Virus record (IMG/VR): IMGVR_UViG_2547132415_000009
Location: 1-4,142 of that record
Strand: one strand, 5' to 3'
Length of the DNA stretch: 4,142 nucleotides
Source of the DNA: a virus
Lineage: Duplodnaviria > Heunggongvirae > Uroviricota > Caudoviricetes
A program made the translations under genes and the position numbers. Every line of letters starts with the position of its first letter. Within the stretch, counting starts at the first letter, position 1. The notes below the pieces were generated by a model. It was not told where the DNA came from and made no database searches. It saw only the letters and a list, made by a program, of their open reading frames with translations. Below, piece by piece: positions 1 to 4,142 of this stretch.

Positions 1-110
1 TCATCGGTTCGTCTGAGAATTACGTGCAACTGCGCACGCGACACCCGGAGACAACGGCTGACTAAGCTTACTCCCCATCCCCGGGCAATAAGGGCGCGTG
101 CGCTATCCAC
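1..110 (-). CDS. insD: IS2 transposase OrfB (InsD), N-terminal 36 codons only; rest lies beyond the window edge
   Basis: Minus-strand translation from GTG at 110: [37 protein letters not shown], the N-terminus of IS2 InsD. It is in the -1 frame relative to InsC and overlaps its 3' end. Confidence 0.88.
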
Positions 111-433
111 TTTTTTGCACGCCCGTATTCAACGGCTTCTTTAAGGAGTTCATTTTCCATCGTTTTTTTGCCGAGCAGGCGCTGGAGTTCTTTAATCTGC
201 TTCATGGCAGCAGCAAGTTCAGAGGCAGGAACGACCTGCTCTCCTGCGGCCACAGCAGTAAGACTTCCCTCCTGGTATTGCTTGCGCCAGAGAAATAACT
301 GGCTGGCTGCCACACCGTGTTGCCGGGCAACAAGGGAGACCGTCATTCCCGGTTCAAAACTCTGCTGAACAATAGCGATCTTTTCCTGTGTAGTACGCCG
401 TCTGCGTTTCTCCGGTCCTAAGACATCAATCAT
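68..433 (-). CDS. insC: IS2 transposase OrfA (InsC), 121 aa
   Basis: Translation [53 protein letters not shown]... matches IS2 InsC as I recall it. The ORF-track start at 478 is a spurious N-terminal extension into the terminal repeat; the ATG at 433 is the authentic start. Confidence 0.93.
110..116 (-). other. A6G slippery heptamer (A AAA AAG in the InsC frame) for programmed -1 frameshifting to make the InsCD fusion transposase
   Basis: Minus strand reads GTGCAAAAAAGTGG. In the InsC frame the codons are GCA AAA AAG, immediately before the InsC/InsD overlap. This is the classic IS3-family frameshift arrangement. Confidence 0.7.
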
Positions 434-483
434 CTGCTCTCCAATGACTAGTCTAAAAACTAGTATTAAGACTATCACTTATT

Positions 484-524
484 TAAGTGATATTGGTTGT
501 CTGGAGATTCAGGGGGCCAGTCTA
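484..524 (-). repeat. IS2 left terminal inverted repeat (IRL, about 41 bp) at the element/prophage boundary
   Basis: The terminal TAGACTGG... motif ends exactly at 524. The adjacent left-end region (441-500) contains the palindromes ACTAGT...ACTAGT and TCACTTAAATAAGTGA typical of the IS2 left end. The exact inner boundary of the IR is approximate. Confidence 0.8.
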
Positions 525-1268
525 AACGCCGATCTCACACGTAACCAGTAAAGGAAAACTAGTTCTCCAATTTAGCTCGCCAATTACAGGCATTCGCTCA
601 CTACAGCTTATCCAACTATCCGGAGTTACCGGATAGTTGCGCATTGCGACCTTTAATGCCTCATAGAAGCAACCTTTCAGATTGTTGAACTGACGCCCAT
701 TAAGAGGACCGTGTTCAGTAAGCATGTTGCGTAATTTCCATGCCGCGTCGTTTACTTCGTTGGATGACAGGGGAGGCAACTTGTAAGTTTGGCTTACAGG
801 TTCGGCACCATGAAGCATGGCGCCGCTCCGCTCTATGCCATCCAGCGCGATTCGCAGTGCCTGAATTGTGGTAGAGCTATCGTTTGGGGCTATTCCATAT
901 CGCTCGAATACAGCTAAATGGTTGCGCATAATCTCAGGCGTAAGCTCTTTGTAAGCATAAGCAAGAGGCTCTGATGCATTATCCGGCACAACCGACGCAG
1001 GCGCGGCAGCATAAACAGGAATAACGTCAGCTTGCTCTTTATTGCTTTCATCCGTTAAAGCCCAGAATAATTTCCCGGCCGGATGTTTGAAAATATAAGC
1101 AACTGGATCTGCTTCCAGCGATGCCAGTGCAATTTTAAATGCGGTAAGTATGTTGTTAACCACACCTATTTCGAATGCTATTTCACTACATACAAACGAT
1201 TTATCGTCTATTATCGACTCAATTCCGGTAATCGTGTTCTGTAACCATTCTTTGGTAAGAGTATTCAT
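522..1268 (-). CDS. Hypothetical prophage accessory protein, 248 aa as read; 3' end truncated by the IS2 insertion (stop codon supplied by the IS2 terminus)
   Basis: Long ORF with ATG at 1268, 2 nt after the stop of the upstream 63-aa ORF. The final codons GGC GTT TAG use 522-524, which are the terminal TAG... nucleotides of IS2, so the native C-terminus is missing. No family recognised with confidence. Confidence 0.6.
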   Translation of the reverse strand: MNTLTKEWLQNTITGIESIIDDKSFVCSEIAFEIGVVNNILTAFKIALASLEADPVAYIFKHPAGKLFWALTDESNKEQADVIPVYAAAPASVVPDNASEPLAYAYKELTPEIMRNHLAVFERYGIAPNDSSTTIQALRIALDGIERSGAMLHGAEPVSQTYKLPPLSSNEVNDAAWKLRNMLTEHGPLNGRQFNNLKGCFYEALKVAMRNYPVTPDSWISCSERMPVIGELNWRTSFPLLVTCEIGV

Positions 1269-1270
1269 AA

Positions 1271-1462
1271 CTATTTCACTTTAATCTCAATATTTCGCAG
1301 CTTTAGCTCTACTGGCAGGTCTGACTTTCCTGTTAACGCTAATGCGAGATTTTCAGGAGTAATGAGAGCAGTTATTGTTTTCCCTATTGCCAGACGAATA
1401 ATCATTCGTATCTCGCGATCGTCACATGCTCCCGGTCGAACAATTGATATTTGTCCGATCAT
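1271..1462 (-). CDS. Hypothetical small protein, 63 aa (MIGQISIVRPGACDDREIRMIIRLAIGKTITALITPENLALALTGKSDLPVELKLRNIEIKVK)
   Basis: ATG at 1462 is preceded by AAAGGAGAG (GGAG 6 nt upstream), and that Shine-Dalgarno overlaps the TGA stop of the upstream 217-aa ORF. The ORF-track start at 1492 looks like a spurious extension. No homology recognised. Confidence 0.5.
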   Translation of the reverse strand: MIGQISIVRPGACDDREIRMIIRLAIGKTITALITPENLALALTGKSDLPVELKLRNIEIKVK

Positions 1463-1463
1463 C

Positions 1464-2117
1464 TCACTCTCCTTTGATGCGAATGCCAGCAAGCCAGTTT
1501 CTTATGCCGATATATTCAGCGTTCCTGAAACCGCTTTTTACATATATAAATGGCAAGCGAAGATTGTGACCATTGGCTGCCAGGTAGTCTTTACAACCCT
1601 GTTCGGTGAAACAGCAGGTAACGAATTCATCAATATCTTTCACAGCAACGCGCCGCCATTTTTCTGGTGGTTCCCGAAAGTTTTCATGAAGTAGTTCGAG
1701 ACGACGACTTTGGAGTTTATTGGCTTCATTGCTATCTTCATCAACCCAGACAATCCGGTCATAGTCATAATCAGCATCAACAACAATTTCGCGCTTTTGA
1801 TACACACAAAACATAGGGTCTGACGTTATTCGATTATCCTGTGTTCGAATGTTTTCACCGATGATGCCAAACGAATCTGGCGTAGGTTTTGTCTGTAACT
1901 CTTCGATACGTTCAGCCAGCGCCGCGCACTTGGCCTCAAGGTTATCAATCGTGATTCCAGCAGAACGACACTCCCGCAACGCCGTTTCCAGTTTTGATTC
2001 AAGTTCACCGAACTTACGGACAAGATATTCAGCGTTTGTTTCGTTAACCTTTAAATCTCGTGGGATGCATTTACCTTTCAGAAATCCATCCATCTCAATT
2101 AGTGACATTTGTTTCAT
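1464..2117 (-). CDS. Hypothetical protein, 217 aa; predicted coiled-coil N-terminal half and acidic, Cys-containing C-terminal half
   Basis: Longest unassigned ORF. The ATG at 2117 overlaps the TGA stop of the upstream 54-aa ORF (ATGA) and has GGAG 9 nt upstream. The ORF-track start at 2135 is a GTG with no Shine-Dalgarno. The helical heptad-like stretch [44 protein letters not shown] is judged by eye. Confidence 0.6.
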
Positions 2118-2278
2118 TTCTTCCCACTCCGCCACATCGCATTCAGATATTTGTTTTGATTCACTGACGGAAAAGAATTTCTCTTAAGCAATTCCTCTCT
2201 CGATGGCATTGGCTTTACGCGTTGGCGAATAATCATTTCTGCCGGAAGAATGCCGGGATTGTATGCAAGTCCTCTCAT
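2114..2278 (-). CDS. Hypothetical small basic protein, 54 aa ([54 protein letters not shown])
   Basis: ATG at 2278 has a strong Shine-Dalgarno (TGAGGAA, 6-nt spacer) that overlaps the TGA stop of the upstream 97-aa ORF. Its own stop overlaps the start of the 217-aa ORF. The ORF track shows a longer 104-aa form from 2428, which would overlap the 97-aa gene out of frame; I prefer the short form. Confidence 0.45.
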
Positions 2279-2288
2279 GGTAAATTCC

Positions 2289-2582
2289 TCAGTCATTACT
2301 GATAGCGCCATAACGTGAGCGGTAATTACGCAGGCGCGGGTCAATTTCAGGGAAGTGGGTATATGTGGCTTTGCGGAATGGTCGGATTGATGTCTGGTAA
2401 ATTCGCTCGCGTTCTTCTTTCTCTGCAAGCCATATACAGTGGCGAAATTCCTTTTCCTCTTTCGTTTCCTGCGGTAGAGACATTATTCGGTCGTAGTTTT
2501 TTCTGAATTTATCCAGCACCTCCGATACGGAATTGCCGGAACAGCGGCGCGGGTCATCCGCACCATACAGAGGCGCTGGCAT
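2289..2582 (-). CDS. Hypothetical highly charged protein, 97 aa
   Basis: ATG at 2582 is preceded by TAAGGAT (AAGGA, 7-nt spacer) in the 23-nt gap after the SSB-like gene. Translation [63 protein letters not shown]... No homology recognised. Confidence 0.55.
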
Positions 2583-2605
2583 AATTAAATCCTTATTTTT
2601 CTAAA

Positions 2606-2989
2606 TCAGAATGGGATGGAATCGTCGTATACAGGAGTGTTCTGCTGGTTACTACTTTGCTGCTGCGGGCCATTTCCTGAAGCTGCAAATCCAATCTTTG
2701 CATTCAGTAATTCAAGAGTGATTGATTGACCATTTTGCCCCTGATAAACATCAACCCTGATGTTTTCTCCGGTAATTTCCACAATGCCACCTTCAGCAAG
2801 AACACTACGGTAGTAATCCGCTTGCGCTCCCGGCTTGGCAAATACAACGGCGCTGTAGTTTGTCCATTCTTTCTTTTTTGTCTGGCGATCGTAATACTGA
2901 ACGCCAGCACGGATGTTGAATCCGATATTTTCCCCGGCCTGAAACTCTCTTGCGGGCTTGTTTAGTCTTACAGTAATCGAATGTGCCAT
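2606..2989 (-). CDS. Phage single-stranded-DNA-binding-like protein (lambda Ea10-like), 127 aa, with acidic C-terminal tip ...VYDDSIPF
   Basis: The C-terminus ends in DDSIPF, closely resembling the conserved SSB C-terminal protein-interaction tip (DDDIPF). The start ATG overlaps the erf stop (TAATG at 2987-2991). The ORF-track N-terminal extension to 3079 runs inside erf and is rejected. The Ea10 family assignment is from memory. Confidence 0.65.
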   Translation of the reverse strand: MAHSITVRLNKPAREFQAGENIGFNIRAGVQYYDRQTKKKEWTNYSAVVFAKPGAQADYYRSVLAEGGIVEITGENIRVDVYQGQNGQSITLELLNAKIGFAASGNGPQQQSSNQQNTPVYDDSIPF

Positions 2990-3594
2990 TAAGCGGCCGC
3001 CCCTTCTAATTCGTCTCGTCTGATGTTGTAAACGTCCTGCGCTTTGTGCTGCTCCGGTGTGCCTTCGAGCATCTTCCACGCTTTGGCGAACGCCTGTTTA
3101 AGCTCTTCCACGGTGTTTTTCTGCAATGCTGCGTCAGTGAATGCTTTTAGAACCTGTTCAGGTGTAGGTGATGGTTTTGATTGCTTTGCTGCTGCGTTCT
3201 GCTGATGTTTATGCTCGTCGGTATCTGCATCTTTCGCATCATCAATGCCGAACAAACCATTGAGGCAATACTTGCGTGCATAAGAGCTTGTAGCTCCAGT
3301 AACTTGTGCAGAATCCATTCCTTTCTTGCTTTCTTCCTCTCGTGCAAGAGCGGTTGCCGTATGACTGTTTTCGCCATCGGTAATAGTTGCCGTGGCTTTC
3401 ACGTAATACCGATCACCAATCAACACAACTTCATCGCTGATTGATAAAAACAGGCCATTCAGTAACGGCTTAACGCCTTCAAGAATGTCTTCGCAGCTTC
3501 TGTATTTATATTTGCCGAATGAGTTGTACTGATTCTTTGGCGCGTTCAGATTCTCCTGAATAGCTGCCAGTCTTGCGTAAAATTCTTTGCTCAT
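2989..3594 (-). CDS. erf: Erf-family single-strand annealing protein (essential recombination function, P22 Erf-like), 201 aa
   Basis: Translation MSKEFYARLAAIQENLNAPKNQYNSFGKYKYRSCEDILEGVKPLLNGLFLSISDEVVLIGDRYYVKATATITDGENSH...ATSSYARKYCLNGLFGIDDAKDADT matches the P22 Erf N-terminal domain as I recall it. The start is placed at the ATG at 3594 (MSKEF...); the ORF-track start at 3624 is a TTG extension. Confidence 0.85.
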   Translation of the reverse strand: MSKEFYARLAAIQENLNAPKNQYNSFGKYKYRSCEDILEGVKPLLNGLFLSISDEVVLIGDRYYVKATATITDGENSHTATALAREEESKKGMDSAQVTGATSSYARKYCLNGLFGIDDAKDADTDEHKHQQNAAAKQSKPSPTPEQVLKAFTDAALQKNTVEELKQAFAKAWKMLEGTPEQHKAQDVYNIRRDELEGAAA

Positions 3595-3683
3595 ATGTTT
3601 GTTCTCAGAATGGACATGGCCCAAGGAAATAACGCTGATTTAATACTTCAGTCTTTGCCGCATTTAAAAATACGCGAACACCT

Positions 3684-3854
3684 TCACGATCTCCCTTCTG
3701 GCGATACATTAACGCCTGCTGCGTGTACATGCGTCTCTGTAACTTGCTCTCCTTCACTGTGGTTGCAAGTGACATGCATATCTCCTTCGTTACCGATTAA
3801 TTCTTTCATCTGACGAATGAATTCTTCGTCTGACCAGTTATCTGTAAAACTCAT
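3684..3854 (-). CDS. Hypothetical small acidic protein, 56 aa, with a His/Cys cluster (MHVTCNHSEGEQVTETHVH); sits where kil/arf lie in P22
   Basis: ATG at 3854 overlaps the TGA stop of the cIII-like ORF (ATGA), with AAGG 6 nt upstream. The ORF-track start at 3884 is a TTG extension. No confident homology. Confidence 0.45.
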   Translation of the reverse strand: MSFTDNWSDEEFIRQMKELIGNEGDMHVTCNHSEGEQVTETHVHAAGVNVSPEGRS

Positions 3855-4021
3855 GGACGGCCTTGTTGTTTCAAAATATCCCAAAGCTTTTCGAGCAAAC
3901 TTTTCATTCTTGGTTGTTTAAAGTCTGCTCCGGTTAAAATATTTTTTCGTGAATGCTGTACCGATAAAATCGGGTTGAAAGGGCGAACCGATGCCGCCCC
4001 TGCAATAGCGAACTGTTGCAT
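3851..4021 (-). CDS. cIII-like small regulator, 56 aa (MQQFAIAGAASVRPFNPILSVQHSRKNILTGADFKQPRMKSLLEKLWDILKQQGRP); putative FtsH-inhibitor family
   Basis: Not in the supplied ORF track; found by hand translation. Strong Shine-Dalgarno AAGGAG with a 6-nt spacer before the ATG at 4021. The N-terminal MQ-FAIAG and C-terminal KLWDILKQQGRP resemble lambda CIII (MQYAIAG... KRLIDILNQPGVP) as I remember it, and the length is similar. Confidence 0.5.
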   Translation of the reverse strand: MQQFAIAGAASVRPFNPILSVQHSRKNILTGADFKQPRMKSLLEKLWDILKQQGRP

Positions 4022-4142
4022 AGGATGCTCCTTCTGTTTGATTGCATAACGAAAACGCCTCGAGTGAAGCGTTATTGGTATGCGGTAACGCCGCGCTCAG
4101 GCGGCTTTGATAGTCATATCATCTGAATCAAATATTCCTGAT

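Follow-up and report, generated by a model that had tools for sequence, protein, structure and literature searches.

An IS2 insertion in the early-left region of an HK022-like lambdoid prophage and its possible response to read-through transcription

Gene content of the window and the IS2 insertion site

The stretch of DNA analyzed here (the window; 4,142 nt) is the complete contig AQEI01000032.1 of draft assembly GCA_000354915.1, which breaks inside a repeated insertion sequence (IS). The pL promoter, the antitermination region and xis/int would be located outside this contig, as would the remainder of IS2 (with the DDE-coding part of orfB and the right inverted repeat, IRR) and its second junction. 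Every gene in the window lies on the minus strand. Window positions 524→1 make up the left 524 bp of an isoform of IS2 (IS3 family, 1331-bp class); IS2 nt 1 corresponds to window position 524, and read 5'→3' on the minus strand, the element begins with TAGACTGGCCCCCTGAATCTCCAGAC. Below, "nt" followed by a number refers to IS2 numbering unless a length is meant, and all other positions are those of the window. The features of the IS2 part are as follows:

1..524, minus strand: left part of IS2 (524 bp), with 95.8% identity to K-12 IS2A and 100% to a full-length copy in E. coli L73; cut off by the contig end
483..524, minus strand: left inverted repeat, IRL (IS2 nt 1-42), identical to K-12 IS2, with its length taken from PMC3299598 and PMC3219604
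501..512, minus strand: IRL segment CUGAAUCUCCAG (IS2 nt 13-24), a predicted "anti-SD" complementary to the insC Shine-Dalgarno (SD) region
469..477, minus strand: native promoter PIRL, extended -10 TGATAGTCT (IS2 nt 48-56), assigned from PMC3299598
473..492, minus strand: palindrome TATCACTTA/TAAGTGATA, overlapping the OrfA operator (inverted-repeat analysis)
449..474, minus strand: palindrome TAGTCT..ACTAGT..AGACTA (inverted-repeat analysis)
434..444, minus strand: insC translation initiation region (IS2 nt 81-91), with the SD GGAGA at 442-438 and the ATG at 433-431
68..433, minus strand: insC/orfA, encoding a 121-aa HTH DNA-binding protein (stop 70-68; ATG at IS2 nt 92; Pfam HTH_Tnp_1, E 1.8e-19)
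110..116, minus strand: A6G slippery motif AAAAAAG (IS2 nt 409-415), with a role in the -1 frameshift that makes OrfAB according to PMC3219604
1..110, minus strand: first 110 nt of insD/orfB (start at 110), identical to the N-terminus of K-12 InsD1 and cut by the contig end

The element carries the IRL sequence, an orfA gene encoding an HTH protein, an A6G window for -1 frameshifting and an overlapping orfB, all of which are hallmarks of IS2. Over the 524 nt, it differs from K-12 IS2A by 22 substitutions (95.8% identity); by the ISfinder convention, sequences with at least 95% nucleotide identity to the reference IS2 are isoforms of it. The first 87 nt are identical between the two copies, 21 of the 22 substitutions fall in insC or insD codons and are without exception synonymous, and the remaining one falls in the SD-AUG spacer, at nt 88. 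Consequently, InsC matches K-12 InsC1 at 100% identity and InsD agrees with K-12 InsD1 over its first 36 residues, so that the window copy shares with IS2A its IRL, PIRL extended -10, SD, InsC, A6G site and InsD N-terminus, and is set apart by these substitutions and by a new insertion site. Many E. coli chromosomes and plasmids contain these 524 nt at 100% identity. One of these copies, from E. coli L73 (L003, 2501-3831), is full length: it spans 1331 bp, includes an IRR, is flanked by the 5-bp target duplication ATGCC, and is 95.7% identical to IS2A over the 1331 bp. Because codon changes are exclusively synonymous and identical copies are found in many E. coli, one of them full length with IRR and target duplication, this isoform is a common one that is selectively maintained. 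Positions 1-524 are the left end of an IS2 copy that is ordinary and apparently functional.

Upstream of IS2 in the direction of transcription, the window holds the following prophage genes:

4021→3851, minus strand: cIII-like ORF (PHROG)
3854→3684, minus strand: small ORF overlapping the next one (PHROG)
3775→3605, minus strand: small ORF overlapping the previous one (PHROG)
3594→2989, minus strand: erf (Pfam ERF, 2.1e-44)
2989→2606, minus strand: SSB-like analogue of Abc1 (PHROG)
2582→2289, minus strand: abc2, anti-RecBCD (Pfam Anti-RecBCD_p2, 6.1e-64)
2278→2114, minus strand: DUF2737 gene, 54 aa (Pfam, PHROG, and HK022 and E. coli annotations)
2117→1464, minus strand: Ea22-like gene, 217 aa (Pfam, PHROG, and HK022 and E. 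coli annotations)
1462→1271, minus strand: 63-aa ORF of the "ea" region (gene call)
1268→522, minus strand: 248-aa gene of the "ea" region with a C-terminal DUF551-type domain, truncated by IS2 (intact DUF551-annotated homologue; PHROG 6847/60)

With cIII, erf/abc and ea genes following one another on a single strand, the window has the characteristic gene content and order of the lambdoid early-left (pL) operon, and the label "early-left operon" given in the original prediction is upheld by the cIII-like, erf, abc2 and ea22 genes standing in HK022 order at 97% identity. The small ORFs between 3605 and 4021 match PHROG 1723, 2123 and 550, with HK022_42 and 42.1 identical or nearly so, and the recombination module at 2289..3594 (minus strand) matches PHROG 155, 44 and 656 and is 97% identical to that of HK022. 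Overall, HK022 genes 37-42.1 are colinear with the window at 97% identity. At the nucleotide level, window positions 1459-3854 align colinearly with the HK022 left operon, as one block of 96.2% identity (1459-1930) and one of 97.1% (1990-3854); shorter matches lie at 589-640, 982-1135 and 4028-4083. In HK022 and related E. coli prophages, this region is preceded by the repressor and by Nun or N, and is followed by further ea genes, xis and int, all on one strand. Judged from sequence, the host element is an HK022/P22-like lambdoid prophage of the mosaic type, and by analogy with these relatives, xis and int are presumed to lie beyond IS2 here as well. The original prediction had also placed IS2 immediately downstream of the operon; this part did not hold, as the element sits inside the distal ea region, with xis and int beyond that region in relatives. 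A search of the whole window against Rfam returned nothing, its best hit being a chance match to RsmY (E 0.88).

The insertion point could be located to the base. The TAG stop codon of the 248-aa ORF consists of IS2 nt 1-3, and from exactly the point at which this TAG begins, an intact homologue, found in E. coli EC17CM7, has 57 further residues. The ORF was therefore truly truncated by the insertion, as had been proposed. The target "ea" gene, a DUF551 accessory gene, is dispensable, and a duplication of AACGC would be expected at this locus. The junction between prophage and IS2 was reproduced in an independent Logan assembly of SRR488683, and a protein look-up found the exact 248-aa product only on the window contig and on one Logan contig (1558 bp). 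The exact junction was present in none of 5,426 complete E. coli genomes and in none of the GTDB species representatives. Given this absence, the insertion is a strain-specific event, and possibly a recent one.

Orientation of IS2 and transcription from the prophage

As originally noted, insC and insD are encoded on the same strand as the prophage genes, and the gap between the truncated ORF and insC, put at about 90 nt, measures 88 nt from stop codon to ATG. The prior for the orientation of an IS relative to the operon that contains it is 50%, and the 46 distinct natural IS2 contexts that we surveyed comprised 6 co-directional, 5 opposite and 35 unclassifiable cases, where contexts were classed by open-frame length, which is a crude method. 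There was no orientation bias among the classifiable natural copies (6 versus 5). With a prior of one half and a survey of this outcome, the arrangement is no more than would be expected by chance, and it is most simply regarded as a 50:50 accident rather than as a selected regulatory coupling. Phage records were too few for a similar survey: 10 of them carry IS2, none within the early-left operon. Two further loci that seemed to offer additional co-oriented early-left cases (L001, with IS2, and L002, with another IS3-family element) were rejected, since the search joins same-strand pieces only and had thereby picked them for that orientation.

A direct precedent for a co-directional IS in an early-left operon is provided by HK022, which carries IS903 inside its pL operon with the transposase gene pointing the same way, as IS2 does here. 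The two cases differ in that IS903 belongs to the IS5-type family and occupies a proximal site, between nun and cIII, while that of IS2 is distal, in an ea gene. Since HK022 is a viable phage, such an arrangement is evidently tolerated, and we know of no regulatory coupling for its IS903. The kind of arrangement is thus already known, and the present case is a further example, strain-specific, of IS2 inserted in a mosaic lambdoid prophage. The ideas that surround it go back to the 1970s and 1980s; they are activation by read-through, RNA fold-back as self-protection, and antitermination that suppresses IS2 polarity.

For prophage transcription to reach insC, it has to pass the sequence between the early-left genes and IS2. 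It had been stated that no obvious intrinsic terminator stands at the junction, and a pattern scan of the minus strand agrees with this: it found no terminator-like site from 1102 to 1, and no intrinsic terminator (a GC-rich hairpin followed by a U-run) was detected at the junction on the minus strand of window 1268 to 433. The two palindromes at the left end of IS2 were considered as terminators and rejected, as they form AU-rich hairpins without a U-tail. From the contig end to IS2, the only terminator-like sites were a weak one inside an ORF (1119→1102) and the following:

4073→4054, minus strand: terminator-like hairpin upstream of the cIII-like ORF (pattern scan)

Rho-dependent termination within IS2 itself also had to be considered, as galEP3 reporters use IS2 as a cassette of Rho-dependent terminators (PMC3737525). 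In the galEP3 and gal::IS2 systems, the classical settings for IS2 polarity and for its suppression by lambda N, IS2 lies in the path of operon transcription, as it does here; those studies followed the expression of genes past the IS, unlike the transposase output that is at issue here. The sense strand of the window copy contains 23.6% C and 29.2% G, and rut-like windows with C in excess of G number 1 of 63 on the sense strand (at nt 1-78) versus 8 of 63 on the antisense strand. Because the sense strand is G-rich and has fewer rut-like windows, its composition suggests that the Rho-dependent polarity of IS2 arises in the antisense direction rather than in the one at issue here.

Part of these data can also be read as signs that meaningful read-through does not take place at all, and that IS2 is expressed from its own weak promoter only. 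This would be the case if the prophage were cryptic, or if transcripts stopped before or just inside IS2. The cryptic form of this explanation supposes that pL, the antiterminator or the immunity region is lost or permanently repressed; in the other form, transcripts could stop at the hairpin at 4073→4054, or Rho could act on the first ~78 nt of IS2, which are C-rich and untranslated. Candidates for both stops are present, with the sole sense rut-like window at nt 1-78 beginning just past the point where ribosomes leave the truncated ORF. In addition, neither a promoter nor an antiterminator is contained in the window, where the scan found only 3 promoter-like sites versus 6.8 expected, many E. 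coli prophages of such mosaic type are defective, and a strain-specific, possibly recent junction that is missing from all complete genomes searched fits this explanation too. Against it, the early-left ORFs of the window are intact and share 95-97% identity with their counterparts in viable phages, HK022 and HK633 among them, and IS2 itself is the only sign of decay within the window. Moreover, antiterminated complexes ignore both intrinsic and Rho-dependent terminators. We consider an absence of meaningful read-through unlikely.

With regard to the means of antitermination, the original prediction spoke of N-antiterminated transcripts. For this prophage, that is an assumption: HK022, the closest phage, depends on put RNA for antitermination and not on N. 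Adhya, Gottesman and de Crombrugghe are said to have described, in 1974, antiterminated early-left transcription that passes through IS2 and overrides its polarity. If the prophage is inducible, early-left transcripts would probably enter IS2 upon induction. Practical consequences are modest, consisting of a truncated accessory gene and of an IS placed between pL and the presumed xis and int genes; with 1.3 kb of IS in that position, excision after induction would rely on antitermination across the IS.

Predicted pairing of IRL with the insC ribosome-binding site

Transcripts that enter IS2 from outside differ from its native transcripts in containing IRL. The extended -10 of PIRL starts with TGAT at bp 48-51 (PMC3299598), and from standard spacing, transcription would start at about nt 62-65. 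It had been suggested that the left-end palindromes might sequester the insC ribosome-binding site in read-through transcripts. The direction of this suggestion was right, yet the element was not: neither local palindrome (473-492 or 449-474) pairs with the SD in any fold, and both were rejected as ribosome-binding site traps. The candidate is instead a perfect 6-nt inverted repeat formed by TCTCCA (nt 18-23; window 502-507) and TGGAGA (nt 82-87; window 438-443), 58 nt apart, whose predicted helix is extended by pairs 13-15:89-91 and by a G·U pair at 24:81. The IRL arm of this repeat lies upstream of the native -10 (nt 51-56), which means that native transcripts cannot hold it and that only outside transcripts carry both arms.

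When the junction RNA was folded, as had been proposed, the SD was indeed predicted to be mostly paired in read-through RNA, although to an extent that depended on the transcript boundaries. For the native start, P_unp(SD), the probability of an unpaired SD, was ~0.9 irrespective of the 3' end, whereas for read-through RNA in the window's own context, it was 0.02-0.38 for most boundaries. In a set of 37 different natural insertion contexts of IS2, P_unp(SD) had a median of 0.03 and P(SD:IRL 18-22) one of 0.94-0.95, versus a native median P_unp(SD) of 0.73. In silico mutation of nt 19-22 raised P_unp(SD) from 0.02-0.23 to 0.52-0.80, and only 2-3% of dinucleotide shuffles of nt 1-62 occluded the SD equally well, so that the real sequence beat 97-98% of them. 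The SD:IRL helix is also the earliest that can form during transcription (P 0.99 for an RNA ending at nt 100). Among relatives that have diverged to 82-95% InsC identity, the SD was always less exposed in RNA starting at nt 1 than in RNA with a native-like start.

Other results indicate a less uniform picture. This isoform has a further GGAGA, at nt 112-116, that rivals the SD for the UCUCC of IRL, and because of this competition, P_unp(SD) reached 0.55-0.73 for some transcript boundaries, giving a whole range of 0.02-0.73. In the minimum free energy structure of window 584→405, the SD sits in a hairpin loop. Fold z-scores at the junction were unremarkable (-1.6 to -1.7). Among relatives with 82-95% InsC identity, no covariation was found for the IRL-SD helix, both arms being nearly invariant, and the relatives that lack CUCC (L084 and L086) showed no compensating change. 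The IRL arm is constrained by transposase binding anyway.

The same logic is found in IS10 and IS50, where a repeat arm upstream of the element's own transcription start pairs with the transposase ribosome-binding site in external transcripts only. IS2 has the same layout, with a proximal arm before the native start and a distal arm over the SD. For IS10 and IS50, a protection from outside transcription by fold-back inhibition was reportedly described by Davis, Simons and Kleckner in 1985 and by Krebs and Reznikoff in 1986. According to the passage of PMC2965389 that cites Davis et al. (1985), IS10 and IS50 shield themselves from outside promoters by such an architecture, and transcription across an end of IS10 inhibits the use of that end. 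In comparison with these elements, the IS2 fold-back is predicted only, is context-dependent in this isoform and comes without covariation support.

A natural exception also limits how strong the effect could be. In the minicircle junction promoter, Pjunc, the tip of IRL (TAGACT, nt 1-6) serves as the -10 box (PMC3299598, PMC3219604), and transcripts from this promoter are reported to supply transposase for the second transposition step (PMC3219604). With the -10 at the tip of IRL, these transcripts would begin around nt 12-14, and the anti-SD would therefore be part of them too. As they are functional nonetheless, the fold-back cannot be an absolute block, and would be a damper at most.

Coupling of prophage induction to IS2 transposition

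The original prediction went on to propose that derepression of the prophage raises transposase expression: antiterminated transcripts would be translated into more InsC and InsCD, thereby coupling IS2 transposition to induction or the SOS response. Several of the above findings suit this proposal, in particular the co-orientation, the 88-nt gap, the lack of an intrinsic terminator, and a G-rich IS2 sense strand with little potential for Rho loading. The alternative fold of this isoform, which leaves the SD in a loop and competes with the occluding fold, would also help, as would the junction-promoter transcripts, which include the anti-SD segment of IRL and still yield enough protein for step II (PMC3219604). 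These points are opposed, however, by the SD being predicted as paired in read-through RNAs in most contexts, and by the biology of the proteins produced. OrfA (InsC), the dominant product, is a repressor of PIRL that binds at the inner IRL end and competes at IRL (PMC3299598), and the OrfAB transposase requires a rare, low-frequency -1 frameshift (PMC3219604). Further arguments against coupling are the inhibition of IS10 end use by transcription through it, in the same passage of PMC2965389 on Davis et al. (1985), and the lack, among natural IS2 copies, of an orientation preference that would hint at selection. Taken together, we judge an effective coupling of this kind to be improbable.

A stronger version of this proposal would have IS2 wired to the prophage switch. 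Here, induction transcripts would be translated despite the IRL-SD fold, causing a burst of transposase during phage replication, so that IS2 would spread into phage copies or the host and hitch-hike in virions. This version takes the fold to be weakened by the second GGAGA at nt 112-116. We regard it as very doubtful, more so than coupling in its simpler form.

The explanation that we favor, and hold to be reasonably probable, is that of an ordinary IS2 in a distal ea gene, oriented with the operon by chance, in which read-through upon induction couples weakly, if at all, to transposition. IS2 transposed into the C-terminal, DUF551-coding part of the "ea" gene and came to point the operon's way by accident. 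Upon derepression, antiterminated early-left transcripts, of either the N type or the put type, would run through IS2 toward the expected xis and int genes. In these outside transcripts, IRL nt 13-24 could pair with the insC SD region (nt 81-91), whereas PIRL transcripts, which do not include that arm, would have an open SD. What is translated would mainly be OrfA/InsC, the repressor, while OrfAB output would be held down by its need for a rare frameshift, and transcription across the IS end would, following the precedents, be inhibitory in itself. Read-through would then have little, if any, effect on transposition. Of the earlier interpretation, the geometry and a plausible read-through are thus retained, while raised transposase expression and transposition find no support here, and the fold-back, the OrfA repressor, the frameshift and the IS10 precedent argue against them.

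On these predictions, the IS2 copy is probably buffered against read-through transcription, as the anti-SD in IRL could insulate insC from transcription that originates outside the element. A dual use of IRL, as a transposase-binding site and as a predicted anti-SD, would be mildly new, and would be general to IS2 rather than particular to this copy.

Coding conservation and strand asymmetry of the IS2 isoform

The coding part of the IS2 isoform (window 1-433, IS2 nt 92-524) was compared with IS2A, the K-12 reference copy. All 21 of the 21 coding differences were synonymous, and the sole non-coding difference lies at nt 88, between the Shine-Dalgarno sequence and the AUG of insC. The comparison indicates that InsC is under strong purifying selection across IS2 lineages. 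The full isoform from E. coli L73 (L003 2501-3831) also showed a strand bias, with a G-rich sense strand. Rut-like stretches with more C than G made up 8 of the 63 windows on the antisense strand versus only 1 of 63 on the sense strand (at nt 1-78). Based on this distribution of rut-like windows, we suggest that classical Rho-dependent polarity of IS2 would mainly be a property of the antisense direction.

The genome contig search additionally returned IS2 copies whose InsC shares 95-100% identity with the query, on tiny contigs of 558-1543 bp (L045, L048, L053 and L071), from assemblies labeled Streptosporangium, Paenisporosarcina, Lamprocystis and Brevibacterium. Most likely these contigs are contaminants that came from E. 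coli.

The early-left operon compared with phage HK022

HK022, the phage closest to the prophage operon, itself carries an insertion sequence in its pL operon: IS903 (L088 7449-8372) lies between nun and cIII, and its transposase shares the strand of the operon. This is a natural precedent for a co-directional insertion sequence within an early-left operon. Two small ORFs in the window lie in different frames and have about 92 nt in common:

3605-3775, minus strand, 56-aa ORF
3684-3854, minus strand, 56-aa ORF

Both match PHROG profiles strongly (E values of 4.5e-34 and 1.1e-39), and both are included in the HK022 annotation (HK022_42 and 42.1). Either the two genes truly overlap, or one of them is a conserved mis-call. 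The similarity to HK022 is interrupted at window 3855-4027 by a mosaic break: where HK022 has kil and a 44-aa cIII, the window has unrelated sequence with one 56-aa cIII-like ORF (phrog_550), and it contains no kil homologue.

Hairpin and junction-proximal sequences

Immediately upstream of the cIII-like ORF, in the direction of transcription, lies a terminator-like hairpin (window 4054-4073, minus strand; AACGCTTC-ACTC-GAGGCGTT followed by TTCGTTAT). The surrounding segment (window 4028-4083) shares 94.6% identity with the stretch that separates IS903 from cIII in HK022. This hairpin may be a terminator of the early-left operon, passed only by polymerase that has been antiterminated.

Closer to IS2, approximately 30-45 nt upstream of the junction, the phage sequence AAATTGGAGAACTAGTTTTCC (window 548-571, minus strand) resembles the ACTAGT…TTGGAGA motifs of IS2 itself. 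It offers an additional GGAGA partner for the UCUCC of the left inverted repeat in long read-through folds; both the likeness and the extra partner are probably coincidental.

Follow-up and report, generated by a model that had tools for sequence, protein, structure and literature searches.

A mosaic early-left accessory region with abc2 and an IS-truncated last gene in a lambdoid prophage of Escherichia coli

We analyzed a window of 4142 bp, which is an entire contig of E. coli 174750, and assign its five-gene region with high confidence to the promoter-distal part of an early-left (pL-type) operon in a lambdoid prophage of the HK97/HK022/P22 type; the region is mosaic, and its last gene, ORF5, is truncated by an insertion sequence (IS). 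In this assignment, the minus strand would read, in order, CIII, the small ORFs of the Arf region, Erf, an SSB-like gp40, Abc2, a DUF2737 protein, a chimera of EaE and Ea22-V3, an HkaF-like protein, and an EaA-like DUF551 protein, after which comes an insertion of the IS3 family (presumably IS2). We establish here the identities of the genes, their synteny with P22, HK97, and HK620, the purifying selection acting on them, the mosaic blocks, and the IS truncation of ORF5. The genes are already well known as accessory genes of lambda- and P22-type prophages, abc2 is present among them, and the last one is cut by an IS; for these reasons the locus is ordinary, one more lambdoid early-left accessory mosaic, with abc2 and one IS-broken gene. 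A sequence-only reading of the same DNA had rightly placed the five genes in a variable early-accessory position, which corresponds to the "ea" or exo-xis region of the lambdoid early-left operon; its label "P22-like" is narrower than the contig supports.

Like all the genes described below, the five ORFs of 97, 54, 217, 63, and 248 aa lie on the minus strand, which the sequence-only reading had missed, and the same five genes are present in independent gene calls for the contig, in agreement with the earlier delineation. Their tight packing, through stop/start overlaps or a Shine-Dalgarno sequence within a stop codon, is likewise borne out by the sequence: the TGA stop of abc2 overlaps a GAGGAA Shine-Dalgarno sequence 10 nt ahead of the ATG of ORF2, the stop of ORF2 and the start of ORF3 overlap in ATGA, and ORF3/ORF4 and ORF4/ORF5 are spaced by 1 and 2 nt, respectively. 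Because these stop and start codons overlap or abut, the five genes would be co-transcribed and translationally coupled. Promoter and terminator signals in the window were no more frequent than expected from shuffled sequence, and the operon structure is therefore proposed by analogy to the relatives. The Rfam search returned no RNA families, and the repeat search returned short chance matches only.

Judging from the dN/dS values against homologues, which are 0–0.3 across the five frames with a single ORF5 comparison at 0.6, the five ORFs are under purifying selection and conserved as coding sequences. These values make it scarcely credible that some of the five are not genes but fortuitous reading frames or the decayed remains of a cryptic prophage. 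Decay is indeed visible in the region, since ORF5 is cut by an IS, the abc2 copy of E. coli R18 is interrupted by a stop codon, and pseudogene annotations are found on several DUF551 genes of the relatives; yet the 54- and 63-aa protein lengths are constant across genera, the PHROG and Pfam matches are strong and full-length, and Shine-Dalgarno sequences are found at the start contexts. Plus-strand antisense ORFs of 110, 112, 63, and 53 aa have no PHROG match and were therefore dropped as spurious.

The view that none of the five proteins could be placed in a family does not hold: ORF1 and ORF2 belong to PF11043 and PF10930, and ORF3 to ORF5 match PHROG families with E-values of about 1e-39 to 4e-67. 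The locus is thus a cautionary case, as short, fast-shuffling phage genes need profile searches before they are labelled "unassigned." NCBIfam gave 0 matches for all the proteins, and sequence searches of the PDB gave nothing significant for ORF2, ORF3, ORF4, ORF5, and the SSB-like protein.

ORF1 (2289–2582, 97 aa) is, by homology, a full-length Abc2 (anti-RecBCD protein 2), and its binding to RecBCD is predicted. It matches PF11043 over positions 1–97 of 97 (E 6.1e-64, 212.7 bits for a cut-off of 25), phrog_656 "abc2 anti-RecBCD" (E 2.6e-55), and the P22 Abc2 structure chain 8b1t_A in the PDB (E 2.2e-58), and it is 93.8% identical to P22 Abc2, both proteins being 97 aa long. The structure of P22 Abc2 on RecBCD has been solved (8B1T/8B1U); residues 3–52 form the RecC-contacting helices, and Pro68 is the PpiB site (PMC9836394). 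Alignment to P22 Abc2 indicated that Pro68 is retained in ORF1 and that L32R is the sole change within residues 3–52, whereas six C-terminal substitutions fall in the disordered part of the structure. The dN/dS of ORF1 is 0.04–0.13. As expected from the family, the protein would bind the RecC subunit and redirect RecBCD (PMC9836394), which would spare linear phage DNA and leave phage recombination to Erf and the SSB-like protein. The sequence-only reading had found no abc or gam homologue and, on that premise, proposed that one or more of the ORFs may substitute for that function or encode something new; with ORF1 identified as Abc2, this central argument fails. For ORF2 to ORF5, Pfam, PHROGs, NCBIfam, and the PDB gave no match to Gam or to other known families of RecBCD inhibitors.

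The recombination genes upstream had been called correctly. The product of erf (2989–3594, 201 aa), a ssDNA-annealing recombinase, matches PF04404 (E 2.1e-44) and is 74.6% identical to P22 Erf, while the SSB-like protein (2606–2989, 127 aa) matches the SSB family phrog_44 (E 5.1e-27), ends in DDSIPF, and is encoded at the position of HK97 gp40, of which it is a homologue. The possibility that the SSB-like protein is a divergent Abc1 was rejected, as it has no similarity to P22 Abc1. The gene order is erf-abc1-abc2-ORF56-eaE-...-eaD-eaI-eaA in P22 and erf-gp40-abc2-DUF2737-gp37 in HK97, and HK620, HK022, and E. coli prophages share this P22/HK97 pattern. As in P22, abc2 lies downstream of erf in the window; unlike in P22, abc1 is absent beside it, and the HK97-gp40-type SSB-like gene fills that slot, giving the erf, SSB-like gene, abc2 order of HK97 and HK022. 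The likeness to the HK97/HK022 early-left operon extends in both order and sequence from erf as far as the beginning of ORF3. Beyond this point the two arrangements differ: the gene after DUF2737 has another coiled-coil segment, and in the window hkaF-like and DUF551 genes of a different lineage come next, and then the IS.

ORF2 (2114–2278, 54 aa) is assigned to DUF2737 as the equivalent of P22 ORF56, HK97 gp38, and HK620 HkaI. It matches PF10930 over positions 1–52 of 53 (E 2.6e-31, 107.7 bits for a cut-off of 25) and phrog_1117 (E 4e-38), its protein identity is 100% to HkaI and 75% to ORF56, and its dN/dS is 0–0.3. The DUF2737 gene is found directly downstream of abc2 in P22, HK97, HK620, HK022, and E. 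coli prophages. Full-length DUF2737 is present in 223 phage records and Abc2 in 224 (at least 80% coverage), and wherever a record showed the positions of both, the two genes are neighbours with 10–13 nt between them; this covers P22, HK97, HK620, ECO95 1-6-1, Stx2 phages, and E. coli prophages, and it holds even at 62% Abc2 and 72–75% DUF2737 identity. Such strict adjacency across divergent phages suggests that the Abc system may have a small partner protein, which would be topical now that inhibitors of RecBCD are known to set off abortive-infection defences. We nevertheless consider it unlikely that DUF2737 is a functional partner of Abc2 and the third component of the anti-RecBCD/Erf recombination module: its C-terminal 30 residues also occur in several hundred virulent Jersey-/Kagunavirus-type phages without an Abc2 match, the linkage may reflect nothing beyond a common recombination block, and Abc2 alone with an annealase is enough in recombination assays. 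An obligate partnership of this kind is a possible novel reading, though a weaker one than that proposed below for the C-terminal domain of ORF3. Within the early-left operon assignment, the DUF2737, HkaF-like, and EaA-like proteins would be small accessory early proteins.

ORF3 (1464–2117, 217 aa) is, as judged from the alignment, an in-frame chimera in which residues 1–66 correspond to an EaE/HkaH-type N-terminus with a coiled coil and residues ~67–217 to an Ea22-"V3"-type part. Consistent with this composition, it matches phrog_614 over residues 1–75 and phrog_3205 over residues 64–216. The N-terminal part is 96–97% identical at the nucleotide level to HK620 hkaH and to the L004 prophage, the last 162 aa share 93% identity with the Ea22-type protein (315 aa) of the Stx phage PA2, and the record of vB_EcoS_P27 matches the window in the same manner as PA2. 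The join between the two blocks lies at the microhomology CAA(L/M)AERIEE. Compared with the Ea22-like protein of HK022, ORF3 shows 83% identity with the coiled coil swapped, and its dN/dS is 0.11–0.21. ORF3 resembles the Stx-phage Ea22 V3 proteins (vB_EcoS_P27/PA2) in combining a coiled coil with a portable C-terminal domain, and it has the terminal AGIRIKGE in common with lambda Ea22. It differs from Ea22 in that both the N-terminal region of Ea22 and the signature PF13935 (Ead_Ea22) are missing, the latter with 0 matches on ORF3 even at E ≤ 1; PF13935 is present in homologues having the same C-terminal domain. In addition, this domain and the lambda domain of known NMR structure are unrelated. 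An Ea22-type protein would form a coiled-coil oligomer presenting its C-terminal domain to a host partner and would bias the lysis-lysogeny decision (PMC10834534, PMC7093339). A pro-lysogenic effect has been demonstrated just for the Ea22 proteins of lambda and Stx phages (PMC7093339); as ORF3 has neither the N-terminal region of Ea22 nor PF13935, the case for extending this phenotype to it is weak.

The C-terminal domain of ORF3 (residues 78–217; 1467–1886) is common in phages and has no Pfam model. Published AlphaFold and ESMFold attempts left the Ea22-V3 C-terminal domain unsettled (PMC10834534). When full-length ORF3 was modelled with AlphaFold from 39 near-identical E. coli homologues, helices 28–52 and 57–76 were predicted with a pLDDT of 71–78, whereas the C-terminal domain had a pLDDT of 44, and for this reason the model was left out of the fold search. 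Modelling of the domain with 81 diverse representatives raised the pLDDT to 93, so that a confident model is now at hand for a very widespread Ea22-V3-type domain without a solved structural relative: the model has no neighbour in the PDB, and the profile of the domain family gave 0 matches there. The cluster-member names of diverse proteins carrying the domain give no functional hint. A series of polar residues are invariant or nearly so, namely, as numbered in ORF3, Gln93, Asn95, Arg96, Thr98, Cys169, Cys175, His184, Asn185, Arg198, Asn199, Glu201, and Arg206, which suggests a ligand-binding or catalytic site; the pro-lysogenic activity of Stx-phage Ea22, so far unexplained, could reside in this putative site. 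We propose only tentatively, and as less likely than not, that this widespread domain is a phage effector that has not been described before and that adopts a new fold.

ORF4 (1271–1462, 63 aa) can be assigned to the 63-aa HkaF family of HK620, as it matches phrog_1222 over positions 1–63 of 63 (E 8.5e-39) and its region is 93% identical at the nucleotide level to the hkaF region of HK620. The family comprises 76 clusters across Enterobacteriaceae, nearly all of 63 aa and all named "hypothetical," and the dN/dS of ORF4 is 0.19–0.25. The hkaF and HkaI counterparts, ORF4 and ORF2, occur in the same relative order as in HK620, with no differences of note. Two other identities, both with proteins of like size and position, were rejected: P22 EaI has no similarity to ORF4, and lambda Orf63, the NMR structure of which has reportedly been published (PMC10869804), is not recovered, ORF4 having 0 matches in the PDB and in Pfam.

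The best DNA match of the contig is HK022, with 97% nucleotide identity over 1990–3854, and a prophage of E. coli EC17CM7 is 97% identical over 1913–3854. By contrast with these erf-side matches, positions 575–1938 match, as a single uninterrupted stretch at 99.6% identity, a prophage of another type present in STEC1588 and PEC41. Throughout ORF2 to ORF5, the sequence consists of blocks with 93–100% identity to genes already annotated in HK97, HK022, HK620, Stx phages, and prophages of E. coli numbering in the thousands. According to these alignments, the "cassette" came together by chance from at least two blocks that exchange independently, the first extending from erf to the N-terminus of ORF3 and the second from the C-terminal domain of ORF3 through ORF5. 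At least 80% of 525–2582 was found in one place in 0 phage records and in 0 of 5,426 E. coli genomes, at odds with the suggestion that the five genes move as a unit. It is accordingly very unlikely that they form a novel moron or anti-defence cassette replacing abc/gam: the five genes are not co-inherited and one is IS-truncated, classical phages carry close homologues of each gene, and the supposed lack of abc is refuted by an abc2 near-identical to that of P22. This holds even though the position is a known hotspot of accessory genes, a function has been demonstrated for just one of the five proteins, and none of the five matches a known defence system in PADLOC.

ORF5 (522–1268, 248 aa) is identified from its alignments as an EaA-like DUF551 protein truncated by an IS. 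It occupies the same position as P22 EaA, the last large ea gene before xis/int, and has partial similarity to it; it shares the N-terminal motif "SLEA.PVA" with P22 EaA and DUF551 proteins such as YfdS of E. coli CPS-53, as well as the "(D/G)WISCSERMP" start of DUF551. The middle region of ORF5, however, is unrelated to that of P22 EaA and lacks the dATP/dGTP pyrophosphohydrolase domain. The TAG stop of ORF5 (522–524) is formed by the first three bases of an element at 1–524, which is assigned to the IS3 family and which we take to be IS2 from our reading of its terminal repeat. The window contains the left end of this element on the minus strand, and the end of the contig falls within it. 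It is 99.2% identical to an annotated IS3-family transposase element of E. coli FXCREC035, its orfA (68–433) has an HTH_Tnp_1 domain (PF01527, E 1.9e-19), and phage homology begins exactly at 525 in the comparison with L004.

Intact homologues of ORF5 are 265–300 aa long and have PF04448 (DUF551). The homologue in P0124 is 279 aa long and 99% identical over residues 1–227, and that in L004 runs 57 residues past the last residue of ORF5. On ORF5 itself, a complete DUF551 was not detected, the match reaching 16 bits for a cut-off of 22 and covering positions 1–10 of the 68 in the profile. The IS cuts the domain after about 31 residues, and ~50–57 residues of ORF5 are missing; ORF5 is read as truncated because the IS supplies its stop codon and removes the rest of DUF551. 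By losing most of this domain, ORF5 is probably inactivated, and the IS may in addition be polar on the downstream genes, which are xis/int in the relatives. The truncation of ORF5 had been overlooked in the sequence-only reading.

The locus is a mosaic of an already known kind, built of known genes. The sequence-only reading had described the five minus-strand genes at 522–2582 (ORF1 to ORF5) as an unassignable, possibly moron-type cassette; what it observed holds up, but its interpretation is for the most part wrong. All five genes are matched to families (PF11043, PF10930, HkaH/Ea22-V3, phrog_1222, and DUF551). The window corresponds to the entire 4142-bp contig AQEI01000032.1 of the draft assembly GCA_000354915.1 (strain given in one source as E. 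coli 174750) and carries every relevant gene on its minus strand, the mechanical ORF list and independent stored gene calls being concordant. The ORF list and reading of the sequence also confirm the ORF lengths and tight packing reported earlier: the GAGGAA Shine-Dalgarno contains the abc2 stop TGA, with the ORF2 ATG 10 nt further on, ORF2 and ORF3 overlap in ATGA, and 1 and 2 nt separate ORF3/ORF4 and ORF4/ORF5, respectively. When compared with homologous DNA of HK022, HK620, P22, Stx phage PA2, and four E. coli prophages, all five frames give dN/dS values of 0–0.3 (Nei-Gojobori), with 0.6 in one ORF5 comparison, and a PHROG search with the larger antisense ORFs returned zero matches, which together indicate that ORF1–ORF5 are real genes. 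Neither a promoter/terminator scan of the window (no signal above chance) nor an RNA family search (none found) added further features.

ORF1 (2289–2582, 97 aa) is Abc2, so the earlier premise that the window shows no abc homologue does not hold. It matches PF11043 (E 6e-64, positions 1–97 of 97), phrog_656 ‘abc2 anti-RecBCD’, and the chain of P22 Abc2 in 8B1T/8B1U, cryo-EM structures of the protein on RecBCD (E 2e-58), and is 93.8% identical to P22 Abc2. Residues 3–52, the helices lying on RecC, differ from P22 Abc2 only by L32R, and Pro68, located in the PpiB active site, is kept (PMC9836394). ORF2 (2114–2278, 54 aa) is a DUF2737 protein (PF10930, E 2.6e-31), identical to HK620 HkaI and sharing 94% and 75% identity with HK97 gp38 and P22 ORF56, respectively. 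Abc2 is found in 224 phage records and full-length DUF2737 in 223; in the sampled records listing both positions, the two genes adjoin, 10–13 nt apart, over an Abc2 identity range of 62–100%. A shorter DUF2737 C-terminal motif is present in virulent Jersey-/Kagunavirus-type phages without an Abc2 match.

Between abc2 and erf (2989–3594, 201 aa), a 127-aa SSB-like protein of the HK97 gp40 type (2606–2989) terminates in DDSIPF, an SSB-type acidic tail. In P22, this slot is held instead by abc1, and no similarity was found between Abc1 and the SSB-like protein. Upstream of erf, two ORFs overlap in different frames at 3605–3884 and belong to separate PHROG ‘recombinase’ families, phrog_1723 (E 4.5e-34) and phrog_2123 (E 1.9e-39). 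Substitutions in the overlap favor the frame of the small ORF at 3605–3775 (56 aa; dN/dS ~0.25, versus Sd 0.3/Nd 8.7 in the other frame). The second ORF has an Arf-like N-terminus, SDEEFI. A CIII-like ORF lies at 3851–4021 (56 aa).

ORF3 (1464–2117, 217 aa), whose relatives are annotated ‘Ead/Ea22-like’, is, by alignment, an EaE::Ea22 chimera. Its residues 1–66 match the N-terminal end of an EaE-type protein, HkaH, as found in HK620 and in an E. coli prophage, and from the shared motif CAA(L/M)AERIEE on it follows an Ea22-type protein of Stx phage PA2 (315 aa) in its C-terminal part (93% over 162 aa). The record of vB_EcoS_P27 shows the same pattern of matches to the window as PA2, and its Ea22 was published as variant ‘V3’ (PMC10834534). 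The PF13935 signature was not found in ORF3 by Pfam profile search. Sister chimeras occur in HK022, E. coli R18, and other genomes with different coiled-coil lengths (235, 207, and 196 aa), the exact 217-aa form being on record for this contig alone. At least three independent in-frame junctions between an EaE/HkaH-type N-terminus and the same Ea22-type C-terminal domain were observed (window 1913–1938; loci L001, L002, L003, and L010): in the window and P0003 the parts meet at CAA(L/M)AERIEE, and in HK022 and E. coli R18 at ELESKL|NEQREY, the coiled coils thus differing in length. All Ea22-type proteins compared, lambda’s included, share the terminal sequence AGIRIKGE, apparently a conserved boundary for recombination.

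The C-terminal domain of ORF3 (residues 78–217) belongs to a large family, with 1470 cluster representatives (clustered at 50% identity) at E ≤ 1e-3 and 810 at E ≤ 1e-10, and is found at either protein end or alone; no Pfam model covers it in 81 diverse members (0/81). Its AlphaFold model has a pLDDT of 44 with a shallow alignment and of 93.1 (pTM 0.78) with diverse sequences, and a BFVD fold search with the domain model retrieved uncharacterized phage proteins only (TM ≤ 0.73). Invariant or near-invariant residues of the family include Q, N, R, T, two Cys, His, Asn, Arg, Glu, and Arg. The main interpretation with any novelty left centers on this uncharacterized Ea22-V3-type domain, with the abc2-DUF2737 pair a weaker one; neither is specific to the window.

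ORF4 (1271–1462, 63 aa; phrog_1222, E 8.5e-39) belongs to the 63-aa HkaF family of HK620, whose homologs in Escherichia, Salmonella, Enterobacter, Citrobacter, Cronobacter, and Tatumella prophages are also 63 aa long and are all annotated ‘hypothetical’. ORF5 (522–1268, 248 aa) is an EaA-like DUF551 protein. Intact homologs have 265–300 aa with PF04448, and one of them, P0124 (279 aa), is 99% identical to ORF5 over residues 1–227. Positions 1–524 share 99.2% identity with an annotated element of the IS3 family, putatively IS2 from its terminal repeat as read, with orfA (68–433, 121 aa) carrying PF01527. Since homology to the uninterrupted phage DNA of an E. coli prophage (L004) begins exactly at 525, the ORF5 stop TAG (522–524) is IS sequence. 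The L004 homolog is 57 residues longer; of the DUF551 domain, ORF5 retains the first ~31 residues, with 10 profile positions scoring, and is probably non-functional. The IS points the same way as the phage operon, and the contig ends inside it, short of any target duplication and of the downstream xis/int region. It is possible that the prophage is cryptic or locked in.

The window order (erf, gp40-like, abc2, DUF2737, EaE::Ea22 chimera, small protein, DUF551 protein) matches gene for gene the template of P22 (erf-abc1-abc2-ORF56-eaE-orf45-eaF-eaD-eaI-eaA-eaG-eaC-xis-int) and HK97 (erf-gp40-abc2-gp38-gp37-xis-int). Its blocks differ in history: 1913–3854 shares 97% identity with a prophage of E. 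coli EC17CM7, as does 1990–3854 with HK022, and 575–1938 matches, in a single piece at 99.6% identity, a prophage of quite another type (yfdPQR/PrtN) in STEC1588. All of the gene families are very common (6,881 matches for ORF3 and 7,063 for ORF5). At least 80% of 525–2582 at one site was found in none of the phage records and in 0 of 5,426 complete E. coli genomes, 2,839 of which contain parts of it; the five genes thus do not move together as one cassette.

Gene identities, order, coding constraint, and the IS cut are established by the data. Beyond these, the genes are inferred to form the translationally coupled distal part of the N-antiterminated early-left transcript. Bound to RecC, Abc2 would make RecBCD, which otherwise destroys linear phage DNA, assist recombination by Erf/SSB, consistent with its described action (PMC9836394). 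The Ea22-type protein could oligomerize via its coiled coil and offer its C-terminal domain to a host target; lambda and Stx-phage Ea22 favor lysogeny (PMC7093339, PMC10834534), an effect that the ORF3 chimera, lacking their N-terminus, may or may not share.

The closest E. coli relative for the ORF4-to-erf stretch is E. coli R18 (L002), where the abc2 copy (4599–4892), interrupted by an internal stop, carries a pseudogene annotation and the DUF551 genes are in fragments. These copies show that decay of the region is ongoing in resident prophages.

Follow-up and report, generated by a model that had tools for sequence, protein, structure and literature searches.

Why does a gene in the early region of a P22-like prophage end on the very first bases of an insertion sequence, and what, if anything, does this ending tell us about the state of the prophage? 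The stretch of DNA in which we have studied this question, referred to below as the window, is the whole of the 4142-bp contig AQEI01000032.1 from the draft assembly GCA_000354915.1 of E. coli 174750. The phage genes in it belong to an early-left operon of the P22-like (Lederbergvirus-type) kind, in which cIII, arf, erf, ssb, abc2 and ea genes share one orientation. Upstream of the interrupted gene the operon is made up as follows.

1271..4021, minus strand: the upstream operon genes as a whole block (Pfam, PHROGs, gene calls)
1271-1462, minus strand: ORF of 63 aa (gene call)
1464-2117, minus strand: ea-like ORF of 217 aa (gene call)
2114-2278, minus strand: DUF2737 gene (Pfam)
2289-2582, minus strand: abc2 (Pfam Anti-RecBCD_p2, 212.7 bits; PHROGs)
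2606-2989, minus strand: ssb-like gene (PHROGs)
2989-3594, minus strand: erf (Pfam ERF, 151.6 bits; PHROGs)
3605-3775, minus strand: arf-like gene (PHROGs)
3851-4021, minus strand: cIII-like gene (PHROGs)

One member of this block deserves a separate remark. The ssb-like gene at 2606-2989, a short phage gene sitting between erf and abc2, encodes a protein of 127 aa without a Pfam match and with a match of 96 bits to the SSB family phrog_44, and its C-terminus, ...VYDDSIPF, resembles the acidic tip of bacterial SSB (DDDIPF).

The other end of the window is occupied by the mobile element, whose identity is not in doubt. We compared window 1-524 with the last 524 nt of the complete 1331-bp IS2 carried by the P1-like phage phi456 (OR339795.1) and found 0 mismatches, an agreement over 524 nt which cannot be due to chance. 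The phi456 copy has ACTGG on both flanks, that is, a 5-bp target-site duplication, and this fixes the terminus of the element, ...GGGGGCCAGTCTA, at window 524; on the minus strand, window 517-524 spells the left terminus, TAGACTGG.... The left terminus, the internal sequence, orfA, the A6G motif and the start of orfB all identify the element as IS2 (IS3 family, IS2 group), of which E. coli genomes contain thousands of matches. Its remaining ~807 nt, including IRR, lie beyond the start of the window; the right-end sequence on the IRR side is ...GGGGCAAATCCA, and the right-end string is also given as GGAAATATAGGGGCAAATCCA. IRL and IRR form an imperfect inverted repeat which aligns once IRL is shifted by 1 nt, and we take IRL to extend over ~42 bp of the window. 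The orfB frame, that of InsD, opens at the slippery motif AAAAAAG (116-110), the A AAA AAG signal for the -1 frameshift of IS2, and it is cut by the start of the window after ~35 codons. Both reading frames of IS2, orfA and orfB, are co-directional with the phage operon. The features of the element and of the junction are listed here.

1..524, minus strand: left 524 nt of IS2 (524/524 nt against the phi456 IS2; IS2 nt 1 is window 524)
1..116, minus strand: A AAA AAG motif (116-110) and first ~35 codons of orfB (motif position, frame-0 translation)
68..433, minus strand: complete IS2 orfA, InsC-type, 121 aa (stop at 68-70; Pfam HTH_Tnp_1, 70.2 bits; gene call)
483..524, minus strand: IS2 IRL, outermost bases TAGACTGGCCCCC (IRL/IRR comparison)
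522..524, minus strand: TAG stop of the truncated gene, identical with nt 1-3 of IS2 IRL (direct reading and phi456 IS2 terminus)
522..1268, minus strand: truncated mosaic EaA-like/DUF551 gene, 248 aa, EMX34088.1 / WP_001743083.1 (alignment to intact relatives)
525..529, no strand: AACGC (GCGTT in gene orientation), predicted copy of the 5-bp IS2 duplication (adjoins the IS2 terminus)
525..617, minus strand: retained N-terminal ~31 residues of DUF551 (residues 218-248, WISCSERMPVIGELNWRTSFPLLVTCEIGV) (Pfam and intact homologues)

At the junction itself, window 511-530 reads agggggccag tctaaacgcc, and the stretch 511-540 continues ...aacgcc gatctcacac. The 248-aa ORF (522-1268, minus strand) ends ...LLVTCEIGV; window 525-527, read on the minus strand, gives its last sense codon, GTT, and between ...TCEIGV and TAG no residues are added to the phage protein. 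It had been proposed in a first-pass annotation of the window that IS2 truncates this ORF and that the stop codon is donated by the IS2 terminus, and both proposals are borne out: the TAG at 522-524 consists of IS2 nt 1-3, with the boundary fixed by the phi456 copy, while homologues read through the site and the homology breaks exactly at 525. In a three-way DNA alignment, the DNA that uninterrupted homologues have in common with the window begins at 525: from there to the right the sequences are nearly identical, and to the left, where the window carries IS2, they show no similarity. Likewise, the matches in phages HF4s, VSe13, Emek, N7 and HK140 all begin at query base 96, which is window 525.

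What does the gene look like where no IS2 is present? Alignment to IS-free related prophages, a comparison suggested by the first-pass annotation, shows that it continues for another 54 or 57 codons. The chromosome of E. coli 2017.15.01CC (L001) is 97% identical in DNA to window 525-1134 and runs past the site as ...GCTGGTAT/AACGCCGATC... (a slash marks the cut here and below). Its intact ORF of 327 aa reads ...LITCEIGV/IPAYYGFVSVNGNKHYGFMESLKYGDDNGNHPQTNEYGLISNVTHWMPLPEPPL up to the stop, with 54 further codons, so that the protein around and beyond the cut is ...CEIGV/IPAYYGF...PLPEPPL. The EaA protein of phage HF4s (QOI58130.1) extends 57 codons past ...CEIGV (CEIGV/IPAYYGF...PPQEVK). We found no homologue with a natural stop at this site; L001 and the HF4s EaA both continue in frame. 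The intact form of the interrupted gene is predicted to be ~302 aa long. Its combination of the N-terminus seen in the window with a DUF551 module of the L001/HF4s type was not found in the collections that we searched.

The missing part falls within the DUF551 domain (PF04448). Pfam finds the domain in the L001 protein at residues 243-326 (43.5 bits) and in a second relative (L002) at residues 218-292 (63 bits), whereas the truncated ORF reaches 16 bits, below the cut-off of 22, and aligns only to profile positions 1-10. The window ORF lacks the distal 54-57 residues of the ~84-residue domain, including its conserved ...THWMPLPEPP end, and is thus a truncated derivative of a DUF551 member and not an intact one. 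DUF551 is also the annotation carried by its closest relatives over the N-terminal part. With about two thirds missing, the domain is probably inactive. We know of no function for DUF551 or for the PHROG families matched by this gene. The EMX34088.1 entry, named "hypothetical / sb31 domain protein" and 248 aa long, is best regarded as a fragment of a pseudogene and not as a distinct protein. The EaA-like family is, moreover, strongly mosaic: the same N-terminal part of ~217 residues occurs with at least four different C-terminal modules, and when window 525-1268 is compared with L001, L002, P0043 and P0045 the breakpoints of DNA homology lie at about window 575-589.

Does the absence of everything distal to the junction mean that the prophage has decayed? 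The contig breaks off 524 nt into IS2, a multi-copy element, and a contig end at such a place is a draft assembler's inability to cross the repeat. It is because of this assembly break that the 3' end of the gene and xis/int are absent from the window, and their absence carries no information on decay or crypticity. The earlier description of the downstream genes as displaced or lost from the window is correct as far as the window goes; its further reading, that the prophage may be decayed or cryptic, is not supported, as the whole draft contig ends inside IS2. Nor does the designation of the interrupted gene as the last prophage gene hold. Beyond the DUF551 gene, relatives have just one to a few small genes (Eag/Lar-like) and then xis/TorI and int, and by this comparison the interrupted gene appears to be near the int-proximal end of the prophage without being its last gene. 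We therefore suggest that the end of this contig be annotated as a repeat-induced assembly break and not as a prophage end or a sign of decay. P22-like and lambdoid phages can do without the accessory genes of this region, so an insertion here does not by itself imply a defective prophage. A polar effect of IS2 on the expression of downstream xis/int is possible.

We consider it quite probable that the junction arose by a simple insertion of IS2 into the DUF551 part of an EaA-like gene in a P22-like prophage of E. coli 174750. The element of 1331 bp would have transposed into the C-terminal, DUF551-coding part of the mosaic gene, which lies at the distal end of the early-left (PL-type) operon. 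With IS2 lying in the same direction as the operon, ribosomes translating the EaA-like gene meet the terminal TAG in frame, and the protein therefore ends ...TCEIGV without any foreign residues. Such an insertion would be expected to have duplicated AACGC, and the remnant of the gene, together with the small ea/Lar-like genes, xis and int, would lie beyond the other end of IS2 on another contig. AACGC adjoins the IS2 terminus and is present as a single copy in uninterrupted homologues (...GGTAT/AACGCCGATC); by our analysis the first-pass annotation appears to have chosen the right pentamer for the predicted 5-bp flank duplication. After IS2, simple insertion predicts IRR followed by GCGTT-ATACC(A/T)GCTTATTACGGC..., so that the far junction should read ...AAATCCA-GCGTT-ATACC(A/T)GCTTATTACGGCTTTGTGAG....

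Could the junction instead be the edge of a larger change, namely an IS2-associated deletion, an inversion or an IS2-IS2 recombination, with the prophage a damaged remnant? In that event the gene would have lost its 3' end, by deletion or by displacement, along with part or the whole of the distal prophage (xis/int, the attachment site). It is common for prophages of E. coli and Shigella to decay through IS activity, and this background speaks for such a history, as do the failure of the protein searches described below to detect a gene remnant and the end of the window sequence at IS2 nt 524. However, a short remnant that is not called as a gene would be missed under simple insertion too, and a break at the canonical IS2 terminus fits any product of IS2 transposition and discriminates in neither direction. 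Simple insertion with a 5-bp duplication is the usual outcome for IS2, as the phi456 copy illustrates, and we regard deletion or rearrangement as unlikely here.

Two further readings deny that the gene was interrupted at all. In the first, IS2 was misjoined to the phage contig during assembly, and the gene is intact in the real genome. The window, as a short contig of a draft assembly that stops within a multi-copy repeat, is the kind of sequence in which one might suspect this. The exact 248-aa protein occurs, by exact-protein look-up, only on AQEI01000032.1 and on one contig of the Logan assembly of run SRR488683, and that separate assembly (L004, window 495-2052) also crosses the junction, reaching 30 nt into IS2. 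SRR488683 is assumed to come from the same strain as the window; if it does, the junction is not a chimera of one assembler. Moreover, a misjoin through shared sequence would have to fall at some arbitrary point inside IS2, whereas the join observed falls precisely on base 1 of the element, and near the site there is no resemblance between the IS2 end and the intact gene by which the two could have been collapsed. An assembly artefact is hence very improbable. The idea that the gene simply ends here, with IS2 adjoining a complete short gene, has nothing in its favour beyond the presence of a stop codon. This stop is IS2 sequence, the DUF551 domain is incomplete, and every relative with the 525-640 sequence has a further 54-57 codons in frame; the read-through in L001 and HF4s, the DUF551 scores and the three-way alignment together led us to reject a native stop, the chance of which we put at next to nothing.

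Simple insertion makes predictions for the far end of IS2, and we looked for that end in several collections. An exact 28-mer scan for the junction gave 0 matches in GTDB species-representative genomes, and in a junction-centred megablast against phages, plasmids and 5,426 complete E. coli genomes no match spanned the junction. Among 5.8 billion proteins we found none corresponding to the predicted far-junction remnant ORF (IRR-encoded MIT.VWKYRGKSS joined to VIPAYYGF...); this query, with a GTG start inside IRR, returned only ordinary DUF551 proteins at no more than 87% query coverage, and no member of the ten best clusters was from strain 174750. These negative results for the remnant protein are weak, as a remnant of ~55-68 aa may not be called as a gene. 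A search with the last 80 residues found no other protein ending ...CEIGV, a result that carries no weight, since the query's own full-length cluster was not returned either. Some proteins that looked like the remnant were set aside. P0010 (54 aa, MPAYYGF...) is an I-to-M variant with ATG at that codon and comes from other strains. P0068, P0070 and P0019, which start at the V, I or P of VIPAYY, are contig-edge fragments of other strains in different downstream contexts. The 54-aa DUF551 cluster of P0010 also lists P0092, an unrelated 379-aa Logan protein of peptidase/creatinase-type look, apparently a clustering error in the protein collection.

Two side observations concern DUF551 modules elsewhere. 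In a different strain, a homologous module carries an independent IS2 (L007, contig JBGHZS010000019.1, GCA_045844615.1), whose IRR end, ...GGGGCAAATCCA, fills the first 127 nt of the contig and is flanked by AGCTG (L007 1-210). Contigs of at least four other draft assemblies, in three downstream contexts, start within ~12 nt of the nucleotide at which the window gene is cut (L010 1-13, L011 1-13, L012 1-10 and L013 1-12; protein P0087). The first bases of two of them, L010 and L011, are exactly GCGTT, which on the opposite strand is the pentamer predicted to be duplicated. Is it possible that the DUF551 module around CEIGV/IPAYY is hit repeatedly by mobile DNA, IS2 included, or that it marks a recombination junction? 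If so, a widespread phage accessory gene would contain a small hot spot of insertion or recombination. We find this improbable: relative to the cut site the contigs break at -12, 0, +3 and +8 nt, a scatter which suggests assembler breaks at a paralogous DUF551 boundary rather than IS insertions.

The finding amounts to one strain-specific IS2 allele in a non-essential phage accessory gene and, as such, matters little. IS insertions in prophage accessory genes are commonplace, and this one is ordinary and of an already known kind, as a comparison with known systems makes clear. The IS2 of phi456 is the same as that of the window over 524 nt, including the terminus TAGACTGG..., orfA and the A6G motif, but it lies in a different target, and it is seen complete and with its 5-bp duplication, whereas the window reveals the left part alone. 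The L007 element has struck the same type of DUF551 module, in a prophage and next to Lar-like, int-proximal genes. Its site, however, is ~85 bp upstream of the one in the window, at ...WIS/CSERMP, and only its IRR side is visible; it represents a separate event from the insertion described here. The interrupted gene itself combines two known kinds of relative. Proteins of the WP_039022220.1 type are nearly identical to it over residues 1-217, with 99.3% DNA identity from window 575 onward, while residues 218-248 and the underlying DNA (525-574 and onward) match the DUF551 module of the L001/HF4s type. EaA, Eaa and DUF551 accessory proteins of P22-like and lambdoid phages are encoded at the same position of the early-left operon as the window gene, but these relatives score as DUF551, and the window gene, without its last 54-57 residues, does not.

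Follow-up and report, generated by a model that had tools for sequence, protein, structure and literature searches.

The charged 97-residue protein of an HK97-type Erf-SSB recombination module is, by homology, the anti-RecBCD protein Abc2

What is the small charged protein that this phage-derived DNA encodes directly after its Erf/SSB pair, and is it directed at the RecBCD enzyme of the host? The original prediction had placed a gene for a 97-aa protein, rich in Lys, Arg and Glu and with a good Shine-Dalgarno sequence, at 2289-2582 of the window (the whole stretch of 4,142 nucleotides that was analysed), where P22 carries abc1/abc2. It recognised no resemblance to Abc1, Abc2 or Gam, and considered the protein a plausible functional analogue of these, i.e. 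a partner of Erf that would redirect or inhibit RecBCD.

The gene at 2289-2582 and the identity of its product

On reading the window sequence, we found an ORF at exactly these coordinates, on the minus strand (which had been left unstated), with an ATG start, a TGA stop and a length of 97 aa.

2289..2582, minus strand: abc2 (anti-RecBCD protein 2); identified from PF11043, phrog_656, PDB 8B1T_A, identity counts, contact residues and dN/dS
2590..2595 (read as 2595-2590), minus strand: Shine-Dalgarno sequence TAAGGA, 7 nt 5' of the abc2 ATG; read from the sequence

The Shine-Dalgarno sequence was thus as good as had been described, and the composition of the protein (K6, R13, E10 and D6, or 36 % charged) agreed with the reported richness in Lys, Arg and Glu, for which residues 41-63 had been quoted. 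The ORF is also the first gene after the Erf/SSB pair, as had been stated: erf lies at 2989-3594 and an SSB-like gene at 2606-2989, and the ORF starts 23 nt past the stop of the latter. From its own stop to the start of the next gene, a DUF2737 gene, there are 10 nt.

The 97-aa protein matched the Pfam family PF11043, 'Bacteriophage P22, anti-RecBCD protein 2', with E = 6.1e-64 and 212.7 bits (the gathering score of the family is 25), and the alignment placed residues 1-97 of the protein on positions 1-97 of the 97 in the profile. PHROG 656 ('abc2 anti-RecBCD') gave E = 2.6e-55 over profile positions 1-98 of 98, and a sequence search of the PDB returned a single chain, 8B1T_A/8B1U 'Anti-RecBCD protein 2' (E = 2.2e-58, gapless, 1-97 to 1-97). 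When 50,697 phage records were searched by tblastn, 225 records matched the protein, including P22 abc2 (93.8 % identity) and HK97 'abc2: Gp39' (95.9 %); 'abc2 anti-RecBCD' was also found in ST64T, ST160 and mEp043.

We also counted identities directly. In gapless alignments the protein was identical to P22 Abc2 (GenBank AF217253), itself of 97 aa, at 91/97 positions, to HK97 gp39 at 93/97 and to the protein of phage PhiR12_2_star at 97/97. Identity to HK75 gp30 'anti-RecBCD protein 2' was 95/97, and to the Abc2 chain of the RecBCD-Abc2 cryo-EM structures 8B1T/8B1U it was 89/97, again without gaps. The window protein therefore differs from P22 Abc2 at six to eight positions. Besides L32R, these changes are mostly in the C-terminal third, which has no order in the structure; the eight that are seen against the structure chain are L32R, A65S, K76H, I78P, D86N, A92G, G93A and N97D. 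At residues 92-93, PDB 8B1T chain A reads AG where GenBank AF217253 (locus L001, 2501-2794) reads GA, and the Abc2 proteins of the window, HK97 and ST104 side with GenBank.

The earlier statement that the protein does not resemble Abc2 was wrong, because 91/97 of its residues are identical to P22 Abc2 and it matches PF11043 over its full length. The family to which it is assigned is not an unrelated one; it is the anti-RecBCD family itself. On these sequence comparisons the 97-aa protein is Abc2 itself, and not an unknown analogue. The idea of a RecBCD-directed partner of Erf survived as far as function is concerned, while the premise of an unrelated protein or a new analogue did not, since the protein is a 94 %-identical orthologue of P22 Abc2; as judged by homology, the functional guess was right only because the gene is the known abc2. 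The ORF is very probably abc2, carried by a lambdoid E. coli prophage that resembles HK97, and its product would act as P22 Abc2 does.

An NCBIfam scan of the 97-aa protein and its neighbours recognised IS2 TnpA alone, with no family for Abc2, Erf, SSB or DUF2737. This blank is uninformative, and does not contradict the Pfam assignment. A tblastn search with P22 Abc1 against all six frames of the window gave a best E of 0.9, over 16 residues.

The differences between abc2 and its relatives were mainly at third codon positions. The dN/dS values (Nei-Gojobori) were 0.18 against HK97, 0.13 against P22 and 0.27 against the 68 %-identical ST104 allele, and the comparison with PhiR12_2_star gave 5 synonymous and 0 non-synonymous differences. 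The abc2 ORF is a real gene under purifying selection.

Two overlapping ORFs were considered as alternatives and rejected, on the basis of the third-position excess and the low dN/dS in the abc2 frame. One was a plus-strand ORF at 2315-2506 (63 aa), where the substitutions relative to relatives obey the abc2 frame. The other was a TTG-initiated minus-strand ORF at 2114-2428 (104 aa), where the substitutions again follow the abc2 frame and the ATG at 2278 is the point from which DUF2737 is matched.

The recombination module around abc2

The genes of the window from about 520 to 4020 are all on the minus strand. In the direction of transcription, the module reads as follows.

3851..4021, minus strand: cIII-like gene, head of the module; phrog_550 'CIII' (E = 1e-22), in the cIII position as in P22, HK97 and HK75
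3684..3854, minus strand: homologue of HK75 Gp33, 56 aa, in the kil/arf region upstream of erf; 55/56 identical to HK75_33; phrog_2123
3605..3775, minus strand: second 56-aa ORF (HK97 gp42 type); phrog_1723 (E = 4.5e-34), with its own AAGGAG upstream
2989..3594, minus strand: erf, single-strand annealing protein, 201 aa; PF04404 ERF (E = 2e-44); 99.5 % to HK97 Erf, 74.6 % to P22 Erf
2606..2989, minus strand: HK97 gp40-type SSB ('SSB-1b'), 127 aa; 93.7 % to HK97 gp40; phrog_44 'single strand DNA binding protein' (E = 5e-27); C-terminal DDSIPF tail
2289..2582, minus strand: abc2, as above
2114..2278, minus strand: DUF2737 gene (HK97 gp38, P22 ORF56), 54 aa; PF10930 (E = 2.6e-31); 94 % to HK97 gp38, 75 % to P22 ORF56
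from 2117 downward, minus strand: Ea22-like gene; first 93 residues 81 % to HK97 gp37

The module was typed by tblastn of the P22 and HK97 early-left proteins against the window, together with annotated records. The order of the genes (cIII, small ORFs, erf, gp40-type SSB, abc2, gp38 of the DUF2737 family) is that of HK97, where erf, gp40, abc2 and gp38 follow each other with the same spacings. Upstream of erf, HK97 has one 83-aa gp42.1, whereas a pair of overlapping 56-aa ORFs is present in the window, as in HK75 and HK022. The window also departs from HK97 in its Ea22-like gene, which is only partly related to gp37, and in the IS2 element that interrupts the operon further on. The HK75 order of cIII, (kil), gp33, recombinase, SSB, abc2 and a gp38-like gene is shared as well, and both Abc2 and Gp33 are nearly identical between the two. 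The genes in the intervening slots differ in length, which is how they were compared: the recombinase-slot gene of HK75 ('phage recombination-related protein') has 708 nt as against 606 nt for the window erf, and its SSB-slot gene 507 nt as against 384 nt.

In P22, as in the window, abc2 lies in the early-left operon downstream of erf, and the ORF56/DUF2737 gene follows 10 nt on. However, erf and abc2 are separated by abc1 in P22, where kil and arf precede erf. The proposed correspondence to the abc1/abc2 position of P22 thus held for abc2, where the ORF56 homologue follows with the same spacing, and failed for abc1. As judged from gene order, abc2 occupies its customary position, and the slot of abc1 is taken by the SSB gene. 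We looked for homologues of P22 abc1, arf and kil in all frames of the window, and none was significant.

The erf stop overlaps the start of the SSB gene by 1 nt, and the minus strand shows no terminator-like site from erf to the end of abc2. The tight packing and overlap of the genes, along with the lack of such a site, are consistent with co-transcription, and abc2 is probably transcribed with cIII, erf and the phage SSB gene from the early-left operon. Among the window ORFs scanned with Pfam and PHROG there was no lambda-Exo-type nuclease, which fits the published view that phages with Abc2 rely on the RecBCD nuclease. The number of Chi sites was 0 on either strand, in a stretch of 4 kb that is too short for this count to be meaningful.

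The SSB-like protein had no Pfam or NCBIfam match, and the best match in a PDB sequence search was at chance level (E = 0.43). A weak BLASTP match to an annotated phage SSB was seen (E = 0.002). The SSB nature of the protein rests on PHROG 44, the host-like DDSIPF tail, this weak BLASTP match and the published fold class of HK97 gp40. The latter, named 'SSB-1b', has been described as SSB-like in its predicted structure and diverged almost beyond recognition in its sequence (Casjens, Smith and colleagues, Genome Res 2025, PMC12315714). Our observations on the window protein agree with this description, since the Pfam, NCBIfam and PDB searches were blank, yet PHROG 44 and the DDSIPF tail were found.

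Upstream of erf, the 56-aa ORF at 3684-3854 (MSFTDNWSDEEFIRQ...), i.e. the Gp33 homologue, belongs to a PHROG family that carries the label 'recombinase', without evident basis. The second ORF, at 3605-3775, overlaps it by 92 nt in a different frame, and its protein is 100 % identical in HK75, HK022, H-19B, mEp235 and others. Of the single 83-aa gp42.1 annotated in HK97, the first 43 residues resemble the upstream ORF and the rest resembles ORF 3605-3775 (at 58 %). The two 56-aa ORFs could be two overlapping genes, or they could stand in a frameshift/fusion relationship.

On the other side of abc2, the Ea22-like gene had been listed as a 223-aa GTG ORF at 1464-2135 (minus strand). The ATG at 2117 is the likelier start, and overlaps the DUF2737 stop by 4 nt, as in the HK97 gp38/gp37 pair. 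Past its N-terminal 93 residues the Ea22-like protein matches another PHROG (3205), which makes it a mosaic. For a further TTG ORF of 73 aa, at 1271-1492, the phrog_1222 match begins only at residue 11, and the ATG at 1462 is the probable start.

The IS2 copy and the state of the prophage

An IS2 copy occupies the left end of the window, from 1 to about 525, with TnpA/InsC at 68-436 (NF006928, E = 3e-83), and thousands of E. coli IS2 copies match the window up to position 524-526. The IS2 terminus (the reverse complement of 497-525, TAGACTGGCCCCCTGAATCTCCAGACAAC) provides the TAG stop of a DUF551 gene at 522-1268 on the minus strand. This gene encodes 248 aa in the window and 295 aa in its uninterrupted homologue in E. 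coli JX2, which indicates that the IS2 insertion truncated it. The insertion lies 1.8 kb downstream of abc2, in the same operon. The prophage may be defective through the IS2 insertion, with abc2 not inactivated thereby. In any complete E. coli genome of the collection, at most 68 % of the window was found in one place, and the element is therefore a mosaic.

The truncated DUF551 gene and the mosaic make-up would also be expected if the prophage were decaying and abc2, though intact in appearance, were a relic of no functional relevance that is neither expressed nor used any more. We regard this as quite improbable. The ORF, the start codon and the Shine-Dalgarno sequence of abc2 are all intact, and PhiR12_2_star, an isolated phage, encodes the identical protein, the two genes differing by synonymous changes only. 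Moreover, the IS2 copy is downstream of abc2 in the direction of transcription, and so cannot be polar on it.

Predicted action of Abc2 on RecBCD

Reading the gene as a functional abc2, we compared its product with the published structure. Wilkinson et al. (2022, eLife 11:e83409, PMC9836394) give, in Figure 4-source data 1, the residues through which Abc2 is joined to RecC by hydrogen bonds or salt bridges. All of these contacts (A3, R13, C14, S15, G16, Y30, I33, M34, L36, E39, K41, K44, E45, R47 and H48; 15/15) were identical in the window Abc2. Pro68 of P22 Abc2, which has been modelled in the active site of host PpiB (PMC9836394), was also unchanged, and the IRPFRK motif with P68 was kept in the window protein and in 6/6 aligned relatives. 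The only substitution inside the ordered RecC-binding part was L32R, between the contacts Y30 and I33. This change is probably tolerated, because the family as a whole varies at position 32 (L, R, A, M). The other substitutions lie from residue 65 onward, in or adjoining the disordered part of the structure.

In a small conservation alignment that reaches down to a 34 %-identical homologue, the most conserved parts of Abc2 were the N-terminal MPxPL..GAD.PR.CS motif, P68 and the C-terminal GAIxND. Residues 67-97 are disordered in the cryo-EM structure, yet they are among the best-conserved parts of the protein (IRPFRKAT..., ending in GAIxND). This suggests that the disordered C-terminal third has some conserved function.

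P22 Abc2 docks on E. coli RecC at its Chi-recognition ('inactivated helicase') domains, near the latch helix and the proposed exit channel for the recombinogenic single-strand loop, and it recruits host PpiB (PMC9836394). RecC binding and an abolished Chi response are attributed to P22 Abc2 in passages of PMC9836394 that cite Murphy 2000 and Murphy & Lewis 1993. The RecBCD used for the structure was that of E. coli (PMC9836394), which is also the host species in which the window gene occurs. From this published work on P22 Abc2, we infer that the window Abc2 would likewise bind RecC and cause a loss of the Chi response.

By analogy with P22, the window Abc2 would bind the Chi-recognition domains through its N-terminal helical part (about residues 3-52), and would offer Pro68 to the host prolyl isomerase PpiB. 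RecBCD would be left on but made unresponsive to Chi, and the normal hand-over to RecA would be prevented. Unwinding and 5'-resection by RecBCD would then yield single-stranded DNA for the phage Erf (and SSB), and the phage genome would escape Chi-less degradation. Phages with Abc2 are without their own exonuclease, and the model for them is that RecBCD is hijacked to make ssDNA for Erf and not for RecA (PMC9836394). The hand-over to Erf is a model in the P22 Abc2 literature, and not a demonstrated step. In vitro, isolated RecBCD was not substantially affected by P22 Abc2 (PMC9836394). The later steps of the hijack model (blocked RecA loading, Erf loading) stay hypothetical. Since P22 Abc1 and Arf are absent here, whatever steps depend on them in P22 would here take another course or be lacking.

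Lambda Gam (PF06064) and T7 gp5.9 are, like Abc2, small RecBCD-directed phage proteins that are encoded beside a recombinase. They block the DNA-binding site of RecBCD and inhibit all its activities, and the window protein could be supposed to be a complete inhibitor of this kind: some of its homologues are named 'RecBCD nuclease inhibitor' or 'inhibitor of RecBCD nuclease' in databases, and the older literature groups Abc2 with RecBCD inhibitors. However, neither Gam nor gp5.9 has a sequence relationship to Abc2, and at E <= 0.1 PF11043 was the sole Pfam family for the 97-aa protein, with no match to the Gam profile. Unlike these inhibitors, Abc2 attaches to RecC, and the helicase and nuclease of the enzyme stay active (PMC9836394); in the parts of that paper that deal with isolated RecBCD, its activities were not substantially affected by P22 Abc2, but were inhibited by gp5.9. 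OLD is a sensor that responds to RecBCD inhibitors, and when the HK75 recombination locus was tested gene by gene, the OLD trigger that was named was Gp33, not the 98 %-identical Abc2 (bioRxiv 10.64898/2026.07.10.737580). Action in the manner of Gam is for these reasons highly improbable. A new charged protein unrelated to Abc1, Abc2 and Gam, acting on RecBCD by a mechanism of its own, would have in its favour only the position after erf/SSB and the charged composition, and it has next to no probability left, being already refuted by the comparisons that gave a full-length, gapless P22 Abc2 orthologue, 92-94 % identical, with every published RecC-contact residue conserved.

With the 97-aa protein taken as Abc2, any less-understood RecBCD-directed protein in the window, if one exists, is the Gp33 homologue. 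HK75 Gp33 is reported to be sufficient to trigger the P2 OLD abortive-infection nuclease/toxicity in a July 2026 preprint, and is proposed there to be a new RecBCD inhibitor or manipulator (bioRxiv 10.64898/2026.07.10.737580). One could imagine that in HK97/HK75-type modules Abc2 works without Abc1 and Arf and is partnered by the divergent, DDSIPF-tailed SSB and by Gp33, so that two RecBCD-directed proteins divide the labour; we consider this proposal rather unlikely. If it were true, the Abc2-SSB-Gp33 module would be an E. coli-adapted form of the P22 hijack. The proposal bears on the module, and leaves the identity of the 97-aa protein untouched.

The abc2 gene of the window is already known. 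The GenBank record of HK97 names the gene abc2, 'similar to Bacteriophage P22 Abc2', and an earlier survey of lambdoid phages and prophages from E. coli and Salmonella had used PF11043 to look for Abc2 (Bobay et al. 2013, PMC3784561). We found the 294-nt gene in 1098/5426 complete E. coli genomes, almost always on the chromosome, where RefSeq annotates it as 'phage anti-RecBCD protein'. Nothing new is thus left in the claim that had been made for this locus. As a means by which phages counter RecBCD it is textbook material: the structure of its product has been solved, and about one-fifth of the complete E. coli genomes carry it with a routine annotation. The value of the result lies in the correction it brings: abc2 is the proper label for the 'unknown charged protein', and the window is to be taken as a recombination module of the HK97 type, with Erf, SSB and Abc2.

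Follow-up and report, generated by a model that had tools for sequence, protein, structure and literature searches.

The recombination modules of lambdoid phages were examined in a survey of 325 lambdoid phages (Genome Res 2025, PMC12315714), in which the gp40 protein of HK97 was named SSB-1b, its AlphaFold 3 fold was found to be like that of bacterial SSB, and a module class consisting of anti-RecBCD, SSB and SAP was listed. The C-terminal tip of SSB-1b was not discussed in the main text, and the "shuffling of partner interaction domains" was declared to be beyond the scope of that study (PMC12315714). Partner contacts through an SSB tip have been described for two other systems. Annealing by Sak4 and recombineering are both stimulated by the SSB of phage HK620 (HkaK, DUF669, 'SSB-2'), an effect that depends on the six residues NDYPPF at the C terminus of this SSB (PMC5928155). 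In lambda, the three-helix bundle at the C terminus of Redbeta binds E. coli SSB at its nine C-terminal residues (PMC6393309).

The window analyzed here (the whole stretch of 4,142 nucleotides) was 96 to 98% identical at the DNA level to the early-left (pL) operon of HK542, HK022, HK97, HK106, the mEp series, and several Stx-converting phages, and this region was present in a large share of E. coli genomes. The features of the locus were as follows, in transcription order.

3851-4021, minus strand: cIII homologue, first in transcription order
3684-3854 and 3605-3775, minus strand: two overlapping 56-aa ORFs between the cIII homologue and erf
2989-3594, minus strand: erf, encoding an ERF-family single-strand annealing protein of 201 aa (ATG to TAA; Pfam PF04404, PHROG_155)
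2606-2989, minus strand: SSB-like gene for a 127-aa product (ATG to TGA, stop included; PHROG_44), an orthologue of gene 40 ('SSB-1b') of HK97
2289-2582, minus strand: abc2, anti-RecBCD gene (Pfam Anti-RecBCD_p2, E=6e-64; PHROG_656, E=2.6e-55)
2114-2278, minus strand: 54-aa ORF, counterpart of HK97 gp38 (DUF2737 family by annotation in related records)
1464-2135, minus strand: ead/Ea22-like gene
after the ead/Ea22-like gene, minus strand: two more early-region ORFs
68-478, beyond the early-region ORFs: end of an IS3-family element with an InsC-like ORF

The SSB-like gene sits between erf and abc2 with spacers of 0 to 23 nt, and the synteny of HK97-type phages is identical. Together, erf, the SSB-like gene, and abc2 form the usual recombination module found in lambdoid prophages of the HK97/HK022 type. 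Both erf and the 127-aa ORF are real genes, since the former matches Pfam ERF at 2e-44 and the latter has hundreds of homologues; a search for family support among the opposite-strand ORFs beneath the erf/SSB-like region yielded none. The gene pair and the SSB-1b label were already known, and the reading of this locus is a correct rediscovery of a catalogued family. The parts of the two genes to which the following analyses refer are listed below.

3166-3582, minus strand: N-terminal annealing core of Erf, aa 5-143 (extent of the Pfam ERF match)
2992-3162, minus strand: C-terminal domain of Erf, aa 145-201, predicted by AlphaFold2 to be a three-helix bundle and a candidate partner-docking module
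3000-3005, minus strand: Shine-Dalgarno-like AAGGGG within the 3' end of erf, 10 nt before the ATG of the SSB-like gene (read from the sequence)
2987-2991, minus strand: TAATG stop/start overlap with one shared base at 2989 (the plus strand reads CATTA)
2675-2989, minus strand: OB-fold domain of the SSB-like protein, aa 1-105 (confident AlphaFold2 model)
2630-2674, minus strand: disordered linker rich in Q, N, S, and P, aa 106-120 (residues 107-121 have a pLDDT below 50)
2609-2629, minus strand: tip YDDSIPF, aa 121-127, resembling the FDDDIPF of the E. coli SSB C terminus

The upstream gene had been read as encoding a single-strand annealing protein, and profile searches bore this out. Erf matched Pfam PF04404 over aa 5-143 with an E value of 2.1e-44 (151.6 bits against a cutoff of 25), which places it in the ERF superfamily, and matched the Erf-like PHROG_155 at E=1.6e-57. 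The protein was 100% identical to the Erf of HK542 and 74.6% identical to that of P22.

The 127-aa product was 93.7% identical to HK97 gp40 over 127 aa and 97.6% identical to HK542 gp29, and most records name members of this family "hypothetical protein." The initial annotation had described it as an SSB-like partner of Erf. As regards an SSB-type OB fold, linker, and tip, this description was upheld by PHROG_44, hhalign, and AlphaFold2, although no Pfam match at an E value of ≤0.01 and no NCBIfam match was obtained with the protein; binding to ssDNA is a property that we infer. Full-length coverage was seen in the match to PHROG_44 ("single strand DNA binding protein"; E=5.1e-27). The canonical SSB family, PF00436, was touched by 7 of 48 relatives with a best E value of 0.0038, which is below the cutoff, and the family lies outside the Pfam SSB definition. 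Single-sequence and profile searches of PDB sequences gave no significant match, and the top two profile matches in that set were the SSBs Rim1 and SsbB at a nonsignificant E value of about 0.5. A direct comparison by hhalign of the 48-sequence family profile with E. coli SSB gave a probability of 91% (E=9.6e-7), and comparison with the database-derived Sf6 SSB gave a probability of 78% (E=1.8e-5). The E. coli SSB query had been checked against PDB 1EQQ/4MZ9 and agreed over all 178 residues.

Residues W40, W54, F60, and W88 of E. coli SSB stack on ssDNA. These align to Y32, W42, F50, and Y82 of the SSB-like protein, and the corresponding family columns were occupied by Y in 47/48 sequences, W in 47/48, F in 48/48, and Y or F in 48/48. 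The initial annotation had proposed examination of the fold, and a confident OB-fold model was obtained, with bacterial and mitochondrial SSBs as the best Foldseek matches (E of about 2e-5, at TM scores of 0.4 to 0.54 only); PriB scored about as well as SSB in these fold searches. An exhaustive profile search among 1.84 billion proteins recovered just 217 clusters at 50% identity without reaching the canonical SSB family, so the SSB-1b family is small and sharply set apart from canonical SSBs in sequence. Single homologue clusters contained up to about 1,650 sequences. By profile comparison and structural modeling, the 127-aa protein is best classified as a highly diverged SSB-family OB-fold protein within SSB-1b/PHROG_44. 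Membership in DUF669, the HK620-type SSB-2 family, was also considered and was rejected, there being no Pfam match of any kind.

The C terminus of the protein reads NTPVYDDSIPF. That this 127-aa protein ends in DDSIPF and has a host-SSB-type tail, as had been described, was in agreement with both its sequence and the conservation of the tip in the family, for which the consensus is [FWY]-D-D-x-[IP]-P-F. An [IVPL]-P-[FY] ending was present in 82 of 109 full-length close homologues, and two others ended in DDDAPF. Among 119 representatives taken at 50% identity from the whole diversity of the family, 66 ended in PF and about a dozen more had the tip motif altered at one residue or slightly extended. 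The linker before the tip was Q/P/N/G-rich, between about 15 and about 90 residues long, and unalignable among homologues. The D-D-x-I-P-F ending is not due to chance, since the tip is retained while the length and sequence of the linker vary freely, and a tip conserved behind an unconstrained linker is what marks a functional docking peptide at the C terminus of an SSB. In some relatives the likeness to the host tail extended further: the C termini of the Yersinia phage protein (EEPPMDFDDDIPF) and of the Vibrio phage K19 protein (NEPPADWDEDIPF) may be compared with that of E. coli SSB (NEPPMDFDDDIPF), and near matches to E. coli SSB over the last 12 to 13 residues were found. A search of the searchable literature for the string DDSIPF found no paper.

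Loss of the tip in close homologues without functional consequence had been named in the initial annotation as an observation that would count against its reading. Such a loss was found in the HK97 reference gene, in which a 1-nt insertion turns the tip into DDSNPILI, and the tip was kept in most homologues. A frameshift within an A-run was detected in the HF4s copy, and several Salmonella/Cronobacter prophage copies read ILF or ITF at the tip. The proline altered in these ILF and ITF tips is the one mutated in E. coli ssb-113. HK97 is a phage propagated in the laboratory, and if its reference sequence is correct, the tip is dispensable for laboratory growth. The tip appears to be dispensable for phage viability, which fits an accessory function in recombination.

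The TAATG pentamer at 2987-2991 joins erf and the SSB-like gene exactly as first described. The further reading, that this junction implies a special coupling of translation, was overstated: the same junction precedes the unrelated abc1 in P22 and a canonical SSB gene in mEp554, and strict translational coupling would probably not be required, since the Shine-Dalgarno-like AAGGGG, in whose place HK97 carries the canonical AAGGAG, would provide a ribosome-binding site specific to the SSB-like gene. TAATG junctions were found in HK97, in P22 (erf/abc1), in a Yersinia phage (joining a Rad52-type SAP to SSB-1b), in mEp554 (joining Erf to a canonical PF00436 SSB), and in a Serratia prophage (L016). 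In Sf6, the TAA is directly followed by the ATG, and Vibrio phage K19 has an 11-nt spacer. Overlaps were also present elsewhere in these operons, with an ATGA at cIII/orf56 in the window and several 1- or 4-base overlaps in HK97 and P22. The RNA at the junction was less stable than shuffled controls (z=+1.46), and no RNA structure enforcing coupling at this junction was found; a search between erf and the SSB-like gene for an internal promoter- or terminator-like site was likewise negative. The TAATG junction is of a routine type in these operons. Cotranscription and tight packing of the two genes could possibly be accompanied by termination-reinitiation, which would be neither required nor special.

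Residues 145-201 of Erf fall outside the Pfam ERF model. An AlphaFold2 model of a 63-aa construct, built with 20 homologues, predicted a three-helix bundle with a pLDDT of 88 and helices at residues 7-20, 24-38, and 43-61. Homologues of this domain (36 to 51% identity) were found on four different annealase cores. The domain ends the ERF proteins of HK97 and P22, the Rad52/22-type proteins of Sf6 (gp28) and the Yersinia phage (the latter matching Pfam Rad52_Rad22 at E=3e-20), the RecE-RecT fusion of phiV10 together with proteins annotated as RecT-like, and a P-loop-motif protein of Erwinia phage Ehr59 that is possibly Sak4-like. As judged from these alignments, the domain appears to be portable across annealases, a feature newly noted here. 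A homologue search with the domain alone gave only 18 fragment matches and was uninformative. The Sf6 annotation of an endonuclease sharing 14 residues with E. coli SSB was not reproduced from sequence.

The partners accompanying this domain varied and were SSB-1b, a canonical SSB, Abc1, or no phage SSB nearby; P22, phiV10, and Erwinia phage Ehr59 have the domain without a phage SSB. As the domain occurs without a phage SSB, its ligand cannot be a phage SSB alone, and its presence with SSB-1b, canonical SSB, Abc1, or none of these indicated that the ligand is probably something that is always present, for example, the tip of the host SSB. A phage SSB that keeps a host-type tip would fit the same socket on the Erf C-terminal domain.

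Conservation of the gene pair was examined across the contexts in which SSB-1b genes were found. An ERF- or Rad52-type annealase was located immediately upstream of SSB-1b in HK97-like phages, the Serratia prophage, Vibrio phage K19, the Yersinia phage, and four metagenomic or MAG contigs, and in one further context Erf was about 0.9 kb upstream. The Erf and SSB-1b proteins of K19 were each about 50 to 56% identical to their counterparts in the window, and adjacency to a SAP held down to about 50% identity across hosts. Five contexts (L008, L019, L021, L022, and L025) were without a recognizable SAP nearby. With respect to the tip, all four SAPs bearing the three-helix domain were paired with a tip-bearing SSB-1b, and all three tip-less SSB-1b variants lay behind Erfs whose C termini are unrelated to the domain. 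In two contexts (L023 and L024), a tip-bearing SSB-1b accompanied an Erf without the domain. The resulting distribution (4/0 versus 2/3) gave a one-sided Fisher value of about 0.12 from nine informative contexts whose lineages are not independent. Loss of the tip was seen only where the three-helix domain was absent, which provides a lead from sequence comparison in numbers too small for significance.

Overall, we consider it probable that the SSB-1b protein coats ssDNA and that its tip docks Erf, the two acting with Abc2 in a single module. In this explanation, RecBCD modified by Abc2 would resect the ends of phage DNA, and the SSB-like protein would coat the resulting ssDNA, with its flexible linker displaying the host-type tip YDDSIPF. 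This tip would most likely serve to dock Erf, probably through the C-terminal three-helix domain, onto SSB-coated ssDNA and so lead to annealing. Cotranscription from pL and the TAATG abutment would favor roughly matched synthesis of Erf and the SSB-like protein. Both the docking of Erf by the tip and the role of the SSB-like protein in recombination are steps that we infer. A tip so like that of the host could in principle be read by host SSB-tip binders too. Given the precedents of HK620 SSB with Sak4 and of Redbeta with SSB, reading of the tip by the neighboring annealase is no less likely than reading by host factors.

A role for the tip mainly in recruiting or titrating those host binders (ExoI, RecQ, PriA, chi, RecO, and RecJ) at phage recombination intermediates, along the lines first suggested, rather than in docking Erf, is rather unlikely in our estimation. 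In sequence the tip is almost that of the host, and it occurs on an SSB-1b protein without an adjacent annealase (L022; in L025 the motif is internal) and behind the two Erfs without the three-helix domain (L023 and L024), so something besides this domain must read the tip in those settings. ExoI is a 3' ssDNA exonuclease, and its recruitment to annealing intermediates would be counterproductive. Furthermore, a phage annealase is the demonstrated tip partner in both of the phage systems that have been tested (PMC5928155, PMC6393309). Recruitment of host proteins is compatible with docking of Erf by the same tip.

The SSB-like protein could instead be a replication SSB whose position next to erf reflects operon packing only. 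T4 gp32 and T7 gp2.5 are phage SSBs that serve replication, and some relatives of the SSB-like gene adjoin genes for replication or nucleotide metabolism, an example being the dUTPase gene upstream in Vibrio phage 1.284.A. This possibility was judged to be improbable: the gene is wedged between erf and abc2, whereas the replication genes of lambdoid phages belong to the rightward operon, its adjacency to a SAP persists to the identity level of about 50% across hosts, and the tolerance of HK97-like phages for loss of the tip or a frameshift in the gene is hard to square with an essential role. The equivalence of PriB and SSB in fold searches and a similarity to SSB sequences that falls under the Pfam thresholds would also be expected of an OB-fold protein that does not functionally bind ssDNA and acts as a PriB-like adaptor or as a scaffold-plus-tip decoy. 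Such a function is highly improbable, as conserved aromatics occupy all four SSB stacking positions and the domain-linker-tip architecture is that of SSB; PriB has no linker-tip tail.

A broader form of the docking of Erf by the SSB-1b tip can be put forward tentatively, as an idea that may well prove wrong: the host-type SSB tip and the three-helix domain of roughly 55 aa on lambdoid annealases might form a standard 'plug and socket.' If so, the socket would read either the host SSB or a phage SSB with the same plug. Such an arrangement would explain the free swapping of annealase cores (ERF, Rad52/22, RecT, and Sak4-like ATPase) and of SSB types (SSB-1, SSB-1b, or none), and it would explain why SSB-1b loses its tip only beside an Erf with a different C terminus. 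Erf and SSB-1b would then be a self-contained pair, independent of the host SSB and usable for recombineering elsewhere. In hosts other than E. coli, it is reported to matter for recombineering whether the annealase is compatible with the tail of the host SSB, and an Erf traveling with its own SSB could sidestep this limit.

At face value the finding carries little weight: a familiar type of phage recombination module has been read correctly. The evidence justifies renaming the family from "hypothetical protein" to "phage SSB." What the analysis adds is the conservation of a host-type tip among SSB-1b proteins and the possibility that this tip is paired with a portable C-terminal domain of annealases; the tip together with this domain provides a concrete, testable hypothesis for how lambdoid Rec modules stay functional despite shuffling.

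Comparison with known systems placed the SSB-like protein apart from two other small proteins of lambdoid early-left operons. Lambda Ea10 has a similar length (122 aa) but is encoded upstream of cIII, and the kinship with Ea10 that had been raised initially was rejected, BLASTP giving no alignment with the SSB-like protein at an E value of ≤100. The erf-abc1-abc2 array of P22 shares a conserved abc2 and the TAATG at the junction of the erf stop and the next start. P22 differs in having no SSB gene and, as the middle gene, the unrelated 94-aa Abc1, which has no BLASTP match to the SSB-like protein. Abc1 matched Sigma70_r4_2 helix-turn-helix models, and the possibility that it is a degenerate homologue of the SSB-like gene was rejected for lack of similarity and for its resemblance to a helix-turn-helix protein.

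Bacterial SSB (PF00436; E. coli SSB, PDB 1EQQ/1EYG) shares with the SSB-like protein the OB fold, the four stacking aromatics, a disordered linker rich in Q, P, and G, and a tip ending in D-D-x-I-P-F. The two differ in that identity is about 15%, the phage protein has a far shorter linker, and Ser replaces the third Asp of the tip. Redbeta has a Rad52-like core at its N terminus, then a low-complexity linker and, at the C terminus, a three-helix bundle of about 60 aa (PMC6393309). The C-terminal domain of Erf is predicted by modeling to share this C-terminal architecture; an hhalign comparison of the domain with Redbeta gave no match, and a likeness in fold was not demonstrated. HK97 gp40 is a member of the SSB-1b family encoded, like the SSB-like protein, between erf and abc2; the two differ in that the reference tip of HK97 is frameshifted and that of the window is intact. 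The HK620 SSB likewise carries a host-like tip and is encoded in the same slot, the abc1 position before abc2 of a P22-like module. It is a DUF669 protein, whereas the SSB-like protein has no Pfam match, and its partner is the RecA-like Sak4 rather than the Rad52-like Erf. By analogy, the SSB-like protein of the window would work like the HK620 SSB without belonging to its family.

The C-terminal domain of Erf, a stretch of ∼55 aa predicted to fold as a three-helix bundle, is a mobile module. Copies were detected in the window and at four of the comparison loci, as follows.

2992-3162 of the window: Erf C-terminal domain
1297-2001 of L007: region with the domain
1479-2186 of L012: region with the domain
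917-2677 of L011: region with the domain
1805-2668 of L010: region with the domain

At least four different annealase cores bear the domain, namely, those of ERF, Rad52/22, a fused RecE-RecT protein and a possibly Sak4-like protein containing a P-loop motif, and no Pfam family covered it. A second type of Erf C terminus, unrelated to the three-helix domain and having the pattern ...WI[ND][AL]VK....L.QITDPAYK.FIKTNAGI, was present in three metagenomic contigs (L014, L020 and L023). The neighboring SSB-1b protein, of the same family as the SSB-like protein of the window, had lost the -IPF tip in two of these contigs and had Q-rich ends (NFQQPR and FNQPQR).

Disrupted copies of the SSB-like gene were observed in two phages. 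Gene 40 of the HK97 reference contains a 1-nt insertion (in L001 1902-1946; TCCAATCCC versus TCCATCCC), as a result of which DDSNPILI replaces the DDSIPF tip. The HF4s copy (L002 1894-2289) has a poly-A run of A5 and not A6, which breaks the gene in two, leaving an "ssb protein" of 94 aa and an ORF of 36 aa. Both lesions could be genuine inactivations or sequencing errors. In some SSBs encoded downstream of Erf, a recurring extension, 15 to 20 aa long, comes after a ...DDDIPF motif (mEp554, L009 2133-2600, and protein representatives P0265, P0293 and P0295), examples being IPF-APIGLQ.... and IPF-SCVGLQYGKHRIYAL. The mEp554 extension shares sequence with the beginning of the following gene, which encodes an HNH-type endonuclease. 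The extension could represent a read-through or frameshift artefact or, alternatively, a masked tip.

Upstream of erf, in the position of arf, two ORFs were detected in different frames with a 92-nt overlap.

3605-3775, minus strand: 56-aa ORF
3684-3854, minus strand: 56-aa ORF

The corresponding sequence in HK97 forms a single 83-aa gene, 42.1, whose residues 1 to 43 are identical to the ORF at 3684-3854 and whose C terminus matches that at 3605-3775, whereas Sf6 has the split form seen in the window (gp30/gp29). The two forms differ through an indel polymorphism, or else the gene contains a frameshift site. Comparison of the N terminus with P22 Arf detected an SDEEFI motif as the sole common part (E = 0.19).

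Positions 1-524, at the left end of the window, make up the terminal part of an IS3-family element, which we take to be IS2, as the first ORF below reads like IS2 InsC.

68-478, minus strand: InsC-like ORF (Pfam HTH_Tnp_1, 2e-19)
522-1268: early-region ORF of 248 aa (PHROG_6847/PHROG_60), adjoining the IS end

The 248-aa ORF extends into the IS end, and its C terminus therefore appears to have been truncated or replaced by the insertion. The IS/prophage junction is not common, since none of the complete E. coli genomes in the collection covered ≥80% of the window.

A further feature lies just upstream of the cIII homologue.

4054-4073, minus strand: terminator-like hairpin and, after it, a T-run

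A putative pL-operon terminator is annotated at the matching position in HK97, as would fit transcription of the recombination genes under N antitermination. In P22, the slot occupied in the window by the SSB-like gene contains Abc1 (L005 2118-2402), which barely exceeded the cutoff for the Pfam Sigma70_r4_2 helix-turn-helix model (27.0 bits against 25.7; E = 3e-6).

Follow-up and report, generated by a model that had tools for sequence, protein, structure and literature searches.

The 56-residue open reading frame (ORF) at 3851..4021 on the minus strand of a 4,142-nt stretch of viral DNA (the window) is probably the cIII gene of a lambdoid prophage, belonging to a third class of CIII, and its product likely a transient inhibitor of FtsH that guards CII. 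It is a real and widespread prophage gene that occupies the lambda cIII slot of the early-left (pL) operon and shares the lambda cIII leader, its product is distantly homologous to CIII at both ends, and it co-occurs with cII.

CIII is a small protein that keeps CII, the switch protein of lysogeny, from being degraded by FtsH, a protease of the host. Lambda CIII (54 aa) belongs to the PF02061 class, which includes P22 C3 and 933W CIII, and the 44-aa CIII of HK022, H-19B and HK97, encoded between identical flanks in otherwise near-identical phages, belongs to PF08134. The published picture is one of two CIII classes (Kobiler 2007, PMC1838920).

The coding sequence and its conservation

An earlier note had described a 56-aa ORF with the Shine-Dalgarno (SD) sequence AAGGAG and a 6-nt spacer, and direct reading of the minus strand confirmed this. 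The start codon ATG is found at 4021-4019 and the stop codon TGA at 3853-3851, the spacer between AAGGAG (4033-4028) and the ATG reads CATCCT, and the product is MQQFAIAGAASVRPFNPILSVQHSRKNILTGADFKQPRMKSLLEKLWDILKQQGRP. The ATGA overlap between stop and start, also reported in the note, was likewise recovered, with the ATG of the next ORF at 3854-3852. The suggestion that a length cutoff had kept the ORF off the supplied track is consistent with the settings of the ORF lister, whose default of 60 aa exceeds the 56 aa of this ORF.

Since the window contains 63 ORFs of at least 20 aa, a length of 56 aa alone is not beyond chance, and so short an ORF could be read as a random frame in an intergenic leader, with no gene at all. 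The substitution pattern rules this out: in comparison with a homologue of 84% amino acid identity (P0013), synonymous differences were far above non-synonymous ones (pS 0.68, pN 0.10, dN/dS ~0.06), and dN/dS was ~0.18 in comparison with a 74% homologue. The ORF is thus identified as a gene by purifying selection (dN/dS 0.06-0.18 against diverged homologues), and with the strong SD, the translational coupling to the next ORF and a frame maintained in homologues down to ~40% identity (Yersinia, Hafnia and Erwinia phages), the probability of a chance ORF is negligible. The features of the locus are collected in Table 1.

Table 1. Features at and around the cIII-type ORF; positions are those of the window.
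Feature	Position	Strand	Basis
3' end of the upstream ea10-like (DUF2528) gene, ending ...SGIFDSDDMTIKAA and stop	4097..4142	minus	translation
Terminator-like hairpin AACGCTTCACTCGAGGCGTT with T-rich tail, in the leader	4046..4073	minus	terminator scan
Shine-Dalgarno AAGGAG	4028..4033	minus	read from the sequence; same SD context in the lambda cIII leader
cIII-type CDS, 56 aa, divergent third class (probable)	3851..4021	minus	ORF listing, dN/dS, PHROG 550, hhalign
Codons 10-15 (GCAUCGGUUCGCCCUUU), complementary to the SD-to-AUG segment 4018-4034; candidate 'closed' arm	3978..3994	minus	folding
Next small ORF, 56 aa, MSFTDNW...	3684..3854	minus	PHROG 2123, E 1e-39

Position in the early-left operon

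The gene upstream of the cIII-type ORF, which PGAP names DUF2528 in near-identical prophages, has its last 15 codons (SGIFDSDDMTIKAA with the stop) identical to the C-terminus of lambda Ea10. Window positions 4034-4130 are ~94% identical to the end of lambda ea10 and the cIII leader, and the identity to lambda collapses two codons inside the cIII-type ORF. The shared stretch contains, at 4054-4073, a terminator-like hairpin with a run of T residues, located 20 nt upstream of the SD. Essentially the same hairpin sequence is found upstream of cIII in lambda, HK022, H-19B and HK542 (at 794-813 in locus L004), and it is near-invariant though the downstream cIII alleles span three classes. The lambda records carry no terminator annotation at this hairpin, which may be one of the tL2 sites. 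The conserved leader may have two roles, one regulatory and one as a linker at which cassettes are exchanged by recombination.

In a near-identical E. coli prophage the genes read, leftward, cI, two small genes, sieB, the DUF2528 (Ea10-like) gene and the cIII-type ORF, followed by a further small ORF, erf, an SSB-like gene and abc2, with cro, cII and O beyond cI on its other side. The placement of the window in an early-left operon, put forward in the earlier note, is borne out by the lambda-like ea10 end and leader and by the presence of cI, cro and cII upstream in this prophage. The lysogeny-control genes are not just upstream, as the note had it, but 2-3.5 kb further upstream, and it is the ea10-like gene that adjoins.

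The same arrangement recurs among diverged members of the family. In all 13 such loci the third-class gene is found in the N/early-left region, directly before a recombination module of the Gam/RecT/YqaJ, RecT, Rad52, Erf or DUF3799 type. None of the third-class loci examined contained a gene of the PF02061 or PF08134 family, and Phage_CII was found in every third-class locus that reaches far enough (L011, L012, L014, L096 and L103).

In HK022 and H-19B nearly identical flanks enclose a 44-aa HK022-type cIII and an overlapping 50-aa kil, and the slot is therefore an allelic, mosaic cassette site. It measures 272 nt for cIII plus kil in these phages, compared to a single ORF of 171 nt, without kil, in the window. 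In this comparison the ORF aligns with the start of cIII and not with kil. A cIII-kil fusion was rejected, as nothing in the ORF resembles Kil. What follows the third-class cIII varies: in L009 and L010 (4001-4461) it abuts gam directly, with no kil, and in L011 and L012 (4171-4275) it is followed by an ORF of 32-34 aa.

Distribution and existing annotation

At least 1000 public contigs hold the identical protein, as 'MULTISPECIES: hypothetical protein [Enterobacteriaceae]', and when at least 80% coverage was required, a 363-nt query comprising the ORF and its leader found matches in ~248 of the 5426 complete genomes of E. coli. The identical protein is also encoded by HK542, mEpX1, HK140, SPN9CC and other phages. 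An exhaustive profile search resulted in a third-class family of 34 clusters at 50% identity, all from Enterobacterales and all ~53-63 aa long, with relatives at 40-50% identity in Yersinia, Hafnia and Erwinia phages.

The ORF had been called unannotated in the earlier note, which is correct for the supplied track and incorrect for the public records. PGAP gives this coding sequence the name 'hypothetical protein', while lambda-class proteins appear at NCBI as 'protease FtsH-inhibitory lysogeny factor CIII'. The identical protein is labeled 'putative cIII protein' in the GenBank record of phage mEpX1 and 'CIII anti-termination' (PHROG-based) in RefSeq phages, and a Hafnia phage protein with 46% identity is a 'CIII-like protease inhibitor' in GenBank. 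The corresponding profile, PHROG 550 ('CIII anti-termination'), was matched at E 1e-22, with residues 1-56 of the ORF on positions 1-46 of 53, but part of this agreement is circular, since RefSeq applies the label to identical proteins of HK542, mEpX1 and other phages; 'anti-termination' is a misnomer for CIII. The idea that 3851..4021 encodes CIII is already present in databases and hence not new. PGAP, Pfam and NCBIfam do not recognize the ORF, however, and its architecture is unlike both described CIII classes.

Relationship to known CIII proteins

A Pfam scan of the ORF product gave nothing at E<=1, PF02061 and PF08134 included, and an NCBIfam scan gave no match. In the Pfam controls lambda CIII scored 105 bits and a Yersinia phage CIII 55 bits on PF02061 (gathering threshold 25.7 bits), and HK022 CIII 104.7 bits on PF08134 (gathering threshold 25 bits); a relative of the ORF with 40% identity reached 20.8 bits on PF02061, over its first 15 residues only. 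When 50,697 phage records were searched with tblastn, the ORF and lambda CIII matched disjoint sets, with no link to lambda or P22 cIII. Two Yersinia phages, considered as bridging sequences, were discarded since each carries one class and not an intermediate. Direct comparison of the ORF product with lambda CIII by BLASTP gave E 0.025.

A relationship emerged on comparison of profiles, where a third-class alignment of 19, later 37, sequences was matched by hhalign to a lambda-class alignment of 33 sequences over the full length (94% probability, E 1e-7). The score of 41.6 compares with 9.1 +/- 1.9 (maximum 16.9) for 300 column shuffles and with 11.8 for the reversed alignment. Residues 1-16 scored 25.2 (E 1.4e-8; shuffle maximum 12.6) and residues 17-56 scored 19.3, compared to 18.4 for the best of 150 shuffles, with 19.1-19.3 for the C-terminal part alone, and more than half of the profile signal originates from 12 N-terminal residues. 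The alignment to CIII families anticipated in the earlier note was accordingly obtained with the lambda-class profile and failed with PF02061, PF08134 and tblastn.

The resemblance to the ends of lambda CIII, which had also been pointed out, is real and is confined to the ends. At the N-terminus the CIII motif M-x-[YF]-A-I-A-G is present, with MQQFAIAG in the window (QFAIAG versus lambda QYAIAG, a shared M-Q-x-A-I-A-G start), and at the C-terminus LWDILKQQGRP corresponds to lambda LIDILNQPGVP (shared L-x-D-I-L-x-Q-x-G-x-P). By these comparisons the ends of the two proteins are homologous and the middle is not.

The essential region of lambda CIII comprises 24 residues (14-37) that form one amphipathic helix; S17, R24, L26, R27 and R32 are required, their substitution by alanine giving a cIII- phenotype, and the R32A mutant is dominant negative (PMC1838920). 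No reliable counterpart of lambda residues 14-27, including S17, R24, L26 and R27, was found in the ORF by hhalign, and the invariant lambda core ESLLERITRKLRDGW, which carries four of the five essential residues, is absent. Residues 41-56 of the window ORF (SLLEKLWDILKQQGRP) align, weakly, to lambda residues 28-43 (DGWKRLIDILNQPGVP), and the position equivalent to lambda R32 is a conserved K/R, represented by K45 in the window ORF. The conserved central helix that the earlier note had named as a check was thus for the most part not recovered, with the match limited to this distal part.

In place of the lambda core the third class carries a conserved inserted module, NILTGADFKQPR, in what amounts to a net insertion of ~11-12 aa relative to lambda CIII. 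The most conserved block of the class, ...NILT[GS]A[DS]F[KT]xP[RP].KS.L..., with T30, A32 and F34, has no equivalent (NILTGADF in the window) in any characterized CIII. A register that pairs KSLLEKL in the window with ESLLERI in lambda is attractive by eye and in members with a longer helix, but hhalign scored it at only 3.65, and more than one register is possible for the middle. The longer-helix members P0128, P0140 and P0144 (...KLFDxLxxxxNQ[PR]GxP) bridge towards the lambda pattern.

The relationship to the HK022 class is confined to a similar N-terminal segment, MxxFxxAG...F.P..S, with hhalign covering only residues 1-20 at 22% probability and no PF08134 match for the window ORF. Unlike the window ORF, HK022 CIII has a continuous helix, ends in ...LCAMK and is followed by an overlapping kil. 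Among the lambda-class CIII sequences of E. coli (alignment A3, P0107-P0121) many have a C-terminus of the HK022 type (...GWKRVEVLLCAMK) after residue 32, which indicates recombination within cIII between these two classes.

Predicted structure

AlphaFold2, run with the family alignment, gave an overall weak model of the 56 residues with a mean pLDDT of 61.6, in which a helix is predicted at 37-54 (10-residue-block mean pLDDT ~85) and another, of low confidence, at 17-29. The corresponding lambda-class model has a single helix at 18-37. The peak hydrophobic moment over 14 residues is 0.67 for the window ORF (residues 42-55), which is not significant when compared to shuffles of its own sequence (P 0.08), and 0.90 and 0.82 for lambda and HK022 CIII, respectively. 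The first predicted helix of the window ORF is not amphipathic (0.19), and the basic and strongly amphipathic lambda core ERITRKLRDGWKRL (moment 0.90) is absent. The window ORF thus has an amphipathic helix in the prediction, but it lies at the C-terminus and, set against characterized CIII proteins, it is shorter and its residues are less basic.

A small protein with an amphipathic helix is also known from Bacillus, where the 26-aa peptide SpoVM interacts with FtsH, and Kobiler et al. proposed for it an action on FtsH similar to that of CIII (PMC1838920). SpoVM and the window ORF have no sequence relationship, and organism and context differ.

RNA structure at the translation start

According to Altuvia 1989, as related in PMC6524683, translation of lambda cIII is governed by alternative structures of its mRNA, in which the SD and the AUG become occluded. 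In the window the closed fold was calculated at -15.5 kcal/mol, compared to -17.6 for the best open fold. A long-range helix between the SD/AUG segment and codons 9-16 recurs, with differing sequences, in mRNAs of the lambda, HK022 and window classes.

This pairing was assessed in 17 cIII-type mRNAs (from L002, L004-L009, L011, L013, L096-L102 and the window, 3968-4043). Cognate arms gave a mean of -18.0 kcal/mol, compared to -13.3 +/- 0.75 with permuted partners, and none of 10000 permutations reached the cognate value; the window's own duplex ranked only 10th of the 17. The covariation of the SD/AUG-sequestering helix across three CIII classes supports a shared control element, and we infer that the cIII-type gene is under translational control by RNA structure. 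In Rfam the window matched nothing beyond RsmY, at chance level (E 0.88) and away from the cIII-type ORF.

As the N-terminal codons are part of this RNA structure, some of the conservation of the peptide there may be imposed by the RNA, and the protein-level evidence from this segment weighs less. The function of the conserved CIII N-terminus was called unknown by Kobiler et al. (PMC1838920), and the SD/AUG helix offers an RNA-level explanation for it.

Proposed function and alternatives

The window ORF and lambda CIII have in common the genomic slot, an almost identical leader, co-occurrence with cII, both terminal motifs, the basic residue at the R32-equivalent position and a predicted SD/AUG-sequestering mRNA helix. 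They differ in the inserted NILTGADFKQPR module, in the PF02061 match, the ESLLERITRKLRDGW core and the following kil that the window ORF lacks, in the predicted helices (two, at 17-29 and 37-54, versus one at 18-37) and in the weaker and less basic amphipathic helix. Inhibition of FtsH is most likely the function of the product, judging from its genomic position, its terminal homology to CIII, the amphipathic helix that it retains and its co-occurrence with cII. A search of the literature found no experiment on the third CIII class.

The gene would be transcribed from pL, downstream of N and the ea10-like gene, and would use the same leader as lambda cIII, and its start could be masked when the SD/AUG segment pairs with codons 10-15, as described for lambda cIII. 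The product would consist of the CIII N-terminal motif, the class-specific conserved segment FNPILSVQHSRKNILTGADFKQPR, and an amphipathic helix (~37-54) with a QxGxP tail that may represent the distal part of the essential lambda helix. Early in infection this short-lived product would competitively inhibit the membrane protease FtsH (HflB), of which it would also be a substrate, and the resulting longer life of CII would favor lysogeny.

The leading alternative is a gene that descends from cIII and has acquired a changed or additional target by way of the NILTGADFKQPR module and the shortened helix, and that might cover the role of kil. No other part of the family is as conserved as the inserted segment, which neither of the characterized classes has, the essential lambda residues 14-27 have no counterpart, a single 171-nt ORF replaces the 272 nt of cIII plus kil in HK022 and H-19B, and the ORF abuts gam, with no kil, in L009 and L010. 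On the other hand, the ORF shows no resemblance to Kil (no Pfam match at all and nothing common in the sequences), and its product still has the C-terminal amphipathic helix as well as a conserved basic residue where lambda has R32. In addition, cII is still present in these phages with no other cIII candidate, so that a change of target would leave CII without its protector. We consider this alternative less likely than a CIII function, although it is one to be kept in mind.

A specific form of it, in which the third class combines an FtsH-inhibitory helix cut to its distal third with a new conserved 20-residue module (...SxQHSRxNILTGADFKQPR) that directs the protein to a target other than or beyond FtsH, in a cassette without kil, seems unlikely to us. 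If it were true, the conserved N-terminus of all CIII classes would be kept mainly by the SD/AUG mRNA helix and not by protein function.

It is also conceivable that the protein is unrelated to CIII, with the shared leader and start RNA constraining the first ~15 codons and the tail matching at the C-terminus by chance. The 12 N-terminal residues that give most of the hhalign score do overlap the covarying RNA helix, the score of 19.3 for residues 17-56 is barely above that of the best of 150 shuffles (18.4), and the BLASTP value is only 0.025. This reading is nevertheless quite improbable, given that the C-terminal match beats all 150 shuffles in two alignment partitions and is collinear with the N-terminal match, that both proteins end in an [NK]Qx-G-x-P tail, that P0128, P0140 and P0144 form a bridge towards the lambda pattern, and that the same genomic slot is occupied in many otherwise different phages.

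Other features of the window

A nearly identical counterpart of ORF 3684..3854 is found in HK022 and H-19B, where it comes after kil. In the window it overlaps a second 56-aa ORF (3605..3775, minus strand) by 92 nt in a different frame; both match PHROG families, and a diverged Enterobacter phage retains the two, with identities of 37% and 57%, respectively. Annotators disagree on the two, with 3684..3854 present in HK542, only 3605..3775 in PGAP and both in the HK022 record. The PHROG label 'recombinase' is doubtful for such small proteins. One of the two may correspond to P22 arf.

Directly after erf, a 127-aa ORF (2606-2989, minus strand) matches PHROG 44 (single-strand DNA-binding protein) at E 5e-27 and has no Pfam match. 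Its end, ...PVYDDSIPF, is similar to the acidic tip at the C-terminus of bacterial SSB, and its homologue is entered in the HK022 record as a 'likely analog of P22 Abc1'.

Positions 1-524 of the window lie inside a multi-copy insertion sequence (IS) of the IS3 family, presumably IS2, with an orfA that has an HTH_Tnp_1 domain; E. coli genomes contain the element at 3 places each (median). The end of the IS abuts the 3' end of a 248-aa phage ORF (522..1268, minus strand), and because the stop codon of this ORF is located in the last bases of the IS, the gene appears to be truncated by the insertion.

Implications

The third-class cIII overturns nothing in current understanding. It does allow a very common prophage gene of Enterobacteriaceae, named 'hypothetical protein' by PGAP, to be labeled as a cIII-slot gene, and this label establishes that the window is the early-left operon of a lambdoid prophage. 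Translational control of cIII seems to be conserved, judging from the start-site helix that covaries in all classes. With part of the essential helix and a conserved module of its own, the third class would constitute a natural experiment on which part of CIII is needed for the inhibition of FtsH.
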